A DNA stretch of 64,000 nucleotides. Source: an uncultured Fidelibacterota bacterium (GTDB taxonomy: Bacteria; Fidelibacterota; Marinisomatia; Marinisomatales; Marinisomataceae). The notes under the pieces are model-generated. The model did not search any database and was not told where the DNA came from. It was given only the letters and a program-made list of their open reading frames with translations. The translations under genes were made by a program, and so were the position numbers. Within the stretch, counting starts at the first letter, position 1, and each line of letters opens with the position of its first letter. The stretch spans positions 13,951-77,950 of the forward strand of contig CACKGC010000002.1 of NCBI GenBank assembly GCA_902599655.1. Reading direction: 5' to 3'. Positions 1 to 64,000 of this stretch are shown here, in pieces.

Positions 1-246
1 ACAGCTTTAGTAAAAGAACATACAAATCATTTGAAAGGATTAAAAATTTCAGTGATGGGTTGTATTGTCAATGGACCTGGAGAAATGGCAGATGCGGACT
101 ATGGTTATGTAGGTTCTGGAGATGGAGTTATATCTCTTTATAAAGGCAAAGAATTAGTTAAAAGAAATATTTCAAGTGAGCAAGCTGTGGATGAATTGAT
201 TCAGTTAATTAAAGAAAATGACGATTGGGTCGATCCCAAAAATTAA
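1..246 (+). CDS. ispG: HMBPP synthase IspG, C-terminal part (5'-truncated by window edge)
   Basis: Frame open from base 1 ([13 protein letters not shown]...); motif [18 protein letters not shown] of the IspG Fe-S domain. Confidence 0.93.
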
Positions 247-291
247 CTTACATTGCTTGAACAATTAAACTTTTATGTGTAAAGTCCTTTC

Positions 292-1338
292 ATGGGGTTA
301 GAAAACTATATACCAGCAAATTTATTGCTTTGGATAGAACCGATTGTTACAATCTTTTTGGGGATTGTTTTAGGGCTCTTTTTCAAAAAATTTCTTGTTT
401 CTAGGTTAAAATCTCTATCAGAGAAAAACAATTGGCAAAGCGATGACGTAGTTATCAATGCAATTGATTCAGTTATTGTATTTTGGTTCTTTTTGGCTTT
501 TTCTTCAATAGCTATTGGAAATACAGATCTTCCTGGCCCTGAAGATATATTCCAAAAGATTATATCAGCTTTTTTAATTATTTCTATTAGTTTTACTGCT
601 TCGAAGGTGGTGTTGGGACTGCTTGATATTTGGTCTCAGACAAATAAATCTCTTCCTTCAACAGGTATTTTTAAAGGCTTAACAAATGTTGCAATCTTTT
701 CTATTGGTATATTATTTATTCTCCAATCTTTTGGTATCTCAATTACACCTTTAATAACTGCTCTTGGTGTTGGTGGTTTAGCAGTTTCCTTAGCATTAAA
801 AGATACATTGTCTGATTTATTTGGAGGAATCAACATTCTTTTGAGTAAAACAATGCAAGAAGGTGATTATGTACAGCTAGACAACGGATACCAAGGTTAT
901 GTTGAAAACGTTGGTTGGAGATATACTACAATTCGTGAAAGAGCTAATAATATAATTTCTATCCCTAATTCTGTGCTTTCAGGTTCAATCTCTAAAAACT
1001 TTTCTTCTATGGATTCTGCTTTTAGAGTCCCTATTCAAATTGGAGTTTCATATGATAGCGATCTTGACCATGTTGAAAAAGTTGCTTTAGAAGTTGCAAA
1101 TGAAATTTATGAAGAGCTGGATTGCGTCAGTAAATCATATAAACCAGTTATAAGATTTAGAGAATTTGCAGATTCAAGTATTAATTTTTTTATTTATTTT
1201 CAAGGTAAGAACTTTGGTGATCATAACACTATTCTTAATAGCTACATAAAAAAGCTTCATAAAAAGTTTAAAGAGGAAAAAATCGATATTCCTTATCCAA
1301 TTAGAACTCTTATTCATAAGAATGAAATTAAGGATTAA
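292..1338 (+). CDS. mscS: Small-conductance mechanosensitive channel family protein
   Basis: N-terminal TM helices, ALGVGGLAVSLALKDTLSDLFGGI, GDYVQL, IPNS, IGVSYDSD, IDIPYP. Confidence 0.9.
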   Translation: MGLENYIPANLLLWIEPIVTIFLGIVLGLFFKKFLVSRLKSLSEKNNWQSDDVVINAIDSVIVFWFFLAFSSIAIGNTDLPGPEDIFQKIISAFLIISISFTASKVVLGLLDIWSQTNKSLPSTGIFKGLTNVAIFSIGILFILQSFGISITPLITALGVGGLAVSLALKDTLSDLFGGINILLSKTMQEGDYVQLDNGYQGYVENVGWRYTTIRERANNIISIPNSVLSGSISKNFSSMDSAFRVPIQIGVSYDSDLDHVEKVALEVANEIYEELDCVSKSYKPVIRFREFADSSINFFIYFQGKNFGDHNTILNSYIKKLHKKFKEEKIDIPYPIRTLIHKNEIKD

Positions 1339-1759
1339 AGCTTTTAACGCTAGAGCAAAAGAGCTCTATGAAAATCATTCACATTTTCATTCTGGCGATG
1401 CTGGATTAGATTTATTTGTTGTTGAAGATCAGACTATTCCAGCCAATAGTACACAACCAATTCCACTACAAATAGCTTGCGAAAATTTAGATAATAAAGC
1501 GTACTATTTATTTCCAAGGTCTAGTATATCTAAAACTCCATTGAGACTTGCTAATTCAATTGGTCTAATTGATGGTGGTTATAGAGGTGAGTTAGTTGGT
1601 ATGGTTGATAATATATATGATAAAGATTTCCATATTAAAAGAGGAGAAAGATATTTTCAATTAGTTGCTGTAGATAGTTCTCCAATTGACTTTGAATTAG
1701 TAGAAGAGCTGTCTGAATCTAGCCGAGGAGAAGGCGGATTTGGTAGTACAGGCAGATAA
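1322..1759 (+). CDS. dut: Trimeric dUTPase
   Basis: Motifs AGLDL, PRSS, GLIDGGYRGE, YFQL, RGEGGFGSTG. Confidence 0.95.
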   Translation: MKLRIKAFNARAKELYENHSHFHSGDAGLDLFVVEDQTIPANSTQPIPLQIACENLDNKAYYLFPRSSISKTPLRLANSIGLIDGGYRGELVGMVDNIYDKDFHIKRGERYFQLVAVDSSPIDFELVEELSESSRGEGGFGSTGR

Positions 1760-1805
1760 TTAATATTTCATTTGTTATTCTAGCTACTAAATTTTAAAAT
1801 TACCG

Positions 1806-1837
1806 TGCAAAAAATAAGTAAATATGACATTTTTGCA
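1806..1837. promoter_or_regulatory. 8-bp inverted repeat (TGCAAAAA-N16-TTTTTGCA), candidate regulator site upstream of the groES promoter
   Basis: Dyad read directly; ends 23 bp upstream of the -24 element. Confidence 0.4.
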
Positions 1838-1860
1838 TAAAAAATAGTTAAAATGCTAAT

Positions 1861-1876
1861 TGGCACATTTTTTGCA
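1861..1876 (+). promoter_or_regulatory. Sigma-54 (-24/-12) promoter of groESL
   Basis: TGGCAC-ATTTT-TTGCA matches TGGCAC-N5-TTGCW exactly, 41 nt before the groES ATG. Confidence 0.75.
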
Positions 1877-1917
1877 TTGATAACTATAGATTATTTAACA
1901 AAAAAAAGGATGAAACA

Positions 1918-2208
1918 ATGTCTTTAAAAATTAAACCGCTCGAAGATAGAGTAGTTGTAGAAGCAATGGCTGCTGATGAAACAACAGCTAGTGGAATTAT
2001 ACTTCCTGATACTGCTCAAGAAAAACCTCAACAAGGTACTGTAGTTGTGGTTGGTCCAGGAAAAAATAATGAAGATGGTACTACAAGTAAAATGACTGTT
2101 AAGACAGGCGATGTAGTATTATATGGTAAATATTCAGGTACAGAAATCACCTATGAAGGCAAAGACTTGCTTATCATGAGAGAGAGTGATATTCTGGCAA
2201 TTTTATAA
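1918..2208 (+). CDS. groES: Co-chaperonin GroES
   Basis: [31 protein letters not shown]. Confidence 0.99.
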
Positions 2209-2218
2209 GGAGGATTAA

Positions 2219-3862
<1,644 letters not shown>

Positions 3863-3893
3863 TTGATTTTTCTGAAAAAAGTGAAAATAAAAT

Positions 3894-3928
3894 ACAAAAA
3901 ACCCTCTATTTTGAGGGTTTTTTGTTTG
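3894..3928 (+). terminator. Rho-independent terminator after groEL (possibly bidirectional)
   Basis: 13-bp perfect stem ACAAAAAACCCTC / GAGGGTTTTTTGT, 6-nt loop, T-rich tail. Confidence 0.88.
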
Positions 3929-3940
3929 TAAAATAGTATT

Positions 3941-4450
3941 ATGTTTAAAAATAAAGTTTATTTATCTATAGGATCAAATATTGGAGATAGAGAATCGAAT
4001 ATTGCCTCAACTATTGCAATGTTGGGCTCATATATCGAAATTTCAAAAATAAGATCCTCGTCATTTTACAAAACAGAACCTCTTTACAATGAAAATCAAC
4101 CATCTTTTCTTAATATTGTTTTAGAGCTTGAAACTACTTTAACTGCCTTTCAACTTTTAGATAAGATTCATGAAATCGAAAAAATGTTAGGCAGAGAAGA
4201 GAAAAGACAAAAAAATCAACCTCGAACAATTGATATTGATATAATAATTTTCAAAGATAGTTTTATAGATACTCCAAATTTACAAATACCACATCCAGGG
4301 GCTTTAATAAGAAAATTTGTTTTGATTCCCTTAGCAGAACTAGCTTCAGATGAAATTTTTCCTAAAACTAATATTAAAATTGTTGATTTACTTGAAAAGT
4401 GTCCTGATACTTCAGTAGTTCAAAAATATATTATTGATAAGAAAGCATGA
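3941..4450 (+). CDS. folK: 6-hydroxymethyl-dihydropterin pyrophosphokinase
   Basis: YLSIGSNIGD, FLN, PRTIDIDII, IPHP, FVLIPL. Confidence 0.95.
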   Translation: MFKNKVYLSIGSNIGDRESNIASTIAMLGSYIEISKIRSSSFYKTEPLYNENQPSFLNIVLELETTLTAFQLLDKIHEIEKMLGREEKRQKNQPRTIDIDIIIFKDSFIDTPNLQIPHPGALIRKFVLIPLAELASDEIFPKTNIKIVDLLEKCPDTSVVQKYIIDKKA

Positions 4451-5088
4451 AAGAATTAGATATATATATTGCAATTGAAGGACCGATAGGCGTTGGAAAA
4501 ACAAGTCTTGCCAAGCTCATTGCAGACAAACTAAACGCTAGAAAAGTTTTTGAAAAATTTGAGGAAAATCCTTTTCTAAAAGATTTTTATGATGATCCAG
4601 AATCAAATGCATTCCAGACACAAATTTTTTTCCTTCTTCAAAGATATCAACAGCAACAAAAAGATATTAGACAATTGAATCTTCTGCAAAAAGGAGTAGT
4701 CACAGATTATATGTTTGAAAAAGACAGACTTTTTGCTGATTTTACTCTGAATTCTGAAGCAGAATTCAAACTTTATTCACACGTTGCTGATATTTTAGAG
4801 AAAGATATCGTTAAGCCTGATTTGGTAGTTTATTTGCAGGCAGATACTCCCAGACTGATGAAGAATATTAAAAAAAGAGGTAGGGATTTTGAAAAGTATG
4901 TAACACAAGATTATATCAATCAAGTTAATGAACGTTACCAAGAATTTTTTGTTAATTATGAAGAAGGTCCATTATTAATTATCAATACAAACAATATTGA
5001 CTTTGTAGAAAATTCAGAGGATTTTGAAAATCTTCTTAATGAAATCCATCAGCCTCATCAAGGTATAAAATATTTTAATCCATCATAA
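4447..5088 (+). CDS. Deoxynucleoside kinase (dCK/dGK family)
   Basis: IAIEGPIGVGKT P-loop, NPFLKDFY, QIFFL, PDLVVYL, KRGRDFE. Confidence 0.9.
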   Translation: MKELDIYIAIEGPIGVGKTSLAKLIADKLNARKVFEKFEENPFLKDFYDDPESNAFQTQIFFLLQRYQQQQKDIRQLNLLQKGVVTDYMFEKDRLFADFTLNSEAEFKLYSHVADILEKDIVKPDLVVYLQADTPRLMKNIKKRGRDFEKYVTQDYINQVNERYQEFFVNYEEGPLLIINTNNIDFVENSEDFENLLNEIHQPHQGIKYFNPS

Positions 5089-5089
5089 T

Positions 5090-5233
5090 ATGATAAAATA
5101 CATTATCGCAATAGCAGTTTTATGGTTTTTATACAGGATTTCAACGAAAAAAGATGAAAAAATTGTTGTTAAAAAAGATACAAAAATTGATTTTAAAAAA
5201 ATAAAGGATGCTGAGTTTGAAGATAATGAATAA
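5090..5233 (+). CDS. Small 47-aa single-pass membrane protein (not in the ORF track)
   Basis: ATG 1 nt after the dNK stop; MIKYIIAIAVLWFLYRISTKK...KIKDAEFEDNE; stop overlaps the next ATG. Confidence 0.7.
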   Translation: MIKYIIAIAVLWFLYRISTKKDEKIVVKKDTKIDFKKIKDAEFEDNE

Positions 5234-5810
5234 AACTATAATTCTGTTAATTACCATCTTTATGATTGGTTCATTGAATGCGCAAGACAAGATTCAAAAT
5301 ATAAATTTTCTCTTTGCAAATAATGGATATGGATTTGGGTATGAATATGAAAAATTTCAAAAATCGAACGTTTCAATTGGTTTAGATTTGAGATTTTATG
5401 ATGTAAGAAATGATGAATATCCAATTTATGATCCATTCTATAATCAGTTCACAGTTGCCGGAGAAAAAGATATCTTACTTTTCCCTTTATTTTTTAGAAC
5501 AAACTATTATTTATTTGATGGTCAAATAGCGAACAGTTTTAGGCCATATATAACATTTTCAATAGGACCTTTTATTGCCGTTGATGGTGATGAGACAATT
5601 TCAAGTTTCTCAAAAAAATGGAGCAGTACCGAATCACAAACTAATTTAGGTGCCTCTTTGGGATTTGGTGTTAATTTTTCTCAACCTTCAGGTAATACAT
5701 TATCTCTTGGACTAGGTTATGACCACTTAAATGTAGATAAACCAATTCACTCTAAAGATGATTTTGGAGGAGGTTATCTATTCCTAAAGTATCAAATAAA
5801 TCGTGAGTAA
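5226..5810 (+). CDS. Secreted, probable outer-membrane beta-barrel protein
   Basis: Signal peptide MNKTIILLITIFMIGSLNAQ (start moved from 5208); alternating aromatic/Gly strands (GYGFGYEY, RPYITFSIG, LGFGVNF, YLFLKY). Confidence 0.6.
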   Translation: MNKTIILLITIFMIGSLNAQDKIQNINFLFANNGYGFGYEYEKFQKSNVSIGLDLRFYDVRNDEYPIYDPFYNQFTVAGEKDILLFPLFFRTNYYLFDGQIANSFRPYITFSIGPFIAVDGDETISSFSKKWSSTESQTNLGASLGFGVNFSQPSGNTLSLGLGYDHLNVDKPIHSKDDFGGGYLFLKYQINRE

Positions 5811-6525
5811 TTTTTCAATTATAAATAAGGAAAACATCAAGAATTCAACCTTTGTTCTTGATGAAAAAGAATCTCATCATGTTGTTTCTGTCCTTAGACT
5901 TAAAGAGAACGATCAATTAATTCTTACAGATGGCCAGGGAACTATTTACAAAGCTATTCTAAATGAAGCGCATAAAAAGGCCGTTAAAGGTAAAATATTA
6001 GAAAAAGAGTTTGTTAAACATGAGAGAAATTATAGAGTTCATCTTGCACTGCCTTTAATTAAAAATAGTAGATTAAAGATAGCTCTTGAAAAATCTGTTG
6101 AGCTCGGAGTTGATGAATTAACCCCAATTAGATTCGATAAATCTGTAAAATCTTCAATAAATCACGATAAGTTTTTATCTTCGATTCATTCTGCATGTAA
6201 ACAAAGCATGAGAGCTTATTTTCCAAGGTTAAATAGATTAAAAAATTTTACTGAATGGTACGATGATCAATCTGTAAATATTGTATGTTTGATAAATTCA
6301 GATAAAACTGTTATTGAACAATTAGATACAATTAAAAATTTATCTAAAAATAAAAAAATTAATTTAATTGTAGGGCCTGAAGGTGATTTTTCAGACAATG
6401 AAAAAAAAATAATAAATGAAAAAAATTTCATTAAAGTTAATCTTGGGAGAACTATATTAAGGACTGAAACTGCTATAGTTTCTTTGATATCAATCATAAA
6501 TGAATTATTGATAAATAATGAATAA
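5803..6525 (+). CDS. rsmE: 16S rRNA m3U1498 methyltransferase
   Basis: HHVVSVLR, EKSVELGV, VGPEGDFS, LGRTILRTETA. Confidence 0.95.
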   Translation: MSNFSIINKENIKNSTFVLDEKESHHVVSVLRLKENDQLILTDGQGTIYKAILNEAHKKAVKGKILEKEFVKHERNYRVHLALPLIKNSRLKIALEKSVELGVDELTPIRFDKSVKSSINHDKFLSSIHSACKQSMRAYFPRLNRLKNFTEWYDDQSVNIVCLINSDKTVIEQLDTIKNLSKNKKINLIVGPEGDFSDNEKKIINEKNFIKVNLGRTILRTETAIVSLISIINELLINNE

Positions 6526-6862
6526 AACAATTTTCGAAAAAATAATTTTAAGGGAAATCCCTGCTACTATTCATCATGAAGATGATGATTTAATTATAAT
6601 TGACGACATTAATCCTGTAGCACCTATACATCTTTTAATAATTCCCAAAAAGAAAATCGAGACATTAAACGATTTGAATATTGAGGACTATGAATTAATT
6701 GGTAAAATGTTTCAAGCAGCCAAAAGCATGGCAATCAAATTAGGTATAGACAAGTCAGGATATAGGACTATTTTTAATTGTAATAGAGATGGAGGTCAAA
6801 CAGTTTACCATATTCATCTACATTTCATTGGAGGTAGATCTTTAGGGTGGCCTCCAGGATAA
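6518..6862 (+). CDS. hinT: HIT-family nucleotide hydrolase
   Basis: DINPVAPIHLLIIPK, GQTVYHIHLH triad, GWPPG end. Confidence 0.95.
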   Translation: MNKTIFEKIILREIPATIHHEDDDLIIIDDINPVAPIHLLIIPKKKIETLNDLNIEDYELIGKMFQAAKSMAIKLGIDKSGYRTIFNCNRDGGQTVYHIHLHFIGGRSLGWPPG

Positions 6863-6868
6863 TAAAAA

Positions 6869-8932
6869 ATGCATATTTCAAAATTAGAAATTTTTGGTTT
6901 TAAGTCTTTTGCAAAAAAAGAAACTGTTCTATTCAATTCTGGAATTACAGGAATAGTAGGCCCTAATGGTTGCGGTAAAACAAATATTGTAGATGCAATC
7001 AGATGGGTTTTAGGTGAGCAAAAGACTAAAAGGTTAAGAAGTTCAAAAATGGAAGACGTGATTTTTAATGGCGCTTCCAATGTAAAGCCTTTAGGTCTAT
7101 GTGAGGTTTATTTAACAATTGAAAATAATAAAGGATTGTTACCTGTTGAGTATTCAGAAGTTGAAATTGGAAGAAGATTATATAGATCTGGTGAAAGCGA
7201 ATATTTTATAAATAGAAACAATTGTAGATTGAAAGATATTTCCAATCTTTTTGTTGATACAGGATTAACCTCAGATGCATACTCTGTAATTGAATTAAAT
7301 ATGATAGAACAAATATTGTCTGATAAAGATGATAGTAGAAGGCAAATGTTTGAAGAAGCTGCTGGTGTAAATAAGTACAAAGCTAAAAGAAGATCTGCTA
7401 TGAAAAAGTTCGATTTAAATTCAAGAGATCTTGAGAGAATTGATGATATAATTGTTGAGATTGAAATACAAGTAAAGGCATTAGATTTACAATTAAAAAG
7501 GTTTAAAAGGCATGAGAAGCTAACAAATGAATTAAAAGAATTAGAATTAGATTTAGCTTCAGCGAGGATTAGTGATTTAAATAATATAATTAGTCCTTTA
7601 GAAGAAATGTTAAAAAAGAAGAATAATCTTTTGCAAAAAAATACTTCGAAAAAAGAGATTGAAACCGTCGAATTTGATAATGCAAGAGATAAATATTTAA
7701 ATGAGAAAGAGTTGCTTTCAAAAATGAAAGCAAAGGTTGATAAGCTCACAGAAAAGCTACTTTCAGAAATTCAAGAAAAGAACCAAGAATCATCCAAAGG
7801 TGTTGGATTACTGGAGGATGAGCTTCAAAAGAAGATTGAACAACTTAACCAGTTTGACACAGATTACATTAAGATTGTTTCTGAATGTAATGAATGCGGA
7901 AAAAACATAATTGAAACAGACAAGAAGTATGAAAAGCTTAAGGATAGTATTGAAGATTACAGAGACAAAATAGATGAATATAGAAAAGAAAAAGAATTTG
8001 ATTTTTCAAAAATGGATGCATCAATAAAAAAGATTCAAGATCAAATTAATTCAAATAATCTTGAGCTTGAAAACAAAGAAAATGAAGTGAATAAGGCTTT
8101 TATTAAGATGGAGTCAATAAGAGCAAAGCTTGATTCAGAAAAATTTAGCAAAGATGATCTTTTTTATGAAATCAAAGAAGCTGAAATGAAAATTGCAGAA
8201 TCAAAAATTAAAAAAACTCAAATTGAGCAGAATATTTCTGAAAAATTTGGAAATGATGTTGTTTTAAGTGATTTGAAAGAATACAACATTTCTGATATGG
8301 TTTTTAGAGTAGAAAAAATTAAAAGAAGTATAGATTCTATTGGTCCAATTAATTGGGCGGTCAAAGATGAGCATGAAGAAAAAACTGAAAGATTGAATAA
8401 TCTTTTGCAGCAGAGGTCTGATTTGATTGATGCAGAAAATAATTTAAAAGAAGCTATTAAAAAAATTGATATTGTAGCTGAAGAACAGTTTTTAGATACA
8501 TATAATCAGGTAAAAGAAAATTTTGAGAAAATGTTTACAGTTTTTTTCAATGGAGGTAAGGGTACAATTGAATTATCTGATCGAAATGATCCCTTAAATT
8601 CAGATATAAATATTTTTGCTCAGCCTCCTGGAAAAAGAAATAACTCACTTAAGATGTTATCTGCCGGAGAAAAGTCCTTAACTGCAATTGCATTACTGTT
8701 TTCTATTTATCAATACAAGCCAAGCCCATTTTGTATTTTGGATGAAATAGATGCACCTCTTGATGATATAAATATTAAAAAGTTTACTGATGTTATAAAA
8801 GACTACAGTAAAACTACCCAATTTATTATGGTTACTCATAATAAATTGACAATGGAATCAGCAGATTGCATTTATGGTGTAACAGCTGAAAAACAAGGAA
8901 TTTCAAAACTTATGTCCATTGATTTTTCATAA
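6869..8932 (+). CDS. smc: Smc-family ATPase, unusually short (687 aa), no hinge domain
   Basis: GFKSF, Walker A GPNGCGKTNIVDAIRWVLGEQ, MEDVIFNG, FEEAAG, GPIN, signature LSAGE, Walker B/D-loop PFCILDEIDAPLD, QFIMVTH. Confidence 0.88.
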   Translation: MHISKLEIFGFKSFAKKETVLFNSGITGIVGPNGCGKTNIVDAIRWVLGEQKTKRLRSSKMEDVIFNGASNVKPLGLCEVYLTIENNKGLLPVEYSEVEIGRRLYRSGESEYFINRNNCRLKDISNLFVDTGLTSDAYSVIELNMIEQILSDKDDSRRQMFEEAAGVNKYKAKRRSAMKKFDLNSRDLERIDDIIVEIEIQVKALDLQLKRFKRHEKLTNELKELELDLASARISDLNNIISPLEEMLKKKNNLLQKNTSKKEIETVEFDNARDKYLNEKELLSKMKAKVDKLTEKLLSEIQEKNQESSKGVGLLEDELQKKIEQLNQFDTDYIKIVSECNECGKNIIETDKKYEKLKDSIEDYRDKIDEYRKEKEFDFSKMDASIKKIQDQINSNNLELENKENEVNKAFIKMESIRAKLDSEKFSKDDLFYEIKEAEMKIAESKIKKTQIEQNISEKFGNDVVLSDLKEYNISDMVFRVEKIKRSIDSIGPINWAVKDEHEEKTERLNNLLQQRSDLIDAENNLKEAIKKIDIVAEEQFLDTYNQVKENFEKMFTVFFNGGKGTIELSDRNDPLNSDINIFAQPPGKRNNSLKMLSAGEKSLTAIALLFSIYQYKPSPFCILDEIDAPLDDINIKKFTDVIKDYSKTTQFIMVTHNKLTMESADCIYGVTAEKQGISKLMSIDFS

Positions 8933-9015
8933 AATAAATCATTTGTAGTATTCATTACTTTTAAACAAATTACGCCTGTTTTAATAACAAAATTAAAAAA
9001 AGAGAAAAATAGTTT

Positions 9016-9561
9016 ATGGCAACAAAAATTAGACTTAAAAGAATTGGTCGTAGAAATAGACCTTTTTATAGAATTATTATTATTGATTCGCGAAAAAGAA
9101 GAGACGGTTCTGCAATAGAGCAAGTAGGTTGGTATAATCCAATTGAAAGTAATAAAGAGAAAAATTATGTCTTAAAAGAAGATAGAATTCTTGAATGGTT
9201 GAAGCTTGGAGCGCAAGTTACGGATCCTGTAAACAAATTAATGAAAAGATCAGGATTATCATACAGATGGCATTTAATGAAGCAGGGTTTATCAGAAAAA
9301 GAAATAGATAAAGCTGTTGAAGAATGGAAAAAAGAAAGAGACAAGGTAATCCAAGATAGAATTAAAGCTAATGAAGCTAAAAAAGAAAAATTAAAAGCTG
9401 AGAAAGCTGCTGCTAAGGTTGCCGATGAAGCACCTGCTGAAGAGGCTCCTGCAGAAGAAGTAGCAGAAGAAGCACCTGCTGAAGAGGCTCCTGCAGAAGA
9501 AGTAGCAGAAGAAGCACCAACTGAAGAAGCTGAAGAAAAGCCAGTAGAAGAAAAAAAATAA
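9016..9561 (+). CDS. rpsP: 30S ribosomal protein S16 with acidic C-terminal extension
   Basis: KIRLKRIGRRNRPFYRII, DSRKRRDG, WLKLGAQ. Confidence 0.97.
   Translation: MATKIRLKRIGRRNRPFYRIIIIDSRKRRDGSAIEQVGWYNPIESNKEKNYVLKEDRILEWLKLGAQVTDPVNKLMKRSGLSYRWHLMKQGLSEKEIDKAVEEWKKERDKVIQDRIKANEAKKEKLKAEKAAAKVADEAPAEEAPAEEVAEEAPAEEAPAEEVAEEAPTEEAEEKPVEEKK
9427..9518 (+). repeat. 42-bp perfect tandem repeat (about 2.2 copies) encoding EAPAEEAPAEEVAE in the S16 tail
   Basis: GAAGCACCTGCTGAAGAGGCTCCTGCAGAAGAAGTAGCAGAA at 9427-9468 and 9469-9510, partial third copy. Confidence 0.92.
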
Positions 9562-9591
9562 GTTTTTCAACTTAATTTTTCGTCAAATGAT

Positions 9592-10275
9592 ATGGAAGTT
9601 TATATTATAACGCCATTCCCTGATTCGATAAATATTCTAATCGAAAATAATATTGCCAATCAAGGGGTTAAAAAAGGTCTACTTAACATTGAGACAATTA
9701 ATCTCAGAGATTTCACCAAAGATAATTATAAAAAGATCGATGATGAGCCTTATGGAGGTGGAAGTGGAATGGTTATGATGTGCGAACCATTGTTTAGCGC
9801 TATTGAATATTGTATATCAAAGTCTCAAAAAAAACCTAAAATAATTTTTCCTTCTCCAAAAGGTAAAGTTTTAAATCATAAAATAAGCAGTGATCTAAGC
9901 AATGAAAGTTCATTAATTTTTATTTGTGGGCATTATAAAGGTGTTGATGAAAGAGTTATTGAAAAATATGTCGATTTAGAAATATCGATTGGCGATTTCA
10001 TCATTTCTAATGGCGAATTATCAACAATGATTATCTTTGATTCAATTGCACGATTAGTTCCAGGTGTTTTAAATGATTTAAATTCAGCAATGACTGATTC
10101 TTTTGTTGACGATTTACTAGATGCTCCTTATTTTACGCGGCCTAATGAAATTGATGGATTAAAAGTTCCAGAAGTATTATTATCTGGCGATCATAAGGCA
10201 ATTGAAAAATGGCGTAATGATAAAAAATTAGAAATTACAAAAGACAGAAGACCTGACCTTTTGGAGAAAGAATAA
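9592..10275 (+). CDS. trmD: tRNA (guanine-37-N1) methyltransferase
   Basis: [36 protein letters not shown]. Confidence 0.97.
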
Positions 10276-10276
10276 A

Positions 10277-10597
10277 ATGAGTAATACACTAAGAGAAGAT
10301 ATACCGAATTTTAAAGCAGGAGACGTTCTTTCTATCTATGTTAATGTTAGAGAGGGACAAAAAGTGAGACAGCAGTTATTTAAGGGTACTGTTATCGCTC
10401 GAAAAGGCTCTGGTATTGCTGAAACAATTACTGTAAGAAAAATTTCTAATGGTATTGGAGTAGAAAGAATTTTTCCACTTCACTCTCCATCAATTGCATC
10501 TATAAAAGTTGATAGAGTAAATAAAGTAAGAAGAGCTAAATTGTACTATTTACGTGGATTGTCCGGTAAAGCTGCTCGTCTTGCAGAAAAGAAGTAA
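10277..10597 (+). CDS. rplS: 50S ribosomal protein L19
   Basis: [28 protein letters not shown]. Confidence 0.98.
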
Positions 10598-10600
10598 AGC

Positions 10601-11740
10601 TTGCCTTCTAGATCCATTCTATTTGTTCTAAGTTTATCTCACATGTCAAATCACATCATTATGATGTTGATTCCAAGTATGTATATTAATTTAATTGATT
10701 TTTTTTCTCTAAATGCAGCCCAAGTAGGGCTAATATTTGGTATTGTGAGTTTTTGTTTTGGTGTTGGTTCCCTTCCAATGTCTTTTTTGTACAATAAGTA
10801 CGGACCAAAAAAATTAATTGTATTCTCTCAATTGGGAATTTTATTTTCTGCGCTTTTAGTGAGTGTTTCAAATAGTGTACTAATGTTTTCACTAAGCAGT
10901 ATTCTATTGGGACTTTTCGCGAGCATTCATCATCCTGTTTCACTAACATTAATTTCAGAAACTTTTGACAAAAATATTGCAAAGGCAAATGCATTTCATG
11001 GAGTCTTTGGATCAATTGGTGTTTCTTTAGGTCCTCTAATATCATATTTTTCTTTATTGTATTTTAGTTGGCATTATGCATTTATTTTTACTGCAATTTT
11101 AAATGCTTTTTTATTGCCTCTTTCAATGAAGTTTATACCAAATACTGAAAAAATGGATATTATTAGCCCAAATGACTTTAGTGATAAAAAACAGAACTCA
11201 ATTTTATCAATTTTTTTTCTAATTTCATTTGTTGTAGGTTTATCATTTACAGTATTTAACACATTTATTCCTTCAGTGTTTAATTCAGAATTTGGCATGA
11301 ACGCAAATTCTATTGTATCAGCAATTATGTTAACAGGTTTTTTAGGGCAAATTCTATCAGGATATTTTGGAGATAAATTTGATAGAATTAAATTATTATC
11401 AACAGTTTTTCTCCTACTTCTTCCTTTATTCATATCAATAATTTTTGTCGGAAAAACATTGATTGTAATTGTTTCAATTCTTTTGGCAATTATTATGTAC
11501 TCAATTCAACCATTAATAAATTCCATAATTAAAGATATTACTCCACTAAGGATAAGATCGGTTGTCTTTGGTTTAAACTTTTTCTTAATGTTTGGTCTTT
11601 CAGGTTTAGCAGCATACTTAGGAGGATTAATAGCAGATAACTATAGCTTTAAATTAATTTTCCCTATATTTTCATTACTATTTCCTATTGGAGTATTATT
11701 ACTTTATTTATTGAATATGAAAAGAAAGGTTGAAGCATAA
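10601..11740 (+). CDS. MFS transporter
   Basis: About 12 hydrophobic segments; motif-A-like GYFGDKFDR; GLFASIHHP. Confidence 0.85.
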   Translation: MPSRSILFVLSLSHMSNHIIMMLIPSMYINLIDFFSLNAAQVGLIFGIVSFCFGVGSLPMSFLYNKYGPKKLIVFSQLGILFSALLVSVSNSVLMFSLSSILLGLFASIHHPVSLTLISETFDKNIAKANAFHGVFGSIGVSLGPLISYFSLLYFSWHYAFIFTAILNAFLLPLSMKFIPNTEKMDIISPNDFSDKKQNSILSIFFLISFVVGLSFTVFNTFIPSVFNSEFGMNANSIVSAIMLTGFLGQILSGYFGDKFDRIKLLSTVFLLLLPLFISIIFVGKTLIVIVSILLAIIMYSIQPLINSIIKDITPLRIRSVVFGLNFFLMFGLSGLAAYLGGLIADNYSFKLIFPIFSLLFPIGVLLLYLLNMKRKVEA

Positions 11741-12540
11741 TGTTAGTTAGTATGACAGGTTTTGGTTCTTCGAGCTACGAGGATTCCAGTCTTTCAATAA
11801 ATATTGAATTAAAATCTTTTAACTCAAGGTATTTCGAATTGAACACAAAATCCTTTGATTTGTCTGGTCCACTTGAATACAAGATTAGAAACTATTTAAA
11901 AAAACAATTATTGAGAGGTTCAGTTACATTGTTTATAAAAGTAGATTCAAAAGATACATTCAAATTTAATAGTCAAAAAACAGCGAGTGTTTTAAAAGCA
12001 TATAAAGAAATTGAAAAAAAGTACGATATTGATTTGAATTACAGCCAATTGCTAAGAAATAATGATATTTTAAGCTATGTACCACATAGTAATTCAATTC
12101 AAAAAAAGATTTTCTCATCATTAAAAATTGCAACAAAAGAATTGATTGATATGCGCAATAAAGAAGGAGCTATAATAGAAAAAGAATTTTATGGGTATTT
12201 GGATATAGCTAAAAAAGATCTATTGAAGATTGAAAAAATTCAAGAAAAAGTACATGCAAGTAAAATAAATTTAAATTCAAATAATGACGTAATTGATGAG
12301 ATAGAAAAGATTGATATTTCAGAAGAGATTGATAGAATTAATAGTCATTTAAGTCAGATATCTCAATCAATTAAATCAAAGCAATTATCTGGAAAAAAAA
12401 TTAATTTCATCTTACAGGAAATCAATAGAGAGTCTAATACAATATTATCTAAGTTTTTAGATAAAAGAGTATCTAAGCATGCAATAAGCTTAAAAATGCA
12501 AGCGGAAAAATTAAGAGAACAAATAGGAAATATTTTATGA
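11740..12540 (+). CDS. yicC: YicC/YloC family endoribonuclease
   Basis: SMTGFG, ELKSFNSRY, DISEEIDR, QEINRESNT, EKLREQ; precedes gmk. Confidence 0.9.
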   Translation: MLVSMTGFGSSSYEDSSLSINIELKSFNSRYFELNTKSFDLSGPLEYKIRNYLKKQLLRGSVTLFIKVDSKDTFKFNSQKTASVLKAYKEIEKKYDIDLNYSQLLRNNDILSYVPHSNSIQKKIFSSLKIATKELIDMRNKEGAIIEKEFYGYLDIAKKDLLKIEKIQEKVHASKINLNSNNDVIDEIEKIDISEEIDRINSHLSQISQSIKSKQLSGKKINFILQEINRESNTILSKFLDKRVSKHAISLKMQAEKLREQIGNIL

Positions 12541-13097
12541 AAAATTTTATCATTATTTCCGGATCATCAGGCTCAGGTAAAACTACTCTGTTAGAATTAC
12601 TTTCAAGAGATTTAAACATTGAAATTTCTGTTTCATATACAACTAGAAATAAAAGAAAGTATGAAATTGATGGTGTCCACTATAATTTTATAAATAAAGA
12701 ACAATTTGAAAAAATGATCGAAGAAAACCTATTTCTTGAGTATGAAAATGTTCATGGAGATTTATACGGCACTGCACTAAGTAGCTTGGAACAGTATATT
12801 GATAATAATAAGCATTTATTTTTTGAGCTAGATGTTAATGGGGCAGTTAGTTTAATGAATTATTATCCAAGCAATACTATATCGATTTTTTTATCACCTC
12901 CCAATATTGAGGAACTAAGAAAAAGATTAGTTTTAAGATCAACAGAAACTGAAGATGAAATTAATAAAAGATTAAGCAGGTTTGAAGAAGAGGATAACTT
13001 AAAAAAAGAATTTGACTATAATCTTATTAATGATAACTTCGAAACCACGTTTGAAAAAATTAAAGAAATTATAAATAGACACAAAAAAGAGGATTAA
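12537..13097 (+). CDS. gmk: Guanylate kinase
   Basis: SGSSGSGKTT, SYTTR, EIDGVHYNF, YGT. Confidence 0.96.
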   Translation: MKNFIIISGSSGSGKTTLLELLSRDLNIEISVSYTTRNKRKYEIDGVHYNFINKEQFEKMIEENLFLEYENVHGDLYGTALSSLEQYIDNNKHLFFELDVNGAVSLMNYYPSNTISIFLSPPNIEELRKRLVLRSTETEDEINKRLSRFEEEDNLKKEFDYNLINDNFETTFEKIKEIINRHKKED

Positions 13098-13098
13098 A

Positions 13099-13386
13099 AT
13101 GGCTGTAGACCCAATTTCGTTTAGCAAGCTTTTAAGAAAGACAGATGATATTTATGAAGCTGTTGTTGTCTCATCAAAAAGAGCAAAACAAATTCTTCAA
13201 GATAGAATTGTTAAGCAAATGATTGATGAAAATGAAGAAATTTCTGAAGATGGTATTCTTGCAGAGCCTGTTATTAGAGAAAATATTGATTTTGACAAGG
13301 AAGAAAAAGTCACCTCTGTTGCCTTAGATGAGTTCTTAGACGGTGATATTGATTGGAATAAGACCGAAGAATCAATTGAGCACTAA
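13099..13386 (+). CDS. rpoZ: RNA polymerase omega subunit
   Basis: DIYEAVVVSSKRAKQI ... VALDEF; follows gmk. Confidence 0.85.
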   Translation: MAVDPISFSKLLRKTDDIYEAVVVSSKRAKQILQDRIVKQMIDENEEISEDGILAEPVIRENIDFDKEEKVTSVALDEFLDGDIDWNKTEESIEH

Positions 13387-14149
13387 ATCTTTTAAAAAGA
13401 CATTTATCAATCAAAATAAGCAGTTGTTCGGTAATGAGATATATCTCAACCAACTCTCAAATTTAAATATTCAAAAAAAAGTTAAGATTCATGATTCATG
13501 GTATTCTGAACTTAAGGAAGAATTTGAAAAGAAGTATTGGATAGAGCTTTCTGCCAAGGTCAGAAATTCTTACAAAAATAAAACTATTTATCCAAAACCT
13601 TCCTTAATGTTTAATGCTTTTAATTCGACGCATTTAAACAATGTAAAGGTGGTAATAATTGGACAGGATCCATATCACGGTCAAGGTCAGGCAAACGGTT
13701 TGTCGTTTAGTGTAAATGACGGTATTGCAATTCCGCCATCGCTTTTGAATATTTTTAAAGAACTAGAATCCGATCTAAATATACCAATTCCTAATTCAGG
13801 AAATTTACAATCATGGGCCGATCAAGGAGTTTTACTTTTAAATACCGTCTTAACTGTAGAAAAAGATAATGCAAATTCTCATAAAGACTTGGGATGGGAG
13901 ATCTTTACAAAAAAGACAATCGAAATAGTTTCTTCTAAGTTAGAAAACATAGTTTTCATTTTATGGGGTAAACAAGCACACTTAATTGAAGATGTAATTG
14001 ACACATCTAAGCATTATATAATCACTTCAGTTCATCCTTCACCTCTATCAGCTCATAGAGGATTTTTTGGATCAAATCCATTTTCTAAGACTAATAAGTT
14101 TTTAAAGTCTAAAGGCATTAAGCCCATTAATTGGATATTAAATAAATAA
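13376..14149 (+). CDS. ung: Uracil-DNA glycosylase, family 1, with N-terminal extension (start uncertain; in-frame TTG at 13376 chosen)
   Basis: VVIIGQDPYHG, GLSFSV, PPSL, GVLLLN, HPSPLS. Confidence 0.93.
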   Translation: MSTKSFKKTFINQNKQLFGNEIYLNQLSNLNIQKKVKIHDSWYSELKEEFEKKYWIELSAKVRNSYKNKTIYPKPSLMFNAFNSTHLNNVKVVIIGQDPYHGQGQANGLSFSVNDGIAIPPSLLNIFKELESDLNIPIPNSGNLQSWADQGVLLLNTVLTVEKDNANSHKDLGWEIFTKKTIEIVSSKLENIVFILWGKQAHLIEDVIDTSKHYIITSVHPSPLSAHRGFFGSNPFSKTNKFLKSKGIKPINWILNK

Positions 14150-14230
14150 TCCTGTTATCAAGGATTAGCTTGTCAGATTATTAAAACATCATTAATCTAT
14201 TAAAATATAAAATTTCAATTGTTGAAAGAG

Positions 14231-14239
14231 TGTGGATAA
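14231..14239 (-). promoter_or_regulatory. Consensus DnaA box just upstream of dnaB
   Basis: TGTGGATAA = reverse complement of TTATCCACA, 6 nt before the dnaB ATG. Confidence 0.5.
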
Positions 14240-14245
14240 ATAAAA

Positions 14246-15589
14246 ATGGCCGAAAATAAAAAAACTGAAGGTTTAAATTTACAACCTCAGGCGCTTGAAG
14301 CTGAAGAAGCAGTATTGGGATCAATGATGATTGATGAAGATGCTGCAAATAAGGCTATAAGCATCTTAGGTTCAAGTCATTATTTCTATAAAGATTCTCA
14401 TAAAAAAATCTTTGAAGCAATGCTCGTTTTAATGAATAATAGCGACCCAATTGATACAGTTTCTGTATCTGATGAACTTAAAAAAGGTAAAAACTTGAAA
14501 TCAGTCGGAGGAATTTATTATTTAACTGGTTTAGTTGACAAAGTGCCAACGTCTGCAAGAGTCGAAACTTATGCTGAAATCGTTAAAGAAAAGGGTATGT
14601 TAAGAGACTTGATTACAACTTCACATGAAATTTCTAAAAAAGCTTTAGATGCTGGAGATTCTGTTGGATCAATTCTTGATGAAGCTGAACAGTCAATTTT
14701 TAGTTTAACGGAACAGAAAGATTCAAAAATTTATCAACATATTGAACCAATTCTTTCAAGCACAGTTAAGAGAATAGAAAATATGGCTGCAAATCCAGGA
14801 TCAATAATTGGAGTCCCATCAGGTATTATTGATTTAGACAAGTTGACAGCAGGATTTCAGAACGGTGATTTAATTATTTTGGCAGGAAGGCCTTCTATGG
14901 GAAAAACTGCTTTGGCATTGACTATTGCTAGAAATGCAGCAATTGAAAATAAATCTGCAACTGCAATATTTAGTTTAGAAATGTCAAGTGATCAACTTGG
15001 ACAAAGATTATTAACGTCCGAAGCTAGAGTAGATAATGCTCTTGTAAGAAGAGGAAGTCCTAATATAAAATGGAAAAATATTAATATTGCTTCAGGAAAA
15101 CTTGCTCAAGCTCCTCTTTACATAGATGATACACCTGCATTGTCAATATTAGATTTAAGATCAAGAGCTAGAAGATTAAAAAGAGAAAGAAATATCGAAC
15201 TGCTTATTGTTGATTACTTACAGCTAATGCAAGGTCCAAAAAATTCTGAGAATAGACAGAATGAAATTTCACAAATTACTCAATCTCTTAAAGCTTTAGC
15301 TAAAGAATTAGACATTCCAGTAATTGCGCTTTCACAGCTTTCTAGAGCAGTCGAGCAAAGAACGAAAAAAGAACCAATGCTTTCAGATTTAAGAGAAAGT
15401 GGTGCAATTGAACAAGATGCTGATGTTGTAATATTCCTTTACAGACCAGCAGTATACGATAAAGATGATCAAGATTTGAAAGGTCTTGCTTATTTAATTG
15501 TAGCAAAACAAAGAAATGGTCCAACTGGAAGAGTCACTGCAACGTTTATAGATACGTATGCAAGATTTGATAATCATCAAGAGTTTTAA
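14246..15589 (+). CDS. dnaB: Replicative DNA helicase
   Basis: AEEAVLG, AGRPSMGKT, FSLEM, VDYLQLM, SQLSR, DLRESGAIEQDAD, KQRNGP; no intein. Confidence 0.98.
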   Translation: MAENKKTEGLNLQPQALEAEEAVLGSMMIDEDAANKAISILGSSHYFYKDSHKKIFEAMLVLMNNSDPIDTVSVSDELKKGKNLKSVGGIYYLTGLVDKVPTSARVETYAEIVKEKGMLRDLITTSHEISKKALDAGDSVGSILDEAEQSIFSLTEQKDSKIYQHIEPILSSTVKRIENMAANPGSIIGVPSGIIDLDKLTAGFQNGDLIILAGRPSMGKTALALTIARNAAIENKSATAIFSLEMSSDQLGQRLLTSEARVDNALVRRGSPNIKWKNINIASGKLAQAPLYIDDTPALSILDLRSRARRLKRERNIELLIVDYLQLMQGPKNSENRQNEISQITQSLKALAKELDIPVIALSQLSRAVEQRTKKEPMLSDLRESGAIEQDADVVIFLYRPAVYDKDDQDLKGLAYLIVAKQRNGPTGRVTATFIDTYARFDNHQEF

Positions 15590-15592
15590 AAT

Positions 15593-17755
15593 ATGAGCAG
15601 TAATGTTATTAAAAATAATGACGAGGTTATTGCTGATAAAGGTAAAGCTCTTCTAAAAAGAATTCCTACTAAAAAAAACAGAAAGCAAGTTGAAAATGCA
15701 CTTGAATATTCTATTAAAATGCATGAGGGTCAAGTAAGAAAGTCTGGACTTCCTTTTGTAAGTCACTGTATTGATGTTGCTAATATTTTAATTGATTGGA
15801 ATATGGATTATACAACAGTTGTAAGTGCTTTATTGCACGATGTTGTTGAAGATACTGAAGTAAAATTATCTGATATTGAAGAAGAGTTTGGTTCTGATGT
15901 TGCTTCTCTTGTTGATGGTGTTACAAAGGTTGAAAATATTGCTTTTAGATCTAAAGAGCATAAACAAGCAGAAAATTTCACCAAATTATTTCTTTCTCTT
16001 GCAAGAGATTTGAGAGTAATTATTATAAAGTTTGCAGATAGACTAAATAATATGGAAACAATTCAATATTTATCTTCAAATAAAAGAAAAGAAATTGCAT
16101 TAGAAACAAAAGAAATATTTGTGCCTTTAGCGCATAGATTGGGAATGGCGAAGTTAAAGTGGCAATTAGAAGATTTGTCATTAAAATGTTTAGATTTAAG
16201 AGCCTTCAATAGTATTAAAAAGAAAATTGAGACCTCAACTAGATTAAATGAGGATATTTTATCTAATGCAATAAGACCAATTAAGGCTGAACTAAGTTCA
16301 TATAAAATTAAATCTAATATTTTTGGTAGATATAAATCAATTTCATCCATTCATAGAAAAATTGAAAATAGAGGTAAAAAGTTTGAAGATATCTATGACT
16401 TGTATGCAATAAGAATCATAGTTAATAAAATTGAGGAATGTTACCTCGCTCTTGGTGTAATTCACAGTATTTATCCTCCATTGCAAGATCGATTTAAAGA
16501 CTTTATAGCAACCCCAAAAACCAATGGATACCAATCAATCCATACAACAGTATTAACTAAAGATAATAGGCTTACAGAATTTCAGATTCGAACAAAGGAT
16601 ATGGATCATACTGCTGAAGTTGGTGTTGCTGCACATTGGCTTTATAAGGGTAATGACGAGATAGGGGAATTTGATTCACAAGTATCATGGTTAAGAGATT
16701 TATTATCTATGCTTAATAGTGATAGTTCAGAACCCGAAGAATTAATGGATTTATTAAAAATAGATATGTTTGAAGACGAAATATTTGTTTTTACGCCAAG
16801 AGGAGACTTGATAAAACTTCCTGTAAATTCAACCCCATTAGATTTTGCATTTGCTATACATGGAGGTCTTGGTTTTACAACAGTTCGATCAAAAGTAAAC
16901 AAAAAGTTGGTTCCTCTAAGCTACAGCTTAAAAAGCGGAGATATAGTTGAGATAGAAACAAATAAAAATCAAACTCCAAACAGTGGATGGTTAAAGTTTG
17001 TCAAAACTTCAAGAGCAAAGCATGAAATATCGAAATATTTAAGAAAAATTGAACTTGAAGAAAGCATTAAGATTGGAAACGAGATTTTAGAGAAATCCTT
17101 AAGAAAATTAAAGATTTTAGATAGATTGAATGAGTTTAAAAAGGGGTATTCGTTAGCAGGTTTTAAAACTTTGAATAACATGCTTTCTGATATAGGTAGA
17201 GGGGGAGTAATTATTAAAGATGTGATTCCAAAAATTTTCCCTGATTTACAGAAAAATTTATCAAAAGAAATTGATCAAACTGAGTTTGTAGACTCGGCAA
17301 GATCAGATGTTGACGGAATAAATTTAGATGGTTTAAAGAACTTAGTTGTTAGTTATGGTAAATGTTGTAATCCAATACCTGGAGACGATGTTATAGGTTA
17401 TATTTCAAGAGGAAGAGGACTAATTGTACATGAATTATCTTGCACAAATTTATCTTCTCTATCTTCCAAGCAAGACAGATTAGTATCTGTTAATTGGAAT
17501 GCTAAAGAAAATTTGGCTTTTCGTTCAAAAATTCATATAACTTGCATTGATACTGCTGGAATGTTAAATGAAATCGCAAATATTATTTCAAAGAATAATG
17601 TAAATATGGTTGACGTATCAACTGATGTAACGGAAGGTGGAATTGCAAATATCTGGATCATTTGTAAAGTTCAAAGTAGAGCAAAGCTTAATTCTGTTAT
17701 TAAAGACATTCAAAAACTAAAAAATGTTGACTCAGTTGAGCGTGTACATGACTGA
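15593..17755 (+). CDS. rel: Bifunctional (p)ppGpp synthetase/hydrolase (long RSH)
   Basis: Intact HD (LLHDVVED), KFADRL, RFKD, NGYQSIHT, TGS domain, CCNPIPGD, ACT domain. Confidence 0.95.
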   Translation: MSSNVIKNNDEVIADKGKALLKRIPTKKNRKQVENALEYSIKMHEGQVRKSGLPFVSHCIDVANILIDWNMDYTTVVSALLHDVVEDTEVKLSDIEEEFGSDVASLVDGVTKVENIAFRSKEHKQAENFTKLFLSLARDLRVIIIKFADRLNNMETIQYLSSNKRKEIALETKEIFVPLAHRLGMAKLKWQLEDLSLKCLDLRAFNSIKKKIETSTRLNEDILSNAIRPIKAELSSYKIKSNIFGRYKSISSIHRKIENRGKKFEDIYDLYAIRIIVNKIEECYLALGVIHSIYPPLQDRFKDFIATPKTNGYQSIHTTVLTKDNRLTEFQIRTKDMDHTAEVGVAAHWLYKGNDEIGEFDSQVSWLRDLLSMLNSDSSEPEELMDLLKIDMFEDEIFVFTPRGDLIKLPVNSTPLDFAFAIHGGLGFTTVRSKVNKKLVPLSYSLKSGDIVEIETNKNQTPNSGWLKFVKTSRAKHEISKYLRKIELEESIKIGNEILEKSLRKLKILDRLNEFKKGYSLAGFKTLNNMLSDIGRGGVIIKDVIPKIFPDLQKNLSKEIDQTEFVDSARSDVDGINLDGLKNLVVSYGKCCNPIPGDDVIGYISRGRGLIVHELSCTNLSSLSSKQDRLVSVNWNAKENLAFRSKIHITCIDTAGMLNEIANIISKNNVNMVDVSTDVTEGGIANIWIICKVQSRAKLNSVIKDIQKLKNVDSVERVHD

Positions 17756-18164
17756 TCGATTGATAGGTATAGATTTTGGTCTTTCCAAAGTAGGATTATC
17801 AATTTCAGATCCATTGAAAATTATTTCAATTCCACTTAAAGTAATTAAATATAAAAAAAGGGAAGAACTTTTAAGTAAGCTACAAGAAATTGCAATGGAA
17901 AATGATGTTAAATCTTTTGTAATTGGTTATCCGCTAAATATGAATAATAAAAAAAATGAAATGACAAAATTAGTCGATGATTTTTTTGAAGAGCTTAAAA
18001 ATTTAAATTTTAATGTTTTCCTTCAGGATGAAAGACTTTCGAGCGAATCTGCAAAAAAGATTATGCATGAACAGAACCTAAAGACTGGAAAAAATAAAGA
18101 GCATATAGATTTAATTGCATCAACAATAATATTGCAATCATTTTTAGATAAAGGTTCCTTTTGA
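17748..18164 (+). CDS. ruvX: YqgF/RuvX pre-16S rRNA nuclease
   Basis: IGIDFG, GLSISD, VIGYP, DERLSS, IILQSFLD; start moved to ATG 17748. Confidence 0.92.
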   Translation: MTDRLIGIDFGLSKVGLSISDPLKIISIPLKVIKYKKREELLSKLQEIAMENDVKSFVIGYPLNMNNKKNEMTKLVDDFFEELKNLNFNVFLQDERLSSESAKKIMHEQNLKTGKNKEHIDLIASTIILQSFLDKGSF

Positions 18165-19549
18165 TAGCTAAAAAAAATTTAATGTTTTCTTTAATGAGTG
18201 GACTAATGTTAGGTCTTTCATTTCCACCTTTTCATTTGGGTTTTTTAGCTTGGTTTTTCTTGATTCCACTTTTTTTTATTTTTAATAAATCAATTAAGCT
18301 TTCAGAAAAGATAATATTTTTCTATATAGCAGGTTTTACGAGCTATGCGATAATAACACACTGGGTAGCTCTAAATTCAGGAACTAGTGTTCAGGTTGCA
18401 ATTATTTCTTATTTAGCCATATGTATTTTTTATTCATTTTATTGGGTTTTATTTTGCTTGATACTACACTTTTTTAAGAAAAGAAAATTATCAGATAAAA
18501 TTCAGTTATTATTAATTCCTTTTATTTGGGTTTTAATTGAAAATTTAAGAGATATCGGCCCCTTGGCCGCCCCTTGGTTGAATTTTTCTCTTAGTCAAAC
18601 AGGGTACAATAGATTGATTCAAATTGTAAGTATTCACGAAGATCTATCTTTATTTTTTATTGTTCTGCTAAATATTCTTTTTTATAAGTTTATTTCATTA
18701 AAACAAAAAAAATATATTTATAGTTTTATATCAGTTATACTTATTAACGCTCTAATTGGTCAAATATTAATTTCAAATTACAATTCAACAAATTTTCAAA
18801 AACAGATTAATGTTTCAATTGGACAGCCTGTGATTTATCCAGATGAAAAATGGAATCCAAAATTAAAAAATAGAAATGAAAATATAATGAATGATCTTTT
18901 AGAGAAATCTTTAGAATCAAATCCAGATGTCATTGTTTGGCCTGAAGCTGCTTTGACATCATTCTTAGCTGCTCCTGATTCAAAGGAAAGAATTGAACTA
19001 CAGGAAAAAATTACAGATTCAGTTCTTATAACTGGTATTCCTCAAAGAATGTATTTGGAAAATGAGCTTAAAGTTTATAATAGTGCAATTTTTTTAAGAC
19101 CAGATGGATTCTATGATACTTATCAAAAAATCTTTTTAGTTCCATTTGCAGAATATGTCCCTTTTTTTAAAAACTGGTTATCAAAAATAAATCAGTTTGA
19201 TGATATGGGAAGTTTCACTCCAGGAGAAAGCTTTAATACATTTCAAATTGGGGACATTAAATCATCTATTTTAATTTGTTATGATTCGAGCAGCTTCAAA
19301 ATTGGAAAAAAAATGGTGAACAAAGGAGCTGAAATAATTTTTGTAATAACTAATGACTCTTATGTTGGTAAAGCTATGCCATATCAACATTTTGAACATG
19401 CAAAATTGCGTTCAATTGAATTAGGAGTGCCGGTCGTTCAAAGCGCTAATAATGGAATATCTGGTATTATTTTGCCTTCTGGTGAAGTTTTAGTTAGATC
19501 AGAAATTGATGATAGAAATGTATATAATAAAATTATAAAGATTAAATGA
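18161..19549 (+). CDS. lnt: Apolipoprotein N-acyltransferase
   Basis: TM N-terminus; nitrilase triad WPE / KIFLVPFAEY / ICYD; ANNGIS. Confidence 0.93.
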   Translation: MIAKKNLMFSLMSGLMLGLSFPPFHLGFLAWFFLIPLFFIFNKSIKLSEKIIFFYIAGFTSYAIITHWVALNSGTSVQVAIISYLAICIFYSFYWVLFCLILHFFKKRKLSDKIQLLLIPFIWVLIENLRDIGPLAAPWLNFSLSQTGYNRLIQIVSIHEDLSLFFIVLLNILFYKFISLKQKKYIYSFISVILINALIGQILISNYNSTNFQKQINVSIGQPVIYPDEKWNPKLKNRNENIMNDLLEKSLESNPDVIVWPEAALTSFLAAPDSKERIELQEKITDSVLITGIPQRMYLENELKVYNSAIFLRPDGFYDTYQKIFLVPFAEYVPFFKNWLSKINQFDDMGSFTPGESFNTFQIGDIKSSILICYDSSSFKIGKKMVNKGAEIIFVITNDSYVGKAMPYQHFEHAKLRSIELGVPVVQSANNGISGIILPSGEVLVRSEIDDRNVYNKIIKIK

Positions 19550-20286
19550 GTAGATATAAAATTGTAATTCAATATGATGGAACTAACTTTTCAGGCTTTC
19601 AGTCACAAAAAAATCTAAGCGGAATCCAAGATAAAATTGAATCCTCAATCTTTGTCTTAAATAATAATAAAAAAGTTAAGATTTATGGTGCAAGCAGAAC
19701 TGATGCTGGTGTACATGCATTAGGTCAAGTTGCTCATTTTAATTTAGATTCTAAGTTAACTGACAAAGAGTTACATCGAGCAATAAATGCCAGACTTGAT
19801 AAAGAAATAAGAATATCCCATTTGTCAAAAATTGAAGAAAGTTTTCACAGTAGGTTTGATGCAAAAAGTAAAGAGTATAACTATTTATGTTGTTTAAGTG
19901 ATAATCCTCTTTATTTGAAAGATCATTATCATGTAAAGAATATTGATATAAAATTATTAATGGAAGTATCAAAAATAATTGAAGGTAAACACAATTTTTT
20001 ATCTTTCTCTAAATTTTCAAACAAACAAAATAACGATTGTGAAATATTTGCTTCAAAATGGGTTTTTGATGATAAAAATCATGAAAAACTATTATATATT
20101 ATTCATGGAAATAGATTTTTACATCATATGGTAAGATATTTAGTTGGAAGCATGATTGCAGTTAGTCAAAATAAAATTTCAATTGATGATTTTAAGACTT
20201 TGTTAAATCAACCTAGAAAAGATGCAAAAATATTTAAAGCTCCAGGCAATGGATTAGTATTGAAAGAAATTTTTTATGAAAATTAA
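19546..20286 (+). CDS. truA: tRNA pseudouridine(38-40) synthase
   Basis: YDGTNFSGFQ, ASRTDAGVHALGQ, FHSRF, FLHHMVR. Confidence 0.96.
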   Translation: MSRYKIVIQYDGTNFSGFQSQKNLSGIQDKIESSIFVLNNNKKVKIYGASRTDAGVHALGQVAHFNLDSKLTDKELHRAINARLDKEIRISHLSKIEESFHSRFDAKSKEYNYLCCLSDNPLYLKDHYHVKNIDIKLLMEVSKIIEGKHNFLSFSKFSNKQNNDCEIFASKWVFDDKNHEKLLYIIHGNRFLHHMVRYLVGSMIAVSQNKISIDDFKTLLNQPRKDAKIFKAPGNGLVLKEIFYEN

Positions 20287-21337
20287 AATTATATTTTTAT
20301 CTATTTATCTTTTTTTAGGGTGCATGAATGATCAAAGTGAAAACGTGCAAATATCATATTCAAAATCTACTGCTTTATCTAATGCAATAGAATTAGCAAG
20401 TCCAGGAGTTGTTGGAATTTATAGAAGTCAGGAGATTGTAATGAGAACTTGGAGAGGATATAGAAATCTTAAACCAGTATCATCAAATGGATCTGGCTTT
20501 ATTATAAGCGAAGACGGATATATTTTAACTAATGCACATAATATAAAAGATAATTTCCGTCCCTCTGTTATTACAACCGATATTAATATTACAGTAGTTG
20601 TCCCTGGAGGAGAGGCATATACTGCTTCAATTGTTGGTTTGGATATGATATCCGATATAGCATTATTAAAAATTGATGGAAAAAATTTTGATTATTGTAA
20701 TTTGGGAGATTCTGATGAAGTTCAAGTTGGAGAATGGGCAATAGCACTAGGAAATCCTCGTAATTTAATTTCTAACGCACAATATCAACCAATTGCTTCA
20801 GCAGGAATTGTTAGTGCCATCAATGCAGATTTCAGTCTTGATTCACAATCAGGAAAGTTATTGGATAATATGATTCAAACTGATGCATCATTAAACCCAG
20901 GAAATAGCGGCGGACCATTAATTGACTCAAATGGAGATGTAATAGGGATAAATACATTTATAAAAGCTGACTCACAAAACTTAGGATTTGCAATTCCAAT
21001 AAATTTTGCAAAGAAAATTGCTGACGAATTAAAACTTAAAGGAGTTATTGATAGAAGAGTCTCTTTTGGATTGTCTGCAACTCAATATATTTATGGAAAA
21101 AATCGAGACCAAGTAGGCTTATTTATTGATAAAGTGGATTATTCTGATTCTGCTAGAAATGAGGAGTTATTTAGAGGAGACATAATAGTGGCAGTTGAAG
21201 GATATAAGGTTGAATCACTTGAAGAAATCAAAGCAGTATTGATTAAATTAGACTTTAGGGCAGGGGATGAAATAAAGTTAACAGTAGTTAGAGAAAATGA
21301 TCTTTTTGATGTAAGTTTAACTTTAGGAGAAATATGA
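20276..21337 (+). CDS. HtrA/DegP-like serine protease with one PDZ domain, probable lipoprotein
   Basis: GSGFII, TNAH, SDIALLK, QTDASLNPGNSGGPL; lipobox-like FLGC. Confidence 0.9.
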   Translation: MKIKIIFLSIYLFLGCMNDQSENVQISYSKSTALSNAIELASPGVVGIYRSQEIVMRTWRGYRNLKPVSSNGSGFIISEDGYILTNAHNIKDNFRPSVITTDINITVVVPGGEAYTASIVGLDMISDIALLKIDGKNFDYCNLGDSDEVQVGEWAIALGNPRNLISNAQYQPIASAGIVSAINADFSLDSQSGKLLDNMIQTDASLNPGNSGGPLIDSNGDVIGINTFIKADSQNLGFAIPINFAKKIADELKLKGVIDRRVSFGLSATQYIYGKNRDQVGLFIDKVDYSDSARNEELFRGDIIVAVEGYKVESLEEIKAVLIKLDFRAGDEIKLTVVRENDLFDVSLTLGEI

Positions 21338-21612
21338 AAAATAGAAGCATAAAGCTAATTTTTTTTGGATTATGTTCCGGAGCAATTTTAGGTACATTAG
21401 TTGGTAATGTCCTGGCATTCCTATTACCTGATGGAAGCGCTGTAAAACAGTTCTTTCTCATCTCTTATGACTTTACTTTTGGTTCAATTAATAGTAATAA
21501 TTTAATTGATTTAGGGGTCATAGTAGTTGATTTTGGTTTTATTTTTAAATTCAATGTTTGTAGTATTATTGGTTTTGGTATTGCATATTATTTATTAAAA
21601 TACTTTAGATAA
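21334..21612 (+). CDS. Small membrane protein (DUF4321-like)
   Basis: GAILGTLVG...IDLGVIVVDFGFIFKFNVCSIIG pattern; two hydrophobic segments. Confidence 0.6.
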   Translation: MKNRSIKLIFFGLCSGAILGTLVGNVLAFLLPDGSAVKQFFLISYDFTFGSINSNNLIDLGVIVVDFGFIFKFNVCSIIGFGIAYYLLKYFR

Positions 21613-21627
21613 AATAAGAGGCTTTAT

Positions 21628-21804
21628 ATGTTTAATTTAGGTACTGGTGAATTAGTTTTAATTTTTTTAATTCTTTTACTTCTTTTTGGAGGTAAAAGAC
21701 TCCCTGGCATTGCTAGAGGCTTTGCAAATTCTTTAAGAGAATTTCGCGGTGCTCTAGATGATACTAAAGAAGAAATTAAAAAGTCAGAAAATTCTGATAA
21801 TTAA
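21628..21804 (+). CDS. tatA: Twin-arginine translocase TatA/TatE (58 aa, not in the ORF track)
   Basis: MFNLGTGELVLIFLILLLLFGGKRLPGIARGFANSLREFR; GAGG RBS. Confidence 0.95.
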   Translation: MFNLGTGELVLIFLILLLLFGGKRLPGIARGFANSLREFRGALDDTKEEIKKSENSDN

Positions 21805-21809
21805 CTTAG

Positions 21810-23171
21810 ATGAATCCATCTAATTCTTTAGAGCAGAAATTACTTATTGTAAAAGATAAAATTTCTGCTAGCAAGACAAATTCTGTTATAAGAAATCGTA
21901 TTAAACGTATTGATTTAAAAAAAACTAGAGAAGGTCTTTTAAAAGATAAAACATTTCTAATTAAAGATAATATTGCAATCAAGGATGAGCCTTTGACCTG
22001 TGCGTCAAGTATCCTGGAATCATATATTTCTCCATATAATGCAACAGTAATTGATAGAATTAACATTGAAGGAGGTGTTATCATTGGTCAAACTAATTGT
22101 GATGAGTTTGCAATGGGTTCATCTTCTGAATTTTCGATTTATGGATCTGTAAGAAATCCTTTTGACCACAATTTAGTTGCAGGAGGTTCTAGCGGTGGGT
22201 CTGCAGCAGCGATTGCTGAAGGTCTCTCTGACATTGCTTTGGGTTCTGATACAGGTGGTTCAGTAAGGCAGCCTGCTGCGTTTTGTGGTATCTACGGTTT
22301 AAAACCATCTTACGGAAGAATATCCAGATATGGCTTAGTAGCTCATGCATCATCTTTCGATACAATAGGTATTATGTCTAAGTCTATTGTAGATGTTTAT
22401 AACACTTTTTGTACAATTTCAGGTCAAGATCATAAAGATTCAACTAGCGTAGATGTTAACGTTCCTAAAAATCCATCTTTTGAAGATTCAAAACTTCCTA
22501 AATCAGTCGGAGTAGTTTCTGATAAAATTCTAAAAAATATAAATGTTGAAATAGCAGGAAAATATCGCCAGTTAGTTGATTACTTTAAGTCAAAAAAAGT
22601 AAAAATAATTGAAATTGATTTACCTTATTTCAATTATTGTATACCTGCATACTATGTTTTAACTATGGCTGAAGCTTCGTCAAATTTATCAAGATTTGAT
22701 GGAGTAAGGTATGGTAATAGAGCCAATACAAAAGACCTCTCAGAGCTTTATATTGAAACTAGGTCAAAAGGATTTTCAGACGAGGTAAAAAGAAGAATTA
22801 TGACTGGAACTTATGTTCTCTCCTCAGGGTATTATGAAGCATACTTTTCAAAAGCTTTAAAAGTCAGAAGATTAATAAAAAATGGTTATTCAGAATTATT
22901 TAATAGATGCGAAAATTTATTAATACCTACTACTCCTGAATTACCGTTTAAACTTAAAAATAATTTAGAAGATCCATTGAAAATGTATTTATCTGATATG
23001 TTTACTGTTCCCATAAATTTAGCTGGAATAGCTTCGCTAAATATTCCAGCCGGGTTTTCATCTGACAATCTTCCAATTGGACTTCAATTAGTTTCTAATT
23101 CTTTTAAAGAGGAAACTTTATTCAGTTTAGCTCATATATTAGATGAAGAGGAAATTTTTGAAGCAAATTAA
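21810..23171 (+). CDS. gatA: Asp/Glu-tRNA amidotransferase subunit A
   Basis: IKDNI, NCDEFAMGSS, GGSSGGS, GSDTGGSVRQPA, SSNLSRFDG, EVKRRIMTG. Confidence 0.96.
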   Translation: MNPSNSLEQKLLIVKDKISASKTNSVIRNRIKRIDLKKTREGLLKDKTFLIKDNIAIKDEPLTCASSILESYISPYNATVIDRINIEGGVIIGQTNCDEFAMGSSSEFSIYGSVRNPFDHNLVAGGSSGGSAAAIAEGLSDIALGSDTGGSVRQPAAFCGIYGLKPSYGRISRYGLVAHASSFDTIGIMSKSIVDVYNTFCTISGQDHKDSTSVDVNVPKNPSFEDSKLPKSVGVVSDKILKNINVEIAGKYRQLVDYFKSKKVKIIEIDLPYFNYCIPAYYVLTMAEASSNLSRFDGVRYGNRANTKDLSELYIETRSKGFSDEVKRRIMTGTYVLSSGYYEAYFSKALKVRRLIKNGYSELFNRCENLLIPTTPELPFKLKNNLEDPLKMYLSDMFTVPINLAGIASLNIPAGFSSDNLPIGLQLVSNSFKEETLFSLAHILDEEEIFEAN

Positions 23172-24136
23172 TGGAATTTTTATACCCAAATTTTTTATTT
23201 ATAATACCATTGTTTTTGGTTTTAATAATTTTTAAAAAATTTTTTTTCAAAAAATCTACATCTATTCAAGTTTCCAATTTTAACAGTCTTAAAAATTTCT
23301 TCGGATATCAGGGTAAGGTTAAAGTATTTTTAATTAATTCTCTCTTTATTATTGCATTAGTTTCGATCATAATAGGTTTAGCAAGACCTAGAATCTCCTC
23401 TGTTGATAAAGATATAACAGTAGAGGTTATAGACATCGTTCTTGTATTAGATACAAGCAGTAGTATGCTTGCAGATGACTTTAAGCCCAATAGATTGGAA
23501 GCTGTTAAAGATGCTGCGAAAGAATTTATTGAAAATAGAAACGGAGATAGAATCGGTTTATTGGTTTTTGGTAAGGACACTTTTATACAATGTCCGTTAA
23601 CAATTGACTATAGTGTTTTAAATAATTTATTGTCTGAAGTTACTGTGATGGAGCCTAAATATGATGGAACAGCAATAGGTGTTGCTATTGCAAATGGAGT
23701 AAATAGGCTCAGAAACAGTGATTCAGAAAGTAAAGTAATAATTCTACTTTCAGACGGAAGTAATAATGTAGGTTCTATTGATCCAATTTCAGCAGCAAAA
23801 ATTGCAAAAGAATATAATATTAAAGTTTATACAATCGGAGCAGGAACCAACCAATCTATCACCCAGATACCTGGAAGAGGGTTTGTAAGAAATGAAATTG
23901 ATGAAGAAACCTTGAAAGGAATAGCTGAAGTAACAAATGCAAAATATTTTAGGGCTACAGACAAAGAAAGCTTGTCCGGAATCTATTCAGAAATTGATAA
24001 TTTAGAAAAATCCGAAATTACTGTAAGTTATTTTTCAAGTTATCAAGAAATCTATATTTGGTTTCTTTCTCTTGGATTTTTCTTGCTCATAATTCATGAA
24101 ATTTTAAGATCATATTATTTCAGGAGAGTTATATGA
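23171..24136 (+). CDS. batA: BatA-like VWA-domain protein
   Basis: LARP, MIDAS DTSSSM, PNRL, CPLT, GTAIG, LLSDG. Confidence 0.88.
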   Translation: MEFLYPNFLFIIPLFLVLIIFKKFFFKKSTSIQVSNFNSLKNFFGYQGKVKVFLINSLFIIALVSIIIGLARPRISSVDKDITVEVIDIVLVLDTSSSMLADDFKPNRLEAVKDAAKEFIENRNGDRIGLLVFGKDTFIQCPLTIDYSVLNNLLSEVTVMEPKYDGTAIGVAIANGVNRLRNSDSESKVIILLSDGSNNVGSIDPISAAKIAKEYNIKVYTIGAGTNQSITQIPGRGFVRNEIDEETLKGIAEVTNAKYFRATDKESLSGIYSEIDNLEKSEITVSYFSSYQEIYIWFLSLGFFLLIIHEILRSYYFRRVI

Positions 24137-25128
24137 TCTTTGAATATTTAAACTTTGCTTTTATTTGTTTAGTTGTGTTTTTTTTAACGATAATTTTTTC
24201 ATTTTATAGATCAAGTAAATATAGAATTTTTGATAACAAAAATTTTTCAAAAAACTTCATTAATAGTTTATTTATTGGCAATTCAAGCACGATTACATTA
24301 AAAATCCTCCTTAGATTGATAGGAATTTTTAGTTTAATAATTGCTATTTCAGGAATAAAGACAGGAGTAACTGTAAAACCGGTTGAAAGAAAAGGTGTTG
24401 ATATAGTTTTTTGTGTTGATGTTTCTTTAAGTATGGATGCTCAAGATATTAAACCTTCAAGAATTGATAAGGTTAAATTTGAACTATCAAAAATCGTTGA
24501 TAGTCTTGAAGGGGATAGAATTGGCGTTGTAGTTTTTTCTGGCTCAAATTTCCTTTATCTTCCTTTAACAATGGACTACGACGCATCAAAGCTTTTTATT
24601 AAAAGCATTGATACTTCAATGATATCTTCAAGAGGTACTGATATACCGAACGCAATAAAAACCTCAGTTGAGGCTTTTGATAATGAAGATGATCAACAAA
24701 AAATGATTTTTCTTTTTACAGATGGTGAAGATCACAGCGATTTGTCCATTGATGATATATCTTACTTAGTTGAAGGTAAAATTGATCTGCACGTTATTGG
24801 CGTAGGGAGTTCAAAAGGATCACTAATTCCGATTCGCAGTAAGCAAAACTCTTTCTTAAAAGATGAGTCAGGTGAATTAGTCCTCTCAAAAATAAATTTA
24901 AATTTTTTAAGAGAAATATCGTTATTAAACAATGGAAAATTATTACGTATCTCAAAGAGTGAGCCAATAAGCGAAAATATTATAGATATTATAAAAAAGG
25001 GGGAAGACTCTTTAATCAGTTCATTTGAATTTTCAGACTATGAACATAAATTTCAGTATCCATTAGCAGTTGCAATATTACTTCTAATGATTTCTTATTT
25101 AATTTCGTCAGGTAAAAGAAAAATATGA
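24133..25128 (+). CDS. batB: BatB-like VWA-domain protein
   Basis: GVDIVFCVDVSLSM, PSR, GDRIG, LPLTMD, TDGEDH. Confidence 0.85.
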   Translation: MIFEYLNFAFICLVVFFLTIIFSFYRSSKYRIFDNKNFSKNFINSLFIGNSSTITLKILLRLIGIFSLIIAISGIKTGVTVKPVERKGVDIVFCVDVSLSMDAQDIKPSRIDKVKFELSKIVDSLEGDRIGVVVFSGSNFLYLPLTMDYDASKLFIKSIDTSMISSRGTDIPNAIKTSVEAFDNEDDQQKMIFLFTDGEDHSDLSIDDISYLVEGKIDLHVIGVGSSKGSLIPIRSKQNSFLKDESGELVLSKINLNFLREISLLNNGKLLRISKSEPISENIIDIIKKGEDSLISSFEFSDYEHKFQYPLAVAILLLMISYLISSGKRKI

Positions 25129-25853
25129 GATTTTTAATAATTATATTACTTTTTTCAAAAGTTGTATCACAGGATATAGGACAAAAAATGATTGATAATG
25201 GAGATTATGAATCAGCTCTAAATTATTATCAATATTTACTAAATGAAGAGAATTTATCTAAAGATGATATTATCTACAATCTAGCTACAATATATTCATC
25301 CATAGATAGTCTAAAAAAAGCAGAAGAGTTTTTTGATTATGCTATGCAAGATAGTTTAAATCCATCTTCAGAATTAAGTTATAATCGAGGAAATTTGCTT
25401 TATAAATCAAAAATGTTAGATGAAAGTTTGAAATCTTTCAGAGATGCACTTCTTAAAAATCCTGAAGATAATGATGCAAGAAAAAACTATGAATTTGTAA
25501 AGAATGAAATTGAAAAAAATCAACGAGCTCAACAACAGAATCAAGACCAGAATGATAATAGCGAAGATTCAGAAAATAATGAAAACAACCAAAACGAAGA
25601 TAAGAATCAACAAAACAAAAATAAGGATGATAATTCGAATAATTCAGATAGAAATCCCGAAAAAAATAATAATGATGATGGTCCAAAAAATCAAGATACA
25701 TCACAATCTAAACAGCAGGAAAATAACGAAGAAAAACAAATTGAAATTGATCAAAATGTTGAAAATATTTTAAATGCTATGAAAGAGAATGAAAAAGTGA
25801 ATAAAAAGCGAAAACAAAACAATTTCTCTAACGAAAGTGGAAAAGAATGGTAA
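25125..25853 (+). CDS. batC: BatC-like TPR protein with Q/N/D-rich linker
   Basis: YNRGN, ALLKNPEDNDARKNYE, low-complexity tract, C-terminal KEW. Confidence 0.82.
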   Translation: MRFLIIILLFSKVVSQDIGQKMIDNGDYESALNYYQYLLNEENLSKDDIIYNLATIYSSIDSLKKAEEFFDYAMQDSLNPSSELSYNRGNLLYKSKMLDESLKSFRDALLKNPEDNDARKNYEFVKNEIEKNQRAQQQNQDQNDNSEDSENNENNQNEDKNQQNKNKDDNSNNSDRNPEKNNNDDGPKNQDTSQSKQQENNEEKQIEIDQNVENILNAMKENEKVNKKRKQNNFSNESGKEW

Positions 25854-27553
25854 GAATTTTTTTTCTCATTATTTCACTCATAGGTTTTATAAATGCGCAA
25901 GAAATAACATCTTCAGTTTCAACCAAAAATATAAGTATTACTGAGTCAATTATTTTTACAATTAAAATTTCGAATATTGATGAAAATCCGTCAGTTGATG
26001 TATCAAAAATAGAAGATTCTTTTTCAATTATTTCAGGTCCAAATATTGGAAGTGAGTACAGGTATGTCAACGGAGATAGAAGCTCTTCAAGGTCTATTTC
26101 TTGGACCTTAATTGCAAAAAAGCACGGAACTCTTAAAATTCCATCCTTGAAGGTTAGTATTGGTCAAAAAATATTAATAACCGAACCACACCAAATTCAA
26201 GTCTCAAAAGAAACTGATAATCAAATTACAAAAGATCTTTTTCTGGAACTTAAAGTAAGTACAAATGAAGCTTATGTTGGACAGCAAATTAAATTAACAT
26301 ATACTTTTTACACCAGAGTAGCATCAAAGGTATTATCCACAGAATTTCCTGAATATAATGACTTTTGGGTTGAAAAATTATTTGATCCTGTAGGTATACA
26401 ATTTACTCCAGAAAGTTGGACTGATATAGAAATTGATGGATATAATTACAAATCTTTAAAAATCTATGAAGTAGCTTTATTTCCAATTGAAGAAGGAATT
26501 TATAATCTTGAGTCAATGATTATGAAGATTGAGACAAAAAACAAAGACTCATCATTTAATAGGCTTTTTTGGGATGATCCATTTTTTGATACATTTTCTC
26601 AAAGAACTAGGGCTAAACTGCTTGTTTCTGATCCAGTTTCAATCAAGGTATTGCCTCTACAAAATATCCCAGAAAATTTTACTGGTGCAGTTGGTGATTT
26701 TACACTCAATTCATCGCTTTCAAATTCAAATATTGACGAAGGATCTCCCGTAGTATTTACGGTGACTTTAAAGGGAGAAGGAAATCTTTCTAATATAGGA
26801 AGACCAAAAATAGTATTTCCAGAGGATTTTGATATTTTTGAAGGTGAAACCAAAATTGAAAAAAATATTACCGATGATTTTTCTGGCTCGATTACCTGGG
26901 AGTACAATTTAATTCCTAGAAAAGACGGCTCGTATATTATTGATTCAATTGAAATACCTTTTTTTAGTTCGGATACTAAATCATGGACAAAAGCATTATC
27001 ACAAAATATAAATTTAAATGTTAACAAGAGTACAATTTTTGATATATCTGATAAAGAAATTTTGAATTCAAATTCAAATCTGATTAGATATATTAGAGTA
27101 GGTGAACAGAACTGGCTATCTTCATCAAAATTCAAAATTCAAAATTCGATTTTCTATATACTTTTTATAGCCTTAATATTATTTATAATACCGTATTTTG
27201 AATCAAGCTTTAGAAATCTTAGAGGATATATAAATCAATATATAAAATTGAATACTGCTTTAAATAATTCTTTAAAAAACCTTGATTTATCACATTCAAT
27301 ATATGAGGACGGAATAAAAATCATCAAAAAATATTTTAATCAAAAGAATATTTTAAGTTCAATAAATATTGATATCACCTCATTAAAAAGTATTTTAAAA
27401 GATAAAATTAAATCAAATGATTTTGATGCTATTTCAAAGCTTTTGGATGAATTTCAAGCTAAATCATATTCTCAGCTTAAAGATGATAAAGATGAAGAGA
27501 ATATTAAGAAATCTTTAAAGAAAATTTTAAGAAGGATTGATGAATATGTATAA
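25847..27553 (+). CDS. batD: BatD family protein
   Basis: AYVGQQ, FTGAVGDF, GEGNL; operon position. Confidence 0.85.
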   Translation: MVRIFFLIISLIGFINAQEITSSVSTKNISITESIIFTIKISNIDENPSVDVSKIEDSFSIISGPNIGSEYRYVNGDRSSSRSISWTLIAKKHGTLKIPSLKVSIGQKILITEPHQIQVSKETDNQITKDLFLELKVSTNEAYVGQQIKLTYTFYTRVASKVLSTEFPEYNDFWVEKLFDPVGIQFTPESWTDIEIDGYNYKSLKIYEVALFPIEEGIYNLESMIMKIETKNKDSSFNRLFWDDPFFDTFSQRTRAKLLVSDPVSIKVLPLQNIPENFTGAVGDFTLNSSLSNSNIDEGSPVVFTVTLKGEGNLSNIGRPKIVFPEDFDIFEGETKIEKNITDDFSGSITWEYNLIPRKDGSYIIDSIEIPFFSSDTKSWTKALSQNINLNVNKSTIFDISDKEILNSNSNLIRYIRVGEQNWLSSSKFKIQNSIFYILFIALILFIIPYFESSFRNLRGYINQYIKLNTALNNSLKNLDLSHSIYEDGIKIIKKYFNQKNILSSINIDITSLKSILKDKIKSNDFDAISKLLDEFQAKSYSQLKDDKDEENIKKSLKKILRRIDEYV

Positions 27554-28286
27554 AGTTATCATTATAATCTTCTTTAATTTGACAATTGTTTTCTCACAAA
27601 ACATCAATGAGCTTTTTGATAATGGAAATGAATTTTATAGTCAAAATAATTATAAAGAAGCAATTTCAAATTATGAAAAGATATTAGAAAATGGCTATTT
27701 TTCAGAGGATTTATATTTGAATTTAGGTAATGCTTATTTTCATGAATCCAATTTTGGCAAAGCTAGATGGTCATATGAAATGGGTTTAAAATTAAATCCA
27801 ATCAATTCTGATTTGAAAAATAACAACAATGTTAATAAAGCATATATTGATGGCTACATTGAGTTACCTAAAAATAACTTAATTGATATAATAAATATTT
27901 TTTTTCAATCACTCTCACTTAGCCAATTTCTTTTGATTAATTCATATTTTATTCTTTTTTCTGCTGTATCATTTTTTTTGATGAAAGTATTTCAATTGCA
28001 AGTGTTTAAAAGAATTTTTTATTTGATGTCAATAATCGTATTTACATCGGTTTTAATTACTATTACTAAAAATATTTGGGATCAAAATAATTTATATGCA
28101 ATTATTGTAGATGAAGAAGTTATAGTTTATTCTGCTCCTTTTTTAAATCAAGCAATTGAGCAGTCAGTATTTTATAGAGGAAATAAAGTGAAAATTCATC
28201 AAAAAACTGATGTGTGGATTGAAGTTTCAACTTTTGATGGAAGAAAAGGTTGGATTCAAGCTCTAGATGTTAGAAATTTGTATTAA
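27546..28286 (+). CDS. batE: BatE-like TPR + SH3 protein
   Basis: GNEFY, LYLNLGNAY, C-terminal W...GRKGWI; start moved to ATG 27546. Confidence 0.82.
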   Translation: MYKVIIIIFFNLTIVFSQNINELFDNGNEFYSQNNYKEAISNYEKILENGYFSEDLYLNLGNAYFHESNFGKARWSYEMGLKLNPINSDLKNNNNVNKAYIDGYIELPKNNLIDIINIFFQSLSLSQFLLINSYFILFSAVSFFLMKVFQLQVFKRIFYLMSIIVFTSVLITITKNIWDQNNLYAIIVDEEVIVYSAPFLNQAIEQSVFYRGNKVKIHQKTDVWIEVSTFDGRKGWIQALDVRNLY

Positions 28287-28287
28287 T

Positions 28288-28701
28288 ATGAGATATTTTT
28301 TAATCCTTTTCTTTATTAGTAACGCACTTTGCCAATCTGACTTTTTAAAGCCAAGTGATTTCAATGATAATCCACCAAAATTTCCTACCGTCAATTTACC
28401 TTCATTTTCTAGTCAAGATGAAATAGAAGACATTTCCTTAACTGATGAAATTAATTTAATAAAGGGATATAGAGTTCAAATTGTTATTTCGCAAAACGAA
28501 CAGGAACTACAAGATATTAAGACTGAAATTGAAAAATCAATTAATGAGCAAATTTACATTATTTTTGAATTACCAAATTATAAATTAAGAGTTGGAAATT
28601 TCGTTAATAGGAAAGAGGCTGAAAGTTTTCAGAAAAAAATTGTGAGATTAGGTTATAGAACAGCCTGGGTTGTTCCCACGATGATTGAAAAGGATGATTG
28701 A
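28288..28701 (+). CDS. SPOR-domain secreted protein
   Basis: Signal peptide; GYRVQI...PNYKLRVGNF...AWVVP. Confidence 0.8.
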   Translation: MRYFLILFFISNALCQSDFLKPSDFNDNPPKFPTVNLPSFSSQDEIEDISLTDEINLIKGYRVQIVISQNEQELQDIKTEIEKSINEQIYIIFELPNYKLRVGNFVNRKEAESFQKKIVRLGYRTAWVVPTMIEKDD

Positions 28702-29429
28702 TGGCTGGTCATAGTAAGTGGTCAACCATAAAACGAAAAAAAGGTGCTCTCGATCAGAAGAGAGGCAAGATTTTCTCAACAATTAGTAAAGAGATAACTG
28801 TATCTTCAAGATTGGGTGGAAAAGATATTGATTCAAACCCGAGACTGCGACAGGCAGTAAAGAAAGCAAAGTCATTAAACATGCCAAACTCCAATATTGA
28901 TAAAGCAATTAAAAAAGGTGTTGGAGAATTAGATAATGTAACTATTGAAGAGGTATCATATGAAGGATATGGACCTTTTGGAGTAGCAATACTTATAGAA
29001 GCAATAACGGATAATAAAAATAGAACAGTTGCCGATATTAGGCATGCACTTTCAAAATTTGGCGGTTCGCTTGGTCAAGCTGGTAGCGTGTCTTGGAATT
29101 TTGAAAGAAACGGTATAATTCTTATTGATAAAAATGAAATTTCTGAAAATAAAATCTTTGAATTTTCAATTGAAAATGATTGCATTGAATTTTTTGAAGA
29201 TGAAGACTGTTATAGATTGCATTTCAATTCAAATGATCTTTATAACAAGCTTGATGTTCTCGAAAAATTAAGTATTAAGGTAGATTCTTCTTTTTTGGCA
29301 TATGTTCCTAAGGATGAAATAGGTTTAAGTGAAGATGAAAATCAAAAAGTTGAAAAATTATTAGAATTCTTAGATGATTTAGAGGATGTGCAAAATGTTT
29401 TTTCAAACCAAACACTAGGAAAAAGCTAA
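28701..29429 (+). CDS. yebC: YebC/PmpR family protein
   Basis: MAGHSKWSTIK, YEGYGP, TDNKNRT, DDLEDVQNV. Confidence 0.96.
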   Translation: MAGHSKWSTIKRKKGALDQKRGKIFSTISKEITVSSRLGGKDIDSNPRLRQAVKKAKSLNMPNSNIDKAIKKGVGELDNVTIEEVSYEGYGPFGVAILIEAITDNKNRTVADIRHALSKFGGSLGQAGSVSWNFERNGIILIDKNEISENKIFEFSIENDCIEFFEDEDCYRLHFNSNDLYNKLDVLEKLSIKVDSSFLAYVPKDEIGLSEDENQKVEKLLEFLDDLEDVQNVFSNQTLGKS

Positions 29430-29899
29430 TGGTAATTATTGGATTTGATCCAGGGTTAACTAATACAGGTTATGCTGTTTTAAGAAAAAAAAATAACGAA
29501 ATAACAATGGTTGAGTGCGGATTAATTAGTCCTAAAAAAGGAAAAGAAGTTTCGGAAAGATTATATACTATATTTTTTGAAACAAATAACCTAATAAAAA
29601 AATTTAAACCAGAAGTTTTATATGTTGAAAATGTCTTTTATGGAAAAAATGTTCAATCAGCAATTAAGTTAGGTCAGGCAAAGTCATCAGTGATGCTTGC
29701 AGCAGAGCATAATAATATTGTATCAAAAGAATTTAGCCCAAGAGAAATAAAGCAATCAATTGTCGGTAATGGTTCAGCGTCAAAAGAACAGGTTGCATTT
29801 ATGGTAAAAAAAATATTTAAATTAGATGATAAAGTTTTAAAGAAAAATGATATCTCCGATGCAATTGCGGTTGCGTGGTGCGGAATAAATAGGACATAG
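29429..29899 (+). CDS. ruvC: Holliday junction resolvase RuvC
   Basis: GFDPG, VENVF, KLGQA, GNGSASKEQV, DISDAIAVA. Confidence 0.96.
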   Translation: MVIIGFDPGLTNTGYAVLRKKNNEITMVECGLISPKKGKEVSERLYTIFFETNNLIKKFKPEVLYVENVFYGKNVQSAIKLGQAKSSVMLAAEHNNIVSKEFSPREIKQSIVGNGSASKEQVAFMVKKIFKLDDKVLKKNDISDAIAVAWCGINRT

Positions 29900-30493
29900 A
29901 TGATTAATTCAATTTCAGGAAAAATTTTCAAAAAAGAACCAACTACATTATACATTGAAAATAATGGCATAGTTTTTAGTATTTCAATTTGTTTAAGAGA
30001 TTATGAAAAATTGCCATCAGAAAATGAAAATATTTTTATATATACATATCTTAATGTAAAAGAAAATTTAATGGAGCTTTATGGGTTTATGGATTTAGAA
30101 CGAAGATCTCTTTTTTTAAATTTAATTGATGTATCCGGAATTGGGCCTAGAACTGCTATCAACCTTCTTTCAAACGCATCTGTATCAAGCTTCAAGGATA
30201 ACATTGTGTCTGAAGACGTTAAATCGCTCAGTCTTATTCCTGGAATAGGTCCTAAAACAGCAAAAAGAATAATTTTAGATATTAAGGAGAAGATAACATC
30301 AACACCAATTTCAACGCAAAACCTTGATAATGATAAGTTAGACTTTTCTTACGATGATATTTATACTGCACTCTCTTCATTGGGATATAAGAAGTCACAA
30401 ATTGACAAGGCAGTAAAAAAATTAAATGATGAAGGTTCATACGAAGGTGATATTGAAAATGTAATTAAAAGAATTTTGGCTATCATTCGATGA
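29900..30493 (+). CDS. ruvA: Holliday junction DNA helicase subunit RuvA
   Basis: LYGF, VSGIGPRTA, IPGIGPKTAKRI, ALSSLGY. Confidence 0.96.
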   Translation: MINSISGKIFKKEPTTLYIENNGIVFSISICLRDYEKLPSENENIFIYTYLNVKENLMELYGFMDLERRSLFLNLIDVSGIGPRTAINLLSNASVSSFKDNIVSEDVKSLSLIPGIGPKTAKRIILDIKEKITSTPISTQNLDNDKLDFSYDDIYTALSSLGYKKSQIDKAVKKLNDEGSYEGDIENVIKRILAIIR

Positions 30494-31563
30494 GTGATTA
30501 TAGAAAAACTAAACTTTATGATTCTCATCAAAGTTTAAAAGCAAAATTAGTTCCATTTTCTGGATTTTGGATGCCTCTCCAATATTCAAGCATAATAAAA
30601 GAGCATCATCATGTGCGCTCAAAGTGTGGATTATTTGATGTAAGTCATATGGGGGAGTTTATTGTTTCTGGAAATAATGCTAAAACTTTTTTACAGAATG
30701 TAACTACCAATGATATTCAAAACCTGGAGGCTGGTAAAGTTCAATATTCTGCTTTCTGTAACGATTCCGGTGGAGTCATTGATGATTTGCTGGTGTATCA
30801 TCTTGGTGATTGCTACATGTTGGTAGTAAATGCTTCAAATATTGAAAAAAACTTTGAATGGCTTTCTTCAAATTTAATTGATGATGTATCATTAGAAGAT
30901 AAATCTGACACCATGTCTTTGTTAGCTTTGCAAGGCCCTTTATCAAGGACTTACCTGAAAAAACTCTATCCAAAAATTGAAGATTTAAAATATTATGAAA
31001 CACTGCTTCCAGACAATAGCGAGGTTATAGTTGCAAGAACTGGCTATTCAGGTGAGTTGGGTTTTGAAATTTATGCTCCAAATTCAATCATTTTAAAACT
31101 TTGGAATGAAATTTTATCCCTTTCAGATGATATATTACCTGTTGGATTAGGATGTAGAGACTCATTGAGGCTTGAAATGGGATATTGTTTGTACGGAAAT
31201 GAGCTTAATGAGCAAACAACAACAATTGAAGCAGGGTTATCATGGATAACAAAGCATGAAACAAGCTTTATCGGTTCAAATTCAATGCAAGATAATTTAC
31301 CATCAAAGAAATTAATTGCACTTATATCAGAGGAAAGAGCTATACCGAGATCAGGTTATAAAATATTTTCAAAAGACAAAAAAGAAGTGGGCGTGGTTAC
31401 AAGTGGAGGTATGTCTCCATGTTTAAAGAAAGGAATTGCTTTGGCCTATGTTGATTATGAAATGAGGTTAGAGAAAGAATTTTTGATTGGAATAAGAGAT
31501 AATTTCTTTATTTTTGAAAAAACTAAATTACCATTCTATAAAAATGGGACTTATTTAAAATGA
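30490..31563 (+). CDS. gcvT: Glycine cleavage system aminomethyltransferase T
   Basis: MPLQY, FDVSHMGE, LVVNASN, RTGYSGELGFE, RDSLRLEMG. Confidence 0.96.
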   Translation: MSDYRKTKLYDSHQSLKAKLVPFSGFWMPLQYSSIIKEHHHVRSKCGLFDVSHMGEFIVSGNNAKTFLQNVTTNDIQNLEAGKVQYSAFCNDSGGVIDDLLVYHLGDCYMLVVNASNIEKNFEWLSSNLIDDVSLEDKSDTMSLLALQGPLSRTYLKKLYPKIEDLKYYETLLPDNSEVIVARTGYSGELGFEIYAPNSIILKLWNEILSLSDDILPVGLGCRDSLRLEMGYCLYGNELNEQTTTIEAGLSWITKHETSFIGSNSMQDNLPSKKLIALISEERAIPRSGYKIFSKDKKEVGVVTSGGMSPCLKKGIALAYVDYEMRLEKEFLIGIRDNFFIFEKTKLPFYKNGTYLK

Positions 31564-33878
31564 AAGACAAGTTAAAGATTCAAATTATTGGTTGGTTATT
31601 ATTGATCATTTCTTTATTGATTACTGGTTCAATGATTGGTTATGATTTGACTGAAGAGCCAACGCTTGTAGCACAAAAAATTAATAACCCATTCAATATA
31701 CTGGGAGTATATATTGGATTTTATTTGATGAAATTGGGGTTTGGTTATGCGGCTCTATTAATCCCAATTATATTAGCAACGATTTCATTTTATTTGATTT
31801 CAAATTTTTCATTTAATGTTGCAAGATTATTGCGATTTGAGATTCTATTACTGATTCTTCTATCTGTTCTATTAGGTTTTATTAGCAACGTAAGCTATTT
31901 ATCAGAATTTAAAGAGGTTCAAAATTTTGAAGATTCAGGGCTTTTAGGAGGCTTAATATTTAGTCTTATTTATGATTGGACTGGATTTTATGGTTCAGTT
32001 TTAATTCTCTTTTCTTCGATAGCTTTATTTTTAGTATCATTTTTCAAAATTGATTTATATAAATCTTTGAAAGATGTACCAAGTATTATAATTAATAAAA
32101 TTTCTAAAGTAGAATTTGATTTCAAGAAAATTATACCTGACTTTAAAAAAGAGAACGATAAAAAAGAAAGAGTCAAAATTATTGAAGATGATTCATTTCT
32201 TGAAAACATTAATGCTGAAGAAAGAATAGAATCTTTAAATCAGGTGGTTGAAAAGGAAACTTCAACTGAACCTGTTCAAGATACTAAAATTGATACAACT
32301 GTTGATAAACCTAAAGTTGAAGTAGATCAAGAAATAGATCAAAATGAAGAATTAGATCCCATTTCAATTGAAAAAGCAATCATTGAAAAAGAAGCAGAAA
32401 TTGATGATCAAAGAAATAAATCAATTTTAAAAGTTGAGTGGAAGTTTCCCTCTACAGATATTTTAGAATCATCAGATGAATCAAGCGAAATAAATGAAGA
32501 TGATATCAGAGATAGATCAGAGCTACTTAAAAATTCTCTTTCAAATTTTGGTGTAGAAGGTTCATCGGGAGCAATCAAGACTGGCCCAATAATTACACTT
32601 TTTGAGATTTTACCTGCTGAAGGTGTAAGGGTTAATAAATTTGTTCAGCTTTCAGATGATATTGCTAGGGTGATGGAAGCACAGAGCGTAAGAGTCCTTG
32701 CTCCAATACCTGGTTCAAATCATGTTGGAGTTGAAATTCCAAATGTCAACCCTCAAACTATTTATTTAAAAAATGTAATTAATTCTGAAAAATATCTTAA
32801 ATCTAAAGCCAAGTTAAAACTAGCCATTGGAAAAGGGACTCTTGGTGATATATCTATTCTTGACCTTGTTGAAATGCCTCATTTACTTATTGCAGGAACA
32901 ACAGGTTCAGGAAAGTCGGTTTCATTAAATACTATAATCGTAAGCCTTCTTTATCAATTAAAACCTGAAGAAGTAAAATTTGTAATCATTGATCCTAAAA
33001 AGGTTGAAATGTCGCTTTATAGAGGACTTGAAAATCACTACTTATTAAAATTTAACGGTATCGATGAGTCAATCATTACTAAAAAAGACAATGCAATTTT
33101 AGCACTAAGATCTCTTGAAAAAGAAATGGATTCAAGATATGATTTATTAGCTGAGGCTGGTAAAAGAAATATTTCTGAATACAATGATATGATGAAAAAA
33201 TCTAAAAAAGATTTAATGCCTTATATTGTTTTGATGATCGATGAACTTGCTGATTTGATGATGTATAGTCCAAGAGATGTTGAAGCACCTATTGCAAGAT
33301 TAGCCCAGCTAGCTAGGGCTGTTGGTATTCACTTGATTGTTGCTACACAAAGACCATCTGTAGATGTAATTACAGGTGTTATAAAGGCTAATTTCCCAGC
33401 AAGAATTGCCTTTCAAGTTGCAACTAAAATTGACTCAAGAACTATTTTAGATGAAAATGGAGCAGACAAGCTTATTGGAAAAGGTGACATGTTGTATCAA
33501 AAACCTGGATCACCTGCGCCAGTTAGAATGCATGGTGCTTTTATAACTTTAAAAGAAATTGAAGATTTAGTTGCTCATATTTCATCTCAACCAAAACCAA
33601 GTGAAGTAATTATTGAAACTTATAAAGAAGAATCAAGTTCAATGGTTGATGGAGACGGAATTGATGATGATTTACTGCATAAAGCAATTGAAATTATTGT
33701 TATGAGTAAGCAAGGGTCTATTTCATTATTACAAAGAAGATTATCGGTTGGTTATTCGAGAGCAGCAAGGCTAATAGATGAGATGGAAAGACTAAAAATT
33801 GTAGGTCCGTTTACTGGAAGTAAGGCAAGAGAAGTATTAGTTGACGAATCTTATTTAGAAGCAATTAATGAAGATTAG
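31560..33878 (+). CDS. ftsK: DNA translocase FtsK
   Basis: TM N-terminus, MPHLLIAGTTGSGKS, IDELAD, ATQRPSVDV, gamma domain LQRRLSVGYSRAARLIDEME. Confidence 0.97.
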   Translation: MKDKLKIQIIGWLLLIISLLITGSMIGYDLTEEPTLVAQKINNPFNILGVYIGFYLMKLGFGYAALLIPIILATISFYLISNFSFNVARLLRFEILLLILLSVLLGFISNVSYLSEFKEVQNFEDSGLLGGLIFSLIYDWTGFYGSVLILFSSIALFLVSFFKIDLYKSLKDVPSIIINKISKVEFDFKKIIPDFKKENDKKERVKIIEDDSFLENINAEERIESLNQVVEKETSTEPVQDTKIDTTVDKPKVEVDQEIDQNEELDPISIEKAIIEKEAEIDDQRNKSILKVEWKFPSTDILESSDESSEINEDDIRDRSELLKNSLSNFGVEGSSGAIKTGPIITLFEILPAEGVRVNKFVQLSDDIARVMEAQSVRVLAPIPGSNHVGVEIPNVNPQTIYLKNVINSEKYLKSKAKLKLAIGKGTLGDISILDLVEMPHLLIAGTTGSGKSVSLNTIIVSLLYQLKPEEVKFVIIDPKKVEMSLYRGLENHYLLKFNGIDESIITKKDNAILALRSLEKEMDSRYDLLAEAGKRNISEYNDMMKKSKKDLMPYIVLMIDELADLMMYSPRDVEAPIARLAQLARAVGIHLIVATQRPSVDVITGVIKANFPARIAFQVATKIDSRTILDENGADKLIGKGDMLYQKPGSPAPVRMHGAFITLKEIEDLVAHISSQPKPSEVIIETYKEESSSMVDGDGIDDDLLHKAIEIIVMSKQGSISLLQRRLSVGYSRAARLIDEMERLKIVGPFTGSKAREVLVDESYLEAINED

Positions 33879-34419
33879 CTTAATATTCTTTTTACTAACT
33901 ACTTCACTTTTTAGTCAAAGTCAGGATACTCAGATTAAAGATTATTTCAACAGTTTAAATAATAAAACTATTCTCATTGAAATTTTTGAAAATCAATCAG
34001 TTTTTAATGCAAACATATCATTAAATGATCCAAAAATTTATTTTGAAACTATTGAAGTAGATAGTACTGTATCATTATTTGAAAACAATGTGATTACTTC
34101 TTATGATTTATCCAAAAAAAATATAATTATCGAAAATTCAGAAAAAAATATACTAGATTTTTTTTCATATAAAAATCTTGAAAATGCTTCTCTTATAAAA
34201 ATTGAAATTGAAAATGAAAACTCAATTTATTATTATAATTTTTACAATAATATTTTATTAATTAGTTTTAATAATTCACAAAGTATGGTTAAAGAAATCA
34301 GTCTATTTCAAGCAGAAAATTCTATATTTGAATGTAAGATAGTTGATATTAATAAATACCAGAATCCTTTAAAATTTTTAAATATAGATGATTCGTGGAC
34401 AACAATTGATTGGAGATAA
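33868..34419 (+). CDS. Secreted hypothetical protein, probably a divergent LolA-like carrier
   Basis: Signal peptide; lies directly after ftsK; C-terminal '..TIDWR' resembles LolA-family ends. Confidence 0.45.
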   Translation: MKISLIFFLLTTSLFSQSQDTQIKDYFNSLNNKTILIEIFENQSVFNANISLNDPKIYFETIEVDSTVSLFENNVITSYDLSKKNIIIENSEKNILDFFSYKNLENASLIKIEIENENSIYYYNFYNNILLISFNNSQSMVKEISLFQAENSIFECKIVDINKYQNPLKFLNIDDSWTTIDWR

Positions 34420-34973
34420 AATTGAAGTTTGATGCAATTTTTTTAGATAGAGATGGAACTATTAGTCATGATCCTTATGGGTACATAAATGATGTCAAAG
34501 ATTATGATTTTTTTGATTTTACTTTTGATGCATTAGAATTATTGCATCAATACAGCGACAAATTTTTTATTGTTACAAACCAATCAGGACTTTCAACGGG
34601 TAAAATTGACATCGATAATTTGGAAAGTATTCATGCTCACATTAATGATGAGTTCAGAAAAAGAAAATTACCTTTGAAAAATATTTATTTTGCTGATAAT
34701 TACGATGAAGACTATTTCTCAATGAGAAAACCGGGAATAGGAATGTTTCAAAAAGCGTCAGAGGAATTTAATATCAATCTAGAAAATTGTTTGATGATTG
34801 GTGATTCAATTGTTGATATGCAAGTTGGGGATAGGCTTAAAATGAAAACAATATTTTTATTAACTGGAATGGGAAATGATTATTTGAATGATGTTCAATC
34901 TACTTGCGATGTTGATTTAGTCTCTAATAATTTACTTGAAGCAGCAAAGGATATAAAATTAATATTGCAGTAA
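34410..34973 (+). CDS. GmhB/HisB-N-like HAD IIIA phosphatase
   Basis: FLDRDGTI, VTNQSG, RKPGIGM, MIGD. Confidence 0.85.
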   Translation: MEIKLKFDAIFLDRDGTISHDPYGYINDVKDYDFFDFTFDALELLHQYSDKFFIVTNQSGLSTGKIDIDNLESIHAHINDEFRKRKLPLKNIYFADNYDEDYFSMRKPGIGMFQKASEEFNINLENCLMIGDSIVDMQVGDRLKMKTIFLLTGMGNDYLNDVQSTCDVDLVSNNLLEAAKDIKLILQ

Positions 34974-35857
34974 TATCGGGAGGAAATTCAGAGGAGCGAT
35001 TAGTTTCTATAAGAACTGGTGAAGCTGTTGCTGAAGCTTGTAATCAATTAGGTTATAATACTTCAATATTTGTTCTGGATTCAGATTCAATTGATTTTAT
35101 CCTAAATGATTTAAAAGCACATGATTTTGTTTTCATTGCATTGCATGGTTCTTTTGGTGAGGATGGAGTCATTCAATCAATTTTATCAAAAAATAATATT
35201 CCTTTTAATGGTTCAGGTGAAAAATCTTCTCGAAATTGCTTTGATAAATCTGTGACAAAAGAAATTGTTATGAATCAGGGAGTTTTATCCCCAAAATATT
35301 ATCAAACTTCTTCAAATACGTGCAATGATCATCTTGATTTCAAGTCTGAAAAATATATTGTTAAACCAAATTCACAAGGAAGCTCTGTTGGTTTTAATGT
35401 GATTGATAATTTTGAAAATTTAAATGATGCCATTGATATAGCTTTAGATTTTGACAATTCCGTATTAATTGAAGAGTTTATTGATGGGAGAGAAATTACC
35501 GTTCCAATTTTAGGGAATGAACCACTTCCTGTTATTGAAATTGAACCAAAATCTGGTATATATGATTACAAATCAAAATATACAGCCGGCGAATCAAAAT
35601 ATACTTGTCCTGCTGATCTTACTTTAGAAAAATATCAATTTGTGCAAGATTGCGCATTAAGTGTTCACAAGATGCTCAAATGTGATGTTTATTCAAGAGT
35701 TGACTTTAAATTTTATGACGATAATTTCTATTTTTTAGAAATAAATACTCTTCCTGGAATGACTGAAACTAGTTTATTTCCTATGGCTGCAAAGAGTCAT
35801 GGATTTTCTTTTAAAGATATAATTAATAAAATTATTAAATTGTCTTTACAAAAATGA
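34958..35857 (+). CDS. ddl: D-alanine--D-alanine ligase (homology extends upstream of the track start to an ATT codon)
   Basis: In-frame NIAVISGGNSEERLVS upstream of ALHGSFGEDG; GSSVG, YDYKSKY, EINTLPGMTETSL. Confidence 0.92.
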   Translation: MNIAVISGGNSEERLVSIRTGEAVAEACNQLGYNTSIFVLDSDSIDFILNDLKAHDFVFIALHGSFGEDGVIQSILSKNNIPFNGSGEKSSRNCFDKSVTKEIVMNQGVLSPKYYQTSSNTCNDHLDFKSEKYIVKPNSQGSSVGFNVIDNFENLNDAIDIALDFDNSVLIEEFIDGREITVPILGNEPLPVIEIEPKSGIYDYKSKYTAGESKYTCPADLTLEKYQFVQDCALSVHKMLKCDVYSRVDFKFYDDNFYFLEINTLPGMTETSLFPMAAKSHGFSFKDIINKIIKLSLQK

Positions 35858-37227
35858 GCTTAAAATTATATAATTCACTTTCAAGTAAAAAAGAAGTCTT
35901 CAAAGCAATTTCTGACAAAAAAGTTAAAACTTATGGTTGCGGTCCAACAGTTTATAACGATCCTCACATAGGAAATTTTAGAACCTTTGTATTTTATGAT
36001 TTATTAAACAGAGTTCTTCAGTTGAATGGTTATGAGACGGAAACTGCAGTTAACATAACTGATATTGATGACAAGATTATTGATAGAGTTAATCAGGAGA
36101 ATACTTCATTAAAGGAAATTACTTCAAAATATGAACTATCATTCCTGGAATTGTCAAAGTCCTTAAAAATTTTACCTAACAATCATAACCCAAGAGCAAC
36201 AGAGTATGTAGAAGAAATGATCGAATTCATTCAAGCTTTAATTAATAAAGATTTAGCCTATGAAATGAACGGAAATATTTTTTTTGATATAGAAGCTTAT
36301 CCAAAATATGGAAAATTTGTAAACATTAGCGATGACCTTGAAACGGAAGATAATGAATTATTAAAAAAAAATCGTAATGATTTTACATTATGGAAGGCAA
36401 AAAAGGACTCAGATGGTGATATTTTCTGGAATAGCAACTGGGGTAAGGGAAGGCCTGGATGGCATACCGAATGCGCTGTAATGATTAAGACCCTTTTTGA
36501 TGGTCGTCTTGACATACATTGTGGAGGAATAGATCTAAAATTTCCTCATCACGAAAATGAAAGTGCTCAAATTGAAGCTATTCAAAAACATAAGCTATCT
36601 AATTATTGGCTTCATGCTGAACATTTAAATATGGACGATGAAAAGATGAGCAAGTCATCAGGTAACTTTATTGATGTAAGCACTCTCATAGAAAAAAATG
36701 GTTCGGATGTAGTTAGATTGTTTCTACTTTCTGCTCATTATAGAACTAAGGTATCTTTCAGTCAAAAAAAATTAGATGAATGCAAAAAAATGATTGAAAA
36801 AATTAAAAGATTTGCAAAAAACTTCAATATTGATAGCAAAAATATTGAATTAAAATTTTCAAGTGAACATGAATTATTTATTGATGCTCTTAATGATGAT
36901 TTAAATACTCCAGGAGCGATTGGAGTTTTCTTTAGTTTTATATCAGAAATGAATAAAAAAATTGCAGAAAAATCAATAAATGATGCAGATAAAGAAAAAT
37001 CTTTAGTTTTTTTAAAATTATTTAATTCAATTTTTGATATTTTAGATTTTGATAATTTACATGATCAAAATATTCCAAAAGAGTTACAAGATTTACTTGT
37101 TTCTCGTCAGGTAGCTAGAGAAAATCTAGATTGGAAATTGTCTGATTCCATTAGAGATAAAATTGAGTCTTTAGGTTGGCAGGTTGAGGATACTTCCAGC
37201 GGACAAAATCTCTCTAAAAAGAAATAA
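35854..37227 (+). CDS. cysS: Cysteine--tRNA ligase
   Basis: CGPTVY, HIGN, GRPGWHTEC, FPHHENE, KMSKS. Confidence 0.98.
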   Translation: MSLKLYNSLSSKKEVFKAISDKKVKTYGCGPTVYNDPHIGNFRTFVFYDLLNRVLQLNGYETETAVNITDIDDKIIDRVNQENTSLKEITSKYELSFLELSKSLKILPNNHNPRATEYVEEMIEFIQALINKDLAYEMNGNIFFDIEAYPKYGKFVNISDDLETEDNELLKKNRNDFTLWKAKKDSDGDIFWNSNWGKGRPGWHTECAVMIKTLFDGRLDIHCGGIDLKFPHHENESAQIEAIQKHKLSNYWLHAEHLNMDDEKMSKSSGNFIDVSTLIEKNGSDVVRLFLLSAHYRTKVSFSQKKLDECKKMIEKIKRFAKNFNIDSKNIELKFSSEHELFIDALNDDLNTPGAIGVFFSFISEMNKKIAEKSINDADKEKSLVFLKLFNSIFDILDFDNLHDQNIPKELQDLLVSRQVARENLDWKLSDSIRDKIESLGWQVEDTSSGQNLSKKK

Positions 37228-37228
37228 T

Positions 37229-37258
37229 TTGTTTTCCTGATAAATCTTCTTATATTTC
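37229..37258 (+). promoter_or_regulatory. Candidate housekeeping promoter for the tRNA/tuf cluster
   Basis: TTGTTT-N16-TATATT followed by TCG; similar layout to the element upstream of rpsL. Confidence 0.45.
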
Positions 37259-37294
37259 GTCGCTTTTGCCTACGCGTGCGTGTATACATACATT

Positions 37295-37367
37295 GCCGGT
37301 GTAGCTCAGTTGGTAGAGCAGCTGATTTGTAATCAGCGGGTCGGGGGTTCAAATCCTCTCGCCGGCT
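37295..37367 (+). tRNA. tRNA-Thr(UGU)
   Basis: Cloverleaf; anticodon arm GCTGA-TT-TGT-AA-TCAGC; GTTCAAAT T-loop; CCA not encoded. Confidence 0.97.
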
Positions 37368-37443
37368 CAGTTTTTAAGGGTAAAAAGCAAGGTATTTGAA
37401 AATTTTTTTTTGATCTTACTATCAGGATTGAGTTTAGGATTTC

Positions 37444-37526
37444 GGGCAAATGGCCGAGTGGTTAAAGGCAGCAGACTGTAAATCTGCCGACGTAAGTCTA
37501 CGGAGGTTCGAATCCTTCTTTGCCCA
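37444..37526 (+). tRNA. tRNA-Tyr(GUA)
   Basis: GGGCAAA/TTTGCCC acceptor; GCAGA-CT-GTA-AA-TCTGC; long variable arm. Confidence 0.97.
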
Positions 37527-37534
37527 CAGGATTT

Positions 37535-37607
37535 GCGAGTGTAGCTCAGTTGGTAGAGCATCAGCCTTCCAAGCTGAGGGTCGCGCGTTCGAATCGCGTC
37601 ACTCGCT
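37535..37607 (+). tRNA. tRNA-Gly(UCC)
   Basis: GCGAGTG/CACTCGC; TCAGC-CT-TCC-AA-GCTGA. Confidence 0.97.
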
Positions 37608-37615
37608 CAATAATT

Positions 37616-37688
37616 GCCTGCGTAGCTCAGTAGGTAGAGCACTTCGTTGGTAACGAAGAGGTCACCGGTTCAATCCCGGTCGTAGGCT
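37616..37688 (+). tRNA. tRNA-Thr(GGU)
   Basis: GCCTGCG/CGTAGGC; CTTCG-TT-GGT-AA-CGAAG. Confidence 0.97.
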
Positions 37689-37731
37689 CAAAAAAAATAA
37701 AAATAATTGTTAAAAACAAGGAGATAACAAA

Positions 37732-38925
37732 ATGGCTAAAGAAACATTTGTTAGAAATAAGCCTCACTGTAATATCGGTACTATCGGTCACGTTGACCAT
37801 GGTAAGACTACTTTGACTGCTGCTATTACGCAAACCCAGTCTAATCTAGGTTTAGCAGCTAAACGTGATTTTGACACTATTGATAATGCACCTGAGGAAA
37901 AAGAAAGAGGTATTACAATTTCAACTTCACATGTTGAATATGAGACAGCTAACCGCCACTATGCGCACGTTGACTGTCCTGGTCACGCCGACTACATTAA
38001 AAACATGATTACAGGAGCAGCTCAAATGGATGGAGCTATTCTTGTTGTTAGTGCAGCTGACGGTCCAATGCCTCAAACAAGAGAACACGTATTGCTTGCT
38101 CGTCAGGTAAACGTACCAAGTATCGTTGTTTTCATGAATAAGGTTGACCAAGTTGACGATCCTGAATTGTTAGAATTGGTAGAGATGGAATTAAGAGATC
38201 TTTTAAGCGAATACAAATTTGATGGTGATAATACACCTATCGTTAAAGGTAGTGCATTAAAAGCTCTTGAAAATCCTAATGATGCTGAAGCGGTAAAATG
38301 TATTGCTGAGCTAATGGAAGCTTGTGATTCATTTATCCCTCAGCCAGAACGTGCAATTGATAAACCATTCTTAATGCCTGTTGAGGATGTTTTCAGTATT
38401 ACCGGTAGAGGTACTGTTGGTACTGGAAGAATCGAATCAGGTAAGATTAAAATTGGTGAAGAAGTAGAAGTTGTTGGTCTTGATAATAAAATCGGCACAA
38501 CAACAGTTACTGGTGTTGAAATGTTCCAAAAAACTCTTGATGAAGGTGAAGCTGGTGATAATGCTGGTCTTTTATTAAGAGGTGTTGAAAAAGAAGACCT
38601 TAAAAGAGGTGTTGTTTTAGCAGCTAAAGGTTCAATCACACCACATACCAAGTTCAAAGCAAACGTTTATGTTTTGAAAAAAGAAGAAGGTGGAAGACAT
38701 ACTCCATTTTTCAATAACTATAGACCGCAGTTTTACTTCAGAACTACTGATGTAACTGGTGTAGTTACTTTACCTGAAGGTACTGAAATGGTTATGCCTG
38801 GAGATAATGTTGAAATGAACGTTGAACTAATTACACCGATTGCTATGGATCAAGAGCTAAGATTCGCTATTAGAGAAGGTGGACACACTGTAGGAGCTGG
38901 AGTAGTAACTACTGTAGTTGACTAA
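37732..38925 (+). CDS. tuf: Elongation factor Tu
   Basis: [25 protein letters not shown]. Confidence 0.99.
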
Positions 38926-39089
38926 TGGCTGGTAATAGCAAAAGAGCAATTGTAAGACTTGAGAGTACTGCAGGGACAGGGTATCGTTATACTGTTACTA
39001 AAAATAAGAGTAAACATCCCGACAAACTTGAATATAAAAAGTTTGACCCTGTAGCTCGCAAGCATGTTCTTTTTAAAGAAATTAAATAG
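38925..39089 (+). CDS. rpmG: 50S ribosomal protein L33, cysteine-free form (54 aa, not in the ORF track)
   Basis: TAATG overlap with tuf; [17 protein letters not shown]...[18 protein letters not shown]. Confidence 0.96.
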
Positions 39090-39094
39090 CATAT

Positions 39095-39167
39095 AGGTGA
39101 GTAGCTCAATTGGTAGAGCATCGGTCTCCAAAACCGGGGGTTGCGGGTTCAATTCCTGCCTCACCTG
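39095..39167 (+). tRNA. tRNA-Trp(CCA)
   Basis: AGGTGAG/CTCACCT; TCGGT-CT-CCA-AA-ACCGG. Confidence 0.97.
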
Positions 39168-39183
39168 CGATAAAGGATAGAGA

Positions 39184-39366
39184 ATGTTTAGAAAAATAAA
39201 AGATTTTTTAAATCAGGTTTACTTGGAAATGAACAAGGTTTCATGGCCATCCTACAATGAGTTGAGAGGATCTACTTATTTAATTATTGTCTTTTTTCTT
39301 TTATTTGTTCTTTTTTTGTTTGGGATTGATTGGGCAATTCAAAGATTTATGAGAGTGTTGATATGA
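39184..39366 (+). CDS. secE: Preprotein translocase SecE
   Basis: EMNKVSWPS, one TM helix; between tRNA-Trp and nusG. Confidence 0.95.
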   Translation: MFRKIKDFLNQVYLEMNKVSWPSYNELRGSTYLIIVFFLLFVLFLFGIDWAIQRFMRVLI

Positions 39367-39896
39367 ATTGGTATAGTTTAAGAGTAATGTCAGGAAAAGA
39401 AAATAAGGTGAAAGATACTATTTTTAGAGAACTTGATTTTGAAAAAGACTTAAAAGCTAATGTTGAGGAAATTTTAATCCCGACTGAAAACATAGTTGAT
39501 ATCAAAAATGGTAAGAAGACTGTGAAAGAAAAGAGCTTATTGCCTGGATACATTTTGGTTAAGATGATTATGAATAATGAAACAAAATTTTTTATTGAAA
39601 GCGTTGACGGTGTTATGAGTTTTGTCGGTCCAAAAGGAAGTCCTCAACCTGTTACTGAAGTTGAAATGTCTCGTTATCTTGTTTCTTCTGATGGCGATGA
39701 GCTTTCTAATGAAGATATTGATGATATTCCATTTAAAGTTGGAGATTCAGTAAAGGTGATTGATGGACCATTTAAAGAATTCAACGGCCTTGTTCAAGAG
39801 GTAAATGATAGAAATAGAATTAAAGTAAATGTTAATATTTTTGGAAGACCTACTCCTATTGAGTTGAGTGTAAACCAAATTTTAAGTGAAAGTTAA
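39363..39896 (+). CDS. nusG: Transcription factor NusG
   Basis: [36 protein letters not shown]; ATG 39363. Confidence 0.97.
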
Positions 39897-39898
39897 AA

Positions 39899-40327
39899 AT
39901 GGCTGAAAAAGAAAAAACTGGTTTAATTAAATTGCAAATCGCAGCTGGACAGGCTAATCCAGCCCCACCTGTTGGTCCTGCACTTGGACAGCATGGTGTA
40001 AACATTATGGATTTTTGTAATGCATTCAATGATGCAACTAAAGAATTACAGGGAATGTTAACCCCAGTAATTATTACTGTTTATAAAGATAGATCTTTTA
40101 CATTTGAAACCAAATCTCCACCTGCATCGACTCTTATTATGAAAGAATTAAAAATGAAAAAAGGTTCACAAGAGCCAAATAAAGACAAAGTTGGAACTAT
40201 TAATATGGCTCAGTGTAAAAAAATCGCTGAAATTAAAATGAAAGATTTAAATGCTCACACATTAGATCAAGCTGCAGAAATGATTGCTGGAACTGCTGTT
40301 AGTATGGGAATTGAGGTCGAAAAATGA
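39899..40327 (+). CDS. rplK: 50S ribosomal protein L11
   Basis: [19 protein letters not shown]. Confidence 0.98.
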
Positions 40328-41004
40328 AAATAACTAAATTTTCAAAATCAGTTAATGAGACATTAGATTCTTCAAAGCTTTACAGCACAGAAGAAGCTAT
40401 TAATATGTTGATGAGTTTTAAGAGAGAGTCATTTAATGAGTCAGTTGATGTTGCTTTTAACTTAGGGGTAGATCCTAGACATGCTGAAGAAAATATAAGA
40501 TTAAGTATTAATCTGCCTCACGGAATTGGAAAAGAGGTTTCAGTATTAGCAATAGTAAATGCAGATAAAGAGGCAGAGGCAAAAGATGCTGGTGCTGATT
40601 TTGTAGGTAAAGATGAATTCCTTGATAAGATTAAAGCTGGCTGGACTGATGTTGATAAAATTGTAGTTACACCAGATCTTATGGTTGAATTAGGTAAGCT
40701 AGGTAAGGTACTTGGACCCAAAGGTCTAATGCCAAATCCTAAATCTGGTACAGTAACAAATAATGTTGCTAAAGCCATCAAAGAGCTTAAAGCTGGTAAA
40801 CTTGATGCTAGAGTAGAAAAAAATGGTATTCTGCAATCTTCGATTGGTAAAACATCATTTACAGAAGAGCAATTAAAGGAAAATTTTAATACTCTTCAAG
40901 GTGCTGTTATGTCAGCAAAACCAAATTCATTTAAAGGTAAGTACTTAAAGTCTATTAGTATTTCTTCAACTTTAGGTCCAGGAATTAAGATAGGAACAGA
41001 ATAA
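40324..41004 (+). CDS. rplA: 50S ribosomal protein L1
   Basis: [29 protein letters not shown]. Confidence 0.98.
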
Positions 41005-41006
41005 TT

Positions 41007-41522
41007 ATGCCAAGTAATAAAAATTTAGAAGCCGTTAAAAATTTAACAGAAAAATTAGATAAGGCTAACGCTATCTATTTCACTGATTATCTTGGATTAG
41101 ACGTAGTGAGCATTACCAAACTTAGAAAAGAATTTGTATCAAACGATGTAGAATTTACTATTGCAAAGAATACGTTAATAAAACTTGCTGCTAAAGATGT
41201 TGGTATGGAGGGGTTAGATGAATTTTTGAATGGTCCAACCGCTATGGCATTAAGTTATAATGATCCAACAGATCCTGCAAAAGTAATAAAGAATTTTTTA
41301 AAAGATTTTGATAAGCCTGCTGTAAAAGGTATGATATTAGATGGACAGGTTTTTCAGGGAGAAGAGTTTGAAAAAATTGCAAATCTTCCTTCGAAAGAAC
41401 AGTTATTGTCCAAACTTGTTGGAATGTTAAATTCTCCAATGTCTAAGCTTAGCAGCACATTAGGTAGTCCTGTATCTGGCTTATTAGGAGCACTTGAACA
41501 ATTAAACTCAAAGAAAGGGTAG
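41007..41522 (+). CDS. rplJ: 50S ribosomal protein L10
   Basis: DYLGL, AKNTL, GPTA, LPSKEQL. Confidence 0.97.
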
Positions 41523-41527
41523 TTAAA

Positions 41528-41908
41528 ATGAGCGTTAAAAGAGAAGATGTATTAAAATATCTTGAAGAAGCAAATATGATTGAAATATCTGAGCTTGTCA
41601 AAGATATAGAAGATAAATTTGGTGTTACTGCCGCTGTACCTGTTGCAGCTGCTGCTGCTGGAGGAGCTGCTGATGGAGCTGCTGAAGGTGGAGAAAAAAG
41701 TAGTTTTGATGTTGTTCTAGCAGCTGCTGGACAATCAAAAATCTCAGTAATTAAAGTTGTTAGAGAACTTTCTGGTCTTGGATTAAAAGAAGCTAAAGAA
41801 TTGGTTGATTCTGCTCCTAAGGCTGTAAAAGAAGGCGTCGCAAAAGATGAGGCTGAAACTATTAAGTCTCAACTTGAAGAGGCTGGAGCTACAGTAGAAT
41901 TAAAGTAA
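41528..41908 (+). CDS. rplL: 50S ribosomal protein L7/L12
   Basis: [29 protein letters not shown]. Confidence 0.98.
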
Positions 41909-41960
41909 TAGTACTAAAAAAGTATATATTAATTAACCAATTTTTTGGAGGTAATCTATC

Positions 41961-44900
41961 TTGAGAGTAGATAAGTTAAACAATAGACATAATTTTGAGA
42001 AAATAACAACTACCAATGAACTGCCAAATCTTTTAGATTTGCAAGTAGGTTCATTTCATGACTTTTTGCAGGAAAGTATCAATCCTAAAGAAAGAGAAAT
42101 GTTTGGATTGCATGAAGCTTTTGCTTCAATTTTTCCTTTGCAGGATAATCATGAAAACTATATTCTTGAATATAAAAGTTATACAATAGGTAAAGCTAGA
42201 TACACCCCCAGAGAGTGCTCTGATAGGGGAATAACTTACAGTGTACCTTTAACTGTTCAACTACGTCTCAAAATTACTGATGAAAAAGATAAAAAGAAGT
42301 TTGCTCAAGTAATTGATCAAGATGTTTACTTTGGTAATATACCTTACATGACAGATAAAGGTACTTTTATTATCAATGGAGCTGAAAGAACCGTTGTTAC
42401 TCAACTTCAAAGATCTCCAGGTGCATTTTTTGATCAAAAATTTCATCCAAATGGTGCAAAACTTTATAATGCTCGTATTATTCCTATTAGAGGTTCATGG
42501 ATAGATTTTACAACTGATATTAATGATATACTTTTTACTATCATCGATAGAAAAAGAAAATTCCCTGCTACAATGCTTTTAAGATCTTTAGGTTTTAGTT
42601 CAGATGAAGATATTTACAATGCTTTTGAATTAATTCTTGACCTTGATCCATCAAAAATTGATTTGGAAAAATTGAGTCATTATGTTGTTATCGAAGATAT
42701 TATTGATCATGAAACTGGAGAGCTTTTTGTTGAAAGTGGCAAAGAATTAAATGAATCAATAATTAGCACATTAAAGAAAAATAAAACAAAGTCTATCAAA
42801 GTTGTTGATGTTAGAAACAACATTGATAGTATGATGATTCATAATACAATTCAAAAAGATCCAACAAAATCTACTGAAGAAGCATTAATGAGAGTTTATT
42901 TACTTTTAAGAGGAAGTGAGGCTCCTAGTCCTGAATCTGCTGAAAAATTCATTAACAGAATGTTTTTCTTTCCAAAGAAATATGATTTAGGCCAGGTAGG
43001 TAGATATAGACTAGATAAACAATTTAATTTAAACAACTCTGGAAATGATTCAGTTCTTACACATGACGATTTTTTAATTACATTAAAATATCTAATTCAA
43101 ATGAGAAAAGGATTAAGAGCCCCAGATGATATTGATCATTTAGGAAATAGAAGAGTTAGAACTGTTGGTGAACAATTAAAAGTTCAGTTTAACTCTGCCT
43201 TAGCTAGAATGGTCAGAACTGTTTATGAAAGAATGAATCTTCGAGAATCAGAAACAATAACTCCTCAGGATTTGATTAATTCAAGGTTAGTAACTACAGT
43301 TATTAATACATTCTTTGGCACTAGTCAATTGTCCCAATTTGGAGATCAAACTAATCCATTAGCAGAAATAACTCATAAAAGAAGAATTTCTTCTTTAGGT
43401 CCTGGTGGACTTTCTAGAGAAAGAGCTGGTTTTGAGGTAAGAGATGTTCATTATACCCATTATGGTAGGTTGTGTCCAATTGAAACTCCTGAAGGACCAA
43501 ATATTGGTTTGATTTCATCTTTAGCATTAATGGCTAAAATCAATAGACATGGTTTCATTGAAGCTCCTTACAGAAAAATTGATAGCAAAAAGATTACAAA
43601 TTCTATCGAATATTTATCAGCTGATGATGAAGATAGAGCAAATATTGCTCAATCAGGTTTAGAGTCAGATAAAAATAATCTTATTTCAGAATCTAAAGTT
43701 AGAGTTCGTTCAAAAGGCGATTTCCCAATTGTAGATTCTGAAGATGTTCAATATTCAGATATTGTGCCAAACCAAATTCTTAGTGTAGCTGCTGCATTAA
43801 TTCCTTTTGTTGAGCATGATGATGCTAATCGAGCTCTAATGGGTTCAAACATGCAGCGTCAATCTGTACCATTGTTAAAAACCGATTCTCCAATAGTTGG
43901 TACTGGAATGGAAAAAGTTGTTGCTCGAGATTCAAAATCTGTTTTGCTTTCACCTGTTAGCGGAAAAGTTGTACATGTAGATGCAAATAAAGTAGTAATT
44001 AAAGATAGTAATTATAAAGATGGATCTCTTTTAAAAGCTGACGAAGATTTATGTACAGTTGATCTTATAAAGTATTCTAGATCAAACCAGAATACTTGTT
44101 ACAATCAAAAAGTACTGGTTAAAGTTGGTGATAATGTGAAAAAAGATGATGTTATCGCAGATGGAGCTTCTACACAAGGTGGGGAACTTGCTTTGGGTAA
44201 AAATGTTATGATCGCTTTTATGCCTTGGAACGGTTACAACTTTGAAGATGCCATTGTTATTAATGAAAGACTTGTAAGAGAAGATGTCTTTACATCAATT
44301 CACGTCAACGAAATTGAGCTTGAAGTCAGAGATACCAAGAGAGGTGAAGAAGAGTTAACACCTGAAATTCCAAATGTAAGCGAAGACGCAACCGCTCAAT
44401 TAGACGAAAATGGACTAATTCGTGTAGGTGCAATTGTAAACGAGGATGATATTCTTATTGGTAAAGTAACTCCTAAAGGAGAAACTGATCCATCCCCAGA
44501 AGAAAAACTTTTACGTGCAATTTTTGGTGAAAAAGCAGGAGATGTAAAAGATGCTTCTAAAAAAGCCGAACCTGGTGTAAAGGGTGTTGTTATCAAAACT
44601 GATTTATATGAAAAAACATCTAAGCAATCTAGGGCTGAAGTAAATAAAGCTATCAAAGAGCTTCAAAAAGATAAAAGAAATAATGAAAGAGAATTAAGAG
44701 CATCTAGAGATAAATTGTTAAGTGGAATTCTTAAAGATAAATCTTCTCTAGGTATAAAAGACAAAAACGATAAAGTGCTTGTTAAAAAAGGTACAAAATT
44801 AACCTTGAAAAAAATCAGCAGTTTTAATTTTGAACAATTTTCACTCGAAGAGCCTTGGATTTCAGGTCCTAAGTCTTGGGAAAAGATTAAATTGATTTTT

Positions 44901-45716
44901 GATTCATTTCATAAACATTTAAATGAATTAGAAGATAAGTTAGAAACTGACATTTTCAAGCTAAAAGAAGGTGATCAATTACAACCTGGAATTCTAAAGC
45001 TTGCGAAAGTATATGTTGCTAACAAGAGAAAAATTTCTATTGGTGATAAAATGGCTGGTAGACATGGTAATAAAGGTGTTATTGCGACGATAGTTCCAGA
45101 GGAAAACATGCCATATTTAGAAGATGGTACACCAGTTGATATTTGTTTAAATCCAATGGGTGTTCCTTCAAGAATGAACTTAGGACAATTGTATGAAACC
45201 ATGCTTGGCTGGGCAGGAAAAATTCTTGGAGAAAAATATGCAACTCCAGTCTTTAATGGAGCAACTCCAGAAGAAGTAGCTGCTAAAATGAAAGAGGCAG
45301 GTTTACCTGATTCAGGTAAGGTTACGTTGTACGATGGCTTAACAGGCGAAAAAATTGACAATCCAGTATTAGTTGGATATCAGTATATGATGAAATTATA
45401 TCATATGGTTGATGATAAAATGCATGCTCGTTCTACTGGTCCTTATTCTCTTGTTACTCAGCAACCTCTTGGTGGTAAAGCTCAGTTCGGAGGACAAAGA
45501 TTTGGTGAGATGGAGGTTTGGGCACTTCAAGCTTATGGTGCTGCTCATATATTAAGAGAGATTTTAACTATTAAATCTGATGATATAGAAGGTAGATCCA
45601 AGGTGTATAGCGCATTAGTAAAAGGTGAAGATTTACCAGATCCTACTACTCCAGAGGCATTTAACGTATTCATGAAGGAAATTCAAGGTCTCGGCCTTGA
45701 TATAACTTTAGATTAA
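41961..45716 (+). CDS. rpoB: RNA polymerase beta subunit
   Basis: GGAGG RBS + TTG; GRLCPIETPEGPNIG, GDKMAGRHGNKG, GGQRFGEMEVWAL. Confidence 0.99.
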   Translation: MRVDKLNNRHNFEKITTTNELPNLLDLQVGSFHDFLQESINPKEREMFGLHEAFASIFPLQDNHENYILEYKSYTIGKARYTPRECSDRGITYSVPLTVQLRLKITDEKDKKKFAQVIDQDVYFGNIPYMTDKGTFIINGAERTVVTQLQRSPGAFFDQKFHPNGAKLYNARIIPIRGSWIDFTTDINDILFTIIDRKRKFPATMLLRSLGFSSDEDIYNAFELILDLDPSKIDLEKLSHYVVIEDIIDHETGELFVESGKELNESIISTLKKNKTKSIKVVDVRNNIDSMMIHNTIQKDPTKSTEEALMRVYLLLRGSEAPSPESAEKFINRMFFFPKKYDLGQVGRYRLDKQFNLNNSGNDSVLTHDDFLITLKYLIQMRKGLRAPDDIDHLGNRRVRTVGEQLKVQFNSALARMVRTVYERMNLRESETITPQDLINSRLVTTVINTFFGTSQLSQFGDQTNPLAEITHKRRISSLGPGGLSRERAGFEVRDVHYTHYGRLCPIETPEGPNIGLISSLALMAKINRHGFIEAPYRKIDSKKITNSIEYLSADDEDRANIAQSGLESDKNNLISESKVRVRSKGDFPIVDSEDVQYSDIVPNQILSVAAALIPFVEHDDANRALMGSNMQRQSVPLLKTDSPIVGTGMEKVVARDSKSVLLSPVSGKVVHVDANKVVIKDSNYKDGSLLKADEDLCTVDLIKYSRSNQNTCYNQKVLVKVGDNVKKDDVIADGASTQGGELALGKNVMIAFMPWNGYNFEDAIVINERLVREDVFTSIHVNEIELEVRDTKRGEEELTPEIPNVSEDATAQLDENGLIRVGAIVNEDDILIGKVTPKGETDPSPEEKLLRAIFGEKAGDVKDASKKAEPGVKGVVIKTDLYEKTSKQSRAEVNKAIKELQKDKRNNERELRASRDKLLSGILKDKSSLGIKDKNDKVLVKKGTKLTLKKISSFNFEQFSLEEPWISGPKSWEKIKLIFDSFHKHLNELEDKLETDIFKLKEGDQLQPGILKLAKVYVANKRKISIGDKMAGRHGNKGVIATIVPEENMPYLEDGTPVDICLNPMGVPSRMNLGQLYETMLGWAGKILGEKYATPVFNGATPEEVAAKMKEAGLPDSGKVTLYDGLTGEKIDNPVLVGYQYMMKLYHMVDDKMHARSTGPYSLVTQQPLGGKAQFGGQRFGEMEVWALQAYGAAHILREILTIKSDDIEGRSKVYSALVKGEDLPDPTTPEAFNVFMKEIQGLGLDITLD

Positions 45717-45728
45717 AGGAAATTATAG

Positions 45729-48700
45729 ATGTATAAAGCAAAAAATAGTATTTCAATTAAATTAGCTTCTCCTGAAAAGATTCTTGAAGGATCTTTTGGT
45801 GAGGTATTGAAACCTGAGACAATTAACTACAGATCTTATAAACCTGAAAAAGATGGTTTATTTTGTGAAAAAATCTTTGGTCCAGTTAAAGATTTTGAAT
45901 GTCACTGTGGTAAATATAAAGGTATTCGTTACAGAGGTATTATTTGTGATAGGTGTGGAGTTGAAGTAACAACTAAAAAAGTAAGAAGAAACCGTATGGG
46001 GCATATTACTTTAGCTGTTCCAGTAGTGCATATCTGGTTTTTAAAATCAATTCCAAGTAAGCTAAGTTATATTTTAGGTAAAAGCGCAAAACAATTAGAA
46101 AGTGTAATCTATTATGAGAATTACCTAGTTATTAATCCTGGTAAAAGTGGTTATAAGAGATTTGAATTAATTGACGAGGAAGCTTTCCTTGAATTAGATC
46201 AAGAATTTGGATATGATGCTGCTTCTCAAGAAGAAAGAGAAGAAGAATCATATTTCCAGGCTTCCATGGGTGGAGAAGCTATTAAAGATGCTCTTGCTGA
46301 AATGGACTTATTAGAGCTTAAACAGGAGCTAGAAACAATAAGTTCAACAACAAAATCAAAGCAAAAAAGAGAAGACGCGCTCAAAAGACTAAAAGTTGTA
46401 AAAGATTTTGCTCAAGATAGAAACAACAAGCCTGAATGGATGATCGTTTCTATTTTGCCTGTAATGCCACCTGAATTAAGACCTTTAGTTCCATTAGAGG
46501 GCGGACGATTTGCTGCAAGTGATCTTAATGACTTGTACAGAAGAATTATTATTAGAAATAATAGATTAAAGCAATTAATGGATATTCAGGCACCTGAAGT
46601 AATTTTAAGAAATGAAAAAAGAATGCTACAAGAGTCTGTTGATGCACTTTTTGATAATACAAAACGTAAAACCGCAATTAGAAGCGGTTCAAAGAGACCA
46701 TTGAAGTCAATTTCTGACATGCTGAGAGGTAAGCAGGGTAGATTTAGACAAAACCTTCTTGGTAAAAGAGTTGATTATTCTGGAAGATCAGTTATTGTAG
46801 TTGGTCCAGAATTGAGAATGACTGAATGCGGTATTCCAAAGAATATGGCATTAGAATTATTTAAACCTCACTTAATAAGAGAATTAATAAGAAGAGATTT
46901 AGCTGCAACACCGAGAAGTGCAAAACTAATGATTGAAAATAAAGAATCATTTGTTTATGAAATTCTTGAAAGTGTTGTTAAGGATCACCCAGTATTATTA
47001 AATCGTGCTCCTACACTTCATAGATTGGGAATTATTGCTTTCCAACCAATTCTTATTGATGGTAAAGCTATTCGAGTCCATCCACTTGTATGTTCAGCTT
47101 TCAATGCTGACTTCGATGGAGACCAAATGGCTGTTCATGTTCCATTGTCAATACCTTCACAATTAGAAGCAAGAGTATTGATGATGGCAAGTCAGAATGT
47201 TTTACATCCAGCTAGTGGAAAACCTATTACATTACCTTCTCAAGATATGATTTTAGGTTGTTACTATCTAACTAGAGACAAAAAAGGGCAGATTGGTGAG
47301 GGAATGTCATTTGGATCAATTGACGAAGTTAAAATTGCTCATGATAATGGCAAGGTTGGTATGCATGCAATTATTAACGTTAGACATAATGGCATATGGC
47401 ATAAAAATACTACTGCAGGAAGAGCAATATTTAATTCCATTATCCCAGATGAATTAGGCTATTATGATGAAATTGTTTCTAAGAAAAAACTTAGTTTTAT
47501 CATTGGCGAATCTTTTGTAAAAGCAGGAAATCAACGTACAGTCCAATTGCTTGATGATCTTAAAGATATTGGTTTCAAAACTGCTACTATGAGCGGAGTT
47601 TCAATTTCAATAAGCGATGTTATCATCCCTGATGCAAAGCATGATATAATTGACAGAGCAGAGCAAGAAGTAGATAAAATACAACAGCGTTTTGATAGAC
47701 ATGTCTTGACGGAGGGTGAAAGATATAATAAAGTTATTGATGTTTGGACAAAAGCTACAAGTGATGTGGCAGATGTGATGATGGATGGTTTAAGATCAGA
47801 TGATCAAGGTTTTAATGCATTATATATTTCATCTGATTCAGGAGCTCGAGGTAGTGGTGACCAAATCAAACAGCTTGCAGGTATGAGAGGGTTAATGGCT
47901 AAGCCAAGAAAATCTATGATAGGCGGTGGTGAAATTATTGAGAGTCCAATTCAGTCTAACTTTAAAGAAGGTCTTTCTGTGATGGAGTATTTTATATCTA
48001 CTCACGGTGCTAGAAAAGGTTTAGCTGATACAGCTCTTAAGACTGCAGATGCTGGTTATTTAACAAGAAGACTGGTTGATGTTGCGCAAGACGTTACTAT
48101 CTATGAAGATGATTGTAAAACAATTAATGGAATTACCGTATCTGACCTTAAAGAAGGTGAAGAAATTGTTGAATCACTTGGAGAGCGTATCTTAGGAAGA
48201 ACTTCTTCTGAAAAAATAGTTATTGATGGTGAAGTTGTTGTTAAGCCTGGAGATATTTTTGATGAAAAGTTGGCTGATCTTATAGTTGAAAATAATTTTA
48301 ATAGTGTAAAAATAAGATCAATTCTTACATGCGAATCTAGAAGAGGTGTTTGTGCCAAATGTTACGGTTGGGATTTAACTAGAAGAAAGCTTGTTACAAA
48401 AGGTACAGCTGTTGGTATTATTGCTGCCCAAAGTATTGGAGAGCCAGGAACACAGTTAACTCTTAGAACTTTCCATATTGGTGGTACAGCTACTCGTATT
48501 GCTGAGGAATCTGATAAGAAGTCACGATTTAATGGTACTGCTAAGTTTACTAGCGACTATGAACCGGCTGAAACTTTAGATGAAGATGGATTTAATGTTG
48601 TAAGATGTTTATCAAGAAGTTCAAAATTATCAATTGTTGATTCAAAAGATAATGTTTTAGATGAATTAAATGTTCCATACGGAGCAAATGTAAATGTTAA

Positions 48701-49916
48701 TGAAGGTGACAAAGTCAAGAAGGGCATGACTCTTTTTTCTTGGGATCCTTATACAGACTTAATTCTTGCAAGACAGTCTGGAGTTATTAAAATGAAAGAT
48801 TTCATTGAAGGCGATACTTATCAAGAAGAAGCTGTTGACGGTGGTAAAAAACAGAAAGTTGTTACAGAGTCAAAAGATAGAAGATTAAGTCCGCAAATTG
48901 AAATTTACAGCAAAAAAGGTGATATTTTATCTGGGGGAACTATTCTACCAGTTAAAGCTACTTTGGTTGTAAATGATGGCCAAGATGTCGCTAAAGGACA
49001 AACATTAGTTAAAATTCAAAAAGACGTAGGAAAATCAAGAGATATTACTGGAGGTCTTCCTAGAGTTGCTGAATTATTTGAAGCAAGAAAACCTGCAAAT
49101 CCAGCAGTTGTAACTGAGATTAATGGTACTGTTGAATTCGGAGAAATTAAAAGAGGAGTTAGAAAGGTATCAGTGGTACCTGCTAATGGTAAGTCAATTA
49201 CATATAAAATTCCTTACGGTAAACATGTTGTTGTCCATGAAGGAGATTTTATCACAGCTGGTACTCCATTATGTGAGGGAGCTATTTCTCCATCTGACAT
49301 TTTAACGATTCTTGGTCCAAATGCTGTTAGAGAGTATTTGGTAGATGAAATACAAGAAGTTTATAGACTTCAAGGCGTTGGAATTAACGATAAACATATT
49401 GAAGTAATTGTTAATCAGATGATGAAGAAAGTTGTAATCAACGATCCTGGTGATAGCAAATATCTCCCTGGAGAAAGATTAGATAAGCAGGATTTATTTG
49501 CAGATAATGATAGTATGAAAGGTATGGTAGTCATTGATGAATCTGGAGATTCAAACCTCGATGTAGGAACTATGATTTCACAAAACGAAGTTAAAGAGAT
49601 GAATAAAGATTTAAAGTCTCAAGATAAAAACGTTATCAAGTTCCATAAAGCTAAACAAGCTACCTTTGAACCAATTTTAATGGGAATTACTCAATCATCG
49701 TTAAATACAAATAGTTTTATATCAGCTGCTTCATTCCAAGAAACAACAAGAGTTTTGACGGATGCTGCTACAGCATCAAAAACAGATCATCTATTAGGTT
49801 TAAAAGAAAACGTTGCATTAGGAAGGTTGATTCCTGCTGGAACAGGTTTCCCTGAGCTTGATAAAGTTAGGCTAACCAAGGATGAAGAATCTGATATTGT
49901 TGAAGAGCAAAGTTAG
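45729..49916 (+). CDS. rpoC: RNA polymerase beta' subunit
   Basis: Zn ribbon CHC...[19 protein letters not shown]. Confidence 0.99.
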
Positions 49917-49976
49917 ATTATTAAGATTATGATTTTTTAGTCCAATTTGAATAATCCTACGCGTAGAAGAAAAAGT

Positions 49977-50005
49977 TTGATTCTTCCGTGTTATAACGAT
50001 ATATT
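49977..50005 (+). promoter_or_regulatory. Candidate sigma-70-type promoter of the str-S10-spc cluster
   Basis: TTGATT-N17-TATATT followed by GC-rich CGCCCGG; AAGGA RBS before rpsL. Confidence 0.6.
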
Positions 50006-50038
50006 CGCCCGGACTTTTAAATATAAAAGGAAATATAT

Positions 50039-50413
50039 ATGCCAACTGTAAATCAGTTAATAAGAAAGAGTAGAAAGAAAATAGTCAATAAATCGGCTAG
50101 TAGAGCGCTTGAGAAAAGCCCTCAAAAGAGAGGTGTGTGTACTCGTGTTTATACTACTACTCCTAAGAAGCCTAATTCTGCGCTTAGAAAAGTAGCAAGA
50201 GTCAGATTAACTAATGGTATTGAAGTTAATGCATATATTCCTGGTGAAGGACACAACCTTCAAGAGCACTCAATTGTATTAATTGAAGGCGGTAGGGTTA
50301 AAGACCTTCCAGGTGTTAGATTTCATATTGTTCGTGGTTCACTGGATACTGCAGGTGTAAATGATAGAAAAACAAGTAGATCTCGTTACGGAGCTAAGAA
50401 ACCTAAGAGTTAA
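50039..50413 (+). CDS. rpsL: 30S ribosomal protein S12
   Basis: [21 protein letters not shown]. Confidence 0.99.
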
Positions 50414-50415
50414 TA

Positions 50416-50889
50416 ATGAGAAGAAGAAGACCAGAAAGAAGAACAATTAATCCAGATCCTAAGTTTAATGACTTACAAATTTCTAAGTTTATGAATTATC
50501 TCCTTACAGATGGTAAGAAAGGTATTGCAGAAAAAATTTTATATGATGCCTTTGATATAGTTCAAGATAAAAGTAAAAAAGATCCTATTGATATTTTCAA
50601 GAAGGCTCTTAATAATGCATCTCCTCATGTCGAGGTAAAATCAAAAAGAATTGGTGGTGCTACATATCAAGTACCAATTGAAGTTCCTTCCAGAAGACAG
50701 TTTTATCTTGCTTCGCAGTGGATTATTGAAAGTGCTAAAAAAAGATCTGGTAGTTCGATGTCTAATAGACTAGCTGGAGAAATTTTATCTGCATCTAACA
50801 ATGAAGGTTCTGCCATTAAGAAAAAAGAAGATACGCATCGTATGGCTGAGGCAAATAAAGCATTTGCTCATTTTGGGAGAGGTAGATAA
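50416..50889 (+). CDS. rpsG: 30S ribosomal protein S7
   Basis: [22 protein letters not shown]. Confidence 0.99.
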
Positions 50890-52973
50890 TGTCAGCTGAT
50901 TTAAAAATCGTTAGAAATATTGGAATTATGGCTCATGTTGATGCTGGAAAGACCACTTTAACAGAAAGAATGCTCTATTATGCAGGTAAAACTCATAAAA
51001 TTGGTGAGGTTCACGACGGGGCAGCTACAATGGATTGGATGGAGCAGGAGCAAGAAAGAGGTATTACTATTACATCTGCTGCTACAACTTTTTACTGGAA
51101 TAAAAATAGAGTCAATTTAATTGATACACCTGGTCACGTTGATTTTACAATGGAAGTAGAAAGGTCTCTTAGAGTACTGGATGGAGCTGTAGCGGTATTT
51201 TGTGCAGTTGCTGGTGTAGAGCCACAAAGTGAAACTGTTTGGCGTCAAGCAACAAAATATGATGTTCCTAGAATAGCATTTATTAATAAAATGGATAGAG
51301 TTGGTGCAGATTTTTACAATGCTATTGATACCATGAAAAAAAGACTTGGTGCTAAGCCATTGCCAATTGCACTTCCTATTGGAGCAGGTGAAGATTTTAG
51401 AGGAATTATAGATTTAACTAATATGAAAGCTATTCAGTATAATGAAAGCTCTCAAGGTGCTGAATTTGAATTCATTGATATTCCAGACGAATTAAAAGCT
51501 GATGCTGATAAATGGAGAAACTTTTTAGTTGAAGAAGTTGCAAGTTTTGATGATACGTTAATGGAAAAATATTTAGAGGGTGAAGAAATATCTCCTGATG
51601 AGATTAAAGACGCTTTGAAAAAAGGATGTCTGGAGAGTGCTTTTGTTCCAACTTTATGCGGATCAGCATTTAAAAACAAAGGTGTGCAAAGAGTATTAGA
51701 TGCGGTTATAGACTTTCTTCCTTCTCCAACAGACGTAGGAAGCATTCAAGGATCATCTGTTGATAATCCTGACGATAGTGTAGAAGTTAAGAATTCTGTT
51801 GATGGTTCATTCACTGCTCTCGCATTTAAAATTGCAACTGACCCATTTGTAGGAAAATTAACTTATATCAGAGTATATTCTGGTTCTTTGAAAAAAGGTT
51901 CTTTCTGTATCGATTCAAATACTGGCGAAAAACAAAGAGTTTCAAGAATTCTCCAGATGCACGCTAACAAAAGAGAAGAGTTAGATGAAGCTAAAGCAGG
52001 AGAAATTGTTGCTGTTATCGGATTAAAAGATGTTAGAACTGGACATACCTTATCAGAAAAAGGCGATGTTACTTTAGAATCCATGGAGTTTCCTGATCCT
52101 GTTGTTTCTGTATCAATAGAACCTGTTTCTAAAGGCGACCAAGATCAGTTAGCAAAAGGAATGAATAAATTAAGCGAAGAGGACCCAACCTTTAAAGTAA
52201 AAGTTGACAATGAAACTGGTCAGACTGTTATTTCAGGTATGGGTGAGGTTCATTTAGAAATTATTATTGATCGCTTGAAAAGAGAATTTAATGTAAATGC
52301 CAATGTTGGTAAGCCACAAGTATCATTCAGAGAAGCAATTCAAAAACCAGTTGATAAAATTGACGAAAAATTTGTTCGACAATCTGGTGGTAGAGGGCAA
52401 TATGGCCATGTAGTAATTAATGTAAAACCAACTGCGCAAGGTGAAGGATATAAATTTATTAACAGTATCGTTGGTGGTGTAATCCCTAGAGAATACATTC
52501 CAGCAGTCGACGCAGGTATCCAAGAGCAGTTAAAAAATGGTGTCTTATACGGTTATCCAATCCCTGATGTTGAAGTTGAATTAGTGTTTGGTTCATATCA
52601 TGATGTTGATTCTTCTGAAATTGCATTCAAAGTTGCTGGCTCAAGAGCAATAGCAAAGGCTTGCAAGTCTGCTAATCCTATATTGATGGAGCCAATAATG
52701 GCTGTAGAAGCAACTACGCCAGATGACTATTTAGGCGATGTTATTGGCGATATTAACTCTAGAAGAGGTAAAGTTGAGTCAATGGAGCAGCAAGGTACTA
52801 ATCAGCAGATTAAGGCCGCAGTTCCTTTGAGTGAAATGTTTGGATATGCAACTGATTTAAGATCTCTTTCACAGGGTAGAGCGAATTTTCATATGGACTT
52901 TAGTGAATATGCAAAAGTACCTGCTTCAATTACAGAAAAATTGATGAAAACAGAAGCAAAGGACGGAGAGTAA
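50889..52973 (+). CDS. fusA: Elongation factor G
   Basis: [34 protein letters not shown]. Confidence 0.99.
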
Positions 52974-52979
52974 TCAATC

Positions 52980-53288
52980 ATGGCTAAAGATTTAATTAGA
53001 ATTTCATTAAAAGCTTACGATCACAAGTTGCTCGATAAGTCAGCTGAAAAAATTATTAGAACTGCAAAGTCAACTGGAGCTATTATTTCAGGACCAATTC
53101 CTTTGCCAACTAAAAGAACTGTATATACTGTTTTAAGATCACCTTTCATTGATAAAAAATCTAGAGAGCAGTTTCAAACAAAAGTTCATAAAAGAGTTGT
53201 AGATATTGTTAATTCAACACCTAAGACTGTGGAGTCTTTAATGAAATTAGATCTTCCATCAGGTGTAGATATTGAGATTAGAGGATAA
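52980..53288 (+). CDS. rpsJ: 30S ribosomal protein S10
   Basis: LKAYDH, GPIPLPT, SREQF. Confidence 0.98.
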
Positions 53289-53297
53289 GTAGATAAA

Positions 53298-53918
53298 ATG
53301 TACGGCTTAATTGGTAAAAAAGTTAAAATGACCCAAATTTTTAATGAAAATGGTCATGTTGTACCTGTCACGCTTGTTGAAGCTGGTCCTTGTACTGTTT
53401 CTCAAATTAAAGAAGAAAAAGATAACGGTTATAACGCAGTTCAATTAGCGTATGGTCAAAAATCAAAAAACAATACTAATAAACCAACAACAGGTCATTT
53501 GTCTAAGGCTGGATTAGAAACAGCTAAAGTTTTAGCAGAGTTTAAGTCTATAGAAGATTTTGAATATAAGCTTGGACAACAGTTTGATGCTTCAATTTTT
53601 AATGTCGGTGAAATAATTGACGTAAGAGCTAAATCAAAAGGTAAAGGTTTTGCAGGAACTATTAAAAGACACAACTTTGCAAGACAAGATGCGACTCATG
53701 GTAATAAGCATACTGAAAGAGCTCCAGGTTCTATTGGACAAGCATCATGGCCTTCAAGAGTTTTTAAAGGAATGAGAATGGCTGGAAGAATGGGCTCAGA
53801 TAATGTAACAGTTAAAAATTTAGAAATAGTAGATATAGACAATAAAAATAATTTATTATTTATTAAGGGAGCAATTCCTGGTGCAAATAATTCACCAGTA
53901 TTTTTGTTTAAAAAATGA
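53298..53918 (+). CDS. rplC: 50S ribosomal protein L3
   Basis: MTQIF, GYNAVQL, KGKGFAG, APGSIG. Confidence 0.98.
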   Translation: MYGLIGKKVKMTQIFNENGHVVPVTLVEAGPCTVSQIKEEKDNGYNAVQLAYGQKSKNNTNKPTTGHLSKAGLETAKVLAEFKSIEDFEYKLGQQFDASIFNVGEIIDVRAKSKGKGFAGTIKRHNFARQDATHGNKHTERAPGSIGQASWPSRVFKGMRMAGRMGSDNVTVKNLEIVDIDNKNNLLFIKGAIPGANNSPVFLFKK

Positions 53919-54532
53919 AGATTAAATCAATAGATACCAGTAAAGATTTTACTTTGAAAGACAATGTTTTCAAAGTTGAAATGAACTCGCAAGCAGTTTA
54001 TCAGTCTGTTGTTGCAGAAATGAATAATGCTAGACAAGGAACGAGTTCATCTAAAAACAGATCTTTGGTTTCTGGTGGAGGTAAAAAGCCTTTTAGACAG
54101 AAAGGTACCGGTAACGCTAGACAAGGTACTAGCAGATCTCCACTGAATAGAGGTGGAGGTGTTATTTTTGGTCCAAGTCCAAAATATTATTTCAAGAAAG
54201 TTAATGCTAAAACTAAGCAGCTTGCTTTTAAATGCATATTATCTGATAAGGTTAAAAATGATTCATTTAAAGTGGTTGAATCATTTCCTAATCAACCTAA
54301 AACCAAAGAATTTATATCTTTTTTAAGAAAAAATAATCTTGATGGTAGAAAGTTGACAATTATATCTTCAGTAATTGACGATAACCTGTCCCTAGCATCA
54401 AGAAATGTACCTTATGTTTCACTAGTTAAAGCTAATTCTTGTTCAGTTAAAGATTTATTTGATAATGAATTAATACTTATTGATGTATCTGGACTAGAGG
54501 ATCTTTCAAATAGATTTGGAGGTAAAAACTAA
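53915..54532 (+). CDS. rplD: 50S ribosomal protein L4
   Basis: GGGKKPFRQKGTGNARQG, GGGVIFGP. Confidence 0.98.
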   Translation: MKIKSIDTSKDFTLKDNVFKVEMNSQAVYQSVVAEMNNARQGTSSSKNRSLVSGGGKKPFRQKGTGNARQGTSRSPLNRGGGVIFGPSPKYYFKKVNAKTKQLAFKCILSDKVKNDSFKVVESFPNQPKTKEFISFLRKNNLDGRKLTIISSVIDDNLSLASRNVPYVSLVKANSCSVKDLFDNELILIDVSGLEDLSNRFGGKN

Positions 54533-54843
54533 TGAAGCATTTTTCAAAGATTTTGATTAGACCTATTGTTACTGAAAAGATGACAGCCTTACAAGAAACA
54601 GAGAATAAATACGCTTTTGAGATACCTTCTGATATCAATAAGATTGATGTTAAAAAAGCTGTTGAAGAAAAATTCAATGTAAAAGTTTCTAAGGTTGCAA
54701 TTTCTAACAGAAAAGGTAAAGCAAAGCAAATGACAGTTAAAAGTAATGGTCGAACTATAAGAACTGATGGATTTGCTAAAAGTAAAAAAAGAGCCATTGT
54801 TACACTAATAGATGGTTATAATATAGATTTATTTAGCGTATAG
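54532..54843 (+). CDS. rplW: 50S ribosomal protein L23
   Basis: PIVTEK, KKAVEEKFNVKV, KRAIVTL. Confidence 0.96.
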   Translation: MKHFSKILIRPIVTEKMTALQETENKYAFEIPSDINKIDVKKAVEEKFNVKVSKVAISNRKGKAKQMTVKSNGRTIRTDGFAKSKKRAIVTLIDGYNIDLFSV

Positions 54844-54852
54844 GTATTTAAA

Positions 54853-55680
54853 ATGGCTATTAGACAACTTAAACCAGTAACTCCAGCATCTAGATTTACT
54901 TCTAGACCAGATTTTTCTGAAATTACAACTGATAAGCCAGAGAAATCTTTGGTGAGAAAGCTCAAGAAAACTGGTGGTAGAAATAATAAAGGTCGTATTA
55001 CTTCCAGAAGAAGAGGTGGCGGACATAAAAGAAGCTATAGAATTATCGATTTTAAAAGAAATAAATTTGATATAGAGGGCAAAGTAGCAACAATTGAATA
55101 TGATCCAAACAGAAGTGCATTTATTGCCTTAATTCACTATATCGATGGTGAAAAAAGATATATTATACAGCCTGATGGTTTAAAAGTTGGAGATAAAATT
55201 ATTTCCAGCGAAAAAGCTGAGCTAAAAACTGGAAATGCCATGCAGTTAAAAAATATTCCATCTGGACAATTTGTTCATAATATCGAAATGATTCCTGGAA
55301 AAGGAGCACAGATGGCTAGAAGCGCAGGTGCATATGTTCAAGTTATGGCTCATGACAACAATTATGTTACTCTTAAAATGCCATCAGGAGAAGTTAGAAT
55401 GGTACCTGAAAAATGTTTAGCAACTGTAGGTGTTGTAGGAAATAAACAACACGAGTTGGTTCGTTCAGGAAAAGCTGGAAGATCAAGATGGCTTGGAAGA
55501 CGACCAAAAGTTAGAGGTGTAGCGATGAATCCAGTTGATCATCCAATGGGTGGTGGTGAAGGTAAAAGTTCTGGAGGTAGACATCCTGTTTCACCATGGG
55601 GTAAGCAAACAAAAGGTTTAAAAACCCGTAAAAAGAATAAAAAATCAAATGCTTTAATTATTAAAAGGAGAAATGATTAA
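54853..55680 (+). CDS. rplB: 50S ribosomal protein L2
   Basis: [29 protein letters not shown]. Confidence 0.99.
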
Positions 55681-55952
55681 TGGCTAGATCCATTAGAAAA
55701 GGTCCTCATATTGATATGAAACTTTTAAAAAAGGTTCATAAAATGGAAGAATCTTCAAAAAAGTCTGTTATTAAGACTTGGGCTAGAAACTCAATTATTC
55801 TTCCAGACTTTGTAGGCCATACGTTTGCCGTTCATAATGGTAATAAGTTTATTCCAGTTTTCATTACTGAAAATATGGTAGGTCACAAACTAGGTGAATT
55901 TTCTCCAACAAGAACATTTAGAATGCATTCTGGAGATAGAAAGAAAAAATAA
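55680..55952 (+). CDS. rpsS: 30S ribosomal protein S19
   Basis: [22 protein letters not shown]. Confidence 0.99.
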
Positions 55953-56287
55953 TGATGGAAATTGTATCAAAAGCAAATAGTGTTAGAATTTCTCCAAAAA
56001 AACTGAGAAAGGTAGCTGATTTGGTAAGAGGTTTAAATGTAAATAAAGCTCTTAACTCTTTAAGTCATATGGATGAAAAAGGGGCAGCTATTATTTTAAA
56101 AACTTTATCTTCAGCTATTGCTAATGCTGATAACAACGAAGATTTCAATCTTGATATGAATTCAGTTAATGTAAAAACTATTACTGTTGATGAAGGCCCA
56201 GCATTAAAAAGATTTAGAGCAAGAGCGCAAGGGCGAGCAAACAGAATTAAGAAAAGAACTAGTCACTTAAAAATTGTTATAGGGTAA
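55952..56287 (+). CDS. rplV: 50S ribosomal protein L22
   Basis: SPKKLR, SAIANA, RAQGRA, RTSH. Confidence 0.98.
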   Translation: MMEIVSKANSVRISPKKLRKVADLVRGLNVNKALNSLSHMDEKGAAIILKTLSSAIANADNNEDFNLDMNSVNVKTITVDEGPALKRFRARAQGRANRIKKRTSHLKIVIG

Positions 56288-56291
56288 ATAG

Positions 56292-56930
56292 ATGGGACAA
56301 AAGACACATCCAAAAGGACTTAGATTAGAAGTTAATAAAAATTGGACTTCCAATTGGTTTCCAAAGAAGAATGCCTATGCTACTGATTTGGCTCAAGATA
56401 TTAAGTTAAGAAAGTATTTGAAGAAAAGACTACAAGACGCTTCAGTTGCTTCTGTGAATATTGAAAGAACTTCTCAAGCAATTACTGTTACGATACATAC
56501 TGCTAGACCAGGTATTGTAATTGGTAGAGGCGGTGAGGAAGTTGCTAGACTGAAAAAAGAAGTTGCTAAGCTATGTAATACTGAAGATATACATCTAAAT
56601 ATTAACGAAGTAAAACGTCCAGAATTAAATGCAGAATTGGTTGGCCAAAATATTGCTTCTCAGTTGGTTAAAAAAATGCCATATAGAAGAGTTTTAAATA
56701 AAACTATGCAATCAACTATGAGAATGGGTGCTGAAGGAATTAGAATTAATGTATCTGGTAGATTAGGTGGTGTTGAAATTGCAAGATCTGAAAGATTTAT
56801 GGAGGGAAGAGTACCTCTTCATACTTTGAGAGCAGACATTGATTATGCACTTGTTGAAGCACATACTACTTATGGTATTATTGGAATTAAAGTTTGGATT
56901 TGTAACGGATTTGCAAAGGCTAAGAAATAA
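56292..56930 (+). CDS. rpsC: 30S ribosomal protein S3
   Basis: [32 protein letters not shown]. Confidence 0.99.
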
Positions 56931-57352
56931 TGTTAGAACCAAAAAAGATTAAATACAGAAAAGTCCACAGAGGAAACCGTAAAGGAATGGCTAAAGGCGG
57001 TACCGAAGTAAACTTTGGTAGCTATGGAATGAAAGCAATGGAGCCAGGATGGATCACTGCTAGACAAATAGAAGCAACAAGAATTTCTATATCTAGAAGA
57101 GTAAGAAAAGTAGGAAAGATGTGGATTAGAATTTTTCCTGATAAGCCTATTACGAAGAAACCTCTTGAAACAAGAATGGGTAAAGGTAAAGGTTCTCCTG
57201 AATATTGGGTAGCTAATGTAAGACCAGGAAGAATTTTATTTGAAGTTGAAGGAATATCAAAAGAATTGGCTCAAGAAGCTTTTAGAATTGCTGGAAATAA
57301 GCTAGCAATCAAAACAAAATTAGTATCTAGAAGAGGTTTAGATGAAAATTGA
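56930..57352 (+). CDS. rplP: 50S ribosomal protein L16
   Basis: RQIEATR, WIRIFPD, RMGKGKG. Confidence 0.99.
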
Positions 57353-57545
57353 AGATCTTAGAAAATTGTCTGAAAATGACTTGAAATCAAGATTGATTGA
57401 TAATATGGAAAGTTTACAGAAGTATCGTTTCCAAAAATCTATTCAACAATTAGAAGATTACAAGCTTATTTCTGAAATGAAAAAAGAGAATGCTAAGATT
57501 AATACTATATTAAAAGAATTATCTTTAAATGGAGAAAATAATTAA
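57342..57545 (+). CDS. rpmC: 50S ribosomal protein L29
   Basis: DLRKLS, RFQ, AKINTIL; operon position. Confidence 0.93.
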
Positions 57546-57799
57546 TGGATAGAAATGCTCAAAGAATGGTAGGAAAAGTTATTTCAAATGCAATGGACAA
57601 AACTGTTGTAGTGAGCGTTGAAAGACTTGTAAAGCACAAGCTTTATAAGAAATATATGAAAAGATCTAAAAAATACTATGCTCATGATGAAAAGAACGCA
57701 TTTAATGTTGGAGACACCGTTCAAATAGTTGCTTCTAAACCTTTGAGCAAGACTAAAAGATGGAGAGCTTCTAAGCTTATTAGCGGTAGTAAAAAATAA
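57545..57799 (+). CDS. rpsQ: 30S ribosomal protein S17
   Basis: [19 protein letters not shown]. Confidence 0.98.
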
Positions 57800-58167
57800 T
57801 GATTCAACAGGAAACAAGATTAAAAGTAGCAGATAATTCTGGAGCCAAAGTTGTACAATGCTTCAAAGTGTTGGGAGGTTCAAAGAAAAGATATGCGAGC
57901 ATTGGAGATATTATAGTTGTATCTGTCAAATCATCGACTCCTGGCGGTATGGTTAAAAAGGGTGAAGTTGCTAGAGCAGTTGTTGTCAGAGTAAAAAAAG
58001 AAGTCAGAAGAAGAGATGGCTCTTATATTAGATTTGATGATAATGCTGCAGTAATATTAAATGCTCAGAATGAGCCAAAAGGAACAAGAATTTTTGGTCC
58101 TGTAGCAAGAGAATTAAGAGAAGGCGGGTATATGAAAATTATTTCAATGGCCCCAGAGGTATTATAA
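57799..58167 (+). CDS. rplN: 50S ribosomal protein L14
   Basis: [22 protein letters not shown]. Confidence 0.99.
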
Positions 58168-58473
58168 ATGAAAATTAAAAAAGATATGATGGTTAAGGTT
58201 GTTTCTGGAAACTTCAAAGGCATGACTGGAAAAGTGCTAAAAGTTATTCCTCACTCTCAACGAGCAATTGTTGAAGGTGTTGCATTAACAAAAAGAGCAG
58301 TACGTCCTACTCAAGAGAATCCACAAGGAGGTTTTTCAGAAAGAGAAAGATCGTTACATATTTCTAACTTGATGGCTCTGGAAGGCGATGATGCTTCAAG
58401 AATTGGTTTTAAAATTCTTGATGATAAATCTAAAGTTAGAGTTTCAAAGAGAAGTGGCAAAGAATTAGGATAA
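58168..58473 (+). CDS. rplX: 50S ribosomal protein L24
   Basis: KOW motif, VEGV, LHISN. Confidence 0.97.
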   Translation: MKIKKDMMVKVVSGNFKGMTGKVLKVIPHSQRAIVEGVALTKRAVRPTQENPQGGFSERERSLHISNLMALEGDDASRIGFKILDDKSKVRVSKRSGKELG

Positions 58474-59058
58474 ATGATGAGTATTCCAAATTATAAGAAA
58501 AAATATTTAGATGAAGTTAGACCTCATCTAATGAAAAAGTTTGAATTCACTAGCATTATGCAAGTACCAAAAATTGAGAAAATCACTCTAAATATTGGAA
58601 TTGGAGATGCTAAAAATAATAAAAAGGCATTGCAGTCTGCCTTAGAAGAGTTGATGTTAATAACTGGTCAAAAGCCTGTTATTACTACTGCTAAAAAGGA
58701 TATTTCTAACTTTAAGGTTAGAAGAGGTTTCCCTGTTGGTTGTAAAGTTACTCTTAGAAAAGACTTTATGTATGAGTTTTTAGAAAGATTGTGTGCAGTT
58801 GCATTACCTAGAACCAGAGATTTTAGAGGTTTGTCTTTCAAGTCTTTTGATGGTATGGGTAATTATAGTTTTGGTATTAAAGAGCAAGTTGTTTTTGCGG
58901 AGATAGATTATGATAAAGTTGATTCAATTAGAGGTATGGATGTAATTATTACCACTTCATCTTTAAATGATGATGTTTGTTATGAACTGTTAAGAGCGAT
59001 GGGTTTGCCTATTAGGGAAAAAAATGTTGTAAACAATATTGAGGAACAGGATGGCTAA
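58474..59058 (+). CDS. rplE: 50S ribosomal protein L5
   Basis: [29 protein letters not shown]. Confidence 0.98.
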
Positions 59059-59356
59059 AAAATCAAAAATTGTTAGAGAGTTTCATTTACAGAAAAAAGT
59101 TCAAAGACATTTTGAATTAAGAAAAGAATTAAGAGCAATAATTAAAAATCCAAATGTATCTGACGAAGAGAAAGAGAAAGCTATTATTAAAATGCAAAAA
59201 CTTCCTAGATCTTCCAGTGCTTCAAGATTAACAAATCGTTGTGCTGTATCTGGAAGGCCAAAAGGATATATGAGAAAATTTGGATTATCAAGAATAACAT
59301 TTAGAGAGCTTGCACTCAAAGGTGAATTGCCGGGTGTAACTAAGGCAAGTTGGTAG
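59051..59356 (+). CDS. rpsN: 30S ribosomal protein S14, long zinc-independent form (101 aa)
   Basis: [33 protein letters not shown]; only one Cys. Confidence 0.98.
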
Positions 59357-59365
59357 GAGAAATAT

Positions 59366-59764
59366 ATGTCAATGACAGATCCAATAGCAGATTTTTGTAC
59401 TAGAATTAGAAATGGTTATGCTGCAAAAAAGAGATGGGTTGATGTACCTTCATCCACTTTAAAGAAAAGATTATCTCTTGTTCTCAAAGAAGAAGGTTAT
59501 ATAGATAACTTTGTTTTTGTAGATAAAGAAGATAGCAAAGAAGATATTAGATTATATCTCAGATATAATGAAAATTCTCCTGCTATTACAACAATTGAAA
59601 AAATTAGCAAACCTGGAAAAAGAGTGTATGTAGCATGTTCGGAAATTCCAAGAGTATTAAATGGTTTGGGAATTAGCGTTTTATCAACTCCTAAAGGAGT
59701 AGTAAGTAATAAGGTAGCTAGAGAATTAAAAGTTGGAGGAGAGTTGCTCTGCAACGTTTGGTAG
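59366..59764 (+). CDS. rpsH: 30S ribosomal protein S8
   Basis: DPIAD, SKPGKRVY, STPKG, VGGE. Confidence 0.98.
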   Translation: MSMTDPIADFCTRIRNGYAAKKRWVDVPSSTLKKRLSLVLKEEGYIDNFVFVDKEDSKEDIRLYLRYNENSPAITTIEKISKPGKRVYVACSEIPRVLNGLGISVLSTPKGVVSNKVARELKVGGELLCNVW

Positions 59765-59765
59765 T

Positions 59766-60308
59766 ATGTCAAGAGTTGGAAATAGATTAATTAATATTCC
59801 TGATGGAGTTTCTTTAGAAAATAAAGAAAGCCAGTTAATGGTTAAAGGTCCTAATGGAAGTCTTATGGTAAATTTGTGTGACGAAATTTCAGTCAACATT
59901 GATGATAATGTCATGAATCTTTCAAGAAATTCTGAAGATAAAGTTGCAAAATCTATGCACGGTACTACAAGACAGTTAATTTCTAATGCTATTGAAGGTG
60001 TTACAAATGGTTATTCCAAACACCTTGAAATTATTGGAGTTGGTTTTAATGTCAAGTCTCAGAGTAATAGGTTAATATTTCAGTTAGGTTTTTCACATGA
60101 TATTGCATTTGATTTACCGGAGGGTATTGAAGCAGTAGCTAACAAAACCTCGCTTGAAATTAAAGGCGCTGATAAACAGTTAGTCGGTCAAGTTGCTGCT
60201 AAGATTAGATCTTTGAAGAAGCCTGAGCCATACAAAGGAAAAGGTATTAGATATAAGGATGAATATGTTCGTTCAAAACAAGGTAAAACAGTTGGAGGGG
60301 GCGAATAA
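59766..60308 (+). CDS. rplF: 50S ribosomal protein L6
   Basis: MSRVG, LGFSH, PEPYKGKG; start at ATG 59766. Confidence 0.98.
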   Translation: MSRVGNRLINIPDGVSLENKESQLMVKGPNGSLMVNLCDEISVNIDDNVMNLSRNSEDKVAKSMHGTTRQLISNAIEGVTNGYSKHLEIIGVGFNVKSQSNRLIFQLGFSHDIAFDLPEGIEAVANKTSLEIKGADKQLVGQVAAKIRSLKKPEPYKGKGIRYKDEYVRSKQGKTVGGGE

Positions 60309-60667
60309 TGAGAGCTTTAAAGCTTAAAAAAGAACAATATTTGAGAAGAAGAAAGAGATCAAAAAAAGCTTTTGCTAATAAAGGTGAAATGAGATTATGT
60401 ATTTTTAAGAGTACTAATCACATTGAAGCGCAAATCATTGATGATTTCAATCAAAAGACTATTGTTTCTGCTTCTTCAAAAGAGAAAGAGTTTTCAAAGA
60501 AAAAGGTGACTAAAACTGAACTTGCTGCGCTTGTTGGAACTTCTCTTTCCAAAAGAGTAAAAGGAAAAAAGATTAATAAAATTTATTTCGATAGAAATGG
60601 ATTTAGATACCACGGAAGAGTTAAATCTTTAGCTGATGCAGCTAGAGAAGGTGGTCTTAAATTTTAA
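60308..60667 (+). CDS. rplR: 50S ribosomal protein L18
   Basis: AQIIDD, FDRNGFRYHGRV, AREGGLKF. Confidence 0.98.
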   Translation: MRALKLKKEQYLRRRKRSKKAFANKGEMRLCIFKSTNHIEAQIIDDFNQKTIVSASSKEKEFSKKKVTKTELAALVGTSLSKRVKGKKINKIYFDRNGFRYHGRVKSLADAAREGGLKF

Positions 60668-60679
60668 GATGGAGCATAA

Positions 60680-61186
60680 ATGAGTATGATAAATTTTTCA
60701 GAACTTGATTTAAAAGAAGAATCAGTTATCAGAATTAATAGAGTAGCTAAAGTTAATTCACGTGGAAAAAGGTTTAGTTTTTCTACTCTTGTAGTTATTG
60801 GTGATGGTAAATCATATGTTGGTATTGGTTCTGGAAAAGCTAATGAGGTTATTGTCTCAATAAATAAGGCTAAAGAAAATGCTAGACAAAATTTGGTTAA
60901 AGTTCCAGTAATAAATTATACTATCCCTCATGAAATAATTGGAAAGCATGGCGCTAGTAGAGTTTTACTAAAGCCTGCTCCTTATGGTACAGGTATCATT
61001 GCCGGTTCAGCGGTAAGATTAATTATGGAGCAAGTTGGAATTAATAATATTTATTCAAAAGTATTAGGATCTAACAATGCTATGAACGTTGCAAAAGCTG
61101 TCATGAATGCATTAACTAGCTTACAGGATGTCAGAGTTGTAGCCAAGAAAAGAGGAAAAACACCTAAAACACTTTTTGAGATTTAA
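60680..61186 (+). CDS. rpsE: 30S ribosomal protein S5
   Basis: INRVAKV, GKANEV, GTGIIAG. Confidence 0.98.
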   Translation: MSMINFSELDLKEESVIRINRVAKVNSRGKRFSFSTLVVIGDGKSYVGIGSGKANEVIVSINKAKENARQNLVKVPVINYTIPHEIIGKHGASRVLLKPAPYGTGIIAGSAVRLIMEQVGINNIYSKVLGSNNAMNVAKAVMNALTSLQDVRVVAKKRGKTPKTLFEI

Positions 61187-61188
61187 AA

Positions 61189-61374
61189 ATGGCTAAAAAA
61201 CAATTAAAAATAACACAAATTAAAAGCAGAATTGGATATTCAAGAAAAGCCAAAGCTACGCTTGATGCATTAGGGCTCACTAAAATGAATAAATCAGTTA
61301 TTAAAGAAGCAAATGACGCTATAGTGGGTATGATTAAGAAAATTGATTATTTAGTAAAGGTAGAAGAAGTATGA
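61189..61374 (+). CDS. rpmD: 50S ribosomal protein L30
   Basis: ITQIKSRIG, TLDALGL, GMI. Confidence 0.96.
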   Translation: MAKKQLKITQIKSRIGYSRKAKATLDALGLTKMNKSVIKEANDAIVGMIKKIDYLVKVEEV

Positions 61375-61802
61375 AACTAGTTAAACCAACAAATGCACTC
61401 AAAAAATCTAAAAGAGTTGGAAGAGGTCATGGTTCTGGTTTAGGAACTACTGCTGGTAGAGGTCATAAAGGCGCCGGTCAGAGGAGTGGTCACAAATACC
61501 GTTTTTGGTTTGAAGGTGGTCAGATGCCTTTACATAGAAGAGTCCCAATGAGAGGATTTAATAATTCTAATTTTGCAAAAACCTTTGAAATAGTTAACCT
61601 TTCACAAATTTCCAAGCTTAAAGTGAAGAATGTTGATGCTGAAGTAATGTCAAAAAATGGACTTATTTCTTCTAGTTTTGCACCAGTGAAAGTTTTAGGA
61701 AATGGATCCATTGATAAAGCGGTTAATGTTACCGCATCTTCATTCAGCGATTCTGCAGCAAAAAAAATTGAGGATGCTGGAGGAAAGGCTACCACTCTGT
61801 GA
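61371..61802 (+). CDS. rplO: 50S ribosomal protein L15
   Basis: RVGRGHGSG, FEGGQMPL, KVLGNG. Confidence 0.98.
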   Translation: MKLVKPTNALKKSKRVGRGHGSGLGTTAGRGHKGAGQRSGHKYRFWFEGGQMPLHRRVPMRGFNNSNFAKTFEIVNLSQISKLKVKNVDAEVMSKNGLISSSFAPVKVLGNGSIDKAVNVTASSFSDSAAKKIEDAGGKATTL

Positions 61803-63106
61803 TTGAAAAAATAAGAAATATTTTTGCAATACCAGAGCTTAGGAGAAAAATTTTATTTACCTTAGGTATTCTAGTAATTGTAAGACTTGGTTCTCAGGTG
61901 CCAATTCCAGGTATTAATCCTGACGCACTAAGACAAACAATGGAATCTTTAAATGATACATTCTTTGGCTTATTTAACTTGTTCACTGGAGGAGCATTTG
62001 GTCAAGCTGCAATTTTTGGGTTAGGAATTATGCCATATATTTCTGTTTCTATTGTTATTCAAATTTTACAAACTACACTTCCTTATTTTCAAAGATTAGC
62101 TATGGAAGGTGAGAGTGGAAGAGCAAAAATTACTCAAATAACAAGATATGGAACTGTCGTTTTAGCGTTTGTTCAATCTATTTTTATCGCTTTACTACTT
62201 GAAAGTTACGGTATTGTTTTAGATCCAGGTTTTCTTTTTAGATTTACTGCTGTAGTAAGTATTACTACTGGTACTATGCTTTTGTTATGGCTTGGTGAAA
62301 AAATTACGGAACACGGAATTGGAAACGGTATTTCTTTAATTATTATGGTCGGTATTATCGCTGGATTTCCAAACGTAGTAATTTCTGAGATTTCATATTT
62401 TCAACAAGGTGTCAGAGGAATTCTTTCTGAATTATTTTTAATGCTCCTTTTCTTCTTTTTAGTGATGATGATTATTTTGGTTCAACAGGGTGTAAGAAAA
62501 GTTCCTGTTCAATACGCAAGAAGAATTGTAGGTCGTAAAGTATATGGAGGTCAGAATACTTACTTACCTTTAAAAATTAATACTGCTGGAGTAATTCCAA
62601 TTATTTTTGCTCAATCCATAATTCTTATTCCAGGAACTATTGCAACGTTTTTTGGACAGGATGCAACTCAATCAAACTTTATCTCCTTATTTGCTATGGA
62701 TCACTGGTTTTCTAATACGATGTTTGCATTGTTGATTATATTTTTCACTTATTTTTATACTGCATTACAATTTGATCCAAATCAAGTATCTTCGACCCTA
62801 AAACAACAGGGCGGTTTTATCCCTGGTGTTAAACCAGGAAAAAAGACTGCAGAGTTTATTGAAAATATTTTAACTAGAGTTACACTACCAGGCGCTTGTT
62901 TCTTAGGTTTTATAGCTCTTATGCCATATTTTCTTCAGCAATTTGCTGGATTAGATTATGCTTATGCATCATTTTTTGGTGGAACAAGCTTGCTTATTGT
63001 TGTTGGTGTTGGATTAGATACTTTAAGCCAGATAGAGTCTCATTTATTATCAAGACATTATGATGGTTTTTTAACTAAAGGTAAGGTACGAAGTAGACGT
63101 GGTTGA
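61799..63106 (+). CDS. secY: Preprotein translocase SecY
   Basis: IPIPG, LGIMPYI, GIGNGIS, AGVIPIIFA, IPGVKPG, GGTSLLI. Confidence 0.99.
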   Translation: MIEKIRNIFAIPELRRKILFTLGILVIVRLGSQVPIPGINPDALRQTMESLNDTFFGLFNLFTGGAFGQAAIFGLGIMPYISVSIVIQILQTTLPYFQRLAMEGESGRAKITQITRYGTVVLAFVQSIFIALLLESYGIVLDPGFLFRFTAVVSITTGTMLLLWLGEKITEHGIGNGISLIIMVGIIAGFPNVVISEISYFQQGVRGILSELFLMLLFFFLVMMIILVQQGVRKVPVQYARRIVGRKVYGGQNTYLPLKINTAGVIPIIFAQSIILIPGTIATFFGQDATQSNFISLFAMDHWFSNTMFALLIIFFTYFYTALQFDPNQVSSTLKQQGGFIPGVKPGKKTAEFIENILTRVTLPGACFLGFIALMPYFLQQFAGLDYAYASFFGGTSLLIVVGVGLDTLSQIESHLLSRHYDGFLTKGKVRSRRG

Positions 63107-63848
63107 TATTAATAATCATATTGAAGTTAATGCTATATCTGAAAGCTGTCAGATTCTTTCAGATACTCTTGATTTGGTAGAGAAAAGTATTTTTCCAGGT
63201 CAATCAGTTTTGGAGTTAGATAAAATAGCTGAAAATTACATTAGTTCATGTAATGCCAAACCTGCGTTTAAAGGGTATGATGGATTTCCAGCTACTCTAA
63301 CTGTTTCTATTGATGATGAAATCGTTCATGGAATCCCAAAAGATGTAGTACTTTTTGAAGGACAAATTGTAAGTATTGATTGCGGAGTAATTAAAAATGA
63401 TTTTTATAGTGATTCAGCAAGAACAATAGCTGTAGGTAAAATTTCTGAAGAAAAGCAAAGATTGTTAGATGTAACAAAAAAAGCATTAGAAATTGGGATT
63501 AAAAATGCTGTTATTGGAAATAAAATATTTGATATAAGCAATTCAATACAAGAATATGTTGAATCCGAAGGTTTTTCAATTGTTAGAGAGTTGGTTGGTC
63601 ACGGTATTGGTAGGCAATTACATATTAAGCCTCAAGTTCCAAATTTTTCTAACCCTGTAACTGCAGATTTGAATGTTGAATTGAAAGAAGGAATGTGCTT
63701 AGCTATTGAGCCTATGGTAAATGTAGGAACTAGACATATTAAAACTGATAGCGATGGATGGACAATTAGGACTGAAGATGGCAGTGCAAGTGCACACTTT
63801 GAACATTCAATTCTTATTACTAAGTTCCAACCCAGAATTTTAACGTAA
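63099..63848 (+). CDS. map: Methionine aminopeptidase type I
   Basis: VHGIP, IDCG, SDSART, GHGIG, IEPM, SAHFEH. Confidence 0.97.
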   Translation: MVDINNHIEVNAISESCQILSDTLDLVEKSIFPGQSVLELDKIAENYISSCNAKPAFKGYDGFPATLTVSIDDEIVHGIPKDVVLFEGQIVSIDCGVIKNDFYSDSARTIAVGKISEEKQRLLDVTKKALEIGIKNAVIGNKIFDISNSIQEYVESEGFSIVRELVGHGIGRQLHIKPQVPNFSNPVTADLNVELKEGMCLAIEPMVNVGTRHIKTDSDGWTIRTEDGSASAHFEHSILITKFQPRILT

Positions 63849-63854
63849 GAAAAA

Positions 63855-64000
63855 ATGGCAAAACAAGAATCTATAGAAGTAGAAGGTACTATTAAGGAAG
63901 CTTTACCTGGTGCAAGATTTAGGGTAACCATAAATCTTGGAGGAAAAGAGCATGAAGTTTTAGCTCACGTAAGCGGGAAAATGAGAATGCACTTTATTAA
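63855..64000 (+). CDS. infA: Translation initiation factor IF-1 (3'-truncated by window edge)
   Basis: [24 protein letters not shown]...[13 protein letters not shown]. Confidence 0.97.

Follow-up and report, generated by a model that had tools for sequence, protein, structure and literature searches.

Identity of the smc gene

The window (the whole stretch of DNA that was analysed, 64,000 nucleotides) carries an smc gene at 6869..8932 on the forward strand, an open reading frame of 687 aa plus stop whose product is referred to below as mini-Smc. The features of the gene are as follows:

6869..8932, + strand: smc, 687 aa plus stop (TIGR02168, PF02463, Foldseek)
6869..7369, + strand: N-terminal half of the ATPase head, aa 1-167, with Walker A GPNGCGKT (AlphaFold2 secondary structure, identity to the full-length Smc P0123)
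7370..7780, + strand: retained N-arm strand, aa 168-304, colinear with full-length Smc (NCBIfam; continuous helix from 168)
7781..8008, + strand: apex module of helix, 6-residue loop and helix, aa 305-380 (BLASTP gap)
7793..7810, + strand: conserved SSKGVG, aa 309-314, where the old arm meets the apex module (genus alignment)
7883..7900, + strand: tip loop E339-C340-N-E-C343-G344, with CxxCG itself at 7886-7900
8003..8020, + strand: predicted break of the C-arm helix, aa 379-384 within EFDFSKM (AlphaFold2: helix 345-378, then helix 385-460)
8009..8428, + strand: retained C-arm strand, about aa 381-520 (match to P0123, helices; the boundary to the head is an estimate)
8429..8929, + strand: C-terminal half of the ATPase head, with signature LSAGEK and Walker B ILDEID (sequence, match to P0123, AlphaFold2)

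The product is a genuine Smc, an orthologue of the bacterial Smc that folds the chromosome. It was matched by TIGR02168 with 718.1 bits (NCBIfam, cut-off 567.35) and by PF02463 with 212.5 bits (Pfam, cut-off 40), the latter indicating a split head of the SMC type, and its top Foldseek matches were the prokaryotic Smc heads 5xei and 5h68, with Rad50 appearing first at rank 32. The Rad50 models of NCBIfam reached 34-52 bits against cut-offs of 700-1087; the head is not of the Rad50 type. In BLASTP comparisons with P0123, a full-length Smc of 1174 aa, residues 1-244 showed 68% identity, and residues 381-686 aligned with residues 867-1172 at 50% identity. The only other match to PF02463 above the cut-off in the same genome was located in a 614-aa frame on another contig, and the 687-aa protein is the only Smc found there. 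Both partner proteins are present: ScpB was detected with 149 bits and ScpA with 84.7 bits, the scpA gene being cut by the contig end, and three sister genomes contain complete ScpA genes. The close homologues are named Marinimicrobia or Neomarinimicrobiota by their sources. The host is an ocean bacterium with a tiny genome.

Absence of the hinge and shortening of the arm

These data raise a key question: has the hinge been lost from this Smc? The hinge domain PF06470 gave no match in mini-Smc at E <= 1 (Pfam), and it was absent from the remainder of the genome (81.5% complete) and from three near-complete sister genomes, namely G012 (99% complete), G043 (a single contig) and G005. As a positive control, the identical search detected the hinge in 10 of 14 control genomes. 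The original prediction that the hinge is gone from a true Smc is thus borne out by the Smc profile matches together with the lack of PF06470 in the protein, its genome and the three sister genomes.

What remains is an antiparallel coiled-coil arm, modelled by AlphaFold2 as helices 168-338 and 345-559 with short breaks. It is about half the usual length, ~170 residues per strand, a rough value taken from helix ends and midpoints. The BLASTP gap to full-length Smc extends from residue 244 (from residue 304 by the NCBIfam model, in which stretch 3-304 of mini-Smc corresponds to model positions 2-303) to residue 381, which matches residue 867. The apex module within this gap, for which no homology to full-length Smc was detected, takes the place of roughly residues 304-866 of the 1174-aa protein; the break in the C-arm at aa 379-384, roughly opposite SSKGVG, marks its end, where BLASTP homology resumes. 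In evolutionary terms, this helix-loop-helix module of 76 residues (aa 305-380) would have supplanted the hinge together with the distal stretch of each arm strand.

The cysteine motif at the turn of the arm

Translation of TGT AAT GAA TGC GGA at 7886-7900 gave C340-N341-E342-C343-G344, as first read. The two cysteines had been described as the only ones in the arm; they are in fact the sole cysteines between residues 120 and 621 (all cysteines of the protein: 35, 78, 119, 340, 343, 622 and 667). The motif is also central, the midpoint of the 687 aa being residue 344.

Another important question is whether the motif coincides with the point at which the arm folds back. The AlphaFold2 model (mean pLDDT 82.4) comprises helix 168-338, loop 339-344 and helix 345-378, and this loop, with pLDDT < 50 at 339-345, is the only one between the N-arm and C-arm helices. 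Since the motif is modelled between these two helices, it most plausibly forms the loop in which the strands turn, the place originally proposed for it, and a lone CxxC would then occupy a hook-like position in the central loop of the coiled coil. SSKGVG, named earlier as an alternative turning point, was rejected in this role, as it is modelled as helix with a pLDDT of about 64-65. Across 30 sequences of the genus, S308 and S309 never vary and G311 is kept in at least 90%, and the segment is possibly a discontinuity of the arm at the junction with the apex module. No histidine is located near C340 and C343, and no thioredoxin-like fold surrounds the CxxC in the AlphaFold2 model.

Searches for a known zinc hook gave little. 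The Rad50 zinc-hook domain PF04423 had no match in the whole of mini-Smc at E <= 1 or in tip fragments of four proteins at E <= 10 (Pfam), and a profile built from the tip alignment and run against PDB sequences returned 9 matches (best E 0.042), all of them coiled-coil noise. In the ESM Atlas, the clusters nearest to the four-cysteine tip of relatives (see below) carry PF04423 in 89%, 23% and 83% of their members, a weak lead at a score of 0.87, below the tool's mark of 0.9, and based on language-model features. Complex prediction with two copies of residues 285-400 and zinc scored 0.02 against a mark of 0.42; it was run without controls and is counted neither way.

Three tip forms within one genus

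Are the cysteines conserved among the short orthologues? Across 34 genomes of the Marinimicrobia genus, three tip forms were found: C4, with two CxxC knuckles (11 genomes); C2, with the single CxxCG seen in mini-Smc (9 genomes); and C0, which has no cysteine (14 genomes). When mini-Smc and its best 120 whole-protein matches were considered, tip cysteines were absent in 111 of the 121 proteins. Tips with one or three cysteines did not occur among 208 readable proteins. The expectation of conservation therefore holds for the C2 form, in which the pair is invariant, but not for the genus, where 14/34 genomes lack tip cysteines and 11/34 have four.

Within the C2 copies, both cysteines, the glycine and the following lysine are invariant (53/53 protein clusters and 9/9 genomes), while the x positions vary (NE, DE, EE, DD) and the cysteine codons alternate synonymously between TGT and TGC. 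Overall divergence between C2 lineages reaches 28%, yet none of 62 copies has lost a cysteine, and purifying selection on both cysteines is visible in four separate C2 lineages. The C0 genes are all intact, and we conclude that a zinc bridge is dispensable for function in this genus.

The C4 tip has the pattern CxxCG-x8-CxxCG, and the C2 tip (9 aa) aligns as a C4 tip (29 aa) minus 20 residues. AlphaFold2 placed knuckle, strand (62-68), knuckle and strand (75-82) in succession in a C4 tip fragment, weak evidence at a mean pLDDT of 59.2. The zinc-ribbon matches of the C4 tip in Pfam were sub-threshold (PF07191, 18.5 bits against a cut-off of 25; also HypA and zf-C4pol). Mini-Smc itself, having one knuckle in a tip of 9 residues, does not show the two knuckles flanking a beta-hairpin that define a zinc ribbon.

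Lineages bearing the three tips are 72-98% identical elsewhere. All trees here are quick trees. In the one built without the tip (31 rows, L016 and L033 having been dropped by the filtering pattern), the C2 alleles fall inside groups of C0 alleles, and at least six state changes are needed. Of the basal lineages, three carry C4, and the genus tree opens with a polytomy. Because the tip forms are scattered over the gene tree, this pattern suggests recombination between lineages. Sliding-window DNA identity around the tip revealed a slight local reversal only, at aa 320-338 (80% to a C2 lineage versus 77% to the C0 sister), which is not decisive.

Other hinge-less Smc proteins

Could a CxxC at the middle of an Smc be a matter of chance? 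Any CxxC in the arm or hinge region (from residue 171 to 170 residues from the C-terminus) was present in only 3 of 147 full-length Smc representatives (>1100 aa), and a chance occurrence at the midpoint is therefore unlikely.

One additional piece of evidence comes from a second hinge-less Smc family of 865-867 aa, located by genome search. All 22 of its sequences (21/21 proteins plus locus L095) carry CxxC at the midpoint, within the motif YDK[ND]C..C..NG at 428-431; members are 44-66% identical to the family query, and over this range there is always a single CxxC and never four cysteines. Its arm was roughly estimated at ~260 residues per strand. The host belongs to a different taxonomic family of the same class, in which five other genera have Smc proteins of ~1134-1188 aa. 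This clade is placed elsewhere in the tree than the mini-Smc clade, and forcing both short clades together costs 41 log-likelihood units (AU p = 0.036, the group having been named after the tree was seen). Judging from these sequence relationships, the hinge was probably lost independently in the two families. A third short hinge-less Smc, of 754 aa and with two members, has CSEC at its midpoint (366-369). Short Smc clusters of 722-1004 aa from several phyla are also recorded in the ESM Atlas. Searches of the genome contigs for further loci yielded 50 with query P0144, the full-length matches spanning ~3.2-3.8 kb, as expected for a full-length Smc gene, and a single one with query P0224, covering residues 604-723 only.

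Comparison with known systems

The closest counterpart is an engineered one. The functional B. subtilis Smc invoked in the original prediction, whose hinge is exchanged for a Rad50 hook, does exist: according to PMC5344682, strains with this construct, Smc(Zh), grow normally. Mini-Smc resembles the Smc(Zh) and Mini-Smc constructs described there in combining an Smc head and shortened arms with a small cysteine tip instead of the hinge and with ScpAB as partner. In that paper, Buermann et al. (2017) give a minor natural mode of arm length at 163 and an engineered functional window of 253-267; the ~170 residues of mini-Smc are near the former and the ~260 of the 866-aa family fall inside the latter, both being rough values not obtained by the method of that paper. 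Unlike Smc(Zh), mini-Smc is natural, its tip is no Rad50 graft (no PF04423 match and no detectable donor), and the tip exists in three alleles, one of them free of cysteine.

With the zinc hook of Rad50/SbcC, mini-Smc shares a lone CxxC in the central loop of an antiparallel coiled coil in an SMC-superfamily ATPase, and with it the logic of a half-site. It differs in its Smc head, in its partner (ScpAB, not Mre11/SbcD), in that no SbcC Walker B domain was found in the genome, in the missing profile match and in cysteines that are not conserved across the genus. The archaea-specific SMC-related ClsN/Sph proteins, for which PMC9389158 reports a zinc-hook motif at the hinge position, are likewise short members of the superfamily with a cysteine tip at that position, but they constitute a separate archaeal family, whose model NF045487 gave mini-Smc only 75 bits against a cut-off of 300. 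Natural hinge-less SMC variants are also described from abundant ocean bacteria, the marine Actinobacteria, in PMC12153180 (2025). CXXC is stated by the authors to be absent from these variants, in contrast to mini-Smc, which comes from another phylum; Marinimicrobia has no occurrence in that paper. Zinc-ribbon fingers resemble the C4 relatives, with CxxCG-x8-CxxCG, a predicted strand after each knuckle and sub-threshold similarity to Zn_ribbon_6, unlike mini-Smc with its single knuckle and no hairpin. We came across no account of a natural Smc that carries a cysteine tip of this kind.

Candidate mechanism and alternatives

How might a hinge-less Smc with two cysteines at its tip work? As the cell's only Smc, mini-Smc would act with ScpA and ScpB, and C340-x-x-C343-G-K would form the 6-residue loop at the tip of a rod of ~170 residues per strand. 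The tip carries two cysteines and probably binds zinc. A lone CxxC is insufficient for a tetrahedral metal site, so that two protomers sharing Zn2+ are the most likely arrangement: each protomer would supply two of the four thiolates around a single Zn2+, the arrangement of the Rad50/SbcC hook, and the bridge would tie both arm tips, the head end being closed by ScpAB and ATP. We regard this Rad50-like sharing of one Zn2+ as the best mechanism for the C2 tip and infer both the zinc stoichiometry and the dimerisation through the tip, giving the whole about an even chance of being correct. The Rad50-like reading of the original prediction is supported as far as the Smc without a hinge, the CxxCG at the turn and the invariant cysteines of the C2 copies are concerned, but not as regards cysteines across the whole genus or a PF04423 match. 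The other tips could be related to the C2 tip: C4 has its two knuckles around a predicted beta-hairpin, probably as a zinc-ribbon finger with the zinc within one protomer; C2 may have arisen from this finger by loss of a knuckle, or may conceivably have preceded it; and C0 may be a finger without cysteines. A zinc bridge would then be one workable finish of the tip and not an indispensable one.

Because 11 of the 34 genomes have four cysteines, the C2 pair could also be half of an intra-protomer zinc site. Under this explanation, which we consider rather improbable without dismissing it, a deletion of 20 residues took one knuckle and the hairpin from a four-cysteine zinc-ribbon finger, and what is left caps a single protomer; the metal would be optional, its coordination completed by acidic side chains or water, and the protomers would be held together not by the tip but by arm-arm contacts, head engagement and ScpAB. 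The occurrence of C4 in three among the basal lineages as well as in those 11 genomes, the alignment of C2 as C4 minus 20 residues, the low-confidence succession of knuckles and strands with its sub-threshold zinc-ribbon matches, and a C0 allele that works without cysteines all agree with it. Two thiolates alone are, however, a poor zinc site in one chain, with no histidine nearby; both cysteines are under purifying selection in four separate C2 lineages, and the 865-867 aa family keeps one CxxC, not four cysteines, across its range of 44-66% identity. A smaller share of our confidence goes to the view of the tip as a tolerant loop that serves neither metal binding nor dimerisation; its cysteines would persist only on account of the recent origin of the C2 alleles and their spread by recombination. 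This strikes us as unlikely. CxxC is, moreover, a classic thiol-disulfide motif, and a disulfide within it or between protomers might lock or sense the state of the tip; yet the protein is cytoplasmic and DNA-bound, a thioredoxin-like fold is absent around the motif, and the four-cysteine relatives resemble a metal site, which makes such a redox element very improbable. As for the tolerant loop, the coexistence of three very different tips, scattered on the tree in lineages 72-98% identical elsewhere, fits it, as does the conclusion of Buermann et al. (PMC5344682) that it matters surprisingly little which dimerisation domain is used. Against it, the cysteines were kept in 62/62 copies while the x positions and synonymous sites varied in C2 lineages up to 28% different, and the midpoint CxxC recurs in independent hinge-less families, as opposed to 3/147 full-length Smc proteins with a CxxC anywhere in arm or hinge.

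Implications

These hinge-less Smc proteins come from organisms that count as abundant ocean bacteria. A broader picture, which we offer tentatively and would not yet bet on, is that in the streamlined marine Marinimicrobia the hinge has been exchanged for a cysteine-knuckle tip at least twice independently, and that one very abundant genus maintains three interchangeable cassettes swapped by recombination: a C4 finger, a C2 hook and a metal-free form. If this is true, the genus holds a natural allelic series in which Smc-ScpAB works with a hook, a finger or no metal-dependent tip at all, and the choice of tip could be tuned by, for example, the zinc supply in the water column. Should two protomers indeed share zinc at the C2 tip, the Smc/Rad50 chimera constructed in the laboratory would have a counterpart that arose in nature; and should C0 support full function, the dimer of an Smc-ScpAB lacking both hinge and hook would have to be held together by other means. 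Both the role of the Smc hinge (dimerisation only, or also DNA binding and gating) and the reason for the quantised length of the arm have so far been approached through engineered B. subtilis constructs, and the proteins described here provide natural counterparts: an Smc of the essential type without a hinge, with arms of ~170 and ~260 residues and tips with four, two or no cysteines.

Identity of the mini-Smc and absence of the hinge

The mini-Smc is an orthologue of bacterial Smc. The TIGR02168 model matches it with 718.1 bits (cut-off 567.35) in two stretches, the first of which places residues 3-304 on model positions 2-303. PF02463 scores 212.5 bits, and the Rad50, RecN and archaeal ASRP models score far under their cut-offs. 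The SMC_hinge family (PF06470) had no match in the protein, in its own genome (706 kb, 81.5% complete) or in three sister genomes of 96-99% completeness, of which one is assembled as a single contig; the proposal of an Smc that has lost its hinge is thus upheld. Residues 1-244 align with residues 1-244 of the nearest full-length Smc representative (P0123, 1174 aa) with 68% identity, and residues 381-686 align with its residues 867-1172 with 50% identity. The P0123 and TIGR02168 alignments show that approximately residues 304-866 of a normal Smc have been replaced by ~76 residues (305-380, the apex module) for which no homology could be detected. When PDB sequences were searched with a profile of residues 305-380, the matches were coiled-coil noise only. 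The top Foldseek matches were 5xei, 5h68 and 5xns, all of them heads of prokaryotic Smc that include coiled coil, and Rad50 first appeared at rank 32.

Features of the window
6869..8932 (+), mini-Smc open reading frame, 687 residues
7886-7900, TGT AAT GAA TGC GGA, encoding C340-N-E-C343-G344
9016-9561 (+), ribosomal protein S16-like open reading frame directly downstream of smc, 181 aa

The C-terminus of the S16-like product is a long, acidic and repetitive tail (AEEAPAEEV...); an S16 of the usual size is about half as long. Both ScpA and ScpB are present in the genome of the window, the former truncated by its contig boundary, and full-size ScpA genes occur in the sister genomes. At loci L031 and L032, ScpA runs off the end of contig C18 and ScpB begins 22 bases into contig C10; they are probably neighbours separated by an assembly gap. 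A search of this genome for the SbcC Walker B domain found none. Besides the mini-Smc, one SMC_N match exceeds the cut-off, in a 614-aa frame on a different contig, which may be RecN.

At a threshold of E <= 1e-50, the mini-Smc gene was detected in 35 of the 38 species genomes of the genus (~0.7-1.1 Mb), with intact copies of 687-709 aa. Close homologues, where the source gives a name, belong to Marinimicrobia or Neomarinimicrobiota. Of 16 genomes drawn from the order's other families, 15 matched, each in two pieces within open frames of 1171-1196 aa. The best 150 matches from 1.84 billion representatives at 50% identity comprised one mini-Smc (701 aa), 147 proteins longer than 1100 aa and two further short ones (866 and 754 aa). 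One locus (L039, contig C9 of genome G044) is 98% identical to the protein of the window, with the match split into 1-217 and 297-687; because the translation carries a run of X, the gap is ascribed to bases that are unknown or masked and not to a true loss of sequence.

The cysteine pair and the modelled arm

The cysteines of the mini-Smc lie at positions 35, 78, 119, 340, 343, 622 and 667; C340 and C343 are therefore the only ones in residues 120-621, and the midpoint of the protein, residue 344, falls at the pair. The codons and both cysteines can be read directly, confirming the original observation of a CxxCG at the midpoint whose cysteines stand alone in the arm. Among the 147 full-length (>1100 aa) Smc representatives, CxxC occurs in only three, as counted from residue 171 to 170 residues before the end, and this rarity in arms and hinges makes a chance origin of the midpoint motif unlikely.

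The AlphaFold2 model (77-row alignment, mean pLDDT 82.4) contains a helix at 168-338, a loop at 339-344, a helix at 345-378, a break at 379-384 and then more arm helices. As the loop joins the first two helices, the CxxCG is the predicted turn of the arm hairpin, although pLDDT at this turn is below 50. The SSKGVG segment (309-314), once suggested as an alternative turning point, is modelled as helix. It is located where the old arm meets the new module, and because it approximately faces the break at 379-384, the two may together form a discontinuity of the arm.

Three tip forms in the genus

In the genus alignment, the tip region takes three forms, flanked by the conserved '...DYIKIVS' and 'IETDKKY...'. 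One more copy is broken off before the tip and lies outside the counts.

Tip forms of the mini-Smc in the genus
C4: 29 residues, two knuckles, e.g. 'DCDDCGKPLTIISECGHCGKVKSDKKYTV'; 11 genomes
C2: 9 residues, 'ECxxCGKxx'; 9 genomes, the window among them
C0: 23 residues, cysteine-free, e.g. 'NQDVTKNLSDESREKFKNKNYTV'; 14 genomes

Conservation of the pair among orthologues accordingly holds within C2, where it is invariant, but not across the genus, with its 14 cysteine-free and 11 four-cysteine genomes. In 209 short proteins, a non-random set because one contributing search ranked matches by likeness to the C2 tip, there were 142 C0, 53 C2 and 13 C4 tips and one unreadable tip; none had one or three cysteines. 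The query and its 120 best whole-protein matches (121) included 111 C0 and 10 C2 tips. In C2 copies, both cysteines and the following G-K are unchanging, while the x positions vary (NE, DE, EE, DD) and the cysteine codons alternate between TGT and TGC, likewise in C4; as judged from these sequences, such fixity indicates purifying selection on the tip cysteines wherever they are present. The C4 fragment was modelled as knuckle, strand, knuckle, strand with low confidence (pLDDT 59.2), and its Pfam zinc-ribbon matches were sub-threshold only (e.g., Zn_ribbon_6, 18.5 bits versus a cut-off of 25).

In a gene tree built after removal of the tip and 35 residues on either side (rows L016 and L033 dropped), the tip state changes at least six times over 31 rows, with C2 in four places and C0 in two. 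Repeated identical origins seem implausible, since every form has its own shared indels, and the simplest reading would be exchange of tips between lineages via recombination. A sliding-window DNA comparison around the tip gave a faint recombination signal only. In window positions 7781-8008 and the same region of loci L001-L043, the tip form conflicts with the phylogeny obtained from the remainder of the gene. This clash points to a small recombining cassette within an essential gene. A 20-residue deletion in C4 could have given rise to C2, or a knuckle duplication in C2 to C4.

Other hinge-less Smc lineages

The 866-aa protein P0144 lacks a Pfam hinge domain; its CKYC motif, at 428-431, is close to the midpoint at 433. 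Its family comprises proteins of 865-867 aa and three partial copies of 695-785 aa. The motif 'YDK[ND]C..C..NG' is kept in all 21 family sequences (44-66% identity to the query) and is also present in locus L095. The family occurs in genus g67 of another family of the same class (f17), in three of four genomes (1.1-1.5 Mb), one of which holds a short C-terminal fragment only. In the two g67 genomes searched, no hinge was found, and ScpA was found in one. In five other f17 genera, complete Smc genes form open frames of ~1134-1188 aa. In a tree of head and proximal-arm columns, the two short clades fall in separate full-length groups, and constraining them to a single group lowers the log-likelihood by 41 units (AU p = 0.036, the group having been named after the tree was seen). 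Tree placement, constraint cost and taxonomy make two independent hinge losses likely.

Within f17, 20 of 42 genomes had no match to the 866-aa query (E <= 1e-40), including all those of genera g73 (0/6), g74 (0/5) and g75 (0/2), with genomes of 1.1-1.7 Mb; in the non-matching genera, Smc may have disappeared or diverged much further.

P0224 (754 aa, a cluster of two members) likewise lacks a Pfam hinge domain. Its CSEC motif, at 366-369, is close to the effective midpoint of the protein, and no relatives were found in genome contigs. P0224 and P0367, both 754-aa metagenome proteins, represent a third short hinge-less type. ESM Atlas clusters of 722-1004 aa from several phyla have SMC_N without the hinge family among the families shown, and include Pseudomonadota, Spirochaetota and Actinomycetota. 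Short hinge-less Smc-like proteins may be widespread.

Function of the tip and comparison with known systems

The best-supported reading, which we consider about evenly balanced, is that the C2 tip would contribute half of a metal site, with a second protomer supplying the other half as in the Rad50/SbcC hook. The lone CxxC sits in the tip loop with no other ligands of the usual type nearby, the motif is under apparent selection, and another family of hinge-less Smc proteins has fixed the same solution. This interpretation is only partly supported: the structure model is weak at the tip, the Rad50_zn_hook profile gave no match, and C0, the commonest form in the genus, swaps with C2, so a zinc bridge is dispensable there. 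The C4 allele suggests a predicted finger binding zinc within one chain, and C2 may be a remnant of such a finger that caps the turn within one chain, an alternative that we regard as appreciably less probable than the shared site. A functionless, tolerant loop seems improbable, and a redox role for the CxxC very improbable.

The statement that a hook can serve Bacillus subtilis Smc agrees with Buermann et al. 2017, where replacement of the hinge by the Pyrococcus furiosus Rad50 hook is reported to permit normal growth (PMC5344682). The same article restricts functional arm lengths to periodic windows with a main period of 91: natural modes are at 163 (minor), 238, 341, 423 (minor) and 515 residues, and the window found by engineering spans 253-267 residues. 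Our values of ~170 residues per strand for the mini-Smc and ~260 for the 866-aa family are near these, being rough estimates by another method. A zinc-hook motif is reported for archaeal ClsN/Sph-type SMC-related proteins (PMC9389158). [quoted passage not shown] Full-text literature searches, with most subscription journals outside their reach, found no account of a naturally occurring Smc of the ScpAB type whose tip is a cysteine hook or finger, and no link of a cysteine-tipped Smc to Marinimicrobia.

The window therefore encodes a natural hinge-less mini-Smc tipped by a cysteine knuckle, and this tip is one of the three alleles present in the genus. Together with a parallel case in a second lineage, these alleles make the system richer than first proposed.
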